DNA of 64,000 bases, from contig CAWCQI010000016.1 of NCBI GenBank assembly GCA_963797625.1, positions 15,128 to 79,127 on the forward strand, in the 5' to 3' direction. A model generated the notes under the pieces. That model did no database searches. It was not told the origin of the DNA and saw only the letters and a program-made list of their open reading frames with translations. Made by a program: the position numbers and the translations under genes. Source of the DNA: an uncultured Acidobacteriota bacterium. Lineage in GTDB: Bacteria; Acidobacteriota; Vicinamibacteria; Vicinamibacterales; 2-12-FULL-66-21. Shown here piece after piece: positions 1-64,000 of this stretch; position 1 is the first letter of the stretch, and the number at the start of each line of letters is the position of its first letter.

Positions 1-597
1 GGCGCCTCAGGGATGACCGACGCGACCCGTGTCGCGATTCTCAACGCGAATTACATCAAGGCGCGGCTCGCCGGTCATTACGAGGAGCTGTACGCCAACC
101 ACAACGGCCGCGTGGCCCACGAGATGATCTTCGACCTGCGACCCTTCAAGCACGGATCAGGGCCGTCGGTCGACGAACAGGACGTCGCGAAGCGTTTGAT
201 GGATTACGGGTTCCACGCGCCGACGGTCTCGTTCCCGGTGGCCGGCACGATGATGATCGAACCGACCGAGAGCGAGTCAAAAGCGGAGCTGGACCGATTC
301 TGCGACGCGCTGATCTCGATTCGGCGCGAAATCCAGGACGTCATCGATGGCCGGGTGGATCCGCGAGACAACGTGCTCAAGAACGCGCCGCACACGGCTG
401 AGGAAGTGTCGTCGGATGCCTGGTCCCATCCCTACACCCGCGAGCAGGCCGCCTATCCGGCGCCGTTCGTCCGCGCCAACAAGTTCTGGCCGGCCGTCGG
501 CCGAATCGACAACCCGTATGGCGATCGGAACCTCGTCTGCGCCTGTCCACCGATTGAAACCTACGTCGAAGCAGATGGGGTTGAGGCGGGACGTTAG
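1..597 (+). CDS. gcvPB: Glycine dehydrogenase (aminomethyl-transferring) subunit 2, C-terminal part; 5' end outside window
   Basis: Open in frame 1 from base 1 to TAG 595-597. The translation ([47 protein letters not shown]) is the conserved C-terminal region of P-protein subunit 2. Confidence 0.9.
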
Positions 598-599
598 GC

Positions 600-736
600 A
601 ATGCTGAATGCTGAGTGCTGAATGCTGAAGTTAAGGGTGAAGAGGGTCGAATTCGGAATTGCCAACTTCGACATTCAGTTAAGGAACTTCTTCCTTGGTC
701 CTTTACTTCAGCATTCAGCACTCAGCCTTCAGCATT
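600..736. repeat. Heptamer-periodic inverted repeat (4 x TGCTGAR arm, 73-nt spacer, mirror arm) between convergent genes
   Basis: Arm 600-631 (aatgctgaatgctgagtgctgaatgctgaagt) matches the reverse complement of arm 705-736 at 31/32 positions. TGA occurs at 605, 612, 619 and 626, covering all three frames. Confidence 0.9.
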
Positions 737-746
737 GGTCGCGCGC

Positions 747-1652
747 TCAGTTCCCAGCGCTCTTCTTTCTAAATCCTTCCAGCAGCTTGCGCGTGACCGG
801 CCCCGGGCGGCCGTTGCCGATCATCTGGTCGTCGATCCGGACGACCGGCGTGAGCTCGCGTGTCGACCCGGTGATGAACGCTTCCTGCGCAGAAGTGAGA
901 TCGGCAGGCGTGAGCGTGGCTTCCTCGACCCGCACGCCGACCTCGCCGCCGACCTCGAAGAGGAACGCGCGCGTCAATCCCTCGAGGAGGCCAGACGCCG
1001 AGCGCGGCGTGAGTGCGACACCGTCGCGAACCAGGAAAAAGTTCGATTGCGCGCATTCCGAGAGTTCGCCCCGGTAATTGCACATCAGCGCTTCTTCGCC
1101 GCCCTGGCGACGCGCTTCCTGCATCGCCAGCGCGTTGTTGAGCAGGTTGTTCGACTTGATGATCGGGTTCACCGAACCAGGATGATTGCGCAGGATCGAT
1201 ACCAGAACGATCTTGATGCCCTCGTCGAACATTCGGGCCGGCGGCTCATCGAAGGGCTTGACGATGATCACGAGCGAGGGCGCCGGTGTCGCGGTCAGGT
1301 CGTAGCTGAGATCGCCGACGCCGCGGGTCAGCAGAATGCGAATGTACGCCTCTTTGAGGGGCGGGATTGGCGGCGTGGGCGTTGACAGCCCGTCGGGCGA
1401 TCGCTCGGCGACGGCGATCGTGTCGTGAATCCAGCCAAGCAGCGTGTCGTCGTCGAACGGAACATCGAGGTGCAGCGCGGCGGCTGACGCGCGGAGTCGC
1501 CGCAGATGTCGATCGTAGAGGAACGGCACGCGGTTGTAGGTGCGGAGCGTTTCGTACACGCCCTCGCCGTACACGAAACCATGGTCGTAGACGGGAATCA
1601 CCGCCTCGCGGGCCGGCGTGATGATTCCGTTGACGTAGACTGCGCCCTTCAC
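747..1652 (-). CDS. ilvE: Class IV (fold type IV PLP) aminotransferase, branched-chain amino acid aminotransferase-like
   Basis: 301-aa ORF with YDHGFVYGEGVYETLRTY, NFFLVRDGVALTP and EAFITGSTRELTPV segments typical of IlvE/Dat-family enzymes. GTG start preceded by GGAGGG. The exact substrate class cannot be resolved by eye. Confidence 0.75.
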   Translation of the reverse strand: MKGAVYVNGIITPAREAVIPVYDHGFVYGEGVYETLRTYNRVPFLYDRHLRRLRASAAALHLDVPFDDDTLLGWIHDTIAVAERSPDGLSTPTPPIPPLKEAYIRILLTRGVGDLSYDLTATPAPSLVIIVKPFDEPPARMFDEGIKIVLVSILRNHPGSVNPIIKSNNLLNNALAMQEARRQGGEEALMCNYRGELSECAQSNFFLVRDGVALTPRSASGLLEGLTRAFLFEVGGEVGVRVEEATLTPADLTSAQEAFITGSTRELTPVVRIDDQMIGNGRPGPVTRKLLEGFRKKSAGN

Positions 1653-1664
1653 TCGCCCTCCGAA

Positions 1665-1746
1665 GCTCTCAGCTATCAGCCGTCAGCTATCAGATTCTTG
1701 TGGTCTGCTGGCTTCTCTGAGAGCTGAGTAGCTGACAGCTGAGAGC
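1665..1746. repeat. Heptamer-periodic imperfect inverted repeat (GCNNTCA units / TGA-bearing mirror units) in a divergent promoter region
   Basis: Arm 1665-1693 is gctctcagctatcagccgtcagctatcag; arm 1717-1746 is ctgagagctgagtagctgacagctgagagc. On the + strand, TGA at 1718, 1725, 1733 and 1740 plus TAG at 1729 close all three frames. Confidence 0.8.
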
Positions 1747-1749
1747 CAA

Positions 1750-1779
1750 TTGACCGCAGTCTAGCACAAGCAGTACGCT
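1750..1779 (+). promoter_or_regulatory. Candidate sigma70-type promoter for nnr (TTGACC-N18-TACGCT)
   Basis: TTGACC at 1750-1755 and TACGCT at 1774-1779, 12 nt before the nnr ATG (1792). This would give a very short leader. The call rests on the motif match only. Confidence 0.3.
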
Positions 1780-1791
1780 CGACCGGAACGC

Positions 1792-3366
1792 ATGCGAGTG
1801 CTCAACACCGAACAGATGCGCGAAGCCGATCGCCGCACGATCGAGGACGTCGGTATTCCGTCGATCGTGCTGATGGAGAATGCCGGGCGTCAGGCGGTCG
1901 CCGCGATGGAAGCGGCGTTCGACGATCTTGCGACCAGCCGCGTCGGGGTGGTGTGTGGCCGCGGCAACAACGGCGGCGACGGATTCGTGATCGCGCGCAC
2001 TCTGGTGCAGCGCGGCATCGACACGGCCGTCTTCCTCCTCGGCAGCGTCGCCGACGTGCGCGGCGATGCGCGGACCAACCTCGAGGTATTGGGCCGGATC
2101 GGCATGACCGTCATCGAGATCACCAACGCGCAGGAGTGGGAGCTCCATTTCAGCGACCTCTCGGACTGCGAGCTGGTGGTCGACGCGATTCTCGGCACCG
2201 GCGTGCGCGGTCCGCTGACGGGACTCCTGGAAACGGTCGTTGCCGATCTCAACGGGCTTGGGATTCCGATTGTCGCGATCGATTTGCCGACCGGCGTGTC
2301 GGCAGACAGCGCGGCGCTCGATGGTCCGGCGATCGAGGCGTCGATGACGGTCACCCTTGGCGCACCGAAGATTCCCCTGATCTTCCCGCCGGCCGACACG
2401 CACGCCGGCGATCTCGTCATTGCCGACATCGGGATACCGCTGCCGCTCTTCGACGAGCTCGAAGGGCCGCATCTCGAGCTGCTGACGCGCGAGCGGATGC
2501 GCGAGATCGTGCCGACGCGCGCCGCCGACTCGCATAAGGGGGATTTCGGCCGTGTCCTGGTCATCGCCGGATCGCTCGGCCGAACCGGTGCGGCGCATCT
2601 ATCAGCGGTCGGCGCGCTTCGGTCGGGCGCAGGCCTCGTCACAGTTGCGACGCCGCGCTCGTGCCTGCCGATCGTGGCGGCAATGGCGCCGGAGTACATG
2701 ACCGAACCACTCGACGAAACGGCGTCGGGCACCGTTGACTTCAGCGCGATCGATCGCGTGCTCGAGATGAACGCCGACGTGATTGCCGTCGGACCAGGGT
2801 TGGGTCAGGCGCCTGGCACGGCCGCGTTCGTCCAGGCGCTGCTCGAGCGCACCGGCGTGCCGATTGTCCTCGACGCTGATGCACTGAACGCGTTCGCAGG
2901 CGAGCCCGACCGCCTGATGGGCCGCGAGGAGGTCGGTGTCGTCATCACGCCGCACCCCGGAGAGATGGCGCGCCTCCTGAACACCTCGATCGAGGCCGTC
3001 CAGCACGACCGACTCCGACACGCGCGTGAGTTTGCCGCCTCCCACCGTGTCGTCGTCGTCCTCAAGGGCCATCGCACGGTCATTGCGGCGCCTGACGGCC
3101 GGACGTTCGTCAACCTGACGGGCAACTCGGGGATGGCGACGGGCGGGACCGGTGACCTCCTGACGGGGATGATTGCCGCGTGGTTCGCGCAGTTGCTCGA
3201 CGCCGAGGCCGCTTGCAAGTTGGCGGTGTACCTGCACGGTACCGCGGGCGATTTGGCCGAGGCCGACGAAGGCGACGTGGCGCTCGTTGCCGGCGACCTG
3301 GCCACACGCCTGGGCGACGCGGTGCTCGAGCTGACGGCCCGGCGGCAGGTGAAGCGCGACTCGTGA
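1792..3366 (+). CDS. nnr: Bifunctional NAD(P)H-hydrate repair enzyme (epimerase / ADP-dependent dehydratase)
   Basis: 524 aa. N-terminal YjeF_N domain (GRGNNGGDGFV) fused to a C-terminal carbohydrate-kinase-fold dehydratase (GMATGGTGDLLTG). Confidence 0.9.
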   Translation: MRVLNTEQMREADRRTIEDVGIPSIVLMENAGRQAVAAMEAAFDDLATSRVGVVCGRGNNGGDGFVIARTLVQRGIDTAVFLLGSVADVRGDARTNLEVLGRIGMTVIEITNAQEWELHFSDLSDCELVVDAILGTGVRGPLTGLLETVVADLNGLGIPIVAIDLPTGVSADSAALDGPAIEASMTVTLGAPKIPLIFPPADTHAGDLVIADIGIPLPLFDELEGPHLELLTRERMREIVPTRAADSHKGDFGRVLVIAGSLGRTGAAHLSAVGALRSGAGLVTVATPRSCLPIVAAMAPEYMTEPLDETASGTVDFSAIDRVLEMNADVIAVGPGLGQAPGTAAFVQALLERTGVPIVLDADALNAFAGEPDRLMGREEVGVVITPHPGEMARLLNTSIEAVQHDRLRHAREFAASHRVVVVLKGHRTVIAAPDGRTFVNLTGNSGMATGGTGDLLTGMIAAWFAQLLDAEAACKLAVYLHGTAGDLAEADEGDVALVAGDLATRLGDAVLELTARRQVKRDS

Positions 3367-3858
3367 GCCGAGATGCCGTCCTGACGGCCGGGGAAGAGGA
3401 GACGGTCGCCGCCGGCGAGCGAGTTCGCCGCGACGTTGCCGCCAGGCGCGGTCGTGCTCCTCTATGGCCAGCTCGGCGCCGGCAAGACGGCGTTCGTGCG
3501 CGGCCTGGCGCGCGGGCTCGGCGCGGCCGCGGACGAAGTGTCCAGTCCCACCTTCACGATCATCCAGGAATACGTCGGCCGCACCGCGACGCTCTACCAC
3601 GTCGACCTCTATCGCCTCGAGCCGGCTGAAGTCGACGACCTCGGTCTCGACGAGCTGGTCAGCGGAGACGGAGTCGTCGCGATCGAATGGGCCGATCGCT
3701 GGAGGGAGCGGCCCGATGACGCAATCGAAGTGACGATCGAAGACCGTGGAGAGGATCGGCGGTCGATCAGAATTGCGGGCCTAAGGCTCAGGGCTCAGGC
3801 TGAAGGCTCAAGGCTCAAGACTCAGGCTCGAGAGCACACTCGATCGATCTTGCTCTGA
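3363..3858 (+). CDS. tsaE: tRNA t6A37 biosynthesis ATPase TsaE (YjeE), with one apparent frame break near 3422
   Basis: YGQLGAGKT, SPTFTI and YHVDLYRL are in frame 1 from TTG 3436. The expected N-terminus (VSRDAVLTAGEEETVAAGER) is in frame 3 from GTG 3363, which overlaps the nnr stop. The ORF has no stop of its own, runs about 26 codons into the repeat at 3781, and ends at the repeat TGA at 3856. Confidence 0.8.
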
Positions 3859-3888
3859 GCCTTGAGCCCTAAGCCTTGAGCCCTGAGC

Positions 3889-3889
<1 letters not shown>
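3781..3889. repeat. Heptamer-periodic inverted repeat (GGCTCAR units) between convergent tsaE and guaB
   Basis: Left arm 3781-3835 (ctaaggctcagggctcaggctgaaggctcaaggctcaagactcaggctcgagagc). Right arm 3851-3889 (tgctctgagccttgagccctaagccttgagccctgagcc). On the + strand, stops at 3856, 3863, 3870, 3877 and 3884 cover all frames. Confidence 0.85.
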
Positions 3890-5415
<1,526 letters not shown>

Positions 5416-8400
5416 TCAGATCCTCAAAAGCCAAGAAGGCAGCAAACAATCTGCTGCCTTCGCTGGTGTTCCCGGTGTGCGGCCTCTTGGCACCCTGGCC
5501 CCTTGGTCCACTGGCACCCTGTTCTTAGACCCATGGCACTTCTTGTATTTCTTCCCGCTGCCACACGGGCAGGGGTCATTCCGGCCGACTTTGGGTTCGT
5601 CGCGCCGCACCTGCTTGACGACGTCGTCGCCGCCGGTGCGGGCGGGTTTTGGTGCTTCGGCGGGCGCGCCAGCGCCGGCGCCGCCAATCGCGCCAAACGG
5701 TGACGGTGGCGGAGCCTGCTGCGCGCTCATCGTTATCTGAGGCGCACGCCTCGGGGCCGGCGCGCGGACGGGGGCGTCGGTCGAGCCCTCGCTGCCGACC
5801 GGCGTCAGCCGCCACAGATACCGGACGATTTCTTCCTCGATCCGGTCCTTCATCGCCTGGAAGAGCGCGAAGCTCTCCTTCTTGTATTCGACCAGCGGAT
5901 CGCGCTGCCCGTAGCCGCGCAGACCGATGCCTTCCTTGAGGTGGTCGAGGCTGTAGAGGTGGTCCTTCCACTGCGCGTCGACGATCTGCAGCATGATGTC
6001 GCGTTCGACGCGACGCAGGATCTCGGTCGGAATCAGCGCTTCCTTGGTTTCGTATTTCTGGAGAACCGGTGTCCAGAAGGCATCGCTGATAGCGCCGGCA
6101 CTCAGCCCCTCGAGCGGGATGCCGTTGAGCGTGTCGGCGTCGAGACCGTAGATCTCGGCGACGGCAGCGGTCAGGGCGCCGTCGTCGCGCTCTTCGGCCT
6201 CGATCTCCTCGCCCGCGTAGCGTTCGACCGTGCTGTCGAGGAGCTCCTCGGCCAGCGTGATCAGGTACTCGCGGCTGTCGACCGCCTCGTCTTCGGTCAG
6301 GTGAATCTTGCCCTCGAGCAGCTCGCGGCGCAGCGCATAGACGCTCTCGCGCTGCTTGTTCATGACGTCGTCGTACTCGAGGAGGTGCTTGCGGACGGAG
6401 AAGTTCTGCGCCTCGACCTGCTTCTGCGCGCGGGCGATGGCGTTGGTCACCATCTTGTGCTCGATCGGCACGCCTTCTTCCATGCCGAGCCGCTGCATCA
6501 GGCCCGAGATGCGGTCGGATCCGAAGATGCGCATCAGATCGTCTTCGAGCGACAGGTAGAAGCGCGACGATCCGGGGTCGCCCTGGCGGCCGGCGCGGCC
6601 GCGCAGCTGGTTGTCGATGCGGCGGGCCTCGTGCCGCTCGGTGGCGACGATGTGAAGCCCTCCGAGGTTGACGACCTCGTCGTGCTCGCGATCCGTCTGC
6701 GACTTGAACGACTGGAAAATGTGCTCGTAGGCCTGCCGCGGCACACGATAGAAGTTGCCCAGGTGATAGAAGTAGACGAACTCCTCGTCGTCGACGAACT
6801 TCGCCTGGTCCTTGGGCAGCTTCTCGGCAATCTGGTCGGCCAGCGTCTGCTGGCGTGCCATGAACTCGGCGTTTCCGCCAAGCAGGATGTCCGTGCCGCG
6901 GCCCGCCATGTTGGTCGCGATCGTGACCGTCCCGCGCCTGCCGGCCTGCGCGACAATCTCGGCCTCCTGCTCGTGGTATTTGGCGTTCAAGACGACGTGC
7001 TTGATGCCGCGCAGCTTCAGCAGTTTCGACAGCCGCTCCGACTTTTCGATCGACACCGTGCCGACGAGCGCTGGGCGGCCCAGCTGCTGCTGTTCGATGA
7101 TGTCGCCGACGATCGCCTCGTATTTTTCTTTTTCGGTGCGGTAGACGGTGTCGGGTTCTTCGATGCGCCTGAGCTCGCGGTTGGTCGGGATGACCATCAC
7201 TTCGAGCTTGTAGATCTTGTGGAACTCTTCGGCTTCGGTGTCGGCCGTGCCGGTCATCCCCGACAGCTTGCCGTACTTGCGGAAGTAATTCTGGAAGGTC
7301 ACCGTCGCGAGCGTCTGGTTCTCGCGCTCGATCTTGACCTTCTCCTTGGCCTCGACCGCCTGATGAAGACCATCGCTCCAGCGGCGGCCAGGCATCAACC
7401 GTCCGGTGAACTCGTCGACGATCACGACGCCGTTGTCCTTGATCATGTACTCGACGTCGAGCTTGAAGAGCGTGTGCGCCCGGAGTGCCTGCGTCACGTG
7501 ATGGAGCAGCGGCATGTTCGTCGGGTCGTACAGCCCGCCCGAACCCGGCACGAGTCGGTGGCTGAGCATCCGCTCGGCCTTGGCCATTCCGGTTTCGGTC
7601 AGCGTGACGGTCTTGTGCTTCTCGTCGACGATATAGTCGCCGGTCTTTTCGAGCTCGTCGCAATCCTCGGCCTTGACGTTCCCCTGCGTGACGGCGCCGG
7701 GCGTCAGCTTCGGGATGATGCGGTCGACCTCGTAATAGAGATCGGTCGATTCCTCGGCTGGCCCCGAGATGATCAGTGGCGTTCGCGCTTCGTCGATGAG
7801 GATGCTGTCGACCTCGTCGACGATGGCGTAGTGGTGACCGCGCTGCACGTAGTGCGCGAGGTCGAACTTCATGTTGTCGCGGAGGTAGTCGAAACCGAAC
7901 TCGTTGTTCGTGCCGTAGGTGATATCGCAGGCGTACGCGACCTGGCGTTCCTGATCGTTGAGGTCGTGCTGGATGACGCCAACCGACATCCCAAGGAACC
8001 GGTAGATGCGGCCCATCCATTCCGAGTCGCGACGCGCGAGGTAGTCGTTGACCGTGACGACATGGACGCCCTTGCCCTCGAGCGCATTGAGGTAGGCCGG
8101 AAGGGTCGCGACGAGCGTCTTGCCCTCGCCGGTCTTCATCTCGGCGATCTTGCCGCGATGGAGGACGATGCCGCCGATCAGCTGCACGTCGAAGTGCCGC
8201 ATGTTCAGCACGCGGCGGCCGGCCTCGCGGACGACGGCAAAGGCTTCCGGAATCAGATCGTCAAGCGTGGTGCCGCCACCGTCGCCGCCGAGCCGCTGCC
8301 GGAATTCGGCGGTCTTCGCGCGCAGCGCGTCATCGGACAGGCGCTGGATCTCGGGTTCCTTGGAGTTGATTTCGGCGACGAACGGCCGAATCCGTTTCAG

Positions 8401-8454
8401 CTCGCGATCGTTCGCGGTGCCGATGACTTTCGCGAGGAGGGTGTCGACAATCAT
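5416..8454 (-). CDS. secA: Preprotein translocase ATPase SecA, with an atypical 37-codon tail after the zinc finger
   Basis: 1012 aa with [28 protein letters not shown] and the C-terminal [14 protein letters not shown] ending at 5530. The ORF then continues through repeat and hairpin DNA to TGA at 5416-5418, abutting the guaB start. Confidence 0.93.
5435..5461 (-). terminator. Stem-loop (10-bp stem, 7-nt loop) downstream of the SecA zinc finger and 20 nt upstream of the guaB start
   Basis: The + strand reads gaaggcagca-aacaatc-tgctgccttc. On the - strand it is followed by ttggcttttg. It lies inside the annotated secA tail. Confidence 0.45.
5483..5514. repeat. Four tandem 8-nt units (NNNCTTGG / NNNCCTGG / NNNACTGG)
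   Basis: cctcttgg caccctgg ccccttgg tccactgg. It lies in the secA tail and has intergenic-type periodic DNA without stops. Confidence 0.6.
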
Positions 8455-8530
8455 GCGGGGGACGATCCCCTGATGGGTCGGCTCACCCTCGCCTGCACTG
8501 TGAGGGCCGCAACACTCAGGGTATCAACTG

Positions 8531-8559
8531 ATTGTACGGGACGCTGCCCTTGGGGTCAA
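8531..8559 (-). promoter_or_regulatory. Candidate sigma70-type promoter for secA (TTGACC-N17-TACAAT)
   Basis: On the - strand, TTGACC is the complement of 8554-8559 and TACAAT the complement of 8531-8536, with exactly 17 nt between them. This implies a leader of about 70 nt to the secA ATG at 8454. Confidence 0.5.
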
Positions 8560-8619
8560 CTTCGGGACGCGTCACAACGTCTCAGTTTTTGAGGGGGGCG
8601 GGGAAGTGCGCGCCGTGTC

Positions 8620-8681
8620 GAACCGCGGATCGCACAGATCACACGGACCGGAACCGCGGATAACACAGATCACACAGACCG
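8620..8681. repeat. Two tandem 31-nt direct repeats upstream of the secA promoter
   Basis: gaaccgcggatcgcacagatcacacggaccg followed by gaaccgcggataacacagatcacacagaccg, with 3 mismatches. Confidence 0.85.
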
Positions 8682-8705
8682 GAGCAACGCAATCGGGCAG
8701 CCGCG

Positions 8706-9603
8706 CTATCTCGCGGCGAGCAGACGCATGGGATTCGTGAGCTTGCCGTTGACCCAGATCTCATAGTGCAAGTGAGAGCTGGTCGAGCGGCCGGTCGACC
8801 CGACAAAGCCGATGCACGTCACCGCGGTTGACCTGTTGACCGTTCATCACGCCGAAGCGGGACAGGTGACCGAACTTGGTGACGATGCCGTAGCCGTGCT
8901 CGACGACGACCATGTTGCCGTAGCTGCCGTTCCATCCAGCCATCGACACCGTGCCGCTGGCCGGTGCGAGAACCTCTTCGCCGTGGCTGGCCGAAATATC
9001 CAGGCCGGGGTGAAAATCGCTGCCGCCGGTGAATGGATCGCGGCGATTGCCGAAGGCCGATGTCAGCCATCCAGCGACCGGCCAAATCGACGGCGTGGCG
9101 TCGGCGAGCGAGCGCCGCCGTTCGACCCCGGTGCGCACCGCGTCGAGCCGGTTTTCGATGGCGCCGAGGACATCGCGCATCACGGTGAAGGCGGCATCGC
9201 CGGGGGTGAGGGCAGTGCCGAGCACGGCGCCCGCGACGGCTCCGCCTCCCATCGCCCGGGATCTGACGGCAGCGGGCAATCGCTCCATCGCGCGACTCGA
9301 CGCTGGGTCAACTGCGGCGGTGGCGCCGATCTCGTCGACGGCTGCCTGAAGCGAGGAGATCTGCTCGTAAAGCTGGCCGGTGGCTTCGCGATAGTTCTGG
9401 TTTTCGACCGTCAACCTGGCGTTGGTCGTGGTGAGGTCGTCGAGCGTGGCCAGCGCGCTCCAGCGGGCCCCGAGTCCAATCAAGATCGGCAGTGCGAGCG
9501 AGATGGCGATAGTAGCGACCGTCGGCCCCAGTGGGAGGGTGAACCGGCGCATGACCCCGCTCGTGCGATCGGCAATGACAATGGAATACCGCCTGGATGC
9601 CAC
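8706..9603 (-). CDS. M23/LytM family peptidoglycan metalloendopeptidase, one apparent 1-nt insertion near 8814
   Basis: ORF 8761..9603 carries the N-terminal TM segment, coiled coil and FHPGLDISA. The rest of the catalytic domain (FVGSTGRSTSSHLHYEIWVNGKLTNPMRLLAAR) is in another frame and ends at TAG 8706-8708. Removing one base from gtgCatcggc restores GDVIGFVGSTG. Confidence 0.85.
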
Positions 9604-9710
9604 AGCTCTCCTCGGCCGCCTTCCCCCCGGCGCGGCCCAAAACTTGGTTTTGTAGAACGGGAAACTTTACCATGCACCCCGCGCGACGGGGAAGTGACAA
9701 AAAACGTGGC

Positions 9711-11214
9711 TCAGTCCCCCCGATACTGCAGGGCTTCAGCCAGGTGCTCGGGCTCGATTTGCTCGGTTTCCGCGAGATCGGCAATCGTGCGCGAGACGCG
9801 CAGCACGCGATCGTAGCCTCTGGCGCTCAACGACAGCCGGGTGAGCGCGCGGCCGAGAAGCGCTCTGGCCTCGGGATGCAGGCGTGAGCTCGCCCGAAGC
9901 GCCCGGCCCTGGAGCCTGGCATTCAGCCGGCCATCGCGCGTCAACTGGCGCTCGCGAGCTGCCGCGACACGACTCCGCATCAACTGGGACGATTCGCCGG
10001 GCTCTGCGTCCTGCAAGTCTCGCGGCGGTACGCCGGCCACCCGCACAGTGAGATCCAGGCGATCGCGAAGCGGGCCCGACAAGCGGGACGCGTAGCGTTC
10101 CACCTGCGGCGGCGAGCACCGGCAGGCGCGCGCCGCATCGTCGAGGAAGCCGCACGGGCATGGGTTCATGGCGCCAATCAACATGAACCGGGCCGGGAAA
10201 ACGGCCGTCCGCGCCGCCCGGGCGATGCGAACCGAACCTTCCTCGACGGGCTGCCGCAGGACCTCGAGAACGTGGCGGCTGAACTCGGGCATCTCGTCGA
10301 GAAAGAGCACGCCGTGGTGAGCGAGGCTGATCTCACCTGGGCGCGGCTGCTGGCCGCCGCCGACGAGCGCGACATCCGAGATCGTGTGGTGCGGCGCGCG
10401 GAACGGCCGCTCGGCCAGCAGTCGCGTACCTGTCGTCAGGAGTCCCGCGACCGAGTGGATCGACGTCGCCTCGAGCGCCTCCTCGAACGTCAACGGCGGC
10501 AGGATCGTTGCGACTCGACGCGCCATCATCGTTTTGCCCGCGCCGGGCGGGCCGACCATGAGAACGTTGTGTCCGCCCGGCGGCGGCGATCTCGAGCGCG
10601 CGGCGCGCCAGCGCCTGGCCGTGGACGTCCGCGAAATCGCCGTCGAACGTCGCGTTCGCTGCGGCCGACGGCGGCGGGAGGAGGGGTGGCGGGCAGAACC
10701 CCATCGGGTCGTTCAGCGCGCCGACGGCTTCGGCGAGCGACCGCACCGGATAGAGCTCGAGACCGCTGACGACTGCGGCTTCGCTGCTGTTGGCGTGCGG
10801 CAGGAGGAGCGCGTTACAGCCATGACGACGCGCCGCAGCGGCAATCGGCAGCACACCGCGCGCCGGCTGAATGCCGCCGTCGAGCGACAGCTCGCCAAGG
10901 AGCAGGATGTCGACGATATCCCGCCGGGCAATCTGGCCGCCGGCCGCGAGGACTCCCAAGGCGATTGGGAGATCGAACGACGAGCCCGCTTTTCGGATGT
11001 CGGCTGGCGCCAGGTTCACCGTGACACGGTGAGGCGGAAACTCGAAGCCGGAGTTGCGGATGGCGCTCCGCACGCGATCGCGGCTTTCCCGCACGCTGGC
11101 GTCCGGCAGGCCCACCATCTGAAACGTGGGCAGTCCAAACGAGACGTCAACCTCCACCTGCACCAGACAGGCGTCGATTCCAAACACCGCGGCTGTCCGC
11201 ACGCAGGCAAGCAC
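9711..11214 (-). CDS. comM: YifB/ComM family Mg-chelatase-like AAA+ ATPase, one apparent 1-nt insertion near 10575
   Basis: The N-terminal part is in ORF 10333..11214. The AAA+ core (MVGPPGAGKTMMARR, VLFLDEMPEF) is in ORF 9711..10559. The junction ALEIAAAG|GHNVLMVGPPG is restored by deleting one base. Confidence 0.88.
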
Positions 11215-11226
11215 GGGTGACCCTGG

Positions 11227-12456
11227 TCACGCCGGATGCAAACACCGAAGCACTGTCAGAATTGGGCTGAAAACTCGCGAAGAGGTCGCGCCGTACGCAG
11301 TTGCTGCAGCGTCGGCTGGCAGGGAAGTGGTGAGATTTGCGCGATCAAGAACAGGAGCCAGCACTGCGGCGCGGGCACGCGCCGCGCGGGCCGCCGCTTG
11401 ATCGCCGCGGAGCTCGAGCAGCCGCGCCAACGCTCGGTAGGCCCGCGCGTCTCCAGGATCTAGCGCAATGGCCTGACGAAACGCGGTCTCGGCTTCGGCG
11501 CGCGTTCCGTCCAGCTCGCTCAGCGCCAGGCCCAGCTCGACGTGCGCCTCCGCGGACGTCGGGCTGAGGGCCACCGCCTCGCGGCCCTGCGCGACCGCGC
11601 GTGCGAGATCGCCGCGAGCGCGCAGTGCTGCCGAAGAGTCGAGCAAAACGAGCATGCGCCCGAAGTCAGCCTTCTCGCCGTTGAGGCGCTGCACTTCGGC
11701 TTGCTGTTGCAACGCCGCGTCCTTCTGATCTCCTTGACGAGCGCCTGGGCCAGCGTCACGCGCGCTTCAGTGAGCGACGGATTGAGGCGGATCGCTTCGC
11801 GCAGCTCCGCGACGGCGGCGGCGGTGTCGCCCATCCTCAGCAGCACGGCGCCGAGCAGGTAACGGCCCTGCGGATCCTCAGGCATCTCGGTAGCGGCGCG
11901 CCGCAGCTCGGTCGCAGCAGCGGCCGTGTCGTCCTTCTGGCGCAAGACCAGGCCGAGCGAGCGCTGCGCGAGCGCGTGGTCGGGGTTCTTGGCGAGCGCT
12001 GCGCGGAACTGCGCGTCGGCAGCGTCGAGATCGCCGTGCAATCGGAGCGCGAGCCCGAGGGTGTACGGTATTCGGGATTGTCTGGGTCGAGCCGTGTGGC
12101 CCTTCGCAAATGATCGAGTGCCGTCGCGAAACGCTGCTGCTCGGCCAGCAGCTGGCCGAGCACGAAGTGGAACTGCGCTCGCTCGGGATTCCGCTCGACC
12201 GCCGGCGTGAGTGTGCTGATCGCCTCGTCCAGGTCGTCCTTCTGCCGCCGCGCGGTGGGACGCTGGTATCGATTCCAGAGCGTGACGGCGAGCTGATAAC
12301 GCCCCTCGGCGTCATTCGGATTCGACGCGACGAGCTCGCGCAGCCGGACGAGCGCGCCATCCAGATCGCCGGCGGCAGCGCAAGCGGCCGCGGCGTCGGC
12401 GCCGGAGGGCGGAAGGCGGCGGGCGGGGACGCAGACGTCACGCCGCTGTCACGCAC
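11227..12456 (-). pseudogene. TPR-repeat protein, disrupted by at least 3 frame breaks
   Basis: TPR-like segments (e.g. NPNDAEGRYQLAVTLW, ERAQFHFVLGQLLAEQQRFATALDHLRRATRLDPDNPEY, DAADAQFRAALAKNPDHALAQRSLGLVL, RAEAETAFRQAIALDPGDARAYRALARLLE) alternate between ORFs 11878..12456, 11837..12163, 11520..12041 and 11227..11712. Confidence 0.7.
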
Positions 12457-14023
12457 GCATCCGGAACATCATGCGCTTGAGGTTGGTGTCCGGATCGTCC
12501 CCGCGCTCTTGCGCGTTCAGTCGGCTGACGCGTTCGAGAAGCTCGTGGGCGCGATCCGTCTGCCCGCCGCGCCGATAGGCCTGCGCAAGGACGTAAGCCG
12601 GCGCTGCATTCTGCGGCTCGAGCGACACTGCCCGCTCGAGGTGGTCAATCGCCTCCGCGACGTCGCCGCGCTTGAGTAGCAGCTTACCCAGCTCCGACTG
12701 CGCTTGCGCCAGCGCCGGTTGTAACCGAACGGCCGTCTGGAACGCCTCGAGCGCCTCGCTACCCGCTGCCTCGTCGGGCGCCGCGCCTGATTGCAGCACG
12801 CGATTCAAGCGCATAGAAGAGCACTGCTTGGGGTTTGTCGGGTTGTCGCATCTGTCGCGTCCTCGTGCGAAGAGCGTCGACGGCTTGTTGCGTCTGTCCG
12901 CGCTGCATCGAGACGATCGCCAGCGCGACGTGCGGCGCTGGGTCGACAGGCGATACGCGACTGGCCCGCGAGAATTCGTTGGCCTGTTCGCTCGCCCTTT
13001 CATGGCGAGCACGACGCCGCGCTGAAGGTAGAGCATCGAGGCGTCGGGCCTGTGCTTCAGTCGATGTCGACAATCTCCAGCGCGAGGTCGTAGTTCTCGT
13101 GCTCGAGGCAGAGCATCGCCAGGTCGATGTAGTGTTCCGCGACCATCGGGTCGAGCTGCGTGGCTTCCGAAGCGCGTCGTAGGCCTCCTTGACGCGTGTG
13201 GTATTCGTGTACGCGCGCGCGACGAGACTGTAGAGCTGAGCGCGCTTCAGTCCCGCGCCAGGAGCTCGACCGCGACGAGATCGCGGCCTCACTGTCGCTT
13301 GCATCGATCAGCATGAGCGTCTGGTTGTACCGGCCACGTAGGCGTCGGCGTAGCTGTTCTGTCGCGCCTCGCTGAAAATCCGCGCCGCTTCTGACGTGCG
13401 CGCCGTATCGGCCGAGCGCCACTCCTGCGTCGAACGAGATCCTGGGCTCGTTGGGCGGGAGCCGATGAGGACTGCGACGGCGTCAGGCGTCCGCCGCTGC
13501 TCGAGCAGACAGGTGGCGTAGTGCAGCATGACGGGTGGCTGCTGCATGACCCGCGTGAGGCTCTTCTGTAGTGTGGCAGCGCCAATCGATAGTCTTTGCC
13601 CTGGAAAAGGATCTCGCCGACGTGCTGATGCGCGATTCATCGTCGGGCGACTGGCGCAGGACGGCCTCGAAGTGGCGAAGGGCCGCGTCCGTCCGGCTGC
13701 TCCGGAACTCGTTGACCGCTAGGTTCCTGAGAGCGGGCGCGAAGCGGGGATCGATCGCGAGCGCGGCGCGGAATCGGACGTTGGCGGCCTCGGGTTGCCC
13801 GCTCCGGTCAGCGCAATCCGAGCAGGTTGAGAGCCCTGAGATCACCCGGGTTACGAACGACCAGCCGCTCGAGCGTGGGGATGGCCGCGGCAAATCCTGG
13901 CGCTGGACCTGGGCAATCGCACAGTCGTACGGCGTCGACGCGCAATCAGCAGGCGACTGAAGTGTCGCGACGAGCGGGGACGTAGGGACACCAGAGCAGC
14001 GCTGCGAGCAAGGCGGTGCGCAT
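12449..14023 (-). pseudogene. Secreted TPR-repeat protein, disrupted by at least 6 frame breaks
   Basis: Signal-like start MRTALLAALLW at ATG 14023. TPR segments (NLLGIALTGAGQPEAANVRFRAALAIDPRFAPALRNLAV, AEHYIDLAMLCLEHENYDLALE, AFQTAVRLQPALAQAQSELGKLLLKRGDVAEAIDHLERAVSLEP) are spread over ORFs 13483..13893, 13308..13640, 13057..13422, 12759..13304 and 12449..13036. Confidence 0.65.
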
Positions 14024-14043
14024 CGACGAAGACGATACAGCGA

Positions 14044-14072
14044 CCAGCTGTCAGCTGTCAGCCCTCAGCTGG
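14044..14072. repeat. Heptamer array (GCTGTCA GCTGTCA GCCCTCA) at the 3' end of the TonB-dependent receptor ORF
   Basis: ccagctgtcagctgtcagccctcagctgg. On the - strand this gives three TGA codons at 7-nt spacing, and one of them (14058-14060) is the stop used by the receptor ORF. A weak partner arm, cagctgattgctgatcag, lies at 14121-14138. Confidence 0.7.
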
Positions 14073-17000
14073 ACTGCTAAGGTCCGGTCTACCCGGGCCA
14101 GAATCGAAATTCAGGACGGACAGCTGATTGCTGATCAGAAACGAGAATCGCGTCGCAAACTGGACGATGCGGCCGGGCTGAGCCGAAGTCGACCGGCCAA
14201 ACGTCGCATTGATCATGTTGTTGTCAGGGTTGTTCAGATTGAGCGTGTTGAAGAGATTGAACGTCTCGAGACGGAGCTGTAGATTGCCGTCCCCGCCGAT
14301 CACCCATGGTGTTCGGATCATCTTGGCCAACATCAGGTCGACGTTGAAATAGCGGGGGCGACGGAAGCTGTTGCGTCCGAGCGTACCCGGAAGGCCGGGG
14401 GTCGGGATTGGAAACTCCGATGCGGTGAAGATGCCGGTCAGGAAGTCATCATTCGTGAGGCCGCTCTTCGAGCTCCCGAACGCCGGCACGTTCGGGCGGT
14501 CGTTGCCCGTGAAATTGTCCGCGTTGAAATCGCAGCCGCTGTTGCCGATGATGTTGCCCGAGGCATCGCGGACGGCGATGAACCCGCGATTGATGCAGAC
14601 CACTGAGAACGGCGTGCCGGTTTGCCTGAGCAGCGTCGAGCGATCCGCCAGCCGCCTCCAAGCGCCCGCGCCAGGCCCGACGCCGGGCTCGGCAGTATCC
14701 AGTTGGCCGACATCACGAACTTCTGTCGCACGTCGAAGTCGGCCGGTCCTTTGTCCTGATCGGGCGGGCCGTAGGCATCGGGGCGCCCGGCCGCCGAAAA
14801 CGAGCTGGAATAGTCGGTCGCCTTGCCGAACGTATAGACGCCCCGACTTTGAGCCCCGTGCGATTGACCTTGATGGCCACCGTGCCGCCATGGAACGTAC
14901 TCTGGTCCGTGGACTCGGTGTAGTTGATGTTCGAAAAGCCCGCCAGGATGGGGTCGAATCGCCCGTCCAGCATGTCGCCGTTGAAGCGGTTGATGTCGAA
15001 TTTGCGGTAGGCGTTCTGGCCATGCGAGCCGAGGTAGTCGGCTTCGACGGTAATCTCCCGCCCGACGGCCCGCTGCACGCCCACGAACCAGTTGTCGAGA
15101 TACATGTTCTTGAAATCGGGATCGACGACGTGCACCAGGCCTCGACCGGTGATGAGGCCGCCAGCCTGATTGAGTCCGCCCGTCAAGCCCGTCGGACGTG
15201 GAAAATCGTACGGCATCGAGGTATTCCGGCGAAGGCCGAAGACTGGCCGCACCGTCGCATCGCTGGCCAGAGCGGTCGCGATTGCGAAGCCGGGGAGATT
15301 GAGATGTTCGGAGTCCCAGATCTGGTTCGACATGCGATCGTAGGAGCGACCGAGCCCGCCACGGACCGACATCCTGCCGTCGTTGGCGGGATCCCACGCG
15401 AAGCTCACGCGCGGCGCGAGCGTGTGCTGACCACCGTTCCACAAACCGTCCTCGAGATAGTAGTGCCGCTCGACGACCTGTGCGCCCTGCAGCCGGCGTG
15501 CGAAGGTCGCCCGCCGCTTGTCATCACGATGTTGTCCATGTCACCCGACGTGTCGTAGATGTTCAGGAATGCCTCGTAGCGCAGCCCGAAGTTCAGGCTG
15601 AGGTTTGATCGCACCTTCCAGTCGTCCTGGACGAACGTCGAGACCGACTGGGTGCGGTGGTAGCCGGGTCAGCACCGGCACGCCGCCGCCGGTGCGCGGG
15701 TTCGATCCTGACCTGCGCCTGTTGGCGCGGGTTGTCGTTGGCGAAGTCGAAGACGTTGTTGAAATCGTAGGTCGGGCGATTGTAGGTGCGCGACGAATCG
15801 TTGTCGGCGTGCTCGCGCGTGTACGCGCCGCCGATCTTCAGGTTGTGTGAGCCGCGGGTCCACGTCACCACGTCCCGCCACTCGAAGCTGTTCTGGACGA
15901 ACTCGTTCGGCCCGAAGCCCTGTTGGTATCCGGTCAAGCCGCCGATCGTGATGCCTGGCACTTCCGGATGCGGGTTGGTGAGCTCTGCCGCAGGGACGCA
16001 CCCACGAGAACGACGCCTCATTGAGCAGCGTCGGCGACAGAATCTTGGTGTAGTTCGTGTTGACGTGTGTGCTGCTCGTCGGCGATGGCGCGGTGAACGC
16101 CGGATACACGCTCGGCTCGCCGAAGCCGACTTTGTCCGTGGTCGTGCGGTTGACCGAACCGTAGAGCCGATCGCGCCCGCCGTTGAAGGTGTGATCGATT
16201 CGCGCCGACCACTGCAGACCGTTCGCGTGGAGACGATTCGTTCCAGGTGCCGACCCCGATCACTGGAAAGTCGCAGGGAATCGAACCGATCGGAGAAGTA
16301 ATCGGCGTCGAACCGGAGCAGGATGCGTTGAGGAGCTGCCCGGCCGTGCGCAGGTTGCGGTCCGGCGTGAAGGAGGCCGGAAACGAGTTGGCGACGAACG
16401 TCGACACGTTGTTCGGCCGGTTCTGCTGCATGAACCGCGCGAAGTGCGGGGGTGATGACCGTCGTATCCCGGCTGATCGCGACGTTGGAGCGGAGAACGT
16501 CACCCGAAGCGAAGAAGAACGTGCGGTTCTTACGAGCGGCCCGCCGACTCCCCAGGAGAACTCCTTGCGGCTGAAGTCCGGCGAGTCGTCGTCCGCTCGA
16601 ATTGGTTTTTGGCCTGGAGGTCGTTGTTCGTGTAGAAGAGCTGCCGGCGCCGTGCAGGTTGTTGGTTCCGCTCTTGGTGACGATGTTGACGAGCACTGAG
16701 CCGTTCCGGCCATACTCGGCCGAGAAGTTGTTGACCGAGACGCGAACTTCCTGGACGCTCTCCGTGTTCGGGTTGATGTTGACGACGCCGCTGCGCTGAC
16801 TCGAGCTGACCGTCGACGAGTCGATCAGGAAATTGTTGGACTCGGTGCGCGCGCCGTTCGCGTTCATGTTCACACCGAACTCGTTGCTGTAGAGGTCCGC
16901 GCTGGATTGCGCATAGGCCTGCGTGCCGCCCGTCGCCCGGCCGAGCACGCCCGGAGTGAGCACGACCAGACTGAAAAAGTTGCGGCCGACGAGAGGGAGG

Positions 17001-17443
17001 TCCTTGATTTGACTCTCCTCGATGAGTCCCGACACGCGGCCCTGCGAGGTTTCAATCAGCGCCGCGGTCGCCTGCACCGTCACCTCCTCGGCCGCCGCGC
17101 CGACGGCCATCTGAAGGTTGACGGTTCGTGTCTCGGCGACTTGCAGCTGGATCTGATCCTGGATGACGGTCCTGAATCCTTGCAGGGTGACGCGGACGGA
17201 ATAGAGACCGTTGCCGAGCGACGAGAACCGATAATATCCAGCCTCGTTCGTGGAGACGTTCTGCACCGCGCCGGTCTCCTTGTTGGTCAGCGTCACTGCG
17301 GCGGCCGGCACCACGCCCCCGCTCGAATCGCTGACGGTGCCTTCGATGGCGCTGGCAAATTGGGCGTCGGCGCGCGGGACGCCGACGAGGAGGATCGCCA
17401 GGAGGAGAGCAGCTCTGCCCGCACTTGGTCGTTGGGTCTTCAT
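14058..17443 (-). pseudogene. TonB-dependent outer-membrane receptor with N-terminal CarboxypepD_reg domain, heavily frame-disrupted (about 10 breaks)
   Basis: Signal peptide MKTQRPSAGRAALLLAILLVGVPRADAQ; CarboxypepD_reg domain (IEGTVSDSSGGVVPAAAVTLTN..YYRFSSLGNGLYSVRV); plug and barrel segments (GARTESNNFLIDS, HNLKIGGAYTREH, terminal GRIVQFATRFSF). These are spread over ORFs 15593..17488, 16018..16713, 15669..16109, 15405..15614, 14713..15444, 14438..15442 and 14058..15023. Confidence 0.8.
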
Positions 17444-17480
17444 TGTTGGAGATTCTCCGAGGGAAGGCGCGTGAGCCATG

Positions 17481-17494
17481 ACTGACATGTCAGT
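17481..17494. promoter_or_regulatory. Perfect 14-bp palindrome ACTGACATGTCAGT in the divergent receptor / CRTAC1 intergenic region
   Basis: Read directly from the sequence. A TTGACA hexamer lies on the - strand at 17530-17535, upstream of it relative to the receptor gene. Confidence 0.4.
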
Positions 17495-17579
17495 TGTCGA
17501 AGATGGTATATCGTATATGACCAGGAATTTGTCAAGCCCTTTCCGATCGGTCGTCGACAGTAACGGCGCAGCTTAACCT

Positions 17580-19439
17580 GTGATGAAACGGGGACTTCTC
17601 TCCAACTCGTCTCAACGGCGAGCCTGCCTTATCGGTGCGATTGCGATCGGTTCCTGGACCATGCCCGGGGCGGTATCGTTCCAGGGAATGGCCAGCCCGA
17701 CCCGTCCGGCGCGGCCCGTCGCTCGCGTCGAGACGGACCTTCCGACCATCACAGTTGCGTTTAAGCGACGTTGCCGAGTCGGCCGGCCTGAACGGCGTCG
17801 TCGTGTCGGGTAGCGAAGACCGCAAGAGGTACATCCTCGAGACGACGGGCAACGGGCGTGGCGATCTTCGACTTCGACAACGACGGCCGGCTCGACATCT
17901 TCATGCCGAACGGCACGACCTTCGATCGGCGGACGGGAGCGCTCGAGCGAGCCGCCGACCGGCCACCTCTACCGCAATCTCGGCGGACTGCGATTCGAAG
18001 ACGTCACCGAAGCGGGCCGGTCTCGGGCGGACCGGCTGGGGCCAGGGCGTCTGCGTCGGCGACTACGACAACGACGGCAATCGCGATCTGTTCGTGACCT
18101 ACTACGGCCAGAGCGTCCTGTACCGAACCGGGGCGACGGCACGTTCGCGGACGTGACGGAGGCGGCCGGGCTCCGAGTCGCCGACGGCCGCGCTGGGACA
18201 CCGGCTGCTCGTTCTTCGACTACGACCTCGACGGCCGCCTGGATCTCGTCGTCACGAGCTACCTCGAATTCGATCGCGCGAAGATCCCGGAGCCGGGCAG
18301 CGGGCGGCTACTGCCAGTGGAAAGGCATCCCGGTCATGTGCGGCCCGCGCGGTCTGCCGTTCGCGCGCAACCGGCTGTTTCACAACGACGGCAAGGGTCG
18401 GTTCACGGACGTGTCGGCGACCGAGCGGCGTCGGCGGGCACGAAGGGCTGCTACGGCTTCACCGTCGTCGCGTCGGACTTCGACGACGATCGGTTACCCC
18501 GACCTGTACGTCGCCTGCGACTCGACGCCGAGCCTGCTGTACCGCAACCAGGAAGGACGGCACGTTCGAGGAGGTCGGGCTGCTGTCGGGCGTCGCCCTG
18601 AACGAGGACGGCCAGGAGCAGGGCGGATGGGCGTGGCCGTCGCCGACTACGACGAGGACGGCCACATGCGACATCGTCAAGACCAACTTCAGCGACGACG
18701 TGCCGAACCTCTATCACAACAACGGCGACGGCACGTTCGAGGATCGCGTGTCTGCAGTCCGGGCTCGGCGGCTACATGCGAGTACGTCGGCTGGGGTGTG
18801 CACCTCGCTCGATGTCGATCACGATGGGCGACGGGACCTCCTGATGATCAACGGTCACGTCTACCCCGAGGTCGGATCAGACGCCGGAGATCCGGTACCG
18901 GCAGCCGCGCTTGCTCTACTGGAACGTCGGCGACGGCAGGTTCAAGGATCTCTCGGCGCAGGCAGGCGCGGGAATCTCGCGAGCCGCTGCTCGTCGCGCG
19001 GCTCCGCGGCCGGCGACCTCGACGACGACGGCTCGCTCGAGGTCGTGGTGAGCAACATGGGCGCGCGTCCGAGCCTGCTGAAGAACTACGGGACCGCGAC
19101 AAGCACTGGCTGCTCGTCGCGGCTGCGTGGGCGTCACGGCGAACCGGGATGCAATCGGCGCGCGCATCGTCGTGCACGACGGCAGGCCGGCGCGTGTCGG
19201 GCGAGGTCCAGAGCGGGTCCAGCTACATTTCGCAGAACGACGCTCGCCTGCATGTCGGCTTGTCGACCAACGAGTCCTACGAGCGCATCGAGGTCATTTG
19301 GCCCGGTGGGATGCGGGAGCTGTTCCCTGCGGGAAAAGCCGATCGGGTGGTCACGCTGACGCAGGGAACAGGATCGCGACCTCCCGGTGGATCCACGAAG
19401 ATCGGGCCCTCGCCCCCGCGGCCGGAATCGCGCCGGTGA
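17580..19439 (+). pseudogene. CRTAC1-family protein (FG-GAP/VCBS repeats plus ASPIC/UnbV C-terminal domain), heavily frame-disrupted
   Basis: FDFDNDGRLDIF, VGDYDNDGNRDLFVTYYG, VADYDEDGH, DVDHDGRRDLLMINGH and the C-terminal EVQSGSSYISQNDARLHVGL are distributed over ORFs 17580..17813, 17635..18156, 17858..18097, 18153..19439, 18317..18601 and 18700..19359. Confidence 0.75.
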
Positions 19440-19498
19440 CGAGTCGGGCTGACCAGCCTCCGCTGAAGCTGCGGCCCCAAAGAAACGAGGGAGAAGAC

Positions 19499-21260
19499 TT
19501 AGTTACCGGAAACGACTTTCAGTCGCGTGCCTGGCTTGATCCGGTTGGATGTCAGGCGGTTCAGGCTCTTGATGCTGGCAACCGTGGTGTCAAACAGCTG
19601 CGCTATCTGGTAGAGCGTGTCGCCGCGCTTCACTCGGTAGGTCGTCACGGCCTTCGCCGAACGATCGGCCACTCGAGCCACGGGCTGCGACGACGCTCGG
19701 GCCGGCTCCGCGACGTCGCGAATCGGCGCCGGCTCCGAGATCGCGCGCGACGCGACTTCTGAGGGCGCAGACGGGCGGCTGTTGGTCGCAAGTAACGACG
19801 CCGGCGCGCGCGGCACGACGAGCGTCTGACCGGCCCTGATCTTCGATCGTGTCGACAGTTGGTTGGCTTCCGCGAGGTCGACCCGACTGACCTTGAGCTT
19901 CCGTGAAATAGTGGCGATCGTCTCGCCTTTCTTCACGGTGTACCACGTCAGCGCCACGAGCTCGTTTGGCGAAGCCGCCGCCAGCCGCGTCTTGAAGAGG
20001 CTTGCCGTCCCCTCAGGCACCTTCAGCTCGTACTCGGCCTTGATCGGAGTGGTCCAGCGCCGGAGCTCCGGGTTGAGCGCCTGAATCTCGTCGATGCTCC
20101 TGCCCGTCCACTCGGCGGCTCGGCGCAGGTCGATGGCTCGCGGCACGAGCACTTTTTCGTAGGCGATCGGCTCCTCGGCGGTGATGTCGAAGCCGGTACT
20201 GCGACGGGTTTTTCGAGACGATGATGGCGGCGAGGATGAGGGGCACGTACTCTCGCGTCTCGCGCGGGAGATAGCGCGAGCTGCTCGACAGCGACCAGAA
20301 GTCATCCTGTCCCGAACGCTTCATCGCGCGCTGCACCCGGCCGAGGCCGCCGTTGTACGCGGCAAGCACCAGGTGCCAGTCGCCGTCGAACATGTTGTGC
20401 AGCACTTTCAAGTAGCGCGCGGCGGCCACGGTGGCCTTCTCCGGATCCGATCGTTCGTCGACGTACCAATCCGTCTTCAATCCCTGTTCGGTCGCGGTGG
20501 CCCTCATGAACTGCCACGGACCCTTCGCGCTGGCTTTCGAGAGCGCGTTGGTCTTGAAGCCGCTCTCGATCACGGGAATGTACGCCAGATCAAGCGGCAA
20601 TCCCTCCGTTCGAAACACCTCCTGAATCATCGGGAGGTATCGGGTTCCGCGCGTCAGGCTTTCCTGGATGTAGTCCCGCAGCCGGCCCTGGAAAAGTTCG
20701 ACGTACGCCAGCACGCGGTCGTTCTGTGGGATCGGCACGTCGTGCTCGGTCGTGGCAAGGTCCGCCTTGACCGCCTTTTCCGTCTCGGCCCCGGGCGCGG
20801 GCTTGGGAAAAGTCGCAATCTTCAGGAGCTCGTCGATCGATGCGGGTTCGGATCGCTTCTCGGAGAACCCGTCGCCCTGCGCGAGTGCCGTGACTTCGTA
20901 GGCGTTTATCCGATCGACCAGCCGGTCGAAGTGCTCGCGAAGACGGGCGTCGGTCCGCGCTCCGTACGGCGACTCGAGCAGCATTTCGATGGCGCGGTCG
21001 AATTCGACTCTCGCGCGATCGAGGTGGCCCAGTTTGAGCTCTCGTTCGCCCGCCAGAAACCGTTGTTGAGAGCCGTCAATCAGGACCGAAATCGGGTCCG
21101 GCGGCGGTGGCGGCGGTGGAACGGGATGAACTGGGGTGGCGGCGGGCGGCGGCGCCGGGACCTGGGGCTTCGGATTGCTCGATCCGCAGCCGGTGGTGAA
21201 GGTCGCGACAAAAACCAGCCCGGCGGCTGCCACCGTCGGCAGCCATGCACGATTGACCAT
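19499..21260 (-). CDS. MltD-like lytic transglycosylase lipoprotein with two LysM domains, one apparent 1-nt insertion near 20195
   Basis: Lipobox FTTGC and the SLT core (IESGFK, AKGPWQFM, AAYNGG) are in ORF 20013..21260. The LysM repeats (YTVKKGETIATISRKL, YRVKRGDTLYQIAQLF) are in ORF 19499..20305. The junction KNPSQY|GFDITAEEP is restored by deleting one base. Confidence 0.85.
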
Positions 21261-21378
21261 GCGTGGCGCTCTCCGGAAACCCTACGTCTTGCTGGGACTA
21301 GAAGGATACCATTGCCCAGCAGGACCGGTCAACCCTAACCCCAATCTGGTCAATAGGAAGCGCGAAAATACTAGGGAA

Positions 21379-23154
21379 TTAGCGGGGCCAGTCCGCCGCG
21401 ACGAAGAGGTGGTGCGCCTCGCCAAAGTCCCTCGCAGCGGGCGTCACGATGGTCCGTTCGCCGATGACCAGCTTGCGACCCTGGCGTAACGCCTGACGCA
21501 CGTCGTCCTCGCAAACAAAATCCAGGGGCTTGGAGACCGGCTGGCTGGCAGAAACGGGTGCGTCAATCCGTCCGGCCGGAGCCGGCGGCGGTGGAGCGTT
21601 TTCGCCTTTCACCGGGGCCGACGGGCTAACGCCGGGCGCCGTGTAGCCTCTCGAGGCGAGGAATTCGTCGATCCGCCTGGCCAACGGACCCGCGGCGATG
21701 CCCGCCGGAAGCGCGGGCGCTACCGGCGCCTTGGGCAACCGGGGCGCCTCTGCCGGCGGCGTGGACGATGCCGAACGGGTGGCCGAGACCGGCGTGACTT
21801 CATAGGCCAGCCGCTTGATGTTCAGCAAGTGTCGCGGCGAGATGTTGTCCGACGTGATGTTGCCGCCGAAGCCGCCGCAGCCGAGCGTCATCGCGGGCTC
21901 GAGTCCGGTCGACAGCCCGATCGATCCGTGCGTCGTCGGCGTGTTGACGACGATGCGGAACGCCGGTTTCTTGAGACCAAACTGCAGGATGACCTCGTCA
22001 TTTCGCGAGTGGATGGACATGGTGTGGCCCATCCCGCCGTAGCGGAGGATTTGCTTGCAGCGTTCGCAGCCTTCGCGCCAATCAGCAACCACGTAAAACG
22101 ACAGGACAGGGCACAGCTTCTCGATCGACAGGGGATAGTCGCGTCCAACGCCCGCCAGTTCGGCGATGAGCACGCGGGTCGTCGGCGAAACGGTGATCCC
22201 GGCTTGCTGGGCGATGTAGGTGGCAGGACGTCCGACGAGCGCGGGATTGGGAAGGCGCTGCGGGCTGACGAGCACGCGTCCAACCGCCTCGATCTCCGCC
22301 GCGCTCAGAAAGTGCGCGCCGTTGGCGACAAACTGGCGCTTGACCTCTTCGACGAGCGGGGCATCGACGACGACAGAGTTCTCGGACGAGCAGAGCACGC
22401 CGTTGTCGAACGTCTTGCCCGTCACGATGTCGCGAACGGCCTTGACGACATCCGCCGATCGCTCGATGTAGGCGGGCGCATTGCCCGGACCGACGCCGTA
22501 GGCTGGCTTGCCGGCGCTGTACGCCGCGCGGACGAGCCCCATGCCGCCAGTCGCCAGGATGACGGCCGTCTCGCGCGCTTTCATCAGTTCCTGCGTGCCT
22601 TCGATCGTCACCGTCGACATCCAGCTGATTGCCCCGTCAGGCGCGCCCGCCTTTCGCGCGGCCTCGTTCATCACTTCCGCAACGCGCGAGATGCAGCGCA
22701 CAGCGGCGGGGTGCGGGCTGATGACGATCGAGCAGCGCGCCTTCAGGGAGATCAGGATTTTGTAGATCGCGGTTGACGTCGGATTCGTCGAGGGCACGAT
22801 CGCCGCGACGACGCCGAACGGCTCCGCGATCTCGATGACCTTTCGATCTTCGAGTCTCTGGACGACGCCGACAGTCTTCATCGGGCGGATGAAGCGATGG
22901 ACCTTGTCCGACGCAAAGAGATTCTTCTGGACTTTATCGGCGACGACGCCGTAGCCGGTTTCCTCGTGCGCCAGCCGGGCGAGGGGCTCGGCCTGTGACG
23001 TCGCGGCCTGCGCCATCGCGTCGACGATTGCGTCAATCTGTTCCTGGGAGAACTCGGCGAGGAGTCCCGCGGCTTCCTTGGCTCGACGCGCAAGCGTGCG
23101 CGCTTCATGAATCGAGGCGAGGTCGCGATCGGTCTGGGCCGTGGTCTGCGCCAT
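21379..23154 (-). CDS. CoA-acylating aldehyde dehydrogenase (EutE/PduP/AdhE-N type) with a C-terminal extension of about 135 aa
   Basis: 591 aa. Catalytic region FDNGVLCSSENSVVVD and the family-typical LGCGGFGGNITSDNISPRHLLNIK. A Pro/Ala-rich tail follows, containing GPLARRIDEFLASRGY and the terminal module DFVCEDDVRQALRQGRKLVIGERTIVTPAARDFGE. Confidence 0.85.
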   Translation of the reverse strand: MAQTTAQTDRDLASIHEARTLARRAKEAAGLLAEFSQEQIDAIVDAMAQAATSQAEPLARLAHEETGYGVVADKVQKNLFASDKVHRFIRPMKTVGVVQRLEDRKVIEIAEPFGVVAAIVPSTNPTSTAIYKILISLKARCSIVISPHPAAVRCISRVAEVMNEAARKAGAPDGAISWMSTVTIEGTQELMKARETAVILATGGMGLVRAAYSAGKPAYGVGPGNAPAYIERSADVVKAVRDIVTGKTFDNGVLCSSENSVVVDAPLVEEVKRQFVANGAHFLSAAEIEAVGRVLVSPQRLPNPALVGRPATYIAQQAGITVSPTTRVLIAELAGVGRDYPLSIEKLCPVLSFYVVADWREGCERCKQILRYGGMGHTMSIHSRNDEVILQFGLKKPAFRIVVNTPTTHGSIGLSTGLEPAMTLGCGGFGGNITSDNISPRHLLNIKRLAYEVTPVSATRSASSTPPAEAPRLPKAPVAPALPAGIAAGPLARRIDEFLASRGYTAPGVSPSAPVKGENAPPPPAPAGRIDAPVSASQPVSKPLDFVCEDDVRQALRQGRKLVIGERTIVTPAARDFGEAHHLFVAADWPR

Positions 23155-23184
23155 GCGGGACCCGAAGAGGACGAAGAAGGCGAA

Positions 23185-23475
23185 CTACGACGCCTTGGCG
23201 TCCTTTACCTTTGGCAGGATCTTTTCGACTTCGACGTGCGGCCGCGGAATCACGTGCACCGACACGAGCTCGCCCACGCGTCGCGCCGCTGCCGCGCCAG
23301 CGTCGGTCGCCGCCTTGACGGCGCCGACGTCGCCTCGAACCAGGACCGTCACGTATCCGGCGCCGATATATTCCTTGCCGACCAGAACGACGTTGGCCGC
23401 CTTGACCATCGCGTCGGCCGCTTCGATCGAGCCGATGAGACCCTTGGTTTCGACCATTCCTAGCGCTTCTGACAT
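23185..23475 (-). CDS. Bacterial microcompartment shell protein, BMC-H (Pfam00936, PduA/EutM/CcmK type)
   Basis: 96 aa from ATG 23475: [80 protein letters not shown]. This is a canonical single-domain BMC fold signature. The gene lies 30 nt upstream of the aldehyde dehydrogenase on the same strand. Confidence 0.9.
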
Positions 23476-23595
23476 TGGTGTCCTATTCCACCGAACCCCG
23501 AACGAAATCCGAACCGCTGCGCAGGCTAACATATTGCGGTACCTCGAACAACTGCAGTACCATCACGTCTCGATTGATTTGTGGAATCGTTGTTT

Positions 23596-24459
23596 ATGCA
23601 CAGTCGTCTGAGCGTTGTCGTCTGCGCCGTCGTCGCTTTGGCCGCCGCCACGGGCTGTAGCCGTCAACAGGAAAGCGCTCCCTGCGTGGCCACGCCCTCG
23701 GTCACCCTCGAACGCGATCGCGCCGCGATTGGCAGCCCACTGAAAGTGACCTACAAGTTCGATGTGGCGCAGAACGCCGCCATTCCTCAGGACTATGTCG
23801 TGTTCGTCCACGTGCTCGACGATCAGGGCGAGCGACTCTGGGGTGACGACCATCCACCGGTCCCACCGACATCGAAGTGGCAGTCGGGGCAGAAAGTGGA
23901 GTACACGCGGACGGTGTTCATTCCGAACTACCCGTACATTGGTCCGGCGCATGTCCGGATCGGCTTGTATTCGCCGTCAGCCAGTCAGCGGCTTCCGTTG
24001 TGCGCAAGCGACGTCGCCCGCCGTGAATACGAAGTCGCGAAGTTTCAGCTGCTCCCGCAATCTGAAAATATCTTCCTCATTTACAAGGACGGGTGGCACC
24101 CAGCCGAGGTGTCGTCGGACGACCCGACCAACGAATGGCAGTGGACCAAGAAGGCAGCCACCATCTCTTTCAGGAATCCAAAGAAGGATTCGACCTTTTA
24201 CCTGCAGTACGACGCTCGCATCGACAAGTTCGGCGCGCCGCAGCAGGTGGTCGTTCGTTCTGGTGATCAGACAATCGGGACCTTTGCCGCCGATTCCAAG
24301 GAGCCCAAGCTCGTCGTGCTGCCAATCAGCGCCGCCCAGCTGGGCAGCGGAGACATGGCCGAGTTGACGCTCGACGTCGATCAGACCTTCGCACCCGGTG
24401 GCGGCGACGTCAGGGATCTTGGCATCCGGGTCTTCCACGCGTTCATCGAGCCCAAGTAG
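23596..24459 (+). CDS. Lipoprotein of unknown function
   Basis: 287 aa from ATG 23596. Signal peptide plus lipobox (VVALAAATGC). I recognise no catalytic motif. Confidence 0.6.
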   Translation: MHSRLSVVVCAVVALAAATGCSRQQESAPCVATPSVTLERDRAAIGSPLKVTYKFDVAQNAAIPQDYVVFVHVLDDQGERLWGDDHPPVPPTSKWQSGQKVEYTRTVFIPNYPYIGPAHVRIGLYSPSASQRLPLCASDVARREYEVAKFQLLPQSENIFLIYKDGWHPAEVSSDDPTNEWQWTKKAATISFRNPKKDSTFYLQYDARIDKFGAPQQVVVRSGDQTIGTFAADSKEPKLVVLPISAAQLGSGDMAELTLDVDQTFAPGGGDVRDLGIRVFHAFIEPK

Positions 24460-24576
24460 CTTCAATTCAGGCCGGGCCACCGGTCCGCCGTGAACGAGCA
24501 ATTCACGGTCGAATCGTGCCAAACTGTAGTGATTCTGGACACAGCCGCGCGCGCAGTGGTAGGATCACGCCTTCCG

Positions 24577-25248
24577 ATGACAAAGCGATTTCTCACAGCG
24601 GCGGCGGTCCTGCTTGTGCTCGCCGCCGGGGTCGTAGGACGCTCGCGCCGAAATCGTGTTCCTGACGTCCGGACGGTCGGTTTCGGTCAAGGGGCACCGC
24701 CTCGACGGCGATCGCATCATCCTCTCGCTCCGCACCGGCGGCGAAGTGGCCTGCGACCGCACGCTTGTCGACAAGATCGTGCCCGATGAAGTGCCGTACC
24801 CGAGCCCGCGCCGATCACCGTCCCCGAAAAGAACGAAGAGGATCAGGCGCCAGCCGGCGGAGGGCTTTTGCCGGCGACCCCTTACAGCGAAATCATCTCG
24901 GCGCTGTCGCAGGCCCACGGCGTGGATCCGCTGCTCGTCAGCGCTCTCATCCAGGTCGAGTCGAACTATCAGGCTCGGGCTCGATCGCGCAAGGGCGCGA
25001 TGGGGCTGATGCAGCTGATGCCGTCGACGGCGCGCAACTACAAGGTCAGGAACCCGTTCGATCCTCGGGCGAACATCGAAGCCGGAATCAAGCACCTGAA
25101 GTCGCTCATCGATCGGTTTGGCGTCGAGTTGGGCCTGGCGGCGTACAACGCAGGGGAGGGGGCCGTGACGAAGTTCAACGGTATTCCGCCTTACCGCGAG
25201 ACGCGCAACTACGTAGCCCGCATCCTCTCGCTCGCCAGCGGCCGGTAG
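24577..25248 (+). CDS. Soluble lytic transglycosylase (SLT domain) protein with two compensating frame breaks (near 24650 and 24800)
   Basis: The signal anchor MTKRFLTAAAVLLVLAAGVV (frame 1), the middle segment IVFLTSGRSVSVKGHRLDGDRIILSLRTGGEVACDRTLVDKIVPDEVPYP (frame 2) and the SLT core LIQVESNYQARARSRKGAMGLMQLMPSTA..AAYNAGEGAV (frame 1, ORF 24868..25248) together reconstruct one protein. Confidence 0.8.
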
Positions 25249-25302
25249 CCGGCCGAAACCCTGATAGTTTTCCCGGCCGACCGGCTGGTTCCCCTGTCTA
25301 AT

Positions 25303-25324
25303 CCGAGGGGAGGCGTCCCCTCGG
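25303..25324 (+). terminator. GC-rich stem-loop CCGAGGGGA-ggcg-TCCCCTCGG downstream of the SLT gene
   Basis: 9-bp perfect stem with no clear U-tract. The same CCGAGGG..CCCTCGG hairpin type recurs at 52056-52077. Confidence 0.4.
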
Positions 25325-25453
25325 GCGCCTTCGCGCTGGTATATAATCCGCCGAGGCGATCGGCCGATAATGTCCACACTGACAAGAGCTTGCGTCCGAG
25401 ACGTCGGTCGGGTCCCAGCCCGGTCCCATAGTTTCGTGGGTGGATGAGTAGGC

Positions 25454-26663
25454 ATGGAATTCCGCTGCAGGCTCGGCACCCCAGGCGGGGAAATCATCGA
25501 AGGCGTCTACGTCGCCGACAGCGAAGACCGGCTGCGCCGTGAATTCGAGGAGAAAGGTCTGTACGTCCTGGCGATTCAGCGCGCCGGACGGATGGCGCTT
25601 GGATCGCTAGCTCTTCCGACGCGATCTCGAATCAAGACCCGCGAGTTCCTGGTCTTCAATCAGGAACTGGCCACGCTGCTCAAAGCCGGCATGCCGCTGG
25701 TGCAATCGCTCGACATCCTCCGCAAGCGCGTCAGCAACGTCTTCTTCAAATCGGTCCTGAACGACGTCTACGACCGTGTGCGCGCGGGCAGCTCGCTCTC
25801 AGAATCGTTCGAAGCTCACGGGTCGCTCTTTCCCGGCGTCTACACCGCGTCGCTTCTCGCCGGCGAGAAGAGCGGCAATCTCGAGCAGGTCATCCGCCGT
25901 TACGTGGCCTACGTAAAGGTAGTGGAGGGCGTCCGTCGCAAGGTGATCTCGGCGCTCATCTACCCGGCCGTCCTCCTCACGCTGTCGCTGATTGTCGTCG
26001 GGATTCTGGTGCTGCGGGTCGTGCCGCAATTTGGTGGCTACTACGAGCAGTTCGGTAGCGAGCTGCCGCTCTCGACGCGCGATGATTGTGGCGATCTCGA
26101 CCTACGCGACCACCTATCTGGGCGCGGTCGTGCTGGCAGCGGCGGCGATCGCCGCAGCCGTATGGCTGTGGCTCCAGCGGCCAGGTCATCGCGAACGGGT
26201 CGACCGCTGGATGCTCAGTGTGCCGCTGCTCGGAGGGGTCGCGAGAAAGTTTGCGACCTCGCAGGCGTCGCGGACACTGGCGACGCTGCTTGGCGGCGGT
26301 ATTCCCCTGGTGAATGCGATCGACGTCGCGGCGCGCTCGATCAAGAACCGGTACATGGCGCGGGAACTGCAGACGGCCGCACAGCAGGTGCGCGAGGGCC
26401 GGGCGCTCGCGGCGGCGATGACCGATAGCGGGGCATTTCCTGACGTCGCGCTGAAGATGGTCGACGTCGGTGAGCAGACGGGCGCGTTGCAGGAAATGCT
26501 CAACAGCCTGTCGGATTTCTACGACGAGGAAATCGAGACGAATCTCGACCGTTTCGTCACGTTGGTAGAGCCTATTCTCCTGATCATCATGGGCATCGTC
26601 ATCGCCGGGCTGCTGCTGGCGCTCTACATGCCGCTGTTCAACTTGTCGAACGCGTTGCGGTGA
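25454..26663 (+). CDS. pilC: Type IV pilus / T2SS platform protein (PilC/GspF family), one apparent 1-nt insertion near 26080
   Basis: The first GspF repeat is in ORF 25454..26428 and the second in ORF 25992..26663 (SQASRTLATLLGGGIPLVNAIDV, VDVGEQTGALQEML, LYMPLFNL). The junction ELPLSTR|MIVAISTY is restored by deleting one base. Confidence 0.88.
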
Positions 26664-26758
26664 TGCGAGGCCTTTCCAGAATCCGCGAGTCTGTATGAAC
26701 GGCAAAACTGCGACGACTGCGAACAGCCCCGCGACCGGACCCCGATCTCTATGTCGGC

Positions 26759-28363
26759 GTGCCTGAGGCGAGCGCCGCGGAGCGGGCGGCGGAAACTGCG
26801 CTTGCCGAGCGGCTGGCCGAGCGCTACCGGCTCGAGTTCGTCGACCTGGCTCACTACAACCTCGACCACGATCTCTTCCGGACCATTCCCGCCGACCTGA
26901 TGCTGCGGTATGGCTTCGTGCCGTCGCATCGCGACGGCAACACGCTCGTGATCGTGGTGTCGGATCCCACCGACCTGCCGATGATCGACGAGTTGGCGGT
27001 GCTGCTGGCCACGCCGATCCGGGTCACGGTGGGCACGCCGTCGGCGATTCAGTCGATCCTCAAGAAGAGCGAAAGCTCGACGCGCGTGCTGGAAGAGGCG
27101 ACCGAGAGCTTCCAGCTGCAACTGCTCCGCGAGGACGAAGCAGGCGACGAGCAACTGACCGTCGACAAGCTGACGGCAGACTCCAGTCCGGTCATCCGCC
27201 TCGTCGACACGACGATCTATACCGCCATTCAGCGCCGGGCGAGCGACATCCACATCGAGACCGGCGACGATGCGGTGCACGTGAAATACCGGATCGACGG
27301 CGTGCTGCAGGCCGCGATGCGGCCGATCGATCGACGTTTTCACAGCACGATCATCTCGCGCGTGAAGGTCATGGCGGAGCTCGACATCGCCGAGAAGCGC
27401 GTCCCTCAGGACGGCCGCTTCAAGCTGCGTCTGCCGGGCAAGACCATCGACTTCCGCGTGTCGATCATGCCGAGCGTTCACGGCGAGGACGCAGTCATCC
27501 GTATCCTCGACAAGGAGTCGATCAGCGAGCAGTTCCACGAACTGCGTCTCGACATCCTCGGGTTCCCTGAATTGGAGCTGAAGCGCTTCCGGAAGTACAT
27601 CGCCGAACCGTATGGCATGGTGCTCGTCACCGGCCCGACCGGCAGCGGCAAGACGACGACGCTCTACGCGGCCCTCTCTGAGATCAAGACGATCGAAGAC
27701 AAGATCGTGACGATCGAGGATCCGGTCGAGTACCAGCTCCGCGGGATCACGCAGATTCCGATCAACGAGAAGAAGGGCCTGACGTTCGCGCGCGGCCTGC
27801 GCTCGATTCTGCGCCACGATCCCGACAAGATCATGGTCGGCGAAATCCGCGACCCCGAGACGGCGCAGATTGCCATCCAGTCGGCGTTGACCGGCCACCT
27901 GGTGTTTACGACGGTCCACGCCAACAACGTGCTCGACGTGCTCGGCCGGTTCCTCAACATGGGCGTCGAGGCGTATCAGTTCGTGTCGGCGCTCAACTGC
28001 GTGCTCGCGCAGCGGCTGGTGCGAAACATCTGCACACACTGCAAGCGGCCGGCGAAGGTGACGCGGGCGCTGCTCGAGGAGTCGGCGCTCGATCCGGCCC
28101 TCGAGCACAGCGGCGTGTTCTACGAGGGGGCCGGCTGCATCGAGTGCGGCGGCACCGGCTTCAAGGGGCGGACGGCGATCTGCGAGCTGCTCGACCTGTC
28201 GGACCACATCCGCGAGATGATTCTCGACCGGCGGCCGACGTCGGAAATCAAGAAGGCCGCGCGGGATGAAGGGATGCGGTTTCTCCGCGAGTCGGCGGTG
28301 GAGCGAGTGCTCAACGGCACGACCACGCTGCGCGAAATCAACAAGGTCACCTTCGTCGAATGA
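26759..28363 (+). CDS. pilB: Type IV filament assembly ATPase (GspE/PilB family)
   Basis: 534 aa. T2SSE_N-type N-terminal domain, Walker A GPTGSGKTTTLYA, Asp/His boxes and the tetracysteine motif CTHCKRP..CIECGGTG. Confidence 0.92.
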   Translation: MPEASAAERAAETALAERLAERYRLEFVDLAHYNLDHDLFRTIPADLMLRYGFVPSHRDGNTLVIVVSDPTDLPMIDELAVLLATPIRVTVGTPSAIQSILKKSESSTRVLEEATESFQLQLLREDEAGDEQLTVDKLTADSSPVIRLVDTTIYTAIQRRASDIHIETGDDAVHVKYRIDGVLQAAMRPIDRRFHSTIISRVKVMAELDIAEKRVPQDGRFKLRLPGKTIDFRVSIMPSVHGEDAVIRILDKESISEQFHELRLDILGFPELELKRFRKYIAEPYGMVLVTGPTGSGKTTTLYAALSEIKTIEDKIVTIEDPVEYQLRGITQIPINEKKGLTFARGLRSILRHDPDKIMVGEIRDPETAQIAIQSALTGHLVFTTVHANNVLDVLGRFLNMGVEAYQFVSALNCVLAQRLVRNICTHCKRPAKVTRALLEESALDPALEHSGVFYEGAGCIECGGTGFKGRTAICELLDLSDHIREMILDRRPTSEIKKAARDEGMRFLRESAVERVLNGTTTLREINKVTFVE

Positions 28364-29373
28364 GCACCGATCCCGTCGTTCGCACGCGCACGAACCCTGG
28401 CGCCCGGTGGCTGGCGAGTCCGCCCCCGTCGGTGTCGGTGGAAATTGCGCAGAGCCACGTCACGGTCCTGGCGCTGTCTGAATCCGGCAGCGAGCGCGTG
28501 ATTTCCGGCTACGCCGTCGAACCGCTGCCGGCCGGCGTCGTGACGGCGGCGCTGAACGCTCCGAACGTCCACGACCACGCGGCGCTCGTTGCCACGCTCA
28601 AGACCGCGCTCCAGAAAGTCGCCGCGCGCGCCCGCCGCGTCGCGCTGGTCGTTCCCGACACGTCAGCGAAGGTGTCGCTGATCAGATTCGAGAAAGTGCC
28701 GGCACGGGCGCAAGATCTCGACCAGCTGATTCACTGGCAGGTCCGCAAGACGGCGCCCTTTCGTGTCGAGGACGCCCAGGTCTCCTGGATCCCGGGGATC
28801 GCCATCGACGGCGGCGGTCGCGAGTTCGTCGTCTCGATGGCGCGCCGTGACGTCATTCAGAGTCTGGAGAATGCGTGCGCGGCCGCGGGCGTGCATGCGG
28901 GCCTGGTCGATATCGCCAGCTTCAGCCTGATCAACGCGCAGCTGGCCGCGACCGGCACATCTGGCGGGGACTGGTTGCTGGTCCATGTCGGCGCCGACTA
29001 CGTGACGCTCGCCGTCGTGCGCGGCGGCGACCTCGTCTTCTATCGCAATCGGGCGTTGGGCGCCGAGAGCGACCTCACCGACCTCGTCCACCAGACGGCG
29101 ATGTACCACGAGGATCGGCTCGGCGGTGGCGGGTTCTCGCGAGTCGTGCTGGCCGGCGCGTCGATGGCCGGCGCCGATCAGGCGGAGCGGCTCCGTCGCG
29201 GCATCGAGCAGCGCGTCGGTGGACGGGTCGAACTCGTGGACGTGAGAGCCGCCGCGACGATGAGAGATCGCATCGGCGCGAGCGCGAGCCTTCTCGACGC
29301 GCTCGCCGCGCCGGTCGGCGTCTTGCTCCGCGAGCGCCCAGTGGCGCCGTCTTCCGCTGGGCAGGTGGCGTAA
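28360..29373 (+). CDS. pilM: Type IV pilus assembly protein PilM (actin-like ATPase fold)
   Basis: 337 aa. The start overlaps the pilB stop (ATGA). Length, position and sequence are typical of PilM, and pilN/pilO follow. Confidence 0.85.
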   Translation: MSTDPVVRTRTNPGARWLASPPPSVSVEIAQSHVTVLALSESGSERVISGYAVEPLPAGVVTAALNAPNVHDHAALVATLKTALQKVAARARRVALVVPDTSAKVSLIRFEKVPARAQDLDQLIHWQVRKTAPFRVEDAQVSWIPGIAIDGGGREFVVSMARRDVIQSLENACAAAGVHAGLVDIASFSLINAQLAATGTSGGDWLLVHVGADYVTLAVVRGGDLVFYRNRALGAESDLTDLVHQTAMYHEDRLGGGGFSRVVLAGASMAGADQAERLRRGIEQRVGGRVELVDVRAAATMRDRIGASASLLDALAAPVGVLLRERPVAPSSAGQVA

Positions 29374-29996
29374 TGCTGCGGACCAACCTGTCGACGCGTC
29401 CGTTCTACAACGAGCGCGCCGTGCACGTCGCGCTCGGCCTCGCGGCGCTCGTCGTGCTCGCGCTGACCGTCGTCAACCTGGTCGAAGTCGTACGCCTCTC
29501 ACGGCAGAACACCGGGCTCGCCGCGCGCATCCGCGACGATCGGTCGGCGGCCGACGACCTCAGCCGAAGAGCCCGCCAGATCCGCCAGGGCATCGACCAG
29601 AACGAGTTGAAGGTGGTCGTCGCAGCCGCGCAGGAAGCCAATGCGCTGATCGACGGGCGGACGTTTTCCTGGACGGCGCTTTTCAATCAGCTCGAATCAA
29701 CGCTGCCGCCAGAGGTCATGCTTGCGTCGGTCAGGCCGAAGATCGACGACGGCGCGACGACGATCACGATGATCGTCCTCGGGCGGCGCACCTCCGACCT
29801 CGACGAGTTCATGGAAAAACTCGAGGCCACGGGCGCGTTCGAGAATGTGCTGCCGCTCCAGCAGAACCTCAACGACGACGGCCTGACGCAGGTGACGATT
29901 GAGGCGCTATATGTTCCCGAGGCGCCGCCGGCCGCCACGACGGCACCGGCCCCGCCCGCGAAGGCGGCCGCGGCTGGCGCGGGAGGCGCCCGATGA
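29373..29996 (+). CDS. pilN: Type IV pilus assembly protein PilN
   Basis: 207 aa from the ATG overlapping the pilM TAA. N-terminal LRTNLSTRPFYNER motif, a single TM segment and a coiled coil. It lies inside ORF-track entry 28875..29996. Confidence 0.8.
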   Translation: MLRTNLSTRPFYNERAVHVALGLAALVVLALTVVNLVEVVRLSRQNTGLAARIRDDRSAADDLSRRARQIRQGIDQNELKVVVAAAQEANALIDGRTFSWTALFNQLESTLPPEVMLASVRPKIDDGATTITMIVLGRRTSDLDEFMEKLEATGAFENVLPLQQNLNDDGLTQVTIEALYVPEAPPAATTAPAPPAKAAAAGAGGAR

Positions 29997-30568
29997 CGAT
30001 CTTCCGTCGGGTGCTGGCGGAGAAGCGCGGGCTCATCTATCCGCTGATCGGCGCGGTCCTTCTCAACGCCGCCGTCTTCATTGCCGTGGTCTATCCGCTG
30101 TCGCTCAAGGTTGCCAACGGCGAGCGCGACGCGCAGGCCGCCTCGCGCGCGCGGGCAACCGCGCAGGCGGAGTTCGATCGGGCGCGCGCCACGGTCAGCG
30201 GCAAAGCCTCGGCCGACGCCGAGTTGAAGAAGTTTTACAGCGCGGTGCTGCCACCCGACCAGAGCGCGGCGCGGCGAATCATCTATGGGAAGATCGACAA
30301 GCTCGCGTCCACGGCCAGCGTCAAGCCCGGACAGGAGACGTTCGCGCCGTCGCAGGAGCGGGGAAGCCAGCTCGGCAAGTTGACCGCGACCGTCGTGCTG
30401 ATGGGCGAATATCGCAACATCCGTCGGTTCATCCACGATCTGGAAACAGCGCCGGAGTTTCTGATTCTCGAGAACGTCGCGCTGTCGCAAACCTCGGAGC
30501 GCGACCGTGGTTTGACCGTCGTCGTCAAGGTCGCCACGTACTTCCGGATCGGAAACGATGGAAACTGA
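29993..30568 (+). CDS. pilO: Type IV pilus assembly protein PilO
   Basis: 191 aa with an ATGA overlap with pilN. One TM segment, a coiled coil, then a ferredoxin-like C-terminal part. The call rests on synteny as well. Confidence 0.75.
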   Translation: MTIFRRVLAEKRGLIYPLIGAVLLNAAVFIAVVYPLSLKVANGERDAQAASRARATAQAEFDRARATVSGKASADAELKKFYSAVLPPDQSAARRIIYGKIDKLASTASVKPGQETFAPSQERGSQLGKLTATVVLMGEYRNIRRFIHDLETAPEFLILENVALSQTSERDRGLTVVVKVATYFRIGNDGN

Positions 30569-31145
30569 GACGCCGGCCGGCGGGCGACGCGCGCGCGGTT
30601 GGCTGCTCGGCGTGCTGGGTGTGGCGCTCGTGGCGCTCGTGGCGTACCAGATGTGGCCGGACAACTCGGCCGCGCTGCCGGTCCCGGCGTCCAATCGGAG
30701 GGCGCCTGCGGGCAGAGCCAGCGCCGCCGCACGCGAGGAACTGGATCCGGCCGAGCTGAAGGTCAGGCTGGAGGCGCTGGAGGCGAAGCGGCCCGACTTC
30801 GACGCGGGCGATCGGAACCCGTTCCGGTTTCAGCCGCCGCCGGCGCCGCCGCCACCGAAGCTGCCGCCGGTTCAGGAGCCGGTCGTGCCAGTCGGACCAC
30901 CGTCGCCGCCACCGCCGCCGCCGATTCCGCCGATTACGCTGAAGTTCATGGGCACGGTGGAGCGGCCCGGGTTACTGCTGGCGGCGTTGACCGATTGCAA
31001 GGGATTCTCGTACGCGGCACGGGAAGGTGAAATCGTCGATGGCCGGTACCGGCTGGTCAAGGTCGGTCTCGAGTCGGTGATTCTGGAATATTCCAACGGC
31101 ACGGGCCGAACCACCGTCCGAAAGAGTGGAGACTGCCCGAAGTAG
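30558..31145 (+). CDS. PilP-like pilus assembly protein (TM anchor, Pro-rich linker, beta-domain)
   Basis: 195 aa. N-terminal TM segment, PPPAPPPPKLPPVQEPVVPVGPPSPPPPPPIPP linker and a C-terminal ITLKFMGTV..AREGEIVDGRYRLVKVGLESVILEY domain. It sits between pilO and the secretin. Confidence 0.65.
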   Translation: METETPAGGRRARGWLLGVLGVALVALVAYQMWPDNSAALPVPASNRRAPAGRASAAAREELDPAELKVRLEALEAKRPDFDAGDRNPFRFQPPPAPPPPKLPPVQEPVVPVGPPSPPPPPPIPPITLKFMGTVERPGLLLAALTDCKGFSYAAREGEIVDGRYRLVKVGLESVILEYSNGTGRTTVRKSGDCPK

Positions 31146-31206
31146 GAGCTAGAAGCTGGAAGCTAGGAGCTAGACGCTCAGAGCTGGAAGCCGGAAGCCG
31201 GAAGCT
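31144..31206 (+). repeat. Nine tandem heptamers (RGRAGCY) filling the whole pilP-pilQ intercistronic spacer
   Basis: aggagct agaagct ggaagct aggagct agacgct cagagct ggaagcc ggaagcc ggaagct. The array starts inside the pilP TAG and ends 2 nt before the pilQ ATG (31209). There is no inverted partner. Confidence 0.9.
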
Positions 31207-31208
31207 GA

Positions 31209-33679
31209 ATGATTGGAGCCAAGTTCGTGAGACGAAGGCTTATCGCATTGCTGGTCGTGACGGTGCTGGTGGCGGGGTGCTCGGCGGGTCGCGCCTTCCG
31301 CAAAGGGCGCGACGCGGCGCGCGCCGGCGACTGGGACACGGCGGTTCAGCATTTTACCGAGGCGCTGCAGGCGAATCCCGACAGCGCGGAGTACAAGATC
31401 GAGCTCGAGCGGGCGATGCAGAACGCGTCGCGCGATCACATCAGCAAGGCGCGTGATCTCGAAGCGAAGGATCAGCTCGACGCGGCGCTGCTCGAATACA
31501 AGAAGGCCGTCGAGATGGACGCGTCGAATCGACTGGCGGCGACCCGGGCAGCCGAACTCGAGCGGATCATCCGCGACCGGATCGAGAAATCCCGTCCGCG
31601 CCCCGCGATCGAGAAGCTTCGGCAACAGGCGCGGGCGCAGGGCGCGCCCGTGCTCAACCCCGCGGATCGCACGCCCCTCAAGCTCAGTTTCAACAACTCG
31701 AGCGTCCGCGACATCCTCAACTTCATCGGCACGACGACCGGCATCAACATCCAGTTCGACGCGCAATATCAGGACCGGGCGTACACGGTCAATCTGACCG
31801 ACGTCACGCTCGAAGAAGCGCTCCAGCAGATCATGTCGGTCAACGGCCTGTTCTACAAGGTGCTCAACCCGACCACGATCGTCGTGGCGATGGACAACCA
31901 GGCCGGCCACCTGAAGTACGACGAGCTGGTGATGCAGGTGTTCTACCTGTCGCACGCGGATACACAGGAAGTCTCGCAGGCGCTCAACCAGATGATGCGC
32001 ATCCAGGCGCAGGTGGCGCCGGCGATTTACCCGAACAAGACCTCGAACACCATCGCCGTGCGCGCGACGGCGCCAATCGTGGCCGTGGCAGAACGGCTGA
32101 TCCGGTCGCTCGACAAGCCGCGCGCCGAGGTCATCATCGAAGTGCAGATTCTGGAGGTCAATCGTAATCGGGCCAAGTCATACGGCATCAACCTCAGCGA
32201 GTACACGCTCGGGCTGACGTTCTCGCCGGAAGTGGCGCCGCCCAACACGCCGGGCTCGAACCCGCCAACCCCGCCGCCGCCCTTCAACCTGAATACGATT
32301 TCGCAGGGCATCAGTACGTCGGACTTCTATCTGACCGTACCCACGGCCGTACTCAGGTTCCTCGAGACGGACTCCCGGACCAAGCAGCTCGCCAAGCCGC
32401 AGCTGCGTGGCGCCGAGGGCCAGGAACTGACCCTCAACCTCGGCGACCAGATTCCCGTGGTCTCGACCGTGTTCGGCGCGGCCGCAGCCGGTGGCTTCGC
32501 CAACATCCCGCAGTCGTCATTCACGTATCGGGACGTCGGCGTCAACATCACGATGACCCCTCGCGTCACTTACGAAGGGGAGATCATTCTCGACCTCACG
32601 GTCGAGAGCAGCAACCTTGGCCCCAACATCAGCGTTGCGGGACAGGATGTGCCCTCATTCGGATCGCGCCGCGTGAAGACGCGGCTGCGGCTGCGCGAAG
32701 GCGAGTCGAATCTGCTCGCCGGCCTCTTGAAGGACGACCAGCGGAAGATTCTGACAGGCTTTACGGGGCTGATCCGTGTGCCAGGTCTGCGGTCGCTCTT
32801 TGGTTCGACGAGCGACATCATCGAGCAGACCGACATCGTGATGCTGCTGACGCCGCATATCGTCCGGACGCACGAGTTGACGGTCGACGACCTGGCGCCG
32901 ATCTACATCGGCACGCAGCAGAATGTCGGGTTGAGCGGACCGCCGCCGCTGATTCAGCCGCCGGCCGCCGACGATGCCGGCAGCCGCGCAGATGCCTGCG
33001 CCACCGGCGCCGATCACGACACCGGTGCCACAGTTCCTGCCGCCGCCATCGGGCACACCGGTGCCAGCCACGGGCGTGCCCACCGCCAACACCGGCCGCG
33101 CCACCGACGACGCCCGTCACGCCCCCAGCAGGCGTGTCGCCGGCGCCGGCTGGTGTGCCGCCGGTGACGACGCTGCCGCCTGCTGCCGCGCCGGTCACAC
33201 CTGCGACCGTGCCTCCGCGCGATCCGACTGCGGCGCCGCCAGCGACGCCGCCCATCCCGGCAGCCTCGATTGCGCAGATCACCATCACGGCGCCACAGGA
33301 GTTCCGGACTGCCGGGGGGCCGTACACCGTCCCGCTCGCCGTCTCGAACGCGTCGCGGTTGTCGATGATCACGTTGACGGTGACGTTCAACCCCGCCGTG
33401 CTGCGCGTCAGGAACGTCCAGGAAGGGACGTTCATGCGGCAGGGCGGCGTGACGGCGAATTTCACGCCGCGAATCGACGTCGCGACCGGACGCGTGGACA
33501 TTGCCGTGGCGCGCAGCGGCGATCAGGCAGGTGCGTCCGGGTCAGGACTGCTGGCCGCGCTCCTCTTCGACGCCGTCGGCCCTGGCAATTCGCTGATTCA
33601 AGTGAGCGGCGTCGCCAGCAACCCCGAGGGCGGCGCGCTGCCACTTCAGTTCTCGCCGGTATCGGTGACGGTGAGGTGA
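31209..33679 (+). CDS. pilQ: Lipidated TPR-secretin (PilQ/GspD family), apparently continuous with a C-terminal cohesin domain; two frame breaks in the Pro-rich linker (near 32970 and 33100)
   Basis: ORF 31209..33167 has the lipobox LVAGC, a TPR segment, N0/N1-like domains and the secretin core. ORF 32974.. supplies the linker PAAAQMPAPPAPITTPVPQFLPPPSGTPVPATGVPTANTG. ORF 33134..33679 supplies a PT-rich linker plus a cohesin-like beta domain (ITITAPQEFRTAGGPYTVPLAVSNASRLSMITLTVTFNPAVLRVRNVQEG). Confidence 0.75.
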
Positions 33680-33683
33680 GGCC

Positions 33684-34166
33684 GTGAGACGTCGAGCGTT
33701 TCGGGAGGCGAGCGGGTTTACCTTCATCGAGCTGCTCATCGTCTCGACGATCCTGATCATCCTCGCCTCGGCGGTGATGCCGCTCGCCAAGGTCACGAAC
33801 CAGCGGCAGAAAGAAGCCGAGCTGCGGCGCTCGTTGCGCGAGATGCGGACCGCGATCGACAAGTTCAAGGACGCGGTCGATATGGGCCTCATCCCCGCGA
33901 CCGAAATCCGCACCGGCAGCGAGGGATATCCTCCGAGCCTCGAGACGCTCGTCGAGGGCGTGACGGTCGCCAACGACGCTTCGGGCCGGAAGCTCAAGTT
34001 TCTTCGGCGGATTCCGATCGACCCCCTGACGAACTCGACCGAGTGGGGTTTGCGCGCGTATCAGGATCGTCCCGATGCCATGTCGTGGGGTGGCCAGAAC
34101 GTTTACGACGTCCACACGAAGTCAACGGGCACTGCGCTCGACGGCACGAAATATCGGGACTGGTAG
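33684..34166 (+). CDS. GspG-like pseudopilin / type IV pilin (prepilin-type N-terminal methylation motif)
   Basis: 160 aa with the GFTFIELLIVSTILIILA class III signal and a GspG-like C-terminus (GTALDGTKYRDW). Confidence 0.85.
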   Translation: MRRRAFREASGFTFIELLIVSTILIILASAVMPLAKVTNQRQKEAELRRSLREMRTAIDKFKDAVDMGLIPATEIRTGSEGYPPSLETLVEGVTVANDASGRKLKFLRRIPIDPLTNSTEWGLRAYQDRPDAMSWGGQNVYDVHTKSTGTALDGTKYRDW

Positions 34167-34181
34167 CCGTCTTGGTGTAGC

Positions 34182-34223
34182 GTCCGGCTTTAGCCGGACT
34201 TGATGGTCTGCCTGAAGGCGGAC
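34182..34223. repeat. Two tandem small REP-like hairpins between the two pseudopilin genes
   Basis: gtccggc-ttta-gccggac (34182-34199) and gtctgcc-tgaa-ggcggac (34206-34223). Both follow the pattern GTC-N-G-S-C / loop / mirror. Confidence 0.7.
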
Positions 34224-34240
34224 ACACGCGTTAAGGACAG

Positions 34241-34654
34241 ATGAAGGAAAGCGCCATGTCGAAAGCCTCCGACTCAGCGGGCTTCACGCTCATCGAGCTC
34301 CTGATCGTGCTTGCCCTGATTTCCATCCTGGCGGCGATGGGAGTGGTGCAGTACAAGAACGGCGTGGTGCACACGCAGGAAAGCGTGCTGCGCACGGACC
34401 TCTTTCGCATGCGGGACGCCATCGACCAGTACTATGCCGACAAGAACAAGTATCCCGCCTCGCTCGACACGCTCGTGAGCGACGGATACATGCGGAAGAT
34501 CCCTGAAGATCCGATCACGCATTCGGCGGATACCTGGCAAACCGTCGCGGCTGAGCCCGACCCGAGCAATCCGGCGGCGGAGCCAGGGATCTACGACGTC
34601 AAAAGCGGCGCCCCGGGCACGGCCCTGGACGGATCAACGTATGCCGACTGGTAA
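34241..34654 (+). CDS. GspG-like pseudopilin / type IV pilin
   Basis: 137 aa with GFTLIELLIVLALISILAA and the C-terminal GTALDGSTYADW. AAGGA RBS. Confidence 0.85.
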   Translation: MKESAMSKASDSAGFTLIELLIVLALISILAAMGVVQYKNGVVHTQESVLRTDLFRMRDAIDQYYADKNKYPASLDTLVSDGYMRKIPEDPITHSADTWQTVAAEPDPSNPAAEPGIYDVKSGAPGTALDGSTYADW

Positions 34655-35505
34655 GGTGACTGATTTCGTGCAGGCGACAGCGCCGCTAGCGGCCGGGTCC
34701 GCGGCCTCGAGGGGTTACGCCGCGGCCAGCCGCTGGAGGCTGCGGTCGGCGGCTGGAATCCGCCGCGCGCGCCACCACCGCCAGGGCCACCGCCCTGACC
34801 GGCACCGCCGCCCTGGCCGAAGCCACGCCGGCCCGTGTTGCCACGCTGAGGAAAGCCGCCTGGCCCCATTGGGTTGTTGGGGTCGCCTCCACGGCCGTCG
34901 GGGGAGTTTGCCATCGGCATCGCACCGCCCGGACGCGGCGCGACGTTGAACGTGAACAGCCACTGGTCGTATCGCGTCGCGCCCCGGTACGAACGGATCG
35001 ACGTCTCCTCGCTCTTGCTGCGAACGCCCGAAATGCCGCTTGCCACAGCGCCCGCGCCGGTTGGTTGCAGTGGCGTGTTACTTCGGCCGGATGGCTGAGT
35101 GGGGTTCGGCGGCGTGAGGCCGCGTTGACCAGCGCCGGGTTGCGCGGGGCCGGGTTGAGGCTGGCCGCCTGGTATGCCGGGCTGCTGGGAGCCGAAGCTA
35201 AGCGGCACGAACTCGCCGTCCTTCGTCATCGGGTCCTTGTATTTCTTGCGCAGGAACCGGTTCTCGACCAGAAAGTCGATGCTTGGTGGAAGCGCGTTCG
35301 GGACGTTCTGGTTCTTGAACTTGAAAAGGGCTATGGCTCTCGCGTACTGCTCGCCGCGAAACACGAGCTCGGCTTCCTTTTCGCGCTGCGCCTCGTGGCG
35401 CCAGACCGGCATCAGGATCGTCAGCAGGATTCCCATGATCGCGAGCGTGACCAAGAGGGCCGCCATCGCGTATCCGCGCTCGTCGCCTTGACCGCGTAAA
35501 CCCAT
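34591..35505 (-). CDS. Pilin-like membrane protein with a non-canonical N-terminus and a Gly/Pro/Gln-rich tail
   Basis: 304-aa ORF. G-YAMAALLVTLAIMGILLTILMP hydrophobic helix (no Glu at +5), a conserved-looking region EAELVFRGEQYARAIALFKFKNQN, then low complexity. The 3' end overlaps the convergent pseudopilin gene by 64 nt. An alternative frame would stop at 34686, so the true C-terminus is uncertain. Confidence 0.55.
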   Translation of the reverse strand: MGLRGQGDERGYAMAALLVTLAIMGILLTILMPVWRHEAQREKEAELVFRGEQYARAIALFKFKNQNVPNALPPSIDFLVENRFLRKKYKDPMTKDGEFVPLSFGSQQPGIPGGQPQPGPAQPGAGQRGLTPPNPTQPSGRSNTPLQPTGAGAVASGISGVRSKSEETSIRSYRGATRYDQWLFTFNVAPRPGGAMPMANSPDGRGGDPNNPMGPGGFPQRGNTGRRGFGQGGGAGQGGGPGGGGARGGFQPPTAASSGWPRRNPSRPRTRPLAALSPARNQSPYQSAYVDPSRAVPGAPLLTS

Positions 35506-35530
35506 GCAATTACTATCCTTAGTGGCTTCT

Positions 35531-36863
35531 ATGCTAGCACAACCCAGATTCGCGAGGGGTCGACGTCGTCGCCCTGCCGCTTGCCGCCGCGCTCATGTTC
35601 ACTTCGGCGTGTGACAAGGTCCCGCTCCTCGCGCCGGGCGGGACCGTCATCTCGATCTTTGCCACGGCGAACACCGTGCCCGTGAACGGCGAGATCGAGA
35701 TCGTGGCCACGGCGATCGAAAACGGCACGACTTCGACGCCGACAACGCCGACGACCCCAACCACGCCGGGAACCCCGACCACGCCAACGACGCCCACGAC
35801 GCCGACCTCGACGTCGACCTCCGGCGCTGGAACACCGGTGCAGAACGGAACGGTCATCACCTTTACGACGACGCTCGGGCGGATTGAGCCGGTTGACGCG
35901 CGCACCAACAACGGCCAGGTCCGCGTGCGGTTCATTTCTTCGGGCCAGAGTGGCGTTGCGACGATCACGGCGTTCTCCGGAGGCGCGTCAGCCAAGCTCG
36001 AGAATCTCCGCGTCGGTACAGCCGCGGCCGAGCGCGTGCTGCTGAGCGCGACGCCAGCGGTGCTACCGCCGTCGGGTGGCACGACCGAAATCGCCGCGCG
36101 GGTTGAAGACACCACCGGCGCCGGGCTGCCAGGCGTTCCGGTCACGTTTACAGCAGATCAAGGGTCTCTCGGTGCCGGGACCGTCCTGACCGATTCGAAC
36201 GGCGTCGCCAAGACGAGTCTCCAGGCGACGCGCACGACAATCGTCACTGCGAATGTTGCGGGCAAGACCGCGACCGTCACGGTCAATCTCAACGCGCGGA
36301 CCGGCGTGAGCATCACCGGGCCGACGACACCGATTTCTGCCGGAACACCTGTGACCTTCACCATCGGGGTCGGAGCGGCACCGGCAATTATTCGAGACGT
36401 CACGGTCGACTTTGGCGACGGCGCGCGAAGCTCGCTCGGATCGCTCAGCGCGTCGACGCCGGTCCAGCACGTCTACCTGGCGGAGGGCACCTATAGGGCG
36501 TCCGCGACCGCAACCGACTCGAGCGGCTTCACCGAAACCGTCGCGACGTTTGTCACGATCCTGCCGCAGCAGCCGCCGAGCGTAATCATCCAGGCCGCAC
36601 CGACCAACCCGGTGCCTGGACAGACGGTTATCTTCACGGCGGTCGTGTCAGGCGCGACCTCCACGATTCTCCGCTACGAGTGGCTCTTCGAGGGCGGAAC
36701 GCCCGCATCGGCTACGACGACCGGCAACCGCCAGACCGCCACGTTCACTGGCACCGGCACGAGAGTCATTCAGGTGAGGGTCATCCAGTCGCAGGGTCCG
36801 TCGGGTGATGGCACGACGGTCATCACTCTGCAGTCCGGTGGCGGCGGCGGAGGAGTCCGCTAA
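35531..36863 (+). CDS. Surface lipoprotein with Thr/Pro linker, Big-like and PKD-like Ig domains; apparent frame break in the signal peptide (near 35568)
   Basis: ATG 35531 gives MLAQPRFARGRRRR. The next frame gives ALPLAAALMFTSAC (lipobox) and is continuous with ORF 35595..36863. The ORF contains TSTPTTPTTPTTPGTPTTPTTPTTPTST, Ig-like repeats (VTFTADQGSLG..TDSNGVAKT) and a PKD-like FGDG..H.Y...G.Y segment. Confidence 0.7.
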
Positions 36864-36879
36864 GTCACCGGTCCACTGT

Positions 36880-36936
36880 GGGGTCAGATCTCGATTTTCT
36901 CCCTCCCTGCCGGGGAGAAAATCGAGATCTGACCCC
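36880..36936. terminator. Bidirectional terminator hairpin (24-bp perfect stem, 9-nt loop) between convergent genes
   Basis: ggggtcagatctcgattttctccc / tccctgccg / gggagaaaatcgagatctgacccc, followed by ggtttgtttg. Confidence 0.8.
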
Positions 36937-36949
36937 GGTTTGTTTGCGC

Positions 36950-38046
36950 TTACAACTCGGCGATGATCGCGTCGTGGAGCTGCGGCCGCAGCCGCCGGAT
37001 CGCCTCGTTCGCCCGAGAGGGGTGCACGCGGTTGGTCAGGAACACGACGTAGAGGTCGCGTTCCCAGTCGATCCACAGCGACGTGCCGGTGAAGCCGGTA
37101 TGACCGATCGACGTCGGGGAAAAGTGCGAGCCGCAGGACGAGGTGGGTAGCATCGTGTCCCACCCCAGCGCTCGTGAGCTGCCAGGCACGTCGGTCCGTG
37201 TGATGAACAGGCGCATCGTCTCCGGGCTGGCGAGGATCGGCTCGCCGCCGATCGTCCGCAGCGTCGCTCGAGCGAATGCGCCCACCGCCGCCGACGTACC
37301 GAACAGTCCCGCATGTCCGGCCGCGCCGCCAAGCGCCCAGGTGTTCTCGTCGTGCACTTCGCCAACCAGCACGCGTCCCCGCCACTCGTCGAGCTCGGTC
37401 GGGGCCGTGCGGCTCCGCCAACTGCGCGGCGGGTTGAACCGAAGCGGCTCCGCCGTGAAGAAGGATGCCAGCCGGTGAAACTGCGTCGCGAGCCGTCGCG
37501 ACGGATCGAGCGCCGCTCGGAGCACCATTGAACGCCGGCCCTGATGGCTGCGCGTCTTCGAGGATGAACCCGAGCAGCATGAACCCGAGATCGCTGTAGA
37601 TAGATTGTGACCGCGGCGGATACTCGAGCGGCAATGAGCAGATGGCGTGCTCGAACTCGGCGCGTCCAGTGTAGTCGCGGAAGAATGGCAAGTAGGCGGT
37701 CAGGCCTGACGCATGCGCCAGCAGGTCACGGATCGTGACGTCAGCGCGGTCCGCGCCCCTTCCAGTCGCGGAGCCACTGGCTGACAGGATCGTCCAGGCG
37801 CAACCGGGCATCGTCGACGGCGCGCATCACCAGCGTCGTCGTTGCGATCACCTTGGTGAGCGACGCCAGGTCAAAGATGGTTTCGCGATCGACCGGCTGA
37901 GACGCGTTGTCGTAGGTCAGCCGTCCGGTGGCGTCGCGCCAGATCGCCTCGTCGGCGCGCCCGACTTCCACGGCTGCGGCTGGGAACGCGCCCGCGCCGA
38001 TTGCCTCGCGCAGCAGCGCCGCAGCCGCCGGGAAACGTTCAGGCAT
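36950..38046 (-). CDS. Serine hydrolase of the beta-lactamase / PBP4-like family, two frame breaks (near 37780 and 37540)
   Basis: SxxK motif ASLTK in ORF 37741..38046. Middle segment (DLLAHASGLTAYLPFF, YSDLGFMLLGFILE) in ORF 36648..37811. C-terminal segment (HAGLFGT, HTGFTGTSLWID) in ORF 36950..37528. Confidence 0.8.
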
Positions 38047-38058
38047 ACGGCTTCGAGG

Positions 38059-39498
38059 TCAGGGGGGCCGAGACCGGGTCCTGAATGAACGAGTGATGCG
38101 GCGAGGGCCACGAGGGAAGTCACCGACGAGCCGATGAACGCGTACCACGTCCAAGCGGTCGCGCCAGTCGCACCAGACCCACGCCAGCACGGCGACGCCG
38201 GCGATCATCCCGGTCATCATCGCTCGCGTGCCGACTCGCACGGTCAGGACACCGACCAGAAACGCGCCGAGGACCGGGCCAGCCGCGAGCGACAATACCG
38301 CGAGGCCGGTGTCGAGCACCGATCGAATCCACTGCGCGCCGATGGCGACAGCGATCTGCGCCACGCCCCAGAAGATCGTCGCCGCCTTCGACACCCGCAT
38401 CTGCGTCGCCTGGTCGGCGTCTGGCCGCACATACTTCAGATAGAAGTCGTTGACGGTCGTCGCGGCGAGCGCGTTGATTGACGGCGACAGCGCAGCCGCC
38501 ACAATCGCGGCGACGATGAAGCCTGCGGCGCCGTGGGAGAGCGATGTGACGACGAAGAGCGGAAGCACCTCGTCGTTGGTCGCGAGCGGACGGGGGAGCG
38601 GCGTTTGCTGATAAAACGTGTAGAGCGCGATACCGATGATCAGGAAGAGCGTGAACTGTGCAAAGACGATGAACCCACTCAGGATGAGCCCGGTTGCCGC
38701 GCTCTTCGCGGATTTCGCGGAGAGCAGCCGCTGCACCAGGTACTGATCGGTGCCGTGCGTCGCGAGCGTCAGGGCGATGCCGCCGAACAGACCTGCCCAC
38801 AGCGTATAGACGCGCCGCGGATCGAGCGTCAAATCCAGGACGCGAAACTTGGCGGCCGCCTCGCCGGCGGCAACGACAGCCGGCCATCCGCCGTCAATCT
38901 GTTGCAGCAGTGACGCCAGCACGACCAGGGCGCCAGCCACGTAGATGAACATCTGCACGACATCAGTCCAGATGACCGCCGAGACGCCGCCTCGCGTGGT
39001 GTAGACGATCATCGCCACGCCGATGATCACTATCGCCAGCGTGACCGGCACCTGCGTGACGACGGTGATGACGAGGGCCGTGGCGAAGAGACGAACGCCG
39101 TCAGCGAGCGTTCGGGTTATGACAAAGATTACGGCTGCAACGTTCTTGACGCCCGGGCCAAAACGCCGCTGGAGCAGTTCATACGACGTGAACAGGTCGC
39201 CACGGAAGTAGGCGGGGATGAACAGCAGGCTGACGAGCAGGCGCCCGATGACGTAGCCGATCGCGAGCTGGAGGAACGTCATGTTGCCGGCAAATGCCTG
39301 CGCGGGCACGCCGATGAAACTGAGCGTGCTCGTCTCGGTCGCGACGATCGTGAAGCAGATGGCCCACCACGGTACGGACCGGTCGTTCAGAAAGTAGTTC
39401 CGGGTGGTTTTCTGAAACCGGGCGAACCACGAACCGAAGATGGTGATGGCGACCAGATACCCGGCGATGACCGTGTAGTCGAGCCAGGTCAGCGTCAT
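38059..39498 (-). CDS. Sodium:solute symporter (SSF) family transporter; the last ~35 codons look out of frame
   Basis: ATG 39498 (MTLTWLDYTVIAGYLV). Multiple TM segments typical of the SSF family. The last TM helix (AWTWYAFIGSSVTSLVALAASL) is readable only in another frame (ORF 37917..38123). A C6 run at 38062-38068 would bring it back to the same TGA. Confidence 0.8.
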   Translation of the reverse strand: MTLTWLDYTVIAGYLVAITIFGSWFARFQKTTRNYFLNDRSVPWWAICFTIVATETSTLSFIGVPAQAFAGNMTFLQLAIGYVIGRLLVSLLFIPAYFRGDLFTSYELLQRRFGPGVKNVAAVIFVITRTLADGVRLFATALVITVVTQVPVTLAIVIIGVAMIVYTTRGGVSAVIWTDVVQMFIYVAGALVVLASLLQQIDGGWPAVVAAGEAAAKFRVLDLTLDPRRVYTLWAGLFGGIALTLATHGTDQYLVQRLLSAKSAKSAATGLILSGFIVFAQFTLFLIIGIALYTFYQQTPLPRPLATNDEVLPLFVVTSLSHGAAGFIVAAIVAAALSPSINALAATTVNDFYLKYVRPDADQATQMRVSKAATIFWGVAQIAVAIGAQWIRSVLDTGLAVLSLAAGPVLGAFLVGVLTVRVGTRAMMTGMIAGVAVLAWVWCDWRDRLDVVRVHRLVGDFPRGPRRITRSFRTRSRPP

Positions 39499-39514
39499 GG
39501 GCCGTCGGCGGCCG

Positions 39515-40810
39515 TCACCGAGTGCCGGTCGACGCGGCTGCGGGCTTGGCGAACACCGATCGGCCGACGACCGCAATATGGTCGGGCGATGACTGTCGCG
39601 GGTCGATCAGGCTGTCGTAGGAGAAGAGGGCGACGCCGGCCGTCCCGAGGCGGCGCGCGGTTTCGATGTTCTCGATCGTCTGAGCCGGGCGGAGGCGGTA
39701 AGCGCCAATACCCGCCCAGACCGCGCGACCACCTTTCACGTCGCGAGCCGCGGCAATCTGTTCGGCAAACTTCGCCGGTTCGGGCGAATAGGCCATTGGG
39801 CAGACCGCGTCGACGAGGCCGGCCTGCAGCCAGCCGGCCCAGTCCTGCAGCCGATGGTCGCGAGCGTCCTGAATGTCCGGCGCCGTCGCCACCGTGACGA
39901 GCGCGCCGGGACGGGCTGCCTTGACGGTTGTCCCGAGGCGACTGACGAGCGTCGTCATGCGTGAGATCCGAAACGCCTTCCATTCCTCGGGGAATGTGTC
40001 CGGATAGGCGAGTGGGTCTTCGGCCTCCCTGCTGTCGACTTCGCGACGGACCGCCGCCGTCAACTCGGGCCGAAGCACCTCGCGAAACGCGCGGATCGCG
40101 CCGCGGCTGTAGTCGAAGCGATCGTTGGGATAGCGCGCGTAGTCGAGATGGATGCCGTCGATCGCGTATCGCGTGGCCAGATCGCGGATAACGGCGTTGA
40201 CGTGATCCGCAGCCGCCGGGAGGAGAGGCGAGGTATAGAGACCTTCGAGCCCGGCGGGCTGGGCGCGCGTCCACCGCGCCAGCTTGCCGACATAGGCCGG
40301 ACTGATTTCGGGTACTTTCGAGAGCTCCTGCACGAGGTCGCGCGGCACCATCAACCACTCGGGATGTCGATGCACGACGTGCGTTGGCGCAATCGGCAGC
40401 TCCGCGGCGCTCGACACGAAATTGACGTTGACCCAGGCGTGAACGCGAAGTCCGGCCGCATGACCCTCGGCAAGGACGCTCGCCAGTGGATCGAAGCTCG
40501 CCGGCCGGCGCTGGAGATCGGCCGCGCGCGGCTCGAGGCTGCTGGTGAAATATGCGTCGCCTCGTCCCCTGACCTGAACGAGCAGCGTGTTGAATCCATT
40601 CTCGCGCGCGGTCCGCACCAGCGCCGAGATCGACTCGGGCGATCCGAGCGACGTGCGAAGGACCCAGAACGCGCGCGTTTCGGCGGGAGCAGTTTCGCCA
40701 GAAGGGGAAGAAGAAGCGTGAGGCAGAGTCGGAGCAAGTGTCAGGACGACCAGCGCCGCGGCGACCCTAAGCCCCCAGCGGAGCGTGGTGCGAACTCGCA
40801 CAAGACCCAT
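39515..40810 (-). CDS. Glycoside hydrolase-like family 10 (YddW-type) secreted protein
   Basis: 431 aa with a signal peptide and NTLLVQVRGRGDAYF..LEPR, FDPLA, GLRVHAWVNV and HPEWL segments typical of GHL10/DUF187-like proteins. Confidence 0.75.
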   Translation of the reverse strand: MGLVRVRTTLRWGLRVAAALVVLTLAPTLPHASSSPSGETAPAETRAFWVLRTSLGSPESISALVRTARENGFNTLLVQVRGRGDAYFTSSLEPRAADLQRRPASFDPLASVLAEGHAAGLRVHAWVNVNFVSSAAELPIAPTHVVHRHPEWLMVPRDLVQELSKVPEISPAYVGKLARWTRAQPAGLEGLYTSPLLPAAADHVNAVIRDLATRYAIDGIHLDYARYPNDRFDYSRGAIRAFREVLRPELTAAVRREVDSREAEDPLAYPDTFPEEWKAFRISRMTTLVSRLGTTVKAARPGALVTVATAPDIQDARDHRLQDWAGWLQAGLVDAVCPMAYSPEPAKFAEQIAAARDVKGGRAVWAGIGAYRLRPAQTIENIETARRLGTAGVALFSYDSLIDPRQSSPDHIAVVGRSVFAKPAAASTGTR

Positions 40811-40820
40811 AAACGTCCTG

Positions 40821-40850
40821 AATCTAACAGTTTGCCGCTAATGCTGTCAA
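40821..40850 (-). promoter_or_regulatory. Candidate promoter for the GHL10-transporter operon (TTGACA-N18-TAGATT)
   Basis: On the - strand, TTGACA is the complement of 40845-40850 and TAGATT the complement of 40821-40826. It lies in an AT-richer divergent region and implies a near-leaderless transcript. Confidence 0.35.
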
Positions 40851-40998
40851 TGGATTTATCGTCATTTGACTGCGCCGCGGTGCCGCACCGTTCGTGCGTA
40901 CGATGATCCGACGCGCTGATGACCGGGGAAAATGTACTGATAAGCTGACGCGTTCACGAGCACTTTGCGGCGCTCGTCGTTACCCGACCGTCGTGACC

Positions 40999-41943
40999 AT
41001 GTTGCATGTTCTCGGCATCGATGCGGGCGGCACGAAGACGGTGTGCCAGCTCGCGGACGAACACGGCGCCCTCATCGCGGAGTCGCGCGCGGGCGGCGCC
41101 AATCTTCAGGCCGCAGGCGAGCTGCACGTCGAGAAGGTCATCCACGACGTCATGGCCGAGGCGATCGGCGGTCGCGGGATTGTGCCTGCGGCGATCTGTC
41201 TCGGGATTGCCGGCGTCGATCGGCCGGAAGATTCGATCGTCGTGAGCGGCATCATGCGGCGCATCGGCGCGCACTCGCGCACGGTCGTGGTCAACGATGC
41301 GCTCGTGGCGCTCGAGGCCGGTGTTCCCGGGGAACCGGGAGTCGTGATCATTTCGGGCACCGGGTCGATTTCGTACGGCCGGAACGCTCGGAACGAGGGC
41401 GCGCGTTCTGGCGGCTGGGGACATGTCCTGGGCGACGAGGGGAGCGGGTTCTGGATCGGCCGCGCCGCCATTCGCGCGGTCCTGCGTGAAGCCGATCAGC
41501 GCGGGCCCCGGACGACGCTGACGCCACTTCTCCTGGAGCACTTCCGCGTTCCTGCCGCCCAGAATCTGATCCATGAGGTCTACCAGAGCAACCTGCAGCC
41601 GGCAGCGATCGGTTCGCTCGCCCGCTGCGTGCAGACCGCCTTCAGCGAAGGCGACGAGGCCTCGTCGGGAATCTTGCGCGGCGCAGCCGACGAGCTCGAG
41701 TCGTCGGGCGTCAGTGTCGCGAAGCGCCTTGGCCTCGGCGACGAGCCCTTTCCCTTCATTCTGGCCGGTGGGATCTTTCGCGCGGTCCCCTGGCTGCGCG
41801 ACGAAATGCAGCGGCGGCTTCCGCTCGCCGTGCCGGGCAGCACCGCGCGGCTGCTCGATCGCGAGCCGGCGGCGGGCGCCGTGTCGTTCGCGATTCAGGA
41901 AGCGAAGGGCGGCGCACGGATCCCGAGGTATCAATCTGCGTGA
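40999..41943 (+). CDS. N-acetylglucosamine kinase-like ATPase (BadF/BadG/BcrA/BcrD family)
   Basis: ATG 40999 (MLHVLGIDAGGTKTV); ISGTGSISYG and GGWGHVLGDEGSGFWIG motifs. Confidence 0.8.
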   Translation: MLHVLGIDAGGTKTVCQLADEHGALIAESRAGGANLQAAGELHVEKVIHDVMAEAIGGRGIVPAAICLGIAGVDRPEDSIVVSGIMRRIGAHSRTVVVNDALVALEAGVPGEPGVVIISGTGSISYGRNARNEGARSGGWGHVLGDEGSGFWIGRAAIRAVLREADQRGPRTTLTPLLLEHFRVPAAQNLIHEVYQSNLQPAAIGSLARCVQTAFSEGDEASSGILRGAADELESSGVSVAKRLGLGDEPFPFILAGGIFRAVPWLRDEMQRRLPLAVPGSTARLLDREPAAGAVSFAIQEAKGGARIPRYQSA

Positions 41944-42698
41944 TGAGAACCCCCGGTCCCCCGCGCATTTCGACCTTCCCCGATGAACGCGCCGTCGCCC
42001 AAGCCCTGGCCGACCGTGTTGCCACCGAGCTGGCAGAGCGGCCGGCCCTGGTGCTCGGGCTCCCGACGGGCCGAACGCCAATCCGCTTCTACCAGGAGCT
42101 GTCGGCGCGAGTCGAGCAGGGCAGGGTCGATCTGTCTCGCGCCACCACGTTCAACCTCGATGAATTCGTCGGGATTCCGTCGACGCACCCGGGCAGCTTT
42201 CGCAGCTTCATGAACACGCACCTCTTCGGTCGCGTCAACCTCGCCGCCGAACGCATTCACTTCCTGGACGGCTCGGCCCCGGACACGGTGGAGGAGTGCG
42301 ACCGCTACGAGCGCGCGATCGCTCGGGCCGGGGGAATCGACGTGCAGATTCTCGGCGTCGGCACCAACGGCCACATTGGCTTCAACGAGCCGGCGCCCGC
42401 GCTTCAGGCCTGGACCCATCGCGTGACGCTCGAGCCCGACACACGGCGGGACAACGCGGGGCTGTTCGGTGGCGATCCGGCAGCCGTACCGGCCGAGGCG
42501 TTGTCGATGGGGATCGCGACAATTCTTCACGCGCGGCGGATATTGCTAATAGCGACAGGCGAAGGGAAGGCGTCGATTGTCGCGCAGCTGCTGCGCGGGC
42601 CGGTGACGACGGACGTGCCGGGGTCGTTCCTGCAGGTCCACTCCGACGTCGAGTTCCTGCTCGACGAGGCGGCAGCGGCCGGCCTCAGGGAGTCTTGA
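41940..42698 (+). CDS. nagB: Glucosamine-6-phosphate deaminase
   Basis: 252 aa with LGLPTGRTP, FNLDEFVG and LGVGTNGHIGFNEP. The start overlaps the kinase stop. Confidence 0.9.
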   Translation: MMRTPGPPRISTFPDERAVAQALADRVATELAERPALVLGLPTGRTPIRFYQELSARVEQGRVDLSRATTFNLDEFVGIPSTHPGSFRSFMNTHLFGRVNLAAERIHFLDGSAPDTVEECDRYERAIARAGGIDVQILGVGTNGHIGFNEPAPALQAWTHRVTLEPDTRRDNAGLFGGDPAAVPAEALSMGIATILHARRILLIATGEGKASIVAQLLRGPVTTDVPGSFLQVHSDVEFLLDEAAAAGLRES

Positions 42699-43629
42699 TC
42701 GGGGTTCGCGGTCTCGGCGCCGCATCCTCGCCGATCGCCACACGCACCGAGTCCTCTGCCTTCTTCAACCGTCGAAGCGCCTGCGGCAGGGTCAGCGTCG
42801 TCTTCTGCATCACGATCGCGGCCTTGACGTTCCACTTGGCCCGCTTGAGGAGCGCATCGGCTTCTTCATAGGTCAGCCCGGTGACCGTGACCAGGATGCG
42901 GCGGGCCCGATCCTTGAGCTTCTCGGATCCGGTCTGCACGTCGACCATGAGATTGCCGTAGGTCTTGCCGAGCTTGATCATCGAGATCGTCGTCAGCATG
43001 TTGAGGACCATCTTCGTGGCGGTTCCAGCCTTCAGCCGCGTCGAGCCGGCGATGATCTCTGGGCCGACGGCCGGCGCAATCTGCAGATCGACGAAGTTCT
43101 GCAGCTCGGAGCCCGGCCAGCAGGTGACGAAGATGATCTTGCCGCCCGCTTTGCGCGCGCGCGTCAGGCCACCGCGGACAAACGGCGTCATGCCGCTGGC
43201 CGAGACGCCGATGACCACATCTCTGGGCGTCAAACGCAGCCGGCTGATGCTCCGCGCGCCTTCTTCGTAGTTGTCCTCGACGCCTTCCTTGGCGCGAAAC
43301 ATCGCTTCCTGCCCACCGGCCATGATCGCTTGCACGGTCTTGGCGGTCGTGCCAAACGTCGGGGGTATTTCCGATGCTTCGACGACGCCGAGTCGCCCGC
43401 TCGTGCCGGCGCCGATGAAGATGACCCGCCCGCCCTTGCGCAACGCGTGCGTGATGATCTCGACGCCATGCGCGATCCGTTCTCGTTCTTTCTGGACTGC
43501 GGCGATGACTTTCCGGTCCTCGTTGATCACCATGTCGACGATCTCGGAGACCGGGGCCTTGTCAATCGCGAGGGTGACCGGGTTGATGGCTTCGGTCGGA
43601 AGGGATTCCCACTTGGACTGTGTTGGCAT
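42685..43629 (-). CDS. murQ: N-acetylmuramic acid 6-phosphate etherase
   Basis: ATG 43629 (MPTQSKWESLPTEAINP). SIS domain with GAGTSGRLGVVEASEIPPTFG. The ORF-track entry 42685..43929 extends artificially into the upstream repeat. Confidence 0.88.
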   Translation of the reverse strand: MPTQSKWESLPTEAINPVTLAIDKAPVSEIVDMVINEDRKVIAAVQKERERIAHGVEIITHALRKGGRVIFIGAGTSGRLGVVEASEIPPTFGTTAKTVQAIMAGGQEAMFRAKEGVEDNYEEGARSISRLRLTPRDVVIGVSASGMTPFVRGGLTRARKAGGKIIFVTCWPGSELQNFVDLQIAPAVGPEIIAGSTRLKAGTATKMVLNMLTTISMIKLGKTYGNLMVDVQTGSEKLKDRARRILVTVTGLTYEEADALLKRAKWNVKAAIVMQKTTLTLPQALRRLKKAEDSVRVAIGEDAAPRPRTPIKTP

Positions 43630-43708
43630 CTGACGTCCGTCGGCGCCCGCACCGGCGGGCAAGTCGCGTACCTTACTCCGCAGACCAGAGAGTGTCAAAC
43701 CATGTCGA

Positions 43709-43867
43709 GGTTCGTGGTTCAGGGTTCGACGTTCCGGTTCATGGTTCAGGTTCATGGTTCGGATACGAGACCAATCGCCGAACTGCACTTGAACCCTGGA
43801 TGCCGAACGTTGAACCCTAGAACCACGAACCTTGAACCATGAACCTAGAACCACGAACGATCGAACC
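43709..43867. repeat. Largest heptamer-periodic inverted repeat (about 8 GGTTCRN units / about 11 NNGAACC units) in a divergent promoter region
   Basis: Left arm 43709-43762 (ggttcgtggttcagggttcgacgttccggttcatggttcaggttcatggttcgg). Right arm 43789-43867 (ttgaaccctggatgccgaacgttgaaccctagaaccacgaaccttgaaccatgaacctagaaccacgaacgatcgaacc). On the + strand, stops at 43790, 43811, 43818, 43833, 43840 and 43846 cover all frames. Confidence 0.9.
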
Positions 43868-43903
43868 AATAAGGGCGTAGTACACTCGTCTTCACTCACC
43901 GTT

Positions 43904-44926
43904 ATGCCCGATCGGACCCTTCGTCTCACCGACGCTCAGGCTGCGGTCACCCTCGAGCGCGTGGCCGAGGTTGCCGGGCGGCTCGAGCGAGAGCTGGCGA
44001 AAGCAATCATCGGGCAGCAGCGCGTGGTTCGGGAGATCCTGATCGCGTTTGTCGCCGGCGGTCACTGCCTGCTTCGTGGCGTGCCTGGCCTCGCCAAGAC
44101 GTTGCTCATCAAGAAGCTGGCCGAGGCTGTCGACCTGCGATTCAACCGGATTCAGTTCACGCCCGACCTGATGCCATCCGACATCCTGGGCGCCGAAGTG
44201 ATCGAAGAGGATCGCGCGACCGGGAAGCGGGTCATCCGATTCATCAAGGGGCCGATCTTCGCGAACATCATCCTCGCCGACGAGATCAACCGCACGCCGC
44301 CGAAGACGCAGGCGGCCCTGCTCGAGGCGATGCAGGAATACCAGGTGACTGTCAACGGCGTCCGGTTCGACCTCGACCGGCCGTTGTTCGTGCTCGCGAC
44401 CCAGAACCCGATCGAGCAGGAAGGCACCTACTCGCTGCCTGAAGCGCAGCTCGATCGGTTCATGTTCAACGTGGTCATCGAGTATCCGTCGGCCGAGGAG
44501 GAGCGGAAGATTCTTACGGCGACCACCGGGCTGGCCGAGCCGCAGATTGCGGTGGTCGCGAGCGGCGAGGAGATCGAGCGGCTGCACTCGCTCGTCCGCG
44601 AAGTGCCCGCCGCGGAGAACATCGTTGACTATGCGACACGGCTGGTGCGCGCGACGCGCCCGGCCGGGCTGGCAACCGACGCCGCGCCGGAGTTCGTTCG
44701 GTCGTGGGTGCGTTGGGGCGCGGGCCCTCGTGCCGGGCAGGCGCTGCTCCTCGGCGCGAAGGCGCTCGCCCTCCTCGAGGGCCGGAGCGTCGTCTCGTTC
44801 GAGGATATTCGCAACGTCGCGCTGCCGGTGCTGCGGCACCGGATCCTCGTCAACTTTCAGGCCGAGGCCGACGGCGTCGACTCGGATCAGATCATCGCGC
44901 GCTTGCTCGACGCTGTGCGCCAGTAG
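43904..44926 (+). CDS. MoxR-family AAA+ ATPase
   Basis: ATG 43904. LLRGVPGLAKTLL (Walker A), ILADEINR (Walker B) and VLATQNPIEQEGTYSLPEAQLDRF. Confidence 0.92.
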   Translation: MPDRTLRLTDAQAAVTLERVAEVAGRLERELAKAIIGQQRVVREILIAFVAGGHCLLRGVPGLAKTLLIKKLAEAVDLRFNRIQFTPDLMPSDILGAEVIEEDRATGKRVIRFIKGPIFANIILADEINRTPPKTQAALLEAMQEYQVTVNGVRFDLDRPLFVLATQNPIEQEGTYSLPEAQLDRFMFNVVIEYPSAEEERKILTATTGLAEPQIAVVASGEEIERLHSLVREVPAAENIVDYATRLVRATRPAGLATDAAPEFVRSWVRWGAGPRAGQALLLGAKALALLEGRSVVSFEDIRNVALPVLRHRILVNFQAEADGVDSDQIIARLLDAVRQ

Positions 44927-44963
44927 TCCATCGAGCGACGGCGCCGCGGACAATTCGTTAGCC

Positions 44964-45860
44964 GTGCCTCACCCAACCGCTCTCGATCCCGTGCTGCTGA
45001 CGGCGCTCGGCGACCTCGAGCTCGTGGCCCGCGTCACGGTGGACGGGATGCTCTCCGGCCTGCACGACAGCCCGTTCCACGGTTACAGCGCGGAGTTCAG
45101 CCAGTACCGCCACTACCGGCCCGGCGACGATCTGAAGTACGTCGACTGGAAGCTGTTCGCCCGCACCGATCGCATCTACACGAAGCAATACCGCGAGACC
45201 ACCAACCTGGTCGCGCAGCTCGTGGTCGATGCGAGTCAGTCGATGGCATTTCGCGGCCGGACCGGTGTTGCCAAGATTGAAATCGCGCGGATAGCCGCCG
45301 CCGCGCTCGCTTTCCTTATCGCCGGCCAGGGCGATGCGATCGGGCTCGTTACTTATGACACGAACGTCCGGCACTACGTGCCGAGCCGTATCGGTCAATC
45401 TCACCTGCGGACTGTGCTCGCGACCCTGGCCGGCATGCAGCCATCGGGCACGACGTCGGCTGCCCAATCTGTGCGGCGGTCGGTCGATTTGCTGACGCGT
45501 CGCGGCCTGCTCATCCTGATCTCCGACCTCTATGACGAGGAGGAGGGTGTCGAGGCCGAGCTGCGCCGCGCCGTCAGGATGGGGCATGAAGTGGCGCTCT
45601 TCCACGTGCTGACGCGCGATGAGCTCGAATTCCCGTTCGGCGCGGACGTCGAACTGGAGGACCTGGAGTCAGGTAGGAAAGTGCTGACCGGATCGGCCGC
45701 CGCGGCCGACTATCGACACGCATTCGCAGAGTTTCTCGAGCGCTGGCACGCGCGGTGCGCCCGCGATCGGATCGACTACACGCGCGTCGTGACCGATCAG
45801 CCGCTCGACGCCGCGCTGAGGAGCTACCTGCTTCGCCGCCGTGGGGGCGGCGCACGATGA
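44964..45860 (+). CDS. DUF58 domain protein (MoxR partner)
   Basis: GTG 44964. HDSPFHGYSAEFSQYRHYRPGDDLKYVDWKLFARTDRIYTKQY is the DUF58 signature. Confidence 0.88.
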   Translation: MPHPTALDPVLLTALGDLELVARVTVDGMLSGLHDSPFHGYSAEFSQYRHYRPGDDLKYVDWKLFARTDRIYTKQYRETTNLVAQLVVDASQSMAFRGRTGVAKIEIARIAAAALAFLIAGQGDAIGLVTYDTNVRHYVPSRIGQSHLRTVLATLAGMQPSGTTSAAQSVRRSVDLLTRRGLLILISDLYDEEEGVEAELRRAVRMGHEVALFHVLTRDELEFPFGADVELEDLESGRKVLTGSAAAADYRHAFAEFLERWHARCARDRIDYTRVVTDQPLDAALRSYLLRRRGGGAR

Positions 45861-47204
45861 TCGGCTGGCAGAACCCCGCCGCCTTGTGGGCGCTTCCGCT
45901 TGCGGCGGTGCCGGTCATCATTCACCTCCTGCGAACGCACCACGCCCGGCGCGTTGCGTTCCCCAGTATCCGGTTCGTGCCGTCCTCACGAACGGCGGCC
46001 GTGCGGATGCGGTTGCCGAGCGATGTTCTGCTGATGCTGCTGCGGGTCGGAATCGTCGCGCTCGCCATCGGCGCGGCGGCCGGGCCGATCCTCCTGACCG
46101 ACGCGCGCATCCAGGCGTGGGATGCGAGAACGGCCCGCGCCGTCGTGGTCGACGTCAGTGACAGCATGCGGGCGCCCGACGGCAGTGGCCAGGCGCCCGA
46201 GCGGGTGGCTGCGGAGGCTGCCCAGGCTGAATTGGACTCGGCCGCGTCGAGCCGGCGGTTCGAGGTGCGACGCCGGAATGAAATGGATGAGGCTCTGACT
46301 CGCGCCTCCCGGTGGCTGGAGGCGAGTCCGCCAGCGCGACGGGAGATCGTCGTGATCTCCGATTTTCATCATGGCGTCTGGCAACCTGCCGACGCGGCTT
46401 CGGTCCCCGACGGTGTTGGCTTGCGGCTGATTCCTGTCGGTCGTCCGGTCGGAGGGGAGGTCTTCGAAGGTGCGCGACTCTTTGGCGGCGGCGATGTCGC
46501 GGCCCGCAGCCAGGCCATCGAAGTCACGAAAGATGCGACCGCCGTTGCTGTCGAACGACGTCCCGAGAGCGGAACCGCCGGGCTGCGAGTGATGGCGCCC
46601 AAGGGCGCAGAGGCGAGCGTCGAACGTCTCTTGCAAGCCGTTGCGGCGGCCGGCGCACCGGCGGGGTCAGCCGACGAACCGATCGCAATACGGTTCTCCA
46701 ACGCGGGACCGCCTCCGTCTGGACTGACGATCGTTCGGCCAGGATGGATGCTGCGTACGGTGTTACGCCTCCGGGAGGATGCGACGTTCCCCCTGTCGCC
46801 TCCGAGTCCTGAGGGTGACGCGAGATCGTCCGATGCGCTGGACGACCGTCGCGTGGTCAGCCGACGGCGCGCCACTCGTACGGGCTGCCGCGTCTGGTCG
46901 CGAACTTCTTCTCGAAATCGCCGCGCCTCCCGACAGCCTTCTGGCCGCGGCCACCGTGCGAGCGGCACTGACCGCGCGGATTGACGTCGACGTGTACGCC
47001 GAGCGCGAGGTTGCGCGGCTCGACGAGGCACGGCTGACGGCGTTCGCGCGACCCTCGGCGGGAGTAACGCGGGACGCGTGGCGCTCCGCCGAATCGACCG
47101 ACGCGCGATGGTTCTGGCTCCTCGCCCTCGTGCTGCTCGCGGTCGAACAATGGCTTCGCGACCGGGCACGTCGCTCGGATCAGGAGGTCGCGCGTGCCGC
47201 GTAA
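45857..47204 (+). CDS. BatA-like membrane protein (N-terminal double-TM domain, TIGR02226 type), frame break near 46830
   Basis: MIGWQNPAALWALPLAAVPVIIHLLRTHHARRVAFPSIRFV. The C-terminal anchor WFWLLALVLLAVEQWLRDR is in ORF 46779..47204. Confidence 0.7.
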
Positions 47205-49244
47205 CCGACCCGATCAGACGGCCGGCCTCGCCGAGGCGCTGTCCGCAATCAGCCGGCGGTTGTGGATTTCAGCGATTCTCCGCGCGAGCGCGCTCGCACT
47301 GCCGCTCGGCGCCGTGGCGTGGATGGTCCTGACGAGAGCCGGACTGACGGCGGCGACCGCCGCTCTGCTCGTCGTCGTCGTGACGATGGGCATCACCGCC
47401 GCTTGGCTCACTCGCATCGGCTCGCGCTGGACCGCGAGAGCGGCAGCCGGAGCGTTGGAAGACGCGCATCCCTCGAGCCGCAATGTCGTCATCACGGCGG
47501 AGGAACTGCTTCGCCATCCCGAACGCGCCACACCGGCGGTTCGCGCGCGGGTGCTCCATGAAGGCGCGGAAATCGCCCGCGGCGTCGCCGCACCTCGCGT
47601 CGTGTCGCTCGGGCGCCCTGCAGCTTTCGCCGCGGCCGGGTTCGGGTTGCGTCGTCGCCCTCGTCGTGGGCGTCCCGCAGCGCGGTGCACGAGCGGGGAT
47701 GCAGGCCGTCGAGGAAGCATTGAAGCAAGCGGCCGCCGGCTCGAGCGGCGCATCGATGATCTCGGCCACCATCACGCCGCCTCCCTATACCCGCGAACCT
47801 CCGCGGACGATTGGAAACCCCGATCGCATCGAGGCGCTTCAGGGCAGCCGCCTCAGTCTGGAAGTGCAGGGCGGCCCCTGGCGCATTCGCTTCGCGGCCG
47901 ATCCATTGGAGGCCCGTGAGTCCGGCAAGAGCCACGGCCGTCGATCTGACGTTAGTGCGGAGCGGCTACCTGGCCATCGAACCGATCGATCGCGACGCGA
48001 GCAAGACTCGTCGGCTTCTGCCAGTGCTGGTGACCCCCGATCGCGCTCCCGCTATCCGCGTGGAGGCCCCCGGCAAGGATCTCCTGCTCCCTGACGCTTC
48101 GCCGGTCATCGGTGTTTCCGCGAGCGCGGTGGACGACTACGGGCTTCAGTCGCTCGAGCTCCGCTACACGAAAGTGTCGGGGTCCGGGGAGCAGTTCGAG
48201 TTCAACGAAGGCTCGTTGCCGCTGACGATTGCACGCGAGAGCAGTCGCAACTGGAAGGCCCGGACCGACCTCGCGCTGTCCCGGCTCGGGCTTGCCCCTG
48301 GTGACACGATGATCTATCGCTTCGTCGGACGCGATGAACGGGCAGGCGACGTCGGGCTGGCGTCGTCGGACACCTTCTTCATCGAGGTGGCCGGACCAGG
48401 GCAGGTGGCACTGGCGGGATTTGAATTGCCGCCCGATCGCGAGCGCTACGCGCTCAGCCAGCAGATGATCGTGCTCAAGCTCGAGCGGCTCCGGGCGCGC
48501 GAACAGACGATCGACCGCGCGACGCTCGAGCAGGAAGTGGGGAACATCGCCGCCGAGCAGCGAGCCGTCCGAGCGAACTTCGTGTTTCTGATGGGTGGCG
48601 AAATCGAAGACGAGGAAGCGGAGGCCGAACACTCCCACGAAATCCAGGAGGGCCGTCTCGAGAATACGGCTAGACGCGAGATTGCCGACGCGATCCAGCA
48701 CATGGGAAAGGTCGAGGCTGGTCTTGCGGCGGTGAACACGGCGGCGGCGCTGCCACCGGCACGGTCGGCGGTCGAGGCGCTTCAGCGCGCGTTCGGCAGG
48801 AATCGCTACATCCTGCGCACACTGCCGGTCCGCAGCCGCGTCGATCCTTCCAGACGCCTGACCGGTGAGATTTCGACGGCGTCGGACTGGCGGCGCGAGC
48901 TACTTCCACCTGTTCCCGAGGCCAGCGTCATCGCCGCAAGGGGGCTGCTCGCCCGGCTGCTGGAGCTCGCACCGTCGCTGAAGGCCGGGTCGACATCGCC
49001 GCTGTCGCTAACGACCCTCGCTGAAGAGGCGCTTGCCATCGATCCCGCTTCCGCGGACTGGCAGGCAGTGTCAAAAGGCTTGCTTCAACTTCGAGAGGCT
49101 GGCGGAACTGAGCTCGAACGATCGGCCACGCTGAACCAGGTCGTGGCGCGTGTCGCTGCGATCGCCGACCGGGCGTCCCTGACCATGCGACCTCTGGATC
49201 GGAATCCGTCCTTGAAGAGCGCGTGGGCGGAGGCCGGGCGATGA
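47194..49244 (+). pseudogene. DUF4175-like large membrane protein of the MoxR/Bat cluster, at least 2 frame breaks (near 47640 and 47900)
   Basis: The N-terminal TM pair with AAGALEDAHPSSRNVVITAEELL is in ORF 47194..47919. The middle is in ORF 47483..48094. The long C-terminal part (LELRYTKVSGSGEQFEF, coiled coil, EAEHSHEIQEG) is in ORF 47811..49244. Confidence 0.6.
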
Positions 49245-51013
49245 CGTCGACCACGCTGTTGAGGAGCGCGGCTGTCGCAACCGGCCTGGTCGGGTTGATG
49301 GATCCGTCATGGACAGCGCGCCGCCCCGCACCCGTGCCGGTCGAGGTGAAGGCACCCGCCGATCTGCAGCGCGCTGCCGGCGACGTGCGACGCAACCTGG
49401 AGAGCCAACTAGGAGATCGCATCACGTTCGACTCGGATGCCCAACCGGCGGCAGTAGTGCTGGTGGGGCGCACCGAGTCGATGACGTCGCTCGATCGTGA
49501 CGGCGTCTCGATTTCGACGGTGTCCCTTGGATCACCCGCTCCTAACGTGCGAGTCATCGCGGCGGAGGATCCCGATCCGGTTCGAGTTGGCTGGACAGCA
49601 ACGGTCGGGGCGGTTGTCGAAGGGGTGGGTATGGCTGGCAAGGCCTCTCGAATCGTGCTCGAGCAGCGCGGTGTGGAGATCGCTCGCGAGGAACATCGGT
49701 GGAAAGAGAATGCCGAGCGGTTCGACGCCAGGCTTCACTACGCGCCCCCGTCGAGCGGAACGTCGACCGTCACGCTCCGAGTGCTTCCGTTCGAGGGAGA
49801 AGCGGTGGTCACGGACAATGCGGTCGATCTGCGTCTCGCGGTGAGCGAGCGGCGGCTGAACGTGCTCGTGCACGAGCCCAGGCCCTCCTGGAACGCGGCG
49901 TTCGTGCGTCGGTCGCTGGAGCAGGACCCCAGCTTCGAAGTGTCGACGATCGTTCAGGCATCCAAGGGCCTCGCGGTCCGGGCCGGAAGCCCGCCGGCCG
50001 CGTTGACGGCTGCGGCGTTGAGCCCGTTCGACGTCGTGCTCATCGGGGCACCAGAAGAGCTGCGGCAATCGGAGCTCGAAGCCCTTCGGACGTTCGCCCG
50101 GATCAGGGGCGGGGCCATTGTGTTCCTTCCCGACCGCCGTCCTGCCGGGCGATATCTCGAGCTCATTCCGTCAGCCAAATTCGACGAAGTCCTCGTTGAC
50201 AGCGCCATCGCCATCCAGTCGATCGCGGGCGCACCACTGCGTGCATCCGAAATCGCCGTGTACCGGGCAAGCCTGCCAGGCGCATCGGTGCTGGCTTCGA
50301 TTGAGCTTTCCATTGATCGGGGCAAGAGGCCCGTCGTCCTCGAGTGGCCCGTTGGCGCAGGTCGCATCGTCTTCTCGGGAGCGATGGACGCGTGGCGCTT
50401 TCGCGCTGCGCCAGACGACGGGTTCGGGCGGTTCTGGCGGTCCCGGATCGCCGAGGCGGCAAGCCGCAGCGCCGGCGCGGCTCGAGGCGTCCATCATGCC
50501 AGGAGTTCCTCGTCCTGGTCAGGACGTGACGATTCGCGCGCGCATCCGACCAACTGAGCTGGAGCGCTCGACAGATGGAACCCGGACGCCTGCCGTGCGC
50601 GCGCGCCTCGTCGGCGCCGATAGTCGAGACGAGCCTATCCGCCTGTGGCCGACGGCCGAGGTTGGTGTTTTCGAAGGCCGCTTCGAAGCGCCGCCCCCGG
50701 GAACCTACGATCTGCAGGTCACCACCGCGACCGGCGCCAGCGCCGACGAGGTCGTGACCGTTGTCGCGGATAGTCGCGACGGGGTGAACCCAGGCGAGAG
50801 CGAACGACGCGCTTCGACTGATTGCGGCGTCGACCGGAGGAGTGGCGGTCGAGGCTTCCGACTTGACCCCTCTCGAGCGCCACTTGCGCGGCCTGACGAA
50901 GCGGGGAGGTCGAACGGCCGATTCGTCCGGCGCGGTCGATGGCGACGCTCTTACTCTTCGTCGGGTTGCTCGCGGCGGAGTGGACAATTCGAAGGCGGCG
51001 GGGGCGTGTGTAG
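49241..51013 (+). pseudogene. Large membrane-anchored protein of the MoxR/Bat cluster, at least 3 frame breaks
   Basis: Pieces lie in ORFs 49223..50557, 50118..51065 and 50842..51081. The terminal anchor MATLLLFVGLLAAEWTIRRRRGRV ends at TAG 51011-51013. The function is not recognisable by eye. Confidence 0.5.
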
Positions 51014-51077
51014 GTTTCAGGGATCCGCGAATCCGCTCGATGCCGCTGATCGCCTGGGACTCTGACGAGGAGCTGTA

Positions 51078-51954
51078 TTGATCGACACCTACATCACCTA
51101 CCTCCGCGACGTGAGGCGCGTGTCACCGAATACCGTGGAGAGCTACGCGCGCGACCTCGCGGCGCTGGCAGGTTTTGCCGAGGCGCGGGAAACACCCGTC
51201 GAAGAGCTCGATCGTCGAGCGCTCGAAGCGTTCGTCCGAAGCCTGATGACTCAGGGCTTATCACCGCGCTCGGTCGCGCGCTCGGTCGCGTGCGTGCGAG
51301 GTTTCTATCGATTCCTCTCACTCGAGCGAAAGCTCGACGAGAGTCCGGCCGCTGACTTGAAAGCGCCGCGCGCATGGCCGGCGTTGCCGAAGTTTCTCGA
51401 CCTCGACGAAGTTGACCGCCTGCTCGCGCAGCCAGACGTCTCGACGCCCCGCGGCCTGCGCGACAAGGCGCTCATCGAAGTGCTCTACGCGAGCGGGATG
51501 CGAGTATCGGAGCTCGTCGGCGTCAAGCCAGGCGAGCTCAGGCTGGACGAGGGGTACCTGACCTGTCTCGGCAAGGGCGACAAGGAGCGCATCGTCCCGC
51601 TCGGCGATCAGGCCGTCGACTGGCTCCGCCGCTATATCAGCGATGGGCGTTCGCGCCTGACGACGACAGCGTTCGACGCCGTGGCTGTTCGTCAACGGGC
51701 GTGGTGGACCGCTGTCTCGTGTTGGCGTCTGGAAATTACTCAAGACCTACGGGCTGAAGGCCGGGATCACCCGCGAGATCAGCCCGCACGTGCTTCGACA
51801 TTCGTTCGCTACCCATCTCCTCGAGCGCGGCGCAGACCTCCGAGCCATCCAGGTGATGCTGGGGCATGCGGATCTGTCGACGACGCAGATATACACGCAT
51901 GTGCTCGAAGCGCGGCTTCGGGCGGTGTACGACAAGTACCATCCGAGGCACTGA
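51078..51954 (+). CDS. xerD: Tyrosine recombinase XerD, one frame break near 51660-51668
   Basis: The N-terminal SAM-like domain is in frame 3 (ORF 51078..). The catalytic C-terminus [63 protein letters not shown] is in frame 1 and ends at TGA 51952-51954. Confidence 0.88.
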
Positions 51955-52055
51955 AATAGAAGCCATCTCAGTAATGGCGCGAACGAGCGTAGCGAGTGAG
52001 CCACGCGATCGGAGCGCGCCGTCGCCAGCGGCGCGCGAGAGCGCGTGTCGGGGAG

Positions 52056-52077
52056 TCCGAGGGGCGAAGCCCTCGGA
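52056..52077. repeat. Small GC hairpin TCCGAGGG-gcgaag-CCCTCGGA
   Basis: 8-bp stem of the same type as 25303-25324. It lies in the xerD / DUF4342 intergenic DNA. Confidence 0.55.
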
Positions 52078-52165
52078 AAGACCGGTTCCGAACTCCCGGG
52101 CGTGGGACTCGTCAAATACCATAATGGCCGCCGCGCAGGCAGCCACCATCCAACGGGAGAAGCAG

Positions 52166-52609
52166 ATGGAACGCACCTGGCGAGAGAAGATCGAAGGCAC
52201 CACGGACCAGATCCTGGCGCAGATCAAGCGTCTCATCGACGAGGGGAACATCCGTAGGGTGCTCGTGAAGCAGCAAGGCAAGGTGATTGCCGAATTTCCG
52301 CTGACCGTCGGCGTCGTCGGAACTGTCCTCGCTCCCGTAGCCGCAGCGATTGGCGCGCTCACCGCCGTTCTTGCGGACTGCTCGATCGAGGTGGAGAAGA
52401 CCAGCCCGCCCAGCTCTTCTGAGAAGAAGGAACCGCCAGCCGCCGAGCTGTCGAACGACGCGCCGCCCGAGGGAAGACATGCGGCCGCTTCTAGTCCAGA
52501 GGGACCGCCCCTAACGACATGCGGCCAGCCGTCTAAGGCCTGCTCGCTCTTCCCCCGAGGCCGGGTCCGTCGCTCCAGGTCCTTGCTCCTGCTTTGGGAA
52601 ATCTGGTAA
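52166..52609 (+). CDS. DUF4342 domain protein
   Basis: ATG 52166 with a GGGAGA RBS (alternative ATG at 52124). ILAQIKRLIDEGNIRRVLVKQQGKVIAEFPLTVGVVGTVLAPVAAAIGALTAVLADCSIEVEK matches my memory of DUF4342. A low-complexity tail follows. Confidence 0.65.
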   Translation: MERTWREKIEGTTDQILAQIKRLIDEGNIRRVLVKQQGKVIAEFPLTVGVVGTVLAPVAAAIGALTAVLADCSIEVEKTSPPSSSEKKEPPAAELSNDAPPEGRHAAASSPEGPPLTTCGQPSKACSLFPRGRVRRSRSLLLLWEIW

Positions 52610-52653
52610 ATTGGGAAGATTTCTAAATTCCCGACCACCAGACAAGCAGGAGC
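52585..52653 (+). promoter_or_regulatory. Structured metK leader: long three-stem hairpin whose 3' strand contains the metK Shine-Dalgarno sequence
   Basis: P1 gctcctgctt (52585-94) pairs with aagcaggagc (52644-53). P2 ctggt (52603-07) pairs with accag (52637-41). P3 gggaa (52613-17) pairs with ttccc (52628-32). AGGAG at 52648-52652 lies 11 nt before ATG 52664. Confidence 0.4.
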
Positions 52654-52663
52654 TCCAACAGAA

Positions 52664-53815
52664 ATGAGCCGAAACGGCCGTTACCTCTTCACCTCGGAGT
52701 CCGTCACCGAGGGACATCCCGACAAGATCGCGGATCAGATTTCCGACTCCGTCCTGGACACGATTCTGGCCCAGGATCCGACCGCGCGCGTCGCGTGCGA
52801 GACGCTCGTGACGACGGGCCTGGCGATTATCGCCGGCGAGATCACGACGAACTGCACGTTCGACTTCCAGAAGGTCGTGCGGGACACCATTACCGACGTC
52901 GGCTACACCAAGTCTGAATACGGCTACGACGCCGATACGTGCGCCGTGCTGTCGTCGATCCACGGTCAGTCACCCGACATCGCTCGCGGTGTCGATCCTG
53001 GTGGCGCGGGCGACCAGGGGCTGATGTTCGGCTACGCGTGCACGGAAACCGACGAGCTGATGCCGCTGCCGATCATGCTCGCGCACAAGCTGGTCAAGGG
53101 CTTGTCGTGCGCGCGGCGTGACGGCTTGCTCGAGTACCTGCGTCCCGATGGCAAGTCGCAGGTCTCGGTCGAATACGACAAGGGCCGGCCGGTCCGCGTG
53201 GACACGGTGGTCGTGTCGACCCAGCATAGCGATCTCGTGTCGAACGACACGCTTCGCGCCGACATCACGCAGAAGATCGTGAAGAGCGTGATCCCCGGTG
53301 AAATGATGGACAGCAACACCCGGGTGCTGATCAACCCGACAGGCCGCTTCGTGGTCGGCGGTCCCCACGGTGATGCCGGCGTAACCGGCCGAAAGATCAT
53401 CGTCGACACCTACGGTGGCGCCGCGCCCCACGGCGGCGGAGCATTCTCAGGTAAGGACCCCACGAAGGTGGACCGCTCGGCCTGCTACATGGCGCGCTAC
53501 GTTGCGAAGAACGTCGTCGCGGCAGGTCTCGCGGACAAGTGCCTCGTGCAGTTGGCTTACGCGATTGGCGTGGCCGAGCCGGTGTCTGTCCTGGTCGATA
53601 CTTCCGGCACCGGGAAGGTGGACGACGAGCGGTTGAGCGAGATCGTCCGCGGGCACTTCAAGCTGACGCCGAAGGGCATCATCGAGACGCTCAACCTGCG
53701 CCGCCCGATCTACAAGAAGACGGCTGCCTTCGGACACTTCGGCCGGACCGAGCCGGAGTTCACGTGGGAGCGGACCGACAAGGCCGACGCGATGCGCAAG
53801 GATGCGGGCGTGTGA
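52664..53815 (+). CDS. metK: S-adenosylmethionine synthetase
   Basis: 383 aa with [32 protein letters not shown] and [16 protein letters not shown]. Confidence 0.97.
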
Positions 53816-53825
53816 ACCTTCGTCA

Positions 53826-55535
53826 ATGATACGAAAGACGGCGAAACTGACGGCGGCCATCGTGGCCGCCGTTTTTCTTTGGCTCGTCGTAACCCAGCCG
53901 CCCCGTTTCGCAACTGCGTCGGGCGTCGTGGCCGATGCGATCCGGGCGAGAACTGTTGCCGGCGCGTTTCACGTGCACAGCACGCGATCCGACGGGGCAG
54001 GGGACAGGAGCACGATTGCGCGGGCGGCGGCGCGCGCGGGGCTCAAGTTCGTGATCCTGACCGACCACGGGGACGCTACTCGGACTCCTGACCCGCCCGC
54101 CTACGTCGAAGGCGTCCTGTGCATCGACGCGGTCGAGATCAGCACCAACGGCGGGCATCTCATCGCGCTCGACATGCCCGCTGCGCCGTATCCGTTGGGC
54201 GGCGAAGCCGCGGCCGTCGTGGAGGATGTGACGCGCCTCGGTGGGATGCCCGTCGTCGCGCACCCGGATTCGCCTAAAGGAGAACTCGCCTGGAAGGATT
54301 GGGCCCTGCCAATTGGAGGGATGGAGTGGCTGAACCTCGATAGCGGGTGGCGCGACGAGACGAGGACCCGGCTCGCGCGAGTGGCCGTGGACTCGTTCTT
54401 TCGGCCCGGCCCAGCGCTCGCGTCGTTGCTCAACCGCAACTCGACGGCGCTCGCGCGCTGGGATCAGATCACAGCGACGCGCGCGGTGGTCGGTCTCTCC
54501 GGCCACGACGCGCATGGCGGATTGAGTCGAGGTTCGGAGGAGGGGAGTGCATGGAACGTTCCCCGGTTCCTGTCGCCAGGGCTGGCGTCATATGACGCGA
54601 GCTTTGCGACTTTTGCGCTGCGCGCCGTGCTCGACGAGAGCCTGACAGGAGACCCGGCTCTCGATGCGCGCCGGTTGCTCGACGCGGTTCGCGCCGGGCG
54701 CGTCTTCACCGCCATCGATGCCGTCGCCGGGCCCGCCTGGGTCGACTATCACGCGACGCGCGGTGAGGTGCGCCGGAACATGGGGGAGACGTTGACGTTC
54801 GAGGACGAGACCACGCTGGTCTTCCGGTCGACTCTTCCGTCTGAGGCACGGGCCGTGTTGCTGCGTGACGGCGTCGAAACAGCCGAATCCGCAACGGGGG
54901 AGTTGACGTTCCGGGCTGCCGGTCCGGGCGCCTACCGTGTCGAAGTTCGATCGCCCCTGTGGGAAGTGCCGTGGATCGTCACGAACCCAATCTATCTGAG
55001 AGGGTCGGGTGAGACGCGGACTGGCATGACGCCGCTGGTAACGTCAGCCGGGCTGGAGGCCCTCGCGCTCGTTGACACGGGCAGCGTCGAACGCGACCCG
55101 GCGTCGACAGCGACATTGACGATGGCGGCGGGGGTGCGGTGGCTTGAGTTCGCGCTTCGAAGCGGGGATCGAGCGAGCCAGTATGCCGCGCTCGCTGTGT
55201 CCCTGCCCAAGGGCCTGCCGCGCTTCGACCGCATCGTCTTCAGCGGGCGCTCTGCCGCGCCGATGCGAGTTTCGGTGCAACTCCGGGTCGAGCAGGCCGG
55301 CGGGGCCCGCTGGATCCGCTCGGTCTACCTGACGCCCGAACCTCGCCAGATCGTCGTTCCGATCGACCAACTCTTGCCGGCGGACGCCCAGGCCGCCCAG
55401 GTTCCGCAGCCTCCTCCGTTTCCCGCGGCTTCGTCCGTCCTGTTCGTCGTCGATCTGACCAACGCCGCTCCCGGCACTCGGGGGCGATTCGGAATCTCTG
55501 ACCTTCGACTCGCGAGTTCGGATCAGGCTCGATAA
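53826..55535 (+). CDS. Membrane-anchored PHP-domain metallohydrolase (CehA/McbA-like)
   Basis: ATG 53826 and an N-terminal TM segment. HVHSTRSDG, LTDHGD and VAHPDSP are PHP-type metal ligand motifs. The large C-terminal region is uncharacterised. Confidence 0.7.
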   Translation: MIRKTAKLTAAIVAAVFLWLVVTQPPRFATASGVVADAIRARTVAGAFHVHSTRSDGAGDRSTIARAAARAGLKFVILTDHGDATRTPDPPAYVEGVLCIDAVEISTNGGHLIALDMPAAPYPLGGEAAAVVEDVTRLGGMPVVAHPDSPKGELAWKDWALPIGGMEWLNLDSGWRDETRTRLARVAVDSFFRPGPALASLLNRNSTALARWDQITATRAVVGLSGHDAHGGLSRGSEEGSAWNVPRFLSPGLASYDASFATFALRAVLDESLTGDPALDARRLLDAVRAGRVFTAIDAVAGPAWVDYHATRGEVRRNMGETLTFEDETTLVFRSTLPSEARAVLLRDGVETAESATGELTFRAAGPGAYRVEVRSPLWEVPWIVTNPIYLRGSGETRTGMTPLVTSAGLEALALVDTGSVERDPASTATLTMAAGVRWLEFALRSGDRASQYAALAVSLPKGLPRFDRIVFSGRSAAPMRVSVQLRVEQAGGARWIRSVYLTPEPRQIVVPIDQLLPADAQAAQVPQPPPFPAASSVLFVVDLTNAAPGTRGRFGISDLRLASSDQAR

Positions 55536-55578
55536 ATCGCCGAGGCCGTCAATGTCGCCCAGGCTTCGTCGCACGGAA

Positions 55579-55635
55579 CACTAGGATACCAGTGCACTAG
55601 TTATCTAGTGTGCTAGTATACGCGTATGCTAGCGC
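55579..55635. promoter_or_regulatory. Cluster of CTAG-core operator-like repeats upstream of and overlapping the GntR start
   Basis: CACTAG at 55579-84. Perfect inverted repeat CACTAG-TTAT-CTAGTG at 55595-55610. TGCTAG occurs twice, flanking the palindrome ATACGCGTAT; the second copy overlaps ATG 55626. Confidence 0.55.
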
Positions 55636-56024
55636 TTCAAATCGACCCCCAGGATCCGCGTCCGGTCTACAGGCAGGTGGTCGACGAGGTTCAGCGGTCG
55701 GTTGCGGTCGGCATCCTTAAACCTGGCGATTCGCTCCCCGCGGTTCGCGGCCTCGCGCGTCACCTCAAGGTCAACGCGAACACAGTCCAGCATGCGTACC
55801 ACACCCTCGAGCGGGAGGGGACCGTCTACGTCAAGCGGGGGATAGGGACGTTCATCGCGGCGGCGCCACATGATCGCGAGGTCAAGGGACGGCGTGCGAG
55901 TGTCGCGCGTCAGATTGCCGATCGGATGCTGCGCGAAGGCTACCGACAGGGGATTCTCGCGAGCGACCTGATTGCGGCGCTAGAGGAAATCGCTCCGGGG
56001 AACCCCAGATCCTCCGGGTCCTAG
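55626..56024 (+). CDS. GntR-family transcriptional regulator, short YtrA-like subfamily
   Basis: 132 aa with the winged-HTH PGDSLPAVRGLARHLKVNANTVQHAYHTLEREGTVYVKRGIGTFI. Confidence 0.85.
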   Translation: MLALQIDPQDPRPVYRQVVDEVQRSVAVGILKPGDSLPAVRGLARHLKVNANTVQHAYHTLEREGTVYVKRGIGTFIAAAPHDREVKGRRASVARQIADRMLREGYRQGILASDLIAALEEIAPGNPRSSGS

Positions 56025-56025
56025 G

Positions 56026-58413
56026 TCAGGTCTTGGCGCGAAGGAACAGGTAGGCGGCGAGTCCCACGACGAGGATGTTCGGCGCCCATCCGGCAAGTAC
56101 TGGCGTCAGCAGTCCCGCCTTTCCGATGGCGACGAAGGCGCTGATCAGAATCCAATACGAGAGCGCAATCACAATCCCAAGGCCGATACCGTACAGAGCG
56201 CCGTGTCTGCCGGCGCTGATCCCGAACGGCACCGCAAGCAGCGACATGACCAGCGTCACGAACGGGAACGCCAGCTTGCGATGGAGTTCGACTTTCAGAG
56301 GGGTCGTGTTGTATCCGCTAGGCTCGAGTTCGGCGGTGTACTGCTGCAGCTCCGCCACGCTCATCAGTTCGGCATCAGGAGGCTCGGTCGTAAAGTAGTC
56401 GGGCGACTCCATCCCCGGGAGCGGACTGCGCGCGATCGTGGTCCACTTCGGAGGATCGGTCCTGAAATCCTGACTCCACCCGTTCTCTCCGGTCCAGACG
56501 TTGTCGCGGAAGATGGCGCGGCGGACGAACGTCTCCGAGCTCAGCGCCCACTGGTCCCGGCGCGGCGCAAACATCGTCAGCCCGAACATCTCGTTCCGCT
56601 GCGGATCGAACAGTCCGTAGTGATAGATGACCTTGTCGGACCCGACGACCCAGCGCCGGTTGAGGAGGTTCAGGGTCCTTGGTTGACGGCCTCGGATCCT
56701 GGCGTCAAGCGCTTCCGCCTGACGGTTGGCGCTGGCCATCAGCCGCTGCTCGAGCCCGAACAGCACGACGCTCATCGCGAGCGAGAGGACGACGACCGAG
56801 AGGGCGGTGCGATACAGGCTGATGCCGCAGGCCTTCATCACGGTCAACTCGCTGCTGCGCGCCAGCAGGCCGTAGGTGACGAGCGCGCTCAGGAGGGCGG
56901 CGATGGGGATCACGTAGTAAATGAACTGAGGGGTGAGCAGGATCAGGAGCTCGCCGATCATGGCGGTCGTCGCCTGTCCCTTGAAGATCTTGTCGGAGCG
57001 ATCGATGAACGTCGAAATGTAGAACAAGCCCAGAAGCGCAAGAAACGACAGACCCGCGACGCGCACGTAGAGCCGGCTGATATAGCGATCGATCAAGCTC
57101 GGCATCGGAGCGTTGATGCGCGGGATCCGGATCACCAGGACGACGCCGGGTCGCAGGCCACGCCTCGACGCTGTTGCGGGGCCTGGAGGGCGCTTACCCC
57201 GAGCCGAGTCGAGGGGCCCGCGCCAGAGGCGCGCAGAGGCGTTGGCTATCGAGGCGACCCACGCGGGTTGGCGCCATTTCGAAAAACGCACTCCGAAGGG
57301 AAGTCGACCCTCCGCATGCCGGGCCCGCCAGACGAGCGCCACGATGCCGAAGGGCCCAAGCAGGAGGTTCGGCACCCAGCGCGCGTACTCGGCCGGAATC
57401 CGGTGGCCCTTGGCCATCGATTCGGCGAGGAACATCGTGATGTAGTAGGCGAAGATGACGCCAATGCCGACGACAAAGCCACCGAGCTTGCCATCGCGCG
57501 AGACGCGCAGCCCGAGGGCCAGGGCGATTACAGCGAAGACCAGGCACGCCACGGGAATGGAGTACTTGGCGTGGATCGCCATGACTTCGTTGTGCGTCGA
57601 CTCTTTTCGCTGGATTTTGTCGGCGATATCGATCTTCAGTTGGGCGATCGTTTTTTCCGTCAACCCGCGGGCGAGATCGGTGGGCGGAAAGACCGAATCC
57701 GGATCGAGGCGGATGATGATCTGCTTGAAGTGATCGATGCTGGACTCGCCAGGCCCGACGGTGGCGTATTTGGTGCCGTCGCTCAGGATGAGCTCGACCG
57801 TGCGCTTGGCCGGGTCGAGGACAATCCTGCCGTGCCGGGCCATGTGGACTTCGACCGCCTCGGGCTTGAGGGTGTTGGCGAGCATGACGTCGTTCCAGCC
57901 CGGCTGGCCCGGCTCGGCGTCATTCCTGGGGTACAGGACCCAGTTGGGAAAGTCCTGAAAGAACACCCGCGGCTTGACGTCGCTTTCGACCTTCTTGCTG
58001 AGCGTCGCAAAGAGGATTTCACGGTACTTCTGGTTGGCGTCCGGGATCGCCGCAATCATCACGTAAAGCGTCGCGGCCGTCGCGACGCCCGCGAGCGTCA
58101 GTACTGGTCGAAGTAACCGGTACGGACTGACCCCGCAGGCCAGCAGCGCGACGGCCTCGCGATCGGTCGACAGCCGGCCCAGGCCGATCAGCAGCCCGAC
58201 CAGCAGCGCCATCGGAATCGTCAGGCCCAGGGCCTGTGGGCTCAGAAGCAGGATGATCCGGCCGACCGTCGGCCACGGAACACCTTTCGCGAGGAGCCGC
58301 TCGAGCTCCTGCATGACGGGCGGCAGTTCCAGGACGAACGTGAAGATCAGCAGCGACAGGACGAACGGCGGAACGACTTCGCGGATGACGTAGCGGTCAA
58401 TCGTCCTGAGCAT
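56026..58413 (-). CDS. lptFG: Fused LptF-LptG LPS export permease (two YjgP/YjgQ modules in one 795-aa ORF)
   Basis: Module 1 starts MLRTIDRYVIREVVPPF (aa 1 to about 375). Module 2 starts at the internal ATG 57105, MPSLIDRYISRLYVRVAG (aa 437-795). They are joined by an Arg/Pro-rich stretch of about 60 aa. Confidence 0.8.
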   Translation of the reverse strand: MLRTIDRYVIREVVPPFVLSLLIFTFVLELPPVMQELERLLAKGVPWPTVGRIILLLSPQALGLTIPMALLVGLLIGLGRLSTDREAVALLACGVSPYRLLRPVLTLAGVATAATLYVMIAAIPDANQKYREILFATLSKKVESDVKPRVFFQDFPNWVLYPRNDAEPGQPGWNDVMLANTLKPEAVEVHMARHGRIVLDPAKRTVELILSDGTKYATVGPGESSIDHFKQIIIRLDPDSVFPPTDLARGLTEKTIAQLKIDIADKIQRKESTHNEVMAIHAKYSIPVACLVFAVIALALGLRVSRDGKLGGFVVGIGVIFAYYITMFLAESMAKGHRIPAEYARWVPNLLLGPFGIVALVWRARHAEGRLPFGVRFSKWRQPAWVASIANASARLWRGPLDSARGKRPPGPATASRRGLRPGVVLVIRIPRINAPMPSLIDRYISRLYVRVAGLSFLALLGLFYISTFIDRSDKIFKGQATTAMIGELLILLTPQFIYYVIPIAALLSALVTYGLLARSSELTVMKACGISLYRTALSVVVLSLAMSVVLFGLEQRLMASANRQAEALDARIRGRQPRTLNLLNRRWVVGSDKVIYHYGLFDPQRNEMFGLTMFAPRRDQWALSSETFVRRAIFRDNVWTGENGWSQDFRTDPPKWTTIARSPLPGMESPDYFTTEPPDAELMSVAELQQYTAELEPSGYNTTPLKVELHRKLAFPFVTLVMSLLAVPFGISAGRHGALYGIGLGIVIALSYWILISAFVAIGKAGLLTPVLAGWAPNILVVGLAAYLFLRAKT

Positions 58414-58593
58414 CAGAGGAACTCGGTTGACAGCATAACAGGGTCAACGCGCCTCGGGGCTCGCAGTTCGCGGCCCGCATCTCGCGGGCAGTTGGTAGGG
58501 CGAAGGACCGCGCCGGCGGTCCACAATTCATGCACAGGGCTCATTTACAGGCTATTTCTCAAGGGTCTGATAATGAGTGTTATGTTAACTTTC

Positions 58594-58646
58594 GGCTCAG
58601 GGCTCAGGGCTCAGGGCTCAGGCTCGGCTCAGGGCTCAGGGCTCAG
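58594..58646. repeat. Direct heptamer array: GGCTCAG x4, gctc, GGCTCAG x3 (no inverted partner)
   Basis: The units are perfect. On the - strand this reads CTGAGCC x7, giving TGA in all frames between parB and lptFG. Confidence 0.9.
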
Positions 58647-58769
58647 GGCTTGCTCGGCTCGCTAGCTGCTCGCACGTCCGCGGCTCCGGTCGTTCGCGGG
58701 GTTCGCAGCTCGAGCGAGTTGGCCGCGCGCAGATGCAACCGCGCAACAGCGAGCCGCCGAGCCGCGGCG

Positions 58770-59588
58770 CTACTGGCTCCGCAGTTCAGCGATGATGTTC
58801 TCGAGTGCTGTGATGACTTCGTCGCGATCGACGCGGGACTTGTTGAACTTCAAAGACAGCTTGAAGGCTTTGGTTGGGGCTCTGTAGCTGAACACGTACG
58901 ACTTTGGCCGCCCAGGTTTGGGTTTGGCGGTTTCTTTTCGCACCGCCTCGCGGGTCGCGCCGCCATCCCGGGTGATTCGCTCCACCAATTCGACCATTTT
59001 CTGGGGATCTCCAAGCCTAACTATCTGTAAAAGCAATGACTTGGAGTGAATGTCGGCCAGCCGACAAAGGTTTTTGACCTCTTCGGGCATTCCATTGATA
59101 GAAAGGGACTCCGTAATCGACGTCCTCGACTTCCCCAGGCGCCTCGCCATGTCTTCGTGGGTGTAGTCGCACTTGCTTGCGAGCGAGTACAACGCCTCGG
59201 CTTCTTCGAATGCGGTCAGGTCCTTTCGCTGCAGGTTTTCAACCAGCGCGACCTCGATAATCTCGACGTCGTCGACCTCCCGAATCACGATTGGAATCTC
59301 GCGCAGGCCCACCTGGATGGCGGCCTGATACCGGCGCTCGCCGGCGATGATCTGGAAACGCGGACCACGCTGGCGGACGATGACAGGCTCGATGATGCCT
59401 TTCTCGGCGATCGAGGCCATCAGCTCGGAAAGGTCGCCCATCACCTGGCGAGGCTGATTGGGATTCGGGTCGATTTGGTCGATCGCCACCATGCGCCCGA
59501 TGGGGCTGCCAGCCGAGCTGGTCAGCGCCTCGACGTAATGCTCATCGTGGCGCATGCGGATCGTTTCTGGCAGTCCTCGCTTAGGCAC
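58770..59588 (-). CDS. parB: Chromosome partitioning protein ParB/Spo0J
   Basis: The likely GTG start at 59588 (VPKRGLPE) overlaps the parA stop. ParB box IIAGERRYQAA and an HTH segment are present. ORF-track entry 58770..59762 over-extends the N-terminus. Confidence 0.88.
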   Translation of the reverse strand: MPKRGLPETIRMRHDEHYVEALTSSAGSPIGRMVAIDQIDPNPNQPRQVMGDLSELMASIAEKGIIEPVIVRQRGPRFQIIAGERRYQAAIQVGLREIPIVIREVDDVEIIEVALVENLQRKDLTAFEEAEALYSLASKCDYTHEDMARRLGKSRTSITESLSINGMPEEVKNLCRLADIHSKSLLLQIVRLGDPQKMVELVERITRDGGATREAVRKETAKPKPGRPKSYVFSYRAPTKAFKLSLKFNKSRVDRDEVITALENIIAELRSQ

Positions 59589-60336
59589 GGTCCATGACCT
59601 CCTCGCACAGGCGGTAGTACTCGGCGGCGCCGGTCGACTCGGGTGCGAACGTAAAGATGGATTCCTTGTAGGCCGGGCTCTCCTCGAGCCGGACGCTCTT
59701 CGTAATGACGGTGTTGAAGACTTTGCTTCCAAACACCTTGTCAATCTGCGTTCGGATGTCACGCGCCAGCGCCGTGCGCTTGTCGTGCATCGTGATGACG
59801 ACTCCCAGAATCCTGAGCCCGGGATTCGCCCGCGCCCTGACTTTCTCGATCGTTTCCAGGAGGTCGTCCGTGCCCTCGAGGGCGAAATACGACGACTGAA
59901 TCGGAATCAGCAGGTGCGACGCGGCCACCAGCGCGTTGACGGTCAACAGCCCGAGCGTGGGCGGACAGTCAATGACGATGTTGGGATACTGCTCGCGGAT
60001 CGGCTCGAGGCGATCCTTCAACCGGAAGTGCGCGTCCAACTCCCCCACGAGCTTCGACTCGAGTTTGGCGAGCGCGATCCGCGACGGCGCGACGAACAAG
60101 TTCGGCAGCGTCGAGGGCAGAATCACGTCCGCGAACCCGACGTTGGGCTCGGAAATCGCGTCGTAGACGCTCCGGGAAACCCCGGTGACGTCCAGGTACG
60201 ACATCGAACTGTTGGCCTGCGGGTCGAGATCGATGAGGAGTGTGGGCTTACCCCTCAGGGCAAGCGCGGCAGCCAGGTTGATGGCGGTGGTTGTCTTCCC
60301 CACTCCGCCTTTTTGGTTGGCGATGGCAACGATCAT
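59581..60336 (-). CDS. parA: Chromosome partitioning ATPase ParA/Soj
   Basis: 251 aa with the deviant Walker A IANQKGGVGKTTT. Confidence 0.93.
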   Translation of the reverse strand: MIVAIANQKGGVGKTTTAINLAAALALRGKPTLLIDLDPQANSSMSYLDVTGVSRSVYDAISEPNVGFADVILPSTLPNLFVAPSRIALAKLESKLVGELDAHFRLKDRLEPIREQYPNIVIDCPPTLGLLTVNALVAASHLLIPIQSSYFALEGTDDLLETIEKVRARANPGLRILGVVITMHDKRTALARDIRTQIDKVFGSKVFNTVITKSVRLEESPAYKESIFTFAPESTGAAEYYRLCEEVMDRA

Positions 60337-60380
60337 CGGACGTGCGACGCAACTGAATGTACGGACAAGAGTTGTCCGAC

Positions 60381-60409
60381 ATTGTAGGGACCATGTGCGG
60401 GGGTGTCAA
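60381..60409 (-). promoter_or_regulatory. Consensus sigma70-type promoter for parAB (TTGACA-N17-TACAAT)
   Basis: On the - strand, TTGACA is the complement of 60404-60409 and TACAAT the complement of 60381-60386, with a 17-nt spacer. A 7-bp stem-loop (cggacaa-gag-ttgtccg, 60362-60378) follows in the leader. Confidence 0.6.
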
Positions 60410-60488
60410 CAAAACGATACAGCCGTGCTCGAAACTGCAGGAAATCGCACCCGATTCCAAGGGGTGGCGGGTGCCCGTCTCGCCCCTA

Positions 60489-60974
60489 CTACATCTTGTA
60501 GCGACCCATGGTTTCCGGGTCGAGGCTCTCGAGCCACTTCTGCAGGCGCTCGGAGTTCTCCTTGTCGGGGACGAAGTCCACGGTTTTCGCGTGGTCGATG
60601 ACGCGGTCCTCGACAAAGATGGGCGCCTGGGCCCGCAGCGCGAGTGCGATGGCATCGCTTGGGCGGGCGTCGACGGCGACGGGTTCGCCGTTCACGGTCA
60701 GGTAGATGAGCGCGTAGAACGTGTTTTCACGAAGGTCCGACACGACGATCTTCTGGATGTCGGCCTTGAGGTCGCAGATGACGTTTTTCAGCAGGTCGTG
60801 CGTCATCGGCCGCGGCGTCGTGACGTTCTCCATCTGCAGCGCGATGGCGTTGGCTTCGAAGACGCCGACCCAGATCGGCAGGACCCGCTGACCATCCTTG
60901 TCGCGCAGGATGATGATCGGCATGTTGGTGATGGGATCCACCATCAGGCCCTTGATGGTCATCTCGATCTGCAT
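60489..60974 (-). CDS. Bifunctional nuclease family protein (DUF151/BFN)
   Basis: 161 aa. VLPIWVGVFEANAIALQMENVTTPRPMTHDLL and VDARPSDAIALALR are typical of DUF151. Confidence 0.8.
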   Translation of the reverse strand: MQIEMTIKGLMVDPITNMPIIILRDKDGQRVLPIWVGVFEANAIALQMENVTTPRPMTHDLLKNVICDLKADIQKIVVSDLRENTFYALIYLTVNGEPVAVDARPSDAIALALRAQAPIFVEDRVIDHAKTVDFVPDKENSERLQKWLESLDPETMGRYKM

Positions 60975-61000
60975 GTTGTCCCCCGGTTAACCCCTGTTAC

Positions 61001-62335
61001 TTAAGACGCCGGCCGGAGCGCTTCGGCGCGCAGGCTGTTCGGGTTCGCGTCGGTGACGCGCACCGTCACCAGGCGCCCGATCCAGTCCGGCTCCCCCGCG
61101 AAATTCACCACCGTGTTGCCGCTCGTGCGGCCCGACAGCTCCCAGTCGCGGCGACGGCTCCGCGACTCGACGAGGACCTGCTCGTCGCGTCCGATCGCCT
61201 GACGATACAGCTCGCCCTGAATCTCCCGCTGAAGCGCCTGGAGCGCGACGATGCGCCGCGTCTTCTCGTCGTCCGGCACGTCGTCGGGCAGCCGCTTCTC
61301 GGCGAGCGTGTTCGGCCGCGGCGAGTACTTGAACGAGAACATGCTGTGATACCGCACCGCCGCCGTCAGCGACAGCGTGTCGTTGAAATCGGCCTCTGTC
61401 TCTCCCGGGAATCCAACGATCGTATCGGTCGAGAGGGCGATGTCCGGCATGGCGGCGCGAAGCGACGCCACGAGCTCGAGGTACGCCTCGCGCGTGTGGC
61501 GTCTGCGCATCGCGGCGAGGATTCGCGTCGAGCCGGACTGCACGGGAAGATGCAGGTGCCGGCAGACCTTGGGAAGCGCGCGCATGGCTTCGATCAGTCG
61601 CGGCGTCACATGCCGTGGATGTGGGCTGGCAAACCGGATGCGTTCGAGTCCCGCGATGTCGTTGAGGCGTTCGAGGAGCGCCGCGAAGTCGCAGGTGGGA
61701 TCGTCGGGTGCCTGGTAGTGGTTGACGATCTGCCCGAGGAGCTGAATTTCGAGGGCGCCCTCGCCCACTGCCTGTTGCGCCTCGGCAACGATCGCCGCAG
61801 CCGGACGCATCCGCTCGTGACCGCGCGTGTACGGCACGACGCAGAACGCGCAGAACTCGTTGCACCCTTCGATGATCGTCACGTACGCCTTGAATCGTTC
61901 CGAGCGCCGCGCGACACCCAGAGGAAACGAGACGTCGTCGAGCGGATCGATATCGACGATCGTTCGGGTTCCCGCGCCGGCAGCCGCCGCCTGCTCGACG
62001 AGCATCGGCAGGCGCTTGAGATTCTGTGTTCCGATGATGACGTCGACGGCCGAGGAGCGCGCCAGGATCTGTCGTCCTTCTTGCTGTGCGACGCAGCCGG
62101 CAACAGCGACGACTGGGCGAGCGCCGCGCTCGATTCCCGCTTGCCGAATCTCACCGAGCCGAGTGAAAAGCTTTTCTTCGGCGCGCTCTCGCACGCTGCA
62201 CGTGTTGATGACGATCACGTCGGCGTCGCCGTCGTCGGCGGTCGATTCGTAGCCGGCCTGCTCGAGGAGGCCGGCCATCCTCTCCGAATCGTGGACGTTC
62301 ATCTGGCAGCCGTGCGTCTCGATCAGGTATTTCAT
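61001..62335 (-). CDS. miaB: tRNA-2-methylthio-N6-dimethylallyladenosine synthase
   Basis: 444 aa. MTTase N-domain (THGCQMN), radical SAM motif CNEFCAFCVVPYTRG and a TRAM C-terminus. Confidence 0.93.
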   Translation of the reverse strand: MKYLIETHGCQMNVHDSERMAGLLEQAGYESTADDGDADVIVINTCSVRERAEEKLFTRLGEIRQAGIERGARPVVAVAGCVAQQEGRQILARSSAVDVIIGTQNLKRLPMLVEQAAAAGAGTRTIVDIDPLDDVSFPLGVARRSERFKAYVTIIEGCNEFCAFCVVPYTRGHERMRPAAAIVAEAQQAVGEGALEIQLLGQIVNHYQAPDDPTCDFAALLERLNDIAGLERIRFASPHPRHVTPRLIEAMRALPKVCRHLHLPVQSGSTRILAAMRRRHTREAYLELVASLRAAMPDIALSTDTIVGFPGETEADFNDTLSLTAAVRYHSMFSFKYSPRPNTLAEKRLPDDVPDDEKTRRIVALQALQREIQGELYRQAIGRDEQVLVESRSRRRDWELSGRTSGNTVVNFAGEPDWIGRLVTVRVTDANPNSLRAEALRPAS

Positions 62336-62377
62336 GCAAGAATCCGCTGAAATCCGCGCCCTTTCGCCTTTTGCTGT

Positions 62378-64000
62378 TTATTCGCCTTTCGCCCCGGCGT
62401 TCCGGGTTGCGAGCATTTCGCGCGCGCTCGCCAGAACGGCGGCCGACACATCGTTGCCGCCAATCATGCGGGCGAGCTCCTCCTGCCGCGCTCCGGCCGC
62501 CAGTCGATCGACTCGCGTGACGGTCCTGCCCTGGCGGACCGACTTCGCAATCGACAGATGCGTCCCCCCGTAGGCGGCAATCTGGGGGAGGTGTGTGATG
62601 CACAGCACCTGAAATCGCTTGGCCAGGTTCTGCAGCCTCACCCCGACGACGTCCGCGACTGCCCCACCGATTCCGGTGTCGACCTCGTCGAAGATCAGCG
62701 TCTTTCCCAGCGCGTCGCTCGATCCGAGCGTCTTCAGCGCGAGCATGATCCGCGACAACTCGCCGCCCGACGCGATCCGGGCCAGCGGCTTCAGATCCTC
62801 CCCCGGATTCGGCGAGATGTAAAACTCAGCGTGTTCGAGTCCCCGCTCGGTCCACTCGGCCTCGGCGCGGGCGGTCGTAAAACGCACCTCGCAGCGCGTG
62901 CGCGCCATCGCGAGATCGCCGAGCGATTTCTCCAACGTCCGGCTGAAAACAGGCGCGGCCGATTCACGCCGCGCCGACAACCGCGCGCCGCACTCGACAT
63001 ACGCTTCGCGCGCGACACTGAGCGACCGGTCGAGCTCGGCCAATCGTTCGGACCCATGCGCCAGTACGTCGATCTCCCGCTTCAGATCCTCGCTCCGCGC
63101 CAGGACCTGCGCAAGGGTGAGGCCGTGCTTTTTCTTGAGACGTTCCAGGGATGCGAGCCGATCCTCGACCTCCTGCAACCGCGCCGGCGCGGCATCGATG
63201 TCGGCGACGTACGAGCGGAGAAAGTAGGCGAGGTCTTCGAGCGCCGGCTTGATTGATTCGCGCGCGGTCAGGTGCGGCGCGAACCGCTCGTCGATGGCCG
63301 CGAGCTCGCCGACTTTGCGCCAGACCGCGCCGAGCGCGGAGAGCGCCGCGCCGTCACCCTCGTAGAGCGTCTGATAGGCCTCGTTGCAGAGCCGCTGCAG
63401 CTTGTCCGCGTTGGCCAGCACCTGCCGCGTCGCGGCGAGCTCGTCGTCTTCACCCGGCTTGGGGTTGACGCGTTCGATTTCGGCCAGCTGAAACGCGACG
63501 AACTCGGATCGCGCCGCGCTCTCACGCTGGCTGGCCAGCAGGCGATCGCGTTCACCGCTGATCGCCTGCCAGGTCGAATACGCGGCCGCGACGTCTGCGC
63601 GTTCATGCTCGAGCCCTGCGTACGCGTCGAGCACGTCGAGGTGAGTCGCCGGGTCGAGCAGCACCTGATGTTCGTGCTGACCATGGAGATCGACGAGCGC
63701 GCCCGACAGCTCGCGGAGCGCGACGTTGGTGACGAGCGCGCCGTCGACGAACGCACGGCTCCTGCCCTGCGCCGAGACCTCACGCTTGACGATGATTTCT
63801 CGACCGTCTGGTGCATCAAAGATCGCTTCAACCGACGCTGATTCTTCACCCGTGCGCACGAGTTCGGCCGAGGCGCGCCCGCCAACGAGCAGGCCGACGG
63901 CGCCTACGAGGATCGACTTGCCGGCGCCGGTTTCCCCCGTGAGGACGGTCAGGCCCGGCCCGAATTCGAGCTCAATCCGATCGATGACCGCGAGGTGGCG
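62378..64000 (-). CDS. recN: DNA repair protein RecN; N-terminal end runs off the window
   Basis: Coiled-coil body, signature GGELSRIMLALK and Walker B LIFDEVDTGIGG. Upstream of track ORF 62378..63859, the same frame stays open and encodes GETGAGKSIL (Walker A) at about 63900-63960. Confidence 0.92.
   Translation of the reverse strand, partial: RHLAVIDRIELEFGPGLTVLTGETGAGKSILVGAVGLLVGGRASAELVRTGEESASVEAIFDAPDGREIIVKREVSAQGRSRAFVDGALVTNVALRELSGALVDLHGQHEHQVLLDPATHLDVLDAYAGLEHERADVAAAYSTWQAISGERDRLLASQRESAARSEFVAFQLAEIERVNPKPGEDDELAATRQVLANADKLQRLCNEAYQTLYEGDGAALSALGAVWRKVGELAAIDERFAPHLTARESIKPALEDLAYFLRSYVADIDAAPARLQEVEDRLASLERLKKKHGLTLAQVLARSEDLKREIDVLAHGSERLAELDRSLSVAREAYVECGARLSARRESAAPVFSRTLEKSLGDLAMARTRCEVRFTTARAEAEWTERGLEHAEFYISPNPGEDLKPLARIASGGELSRIMLALKTLGSSDALGKTLIFDEVDTGIGGAVADVVGVRLQNLAKRFQVLCITHLPQIAAYGGTHLSIAKSVRQGRTVTRVDRLAAGARQEELARMIGGNDVSAAVLASAREMLATRNAGAKGE

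Follow-up and report, generated by a model that had tools for sequence, protein, structure and literature searches.

Heptamer-array hairpins between genes of an uncultured Acidobacteriota bacterium as a probable dispersed repeat family of the Vicinamibacterales

Why an intergenic spacer should be occupied by inverted arrays of a seven-nucleotide unit is the question raised by the DNA between the stop codons of gcvPB and a class-IV aminotransferase gene in an uncultured Acidobacteriota bacterium; to our knowledge, neither the preference for seven nor any function of heptanucleotide repeats has been established. In the window, which here means the whole stretch of 64,000 nucleotides that was analysed, a first-pass annotation had listed this locus (the prototype) and six further loci of period 7, and had proposed that they act as a combined hairpin terminator and three-frame translational insulator. 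The analysis described below favours a different reading, to which a probability of about 0.6 is assigned, namely that 599-737 represents a single copy from a multi-copy, dispersed family of intergenic hairpin repeats with fast turnover in the Vicinamibacterales (Acidobacteriota). The other six loci are best explained as sister families with GGCTCAG, GCTNTCA/AGCTGGA and GGTTCRK units, and the family type is best read as REPIN/MITE-like heptameric repeats remodelled by slippage.

Structure and gene context of the seven loci

The prototype element spans 139 nt and is flanked by two genes, gcvPB with its stop TAG at 595-597 (Pfam GcvP2_C, E 1e-57) and the aminotransferase gene with its minus-strand stop at 747-749 (Aminotran_4, E 3e-55). 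A period of 7 was detected by TRF at 600-629 (4.3 copies, 91% matches) and 707-736 (4.3 copies), each arm holding about 4.3 copies of TGCTGAA, while an inverted-repeat search delimited two arms of 38 nt, 95% complementary and 63 nt apart. Under the shorter arm definition used earlier, the 32-nt arms with one mismatch and a 73-nt spacer were recovered, as were the TGA starts of the left arm at 605, 612, 619 and 626. The components of the element are as follows.

599 to 636, no strand assigned: left arm, C-AATGCTG x4 (units A,A,G,A) followed by AAGTTAAGG; inverted repeat
637 to 699, no strand assigned: internal segment of partly degenerate heptamers, folding into two small stem-loops within the big hairpin
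700 to 737, no strand assigned: right arm, the reverse complement of the left arm

The left arm starts 2 nt past the gcvPB stop and the right arm ends 9 nt from that of the aminotransferase gene. The region 598-738 folds at -78 kcal/mol (z = -10.5 on the plus and -12.4 on the minus strand), with none of 200 shuffles folding equally well; the arms taken singly reach only -3.1 and -1.6 kcal/mol and do not fold alone. Terminal inverted repeats (the 38-nt arms), small size and zero coding capacity characterise the prototype.

All six further loci were identified by TRF as period-7 arrays, and the seven loci span 3.9 to 8.7 copies.

1664 to 1746, minus strand: GCTNTCA / GCTGAxA hairpin with arms 1664-1693 and 1717-1746, in the spacer of divergent genes
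3783 to 3890, no strand assigned: GGCTCAR hairpin with arms 3783-3829 and 3856-3890, between convergent tsaE (plus) and IMPDH (minus) genes
14045 to 14071, minus strand: CAGCTGT array of 3.9 copies (CAGCTGA on the minus strand), running over the stop codon (14058-14060) of an outer-membrane beta-barrel gene
31147 to 31207, plus strand: AGCTGGA array of 8.7 degenerate units, a single direct array filling the spacer from a pilus-operon gene to a secretin gene
43705 to 43868, no strand assigned: large GGTTCRK hairpin with arms 43709-43760 and 43788-43868 (period-7 arrays at 43709-43760 and 43820-43868), between divergent SIS-domain (minus) and MoxR AAA+ (plus) genes
58594 to 58650, minus strand: GGCTCAG array of 8.6 units with an irregular GGCTCGGCTCAG junction, a single direct array in the parB-lptF/G spacer

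The hairpin architecture that had been ascribed to every locus was borne out by folding at five of the seven, where the predicted structures are very stable (z from -4.3 to -12.4), and failed at 31147-31207 and 58594-58650, which are plain direct arrays. The gene contexts comprise convergent, divergent (5'UTR/promoter) and co-directional spacers. On the aminotransferase-sense strand, 1664-1746 (fold z = -5.9 on the minus and -4.3 on the plus strand) lies between a conserved -10-like box, TGCTAGACT (1759-1767), and the Shine-Dalgarno sequence GGAGGG (1656-1661), and is therefore read as a 5'UTR hairpin. The hairpin at 3783-3890 (-75/-77 kcal/mol, z = -8.4/-9.2) adjoins the IMPDH stop (3889-3891), and the tsaE ORF crosses its left arm for about 25 codons to end at the right-arm TGA 3856-3858, the Pfam match of TsaE ending at residue 110 of 140. 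The outer-membrane-protein ORF likewise ends inside the array 14045-14071, which has a weak inverted partner at 14113-14136 (79%); the minus-strand fold of 14040-14140 gives z = -4.5. The large hairpin at 43705-43868 folds at -81 kcal/mol (z = -10.5). In the pilus operon, the preceding gene stops at about 31143-31145, and both a partner and a structure are absent from the array that follows (fold z = -0.4). The array at 58594-58650 separates two minus-strand genes, parB (stop 58770) and lptF/G (start 58413); it too is without a partner, and its minus-strand fold is not significant (z about -0.4). Searches against Rfam at the gathering score returned no match in the whole window, and at an E-value threshold nothing meaningful was found in 500-4000, the only hits being sub-threshold miRNA-precursor hairpins at 3793-3888. 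Exact-protein look-ups for the aminotransferase and LptF/G returned no record.

Dispersal, turnover and the period of seven

The first-pass annotation had held that the loci do not share their unit sequence and are for that reason unlike REP/BIME elements. At the genome scale this is wrong, as both units and arms recur elsewhere. (TGCTGAA)3 is present at more than 117 genome loci, and the idiosyncratic arm of the prototype (CAATGCTGAATGCTGAGTGCTGAATGCTGAAGT...) was found at unrelated loci in at least seven other Acidobacteriota MAGs. Nine MAG copies (L038, L048, L058, L068, L099, L108, L123, L136 and L144) have in common CAATG, the unit order A,A,G,A, the AAGT and a mirror-image right arm. Internal sequence is also shared with the prototype at non-orthologous loci: TTCGGAATTGCC, CTTCTTCCTT and CCTTTAC in L123, and ATTGCCAACTTCGA in L048. 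Elements of the prototype type at unrelated loci are 72-149 nt long, with conserved arms, variable interiors and sharp, conserved termini (GCAATG...CATTGC) that carry no GTAG or CGTC; there are several copies per genome, at times two within 8 kb. An inverted partner accompanies 38 of the 125 arrays, against 0-1 in shuffled-unit controls. The irregular 25-nt GGCTCAG signature of 58594-58650 likewise has exact matches at two further, non-orthologous loci (L154 and L155). As TGCTGAA and GGCTCAG recur at unrelated loci with identical irregularities, they have been copied and not regrown at each site; for the other families, it is the recurrence of the unit only that is observed. GTTCGTG hairpins similar to 43705-43868, for instance, occupy another spacer in L008 and L031.

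Comparison of close strains reveals a rapid turnover. The arrays are 65-72% identical between strains whose flanking DNA is 95-99% identical, and near-identical strains differ in unit number, in unit sequence and even in the presence of an array. At orthologous spacers the two arms change in concert and the hairpin potential persists; at 1664-1746, two allele types (GCTNTCA and GCTTCCA) occur among strains and the arms switch jointly. The orthologous IMPDH spacer holds heptamer hairpins of other units in L001, L002, L003, L007, L008, L025 and L029, and none in about 18 more distant relatives; the hairpin is therefore dispensable at that spacer. Because of the array, the length of TsaE varies from 138 to 181 aa across strains. 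In L161, a 99% identical strain, an unrelated 24-nt spacer stands in place of the array at 31147-31207. Empty sites of the prototype were taken from strains carrying an identical IMPDH protein, and no pattern-hit locus sought for this purpose overlapped the window. Between the filled L157 and the empty L159 and L001, the boundaries fall at the element ends: the empty site reads ACCGCGC|AGGTGGC|CGCGGCG, and in L157 the element and 3 further nt stand in place of the middle 7 nt; this one filled/empty pair shows no target-site duplication. A synteny break is located exactly at the end of the prototype element in strains L157 and L159. The strand asymmetry of G.U pairs (8/8 in the IMPDH spacer of related genomes, 5/9 in the 5'UTR element) is only suggestive of selection at the RNA level.

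In 406 kb of the window and its relatives, perfect self-match runs at lag 7 number 18 in intergenic and 2 in coding sequence, compared with 5 and 0 at lag 8; the remaining lags between 2 and 21 each yield about 1 at most. Intergenic DNA, which makes up 13.5% of the sequence, holds 60 of the 80 period-7 arrays. Seven is the dominant intergenic tandem period in the lineage, and the arrays are mostly kept out of coding sequence, ORF ends excepted. At least five unit families occur within 64 kb, each of them at multiple loci in relatives. The loose TCA/TGA-type core noted in the first reading is real, CTGA/TCAG being the 4-mer most enriched in the units (15 of 58 against 4.3 expected, 3.5-fold); in viral contigs, TGCTGAA and GGCTCAG arrays exceed composition-matched controls in frequency by a factor of 2-10. 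Neither this enrichment nor the array excess over controls is predicted by neutral slippage alone. A G-quadruplex explanation was considered and rejected, as the seven loci gave no canonical G4 motif in a regex scan and TGCTGAA has no GGG.

Stop codons, termination and other explanations

The proposal of a selected hairpin terminator and three-frame insulator at gene ends draws on several features that are real. The arrays adjoin stop codons, their stems are strong, CTGA is enriched in the units, and a unit bearing TGA does close all frames within 21 nt. The stops in the arrays also end real ORFs, namely tsaE, the outer-membrane-protein gene and, in L002 and L157, the aminotransferase gene, where the native TGA has become TCA and the ORF runs on to a TGA of the array. 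However, the stop content does not exceed that of composition-matched shuffles (stop-bearing units 26 of 58 against 21.8, P about 0.10), an outcome that the first-pass annotation had itself listed as refuting its proposal, and single TGCTGAA arrays behind long ORFs lie in the stop sense about as often as not (12 vs 10, P = 0.83); a first orientation count of 22 vs 7 was discarded, as TGA-sense arrays automatically truncate spurious ORFs. On the strand that reads TCA there is no insulation, tsaE being translated through the left arm for the 25 or so codons mentioned above. Nor do placement and structure favour the proposal: divergent genes flank two of the hairpin loci, one of which lies in a 5'UTR, two loci occupy co-directional spacers, and two loci form no hairpin. 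A U-tract terminator was found at no array: a consensus terminator scan of 400-4100 gave none at the arrays, and no T-run follows either prototype arm. Moreover, the element is missing from near-identical strains with no apparent consequence. As a whole, the insulator/terminator interpretation is partly supported, and its selected form is considered improbable. The three-frame stops appear to be a by-product of the 7-base period and not a selected function, as 7 is coprime to 3 and the unit vocabulary is rich in CTGA.

The dispersal data bear on the remaining explanations. Growth in place from chance heptamer duplications, with neither copying nor function, would suit the differences in unit number between strains, the different units at most window loci and the period-7 excess reported across bacteria and ascribed to polymerase slippage. 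Against it stand the irregular unit order, flanking bases and some internal sequence that are identical at unrelated loci and genomes, the inverted partners far above control frequency, and the presence or absence of the degenerate 8.7-unit array between 99%-identical strains, which a recent expansion of identical units would not yield; purely local slippage is highly doubtful overall, and for the TGCTGAA and GGCTCAG families it is already contradicted. A true non-autonomous transposon (MITE/REPIN-like), whose heptamer-array ends would be recognised by a dedicated mobilising enzyme acting in trans, is unlikely, though it deserves consideration on account of the sharp termini, the size and conserved ends around a variable interior, the multiple copies per genome and the insertion polymorphism. 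The single filled/empty pair, with its 7 nt replaced and no duplication, speaks against it, as do the arms, which have neither the internal palindrome nor the tag of a REP, and the swap of one spacer to unrelated sequence in L161, which resembles allelic recombination. No longer element with equal ends was seen among the loci examined, arm pairs 0.4-6 kb apart being separate small hairpins. A binding array for a protein would account for the 3.5-fold enrichment of CTGA/TCAG and the excess of TGCTGAA and GGCTCAG arrays over matched controls, and the Beggiatoaceae TAACTGA repeats, proposed as protein-binding sites, have the same CTGA core; it nevertheless has little chance of being correct, as CTGA is present in only about a quarter of the units (15/58), many unrelated units (AAGGCAG, GGTCTTT, TCCTGCC and others) occupy the same spacers, near-identical strains differ by gain and loss of arrays, and no candidate protein was identified. 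A HutP-like 7-nt RNA-binding register, a primase CTG site and Chi-like or restriction sites were also entertained as explanations and set aside. Finally, an assembly or sequencing artefact can practically be dismissed: the window may come from a long-read assembly, but nothing was found to favour an artefact, and these elements are present in numerous MAGs of independent origin, produced by different projects with different assemblers, including k141/k127 short-read assemblies, long-read contigs, and JGI and ENA samples.

Relation to known repeats and probable origin

REP/BIME and REPIN elements are high-copy extragenic sequences adjoining gene ends, in which inverted modules surround a less conserved spacer to form a hairpin of about 100 nt; each REP forms an imperfect palindrome marked by a GTAG or CGTC tag, RAYT transposases are associated with them, and mRNA 3' stabilisation and termination are among the proposed roles. 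The elements described here have the layout of REPINs, being dispersed, extragenic and 72-149 nt long with inverted conserved modules around a variable spacer, and the recurrence of the prototype arm at unrelated loci and genomes contradicts the earlier separation from REP/BIME; they differ in that their arms consist of direct heptamer arrays, which do not fold by themselves and lack the GTAG/CGTC tag. Bacterial MITEs such as Correia are small, non-coding and dispersed, with terminal inverted repeats and insertion polymorphism, and can supply stops, promoters or terminators. All of these structural traits are shared by the present elements, whereas no target-site duplication or parent IS was seen, and the ends are microsatellite-like with shifting copy number. 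The cyanobacterial STRR heptamers, which Mazel and colleagues reportedly described in 1990, are intergenic tandem 7-nt repeats. STRR-like traits of the present arrays include head-to-tail 7-nt copies, the period-7 excess, restriction to non-coding DNA and strain polymorphism. Like long simple-sequence repeats and STRRs, they are intergenic, excluded from coding regions and variable in length; those descriptions concern direct arrays and slippage, whereas here paired inverted arrays form discrete dispersed elements. In many bacterial genomes, no class of long simple-sequence repeats is commoner than the heptanucleotides, according to the summary of Mrazek (2007) in PMC4679880. Neither the Acidobacteriota nor the Vicinamibacterales are singled out in the heptamer long-SSR and STRR literature that was found.

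The repeat class is already known from other bacteria, its closest described analogue being the GGGAATC repeat pairs of Xanthomonas. There, as with GGGGAYT in Nostoc, tandem heptamers of mostly about 4 units are intergenic (Rehm et al. 2015, PMC4692102). The GGGAATC repeats include 70-75 inverted pairs per genome capable of forming stem-loops, are strongly biased to positions within 50 bp of a stop codon or overlapping it, and keep their positions between species while varying in length and sequence, with no link to insertion sequences; a single G-rich unit is used per genome and was interpreted as G-quadruplex-forming (PMC4692102). Inverted heptamer pairs of about 4 units at or overlapping stops, with position kept and sequence variable, are common to both systems. 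They differ in that several unit families coexist in one genome here and TGCTGAA is without G-tracts; shared idiosyncratic arms at unrelated loci, and presence or absence between 96-99% identical strains, are additional here. TAACTGA repeats, patchily distributed across phyla in marine Beggiatoaceae, some Cyanobacteria and Bacteroidetes, form intergenic arrays of 2-6 units with stop codons and a CTGA core, flush with gene boundaries, and MacGregor noted that the forward orientation places stops in all frames (MacGregor 2015, PMC4679880). Of these sets, 169 are direct and one is inverted, mostly just upstream of start codons and with one unit per genome (PMC4679880), whereas in the present genomes inverted pairs dominate and the positions include 3' ends, 5'UTRs and operon spacers.

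Under the preferred reading of a dispersed hairpin-repeat family, arrays would be expanded and contracted by replication slippage, which earlier authors proposed to be favoured for 7-nt units (Mrazek 2007, as summarised in PMC4679880), while copies may be spread and swapped by inter-copy recombination or conversion or by a putative trans-acting mobilising activity. No mobilising enzyme or parent insertion sequence was found in the related-genome loci, examined as pieces of 8-13 kb, and with enzyme, parent element and duplication all lacking, recombination and transposition are therefore not separable. Complementarity of the arms could be kept by intrastrand template switching or by selection for pairing. 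A transcribed element would form a stem-loop of about 35 bp just after a stop codon or within a 5'UTR, most plausibly REP/BIME-like in its effect, as a 3'-end barrier, a terminator without U-tract or a processing site; any action on RNA is probably that of a transcript-end or UTR stem-loop. Three-frame stop coverage may in turn allow arrays to be tolerated flush with gene ends, at times supplying the stop codon.

A wider and rather improbable view is that heptamer hairpins with a CTGA-type core constitute one cross-phylum class of sequence-specific elements, copied to gene boundaries by a putative enzyme or binding protein with a 7-nt register. The class would take in TGCTGAA here and TAACTGA in Beggiatoaceae, cyanobacteria and Bacteroidetes, and related units in Lentisphaerae, Planctomycetes, Verrucomicrobia and Chloroflexi would be further members. 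If true, such elements, with microsatellites as their ends, would be a novel type of non-autonomous mobile or punctuation element, and the excess of heptanucleotide repeats long noted in bacteria would be accounted for as well.

On the evidence here, the heptamer arrays are not a new regulatory device. The window and its relatives add to the known repeats the Vicinamibacterales, a barely studied lineage that is dominant in soil and harbours several unit families side by side, and indicate that G-quadruplex potential is not the common denominator of heptamer repeats. The arrays behave not like purely local microsatellites but like discrete elements that are copied and form hairpins. Few sequences change faster between near-identical strains, and the arrays alter protein C-termini (TsaE), 5'UTRs and the spacers of operons; a synteny breakpoint also coincides with them. 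ORFs that overrun them give rise to annotation errors, and the arrays are useful as strain markers; by way of cultured relatives, they offer a tractable route to the question of why the unit is seven.

Heptamer arrays and their gene context

The prototype element (599-737, window G+C 65%) is composed, in order, of G-CAATGCTGAATGCTGAGTGCTGAATGCTGAAGTTAAGG, 63 nt and CCTTTACTTCAGCATTCAGCACTCAGCCTTCAGCATTG, each arm being a period-7 array of 4.3 copies by TRF, and an inverted-repeat search gives arms of 38 nt with 95% complementarity. The predicted structure of 598-738 is, on both strands, a single long stem that includes a small three-way junction, at -78 kcal/mol (z = -10.5 for one strand, -12.4 for the other). 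The first-pass annotation had its coordinates, the number of mismatches, the positions of the TGAs and the spacing from both stop codons right. The six further loci it named are likewise period-7 arrays by TRF, and its statement that they share the architecture of the prototype held in part: the folds are strong at 1664-1746, 3783-3890 and 43705-43868 and weaker at 14045-14136, while 31147-31207 and 58594-58650 each consist of one direct array whose transcribed strand folds without significant structure. The arrays occupy 635 nt, which is ~1% of the window and ~5% of its intergenic DNA. Four kinds of context were found from the Pfam matches and the gene map.

Gene context of the seven loci
599-737: convergent gene ends; left, gcvPB ORF end (C-terminus of glycine dehydrogenase subunit 2, Pfam GcvP2_C); right, class-IV aminotransferase ORF (Pfam), minus strand
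3783-3890: convergent gene ends; tsaE / IMPDH
1664-1746: divergent gene starts; aminotransferase / NAD(P)HX epimerase/dehydratase
43705-43868: divergent gene starts; SIS protein / MoxR
31147-31207: co-directional spacer; pilus gene, then secretin
58594-58650: co-directional spacer; parB, then lptF/G
14045-14071: ORF end; array overlaps an outer-membrane-barrel gene at its stop

The scan covered 406 kb, made up of the window and 34 loci syntenic with it in related genomes, and the model used to call genes took its codon usage from the window; the nearest relatives are MAGs of uncultured Acidobacteriota / Vicinamibacterales (subdivision 6), whose aminotransferase reaches 94% amino-acid identity. 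Enrichment of period-7 arrays in intergenic DNA is borne out by the 60 of 80 TRF arrays that fall inside the 13.5% called intergenic and by 18 intergenic against 2 coding perfect self-match runs at lag 7; "coding" arrays of at least three copies lie mostly at ORF ends. Lag 8 gave 5 intergenic runs and no coding runs, and the other lags within 2-21 about 0-1 each. The observation of period-7 arrays is confirmed. Period 8 is the second commonest intergenic period in the lineage, and the orthologous aminotransferase-gcvPB spacer of locus L016 (~5920-6010) carries two period-8 arrays in inverted orientation (CAGGAGTT...).

Other repeats were noted as well. The spacer upstream of secA (8620-8683) has 2.1 copies of a 31-nt tandem repeat (GAACCGCGGATAACACAGATCACACAGACCG) unrelated to the heptamer arrays, and a non-heptameric inverted repeat, with perfect 24-nt arms around a loop of 9 nt (GGGGTCAGATCTCGATTTTCTCCC / GGGAGAAAATCGAGATCTGACCCC; 36880-36936), lies directly downstream of an ORF ending at 36863. 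A REP-like palindrome distinct from the arrays, GCTTCCGCCTTCAGGCGGAAGC, is found in Vicinamibacterales relatives (L011, L017, L021, L022, L024, L031) in spacers adjoining aminotransferase or IMPDH genes, sometimes beside heptamer arrays.

Stop codons, termination and unit preference

The first-pass annotation interpreted the arrays as combined terminators and three-frame translational insulators. Its hairpins (in the part described) and its frame arithmetic stand, as a TGA-bearing unit shuts all frames within three units, and several ORFs do end in arrays. The tsaE ORF (Pfam match ending at residue 110 of 140) passes through the left arm of 3783-3890 to a TGA in the right arm, where it stops; the outer-membrane-protein ORF ends at the second TGA of 14045-14071; and in L002 and L157 the TGA of the aminotransferase itself is TCA, the ORF continuing briefly (by 6 codons in L002) to a TGA of the array. 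The dedicated role does not stand. Stops on either strand are carried by 26 of the 58 non-redundant units pooled across window and relatives, against 21.8 expected from shuffling each unit (P about 0.10), so that stop content does not exceed composition-matched shuffles. Insulation on both strands is contradicted by the TCA-reading strand, where TsaE translation extends ~25 codons into the array and nothing is insulated; TsaE lengths in different strains span 138-181 aa. Orientation was examined at 125 sites of (TGCTGAA)n, drawn from many genomes, by retaining single arrays behind a long ORF with its own stop before the array, and no bias relative to gene ends was seen (12 stop-sense, 10 antisense, P = 0.83); a first form of this test was biased and was set aside. 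Three-frame stop closure as a selected function fails these three tests. A consensus scan of 400-4100 detected no intrinsic terminator at the arrays. None of the arrays has a T-run after it, and the contexts of the seven loci do not fit one punctuation role.

A sequence preference of the units does hold. CTGA/TCAG is their most enriched 4-mer (15/58 against 4.3 expected, among units that are not phylogenetically independent), and exact three-unit arrays of TGCTGAA and of GGCTCAG occur on 12 viral contigs each, against 1, 3, 7 and 3 for four composition-matched controls.

In the rough gene map the outer-membrane-barrel gene (14058-17443, minus) is split into three ORFs (14058-14603/15023, 14713-15444, 15593-17443), and split genes are also present on some strain contigs (L157 aminotransferase, L158 Carb_kinase); these are possibly frameshift errors of long-read assemblies.

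Dispersal and strain-level turnover

The first-pass annotation held that the arrays share no actual sequence, unlike REP elements. This is overturned by the recurrence of the TGCTGAA arms and of an irregular GGCTCAG junction at unrelated loci. With one genome taken per species, TGCTGAATGCTGARTGCTGAA has exact matches at no fewer than 117 loci, and the matches listed include Acidobacteriota, Lentisphaerota, Verrucomicrobiota, Planctomycetota, Chloroflexota, Bacteroidota, Cyanobacteriota, Chlorobiota and other phyla; an inverted partner array lies within 300 nt at 38 of 125 listed sites, against 0-1 for shuffled-unit controls. Nine copies in Acidobacteriota MAGs (L038, L048, L058, L068, L099, L108, L123, L136, L144) have in common a first-unit C (CAATG), a G variant in one unit, four units, an AAGT(G/T)AA continuation and a mirror-image right arm ending CATTG(C), and the TGCTGAA copies there are clearly homologous rather than convergent. 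Internal motifs of 637-699 also recur at unrelated loci of other genomes (L123, L048). The elements range from 72 to 149 nt, some single 8-kb loci hold two hairpins, and the genome of the nearest relative, MFD05747.bin.3.242, has at least 7 sites. The GGCTCAG junction GGCTCAGGCTCGGCTCAGGGCTCAG of 58594-58650 matches exactly in another species' IMPDH spacer (L155 = L029) and in a third locus, L154, whose loop resembles 3830-3850, which indicates that this family is dispersed too; AGCTGGA and GGTTCRK units were found again at non-orthologous spacers.

In close relatives a second TGCTGAA array lies ~3 kb past the aminotransferase in the gcv cluster (L002 8983-9013, L003 8974-9003, L029 9051-9076), just beyond the window's left end. 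Lentisphaerota MAGs (L037, L052, L057, L059, L090, L118, L135, L151) carry a composite dispersed element, (GGGGCGA)n-(AATGCTG)n-GAGGCGCATTTC-(ATAATTC)n-GTTAGGGGCGA, many per genome and sometimes in tandem.

A heptamer hairpin begins at the IMPDH stop codon in the window and in L001, L002, L003, L007, L008, L025 and L029 (z <= -7). Its units vary by genome (GGCTCAR, GGCTCTN, GGTCTTT/AGAGACC, GTTCGTG, AAGGCAG) and those of both arms switch together; the IMPDH spacer of ~18 more distant species has no hairpin. Among five metagenome contigs with IMPDH identical to the window's and DNA 96-98% identical overall, the IMPDH-tsaE element is 65-72% identical to the window's and the flanking 300 nt 95-99%. 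The prototype is absent from L159 and L001 (...ACCGCGC-AGGTGGC-CGCGGCG...) and present in L157 exactly at that point, with no target duplication; past its end the DNA of L157 is unlike the window's, so that a synteny breakpoint coincides with the element end. In strain L161 (99% identical) an unrelated 24-nt spacer replaces the window's 59-nt AGCTGGA array. The SecA-IMPDH spacer (5424-5511) exceeds by ~87 nt the 20-nt spacer of four strains with identical IMPDH, the extra DNA comprising degenerate GGGTGCCA-like repeats and a hairpin GAAGGCAGCAG...CTGCTGCCTTC with a T-rich tail after it; AAGGCAG is also an array unit in L014 and L025.

The element at 1664-1746 has two types of allele, GCTNTCA and GCTTCCA, whose distribution is incongruent with the flanks. 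In the window's clade its hairpin is flanked by a conserved extended -10-like box, TGCTAGACT (1759-1767, minus, upstream of the aminotransferase), and a GGAGGG Shine-Dalgarno (1656-1661), so that ~100 nt of hairpin plus GGAGGG separate the box from the GTG start (1650-1652) and the hairpin falls within the 5'UTR of the aminotransferase. Distant relatives (L004, L014, L017, L024, L033) have the box ~8-10 nt from the start codon, suggesting that their aminotransferase mRNA is leaderless.

Known repeats and interpretation

The architecture matches almost point for point that of the Xanthomonas GGGAATC repeats, which have about 4 units, form 70-75 inverted pairs, lie at stop codons or overlap them, and are conserved in position while varying in length and sequence (PMC4692102); the difference is that the present units lack G-richness and are unable to form canonical G-quadruplexes. 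A CTGA core is shared with the TAACTGA repeats of Beggiatoaceae, whose unit has also been noted to carry stop codons. The finding that heptanucleotides are the commonest long simple-sequence repeats, with polymerase slippage as the suggested origin, is attributed to Mrazek et al. 2007. Rfam has no family for these elements and the searchable literature no description of them in Acidobacteriota; the kind of repeat is already known, and what is new is the lineage and the several unit families.

The heptamer arrays are consistent with a class of intergenic repeats that are selfish or near-neutral. Slippage would change unit number, and copying between loci, shown by the shared irregularities, presence/absence and allele swapping, would spread and remodel the arrays; a process or selection would hold the two arms complementary, since the arms change in concert and hairpins are retained through turnover. 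Neither a parent element, among the related loci compared, nor a REP-type palindrome or tag within the elements was found. By analogy, a stem of ~35 bp located directly after a stop codon, or within a 5'UTR, would be predicted to behave at the RNA level like REP/BIME hairpins, to which the more stable fold of the IMPDH-sense strand in 8/8 related genomes lends weak backing. The main value of the analysis lies in the evidence that the arrays are copied elements with extreme strain-level turnover and in the recurrence of CTGA-type units across phyla.
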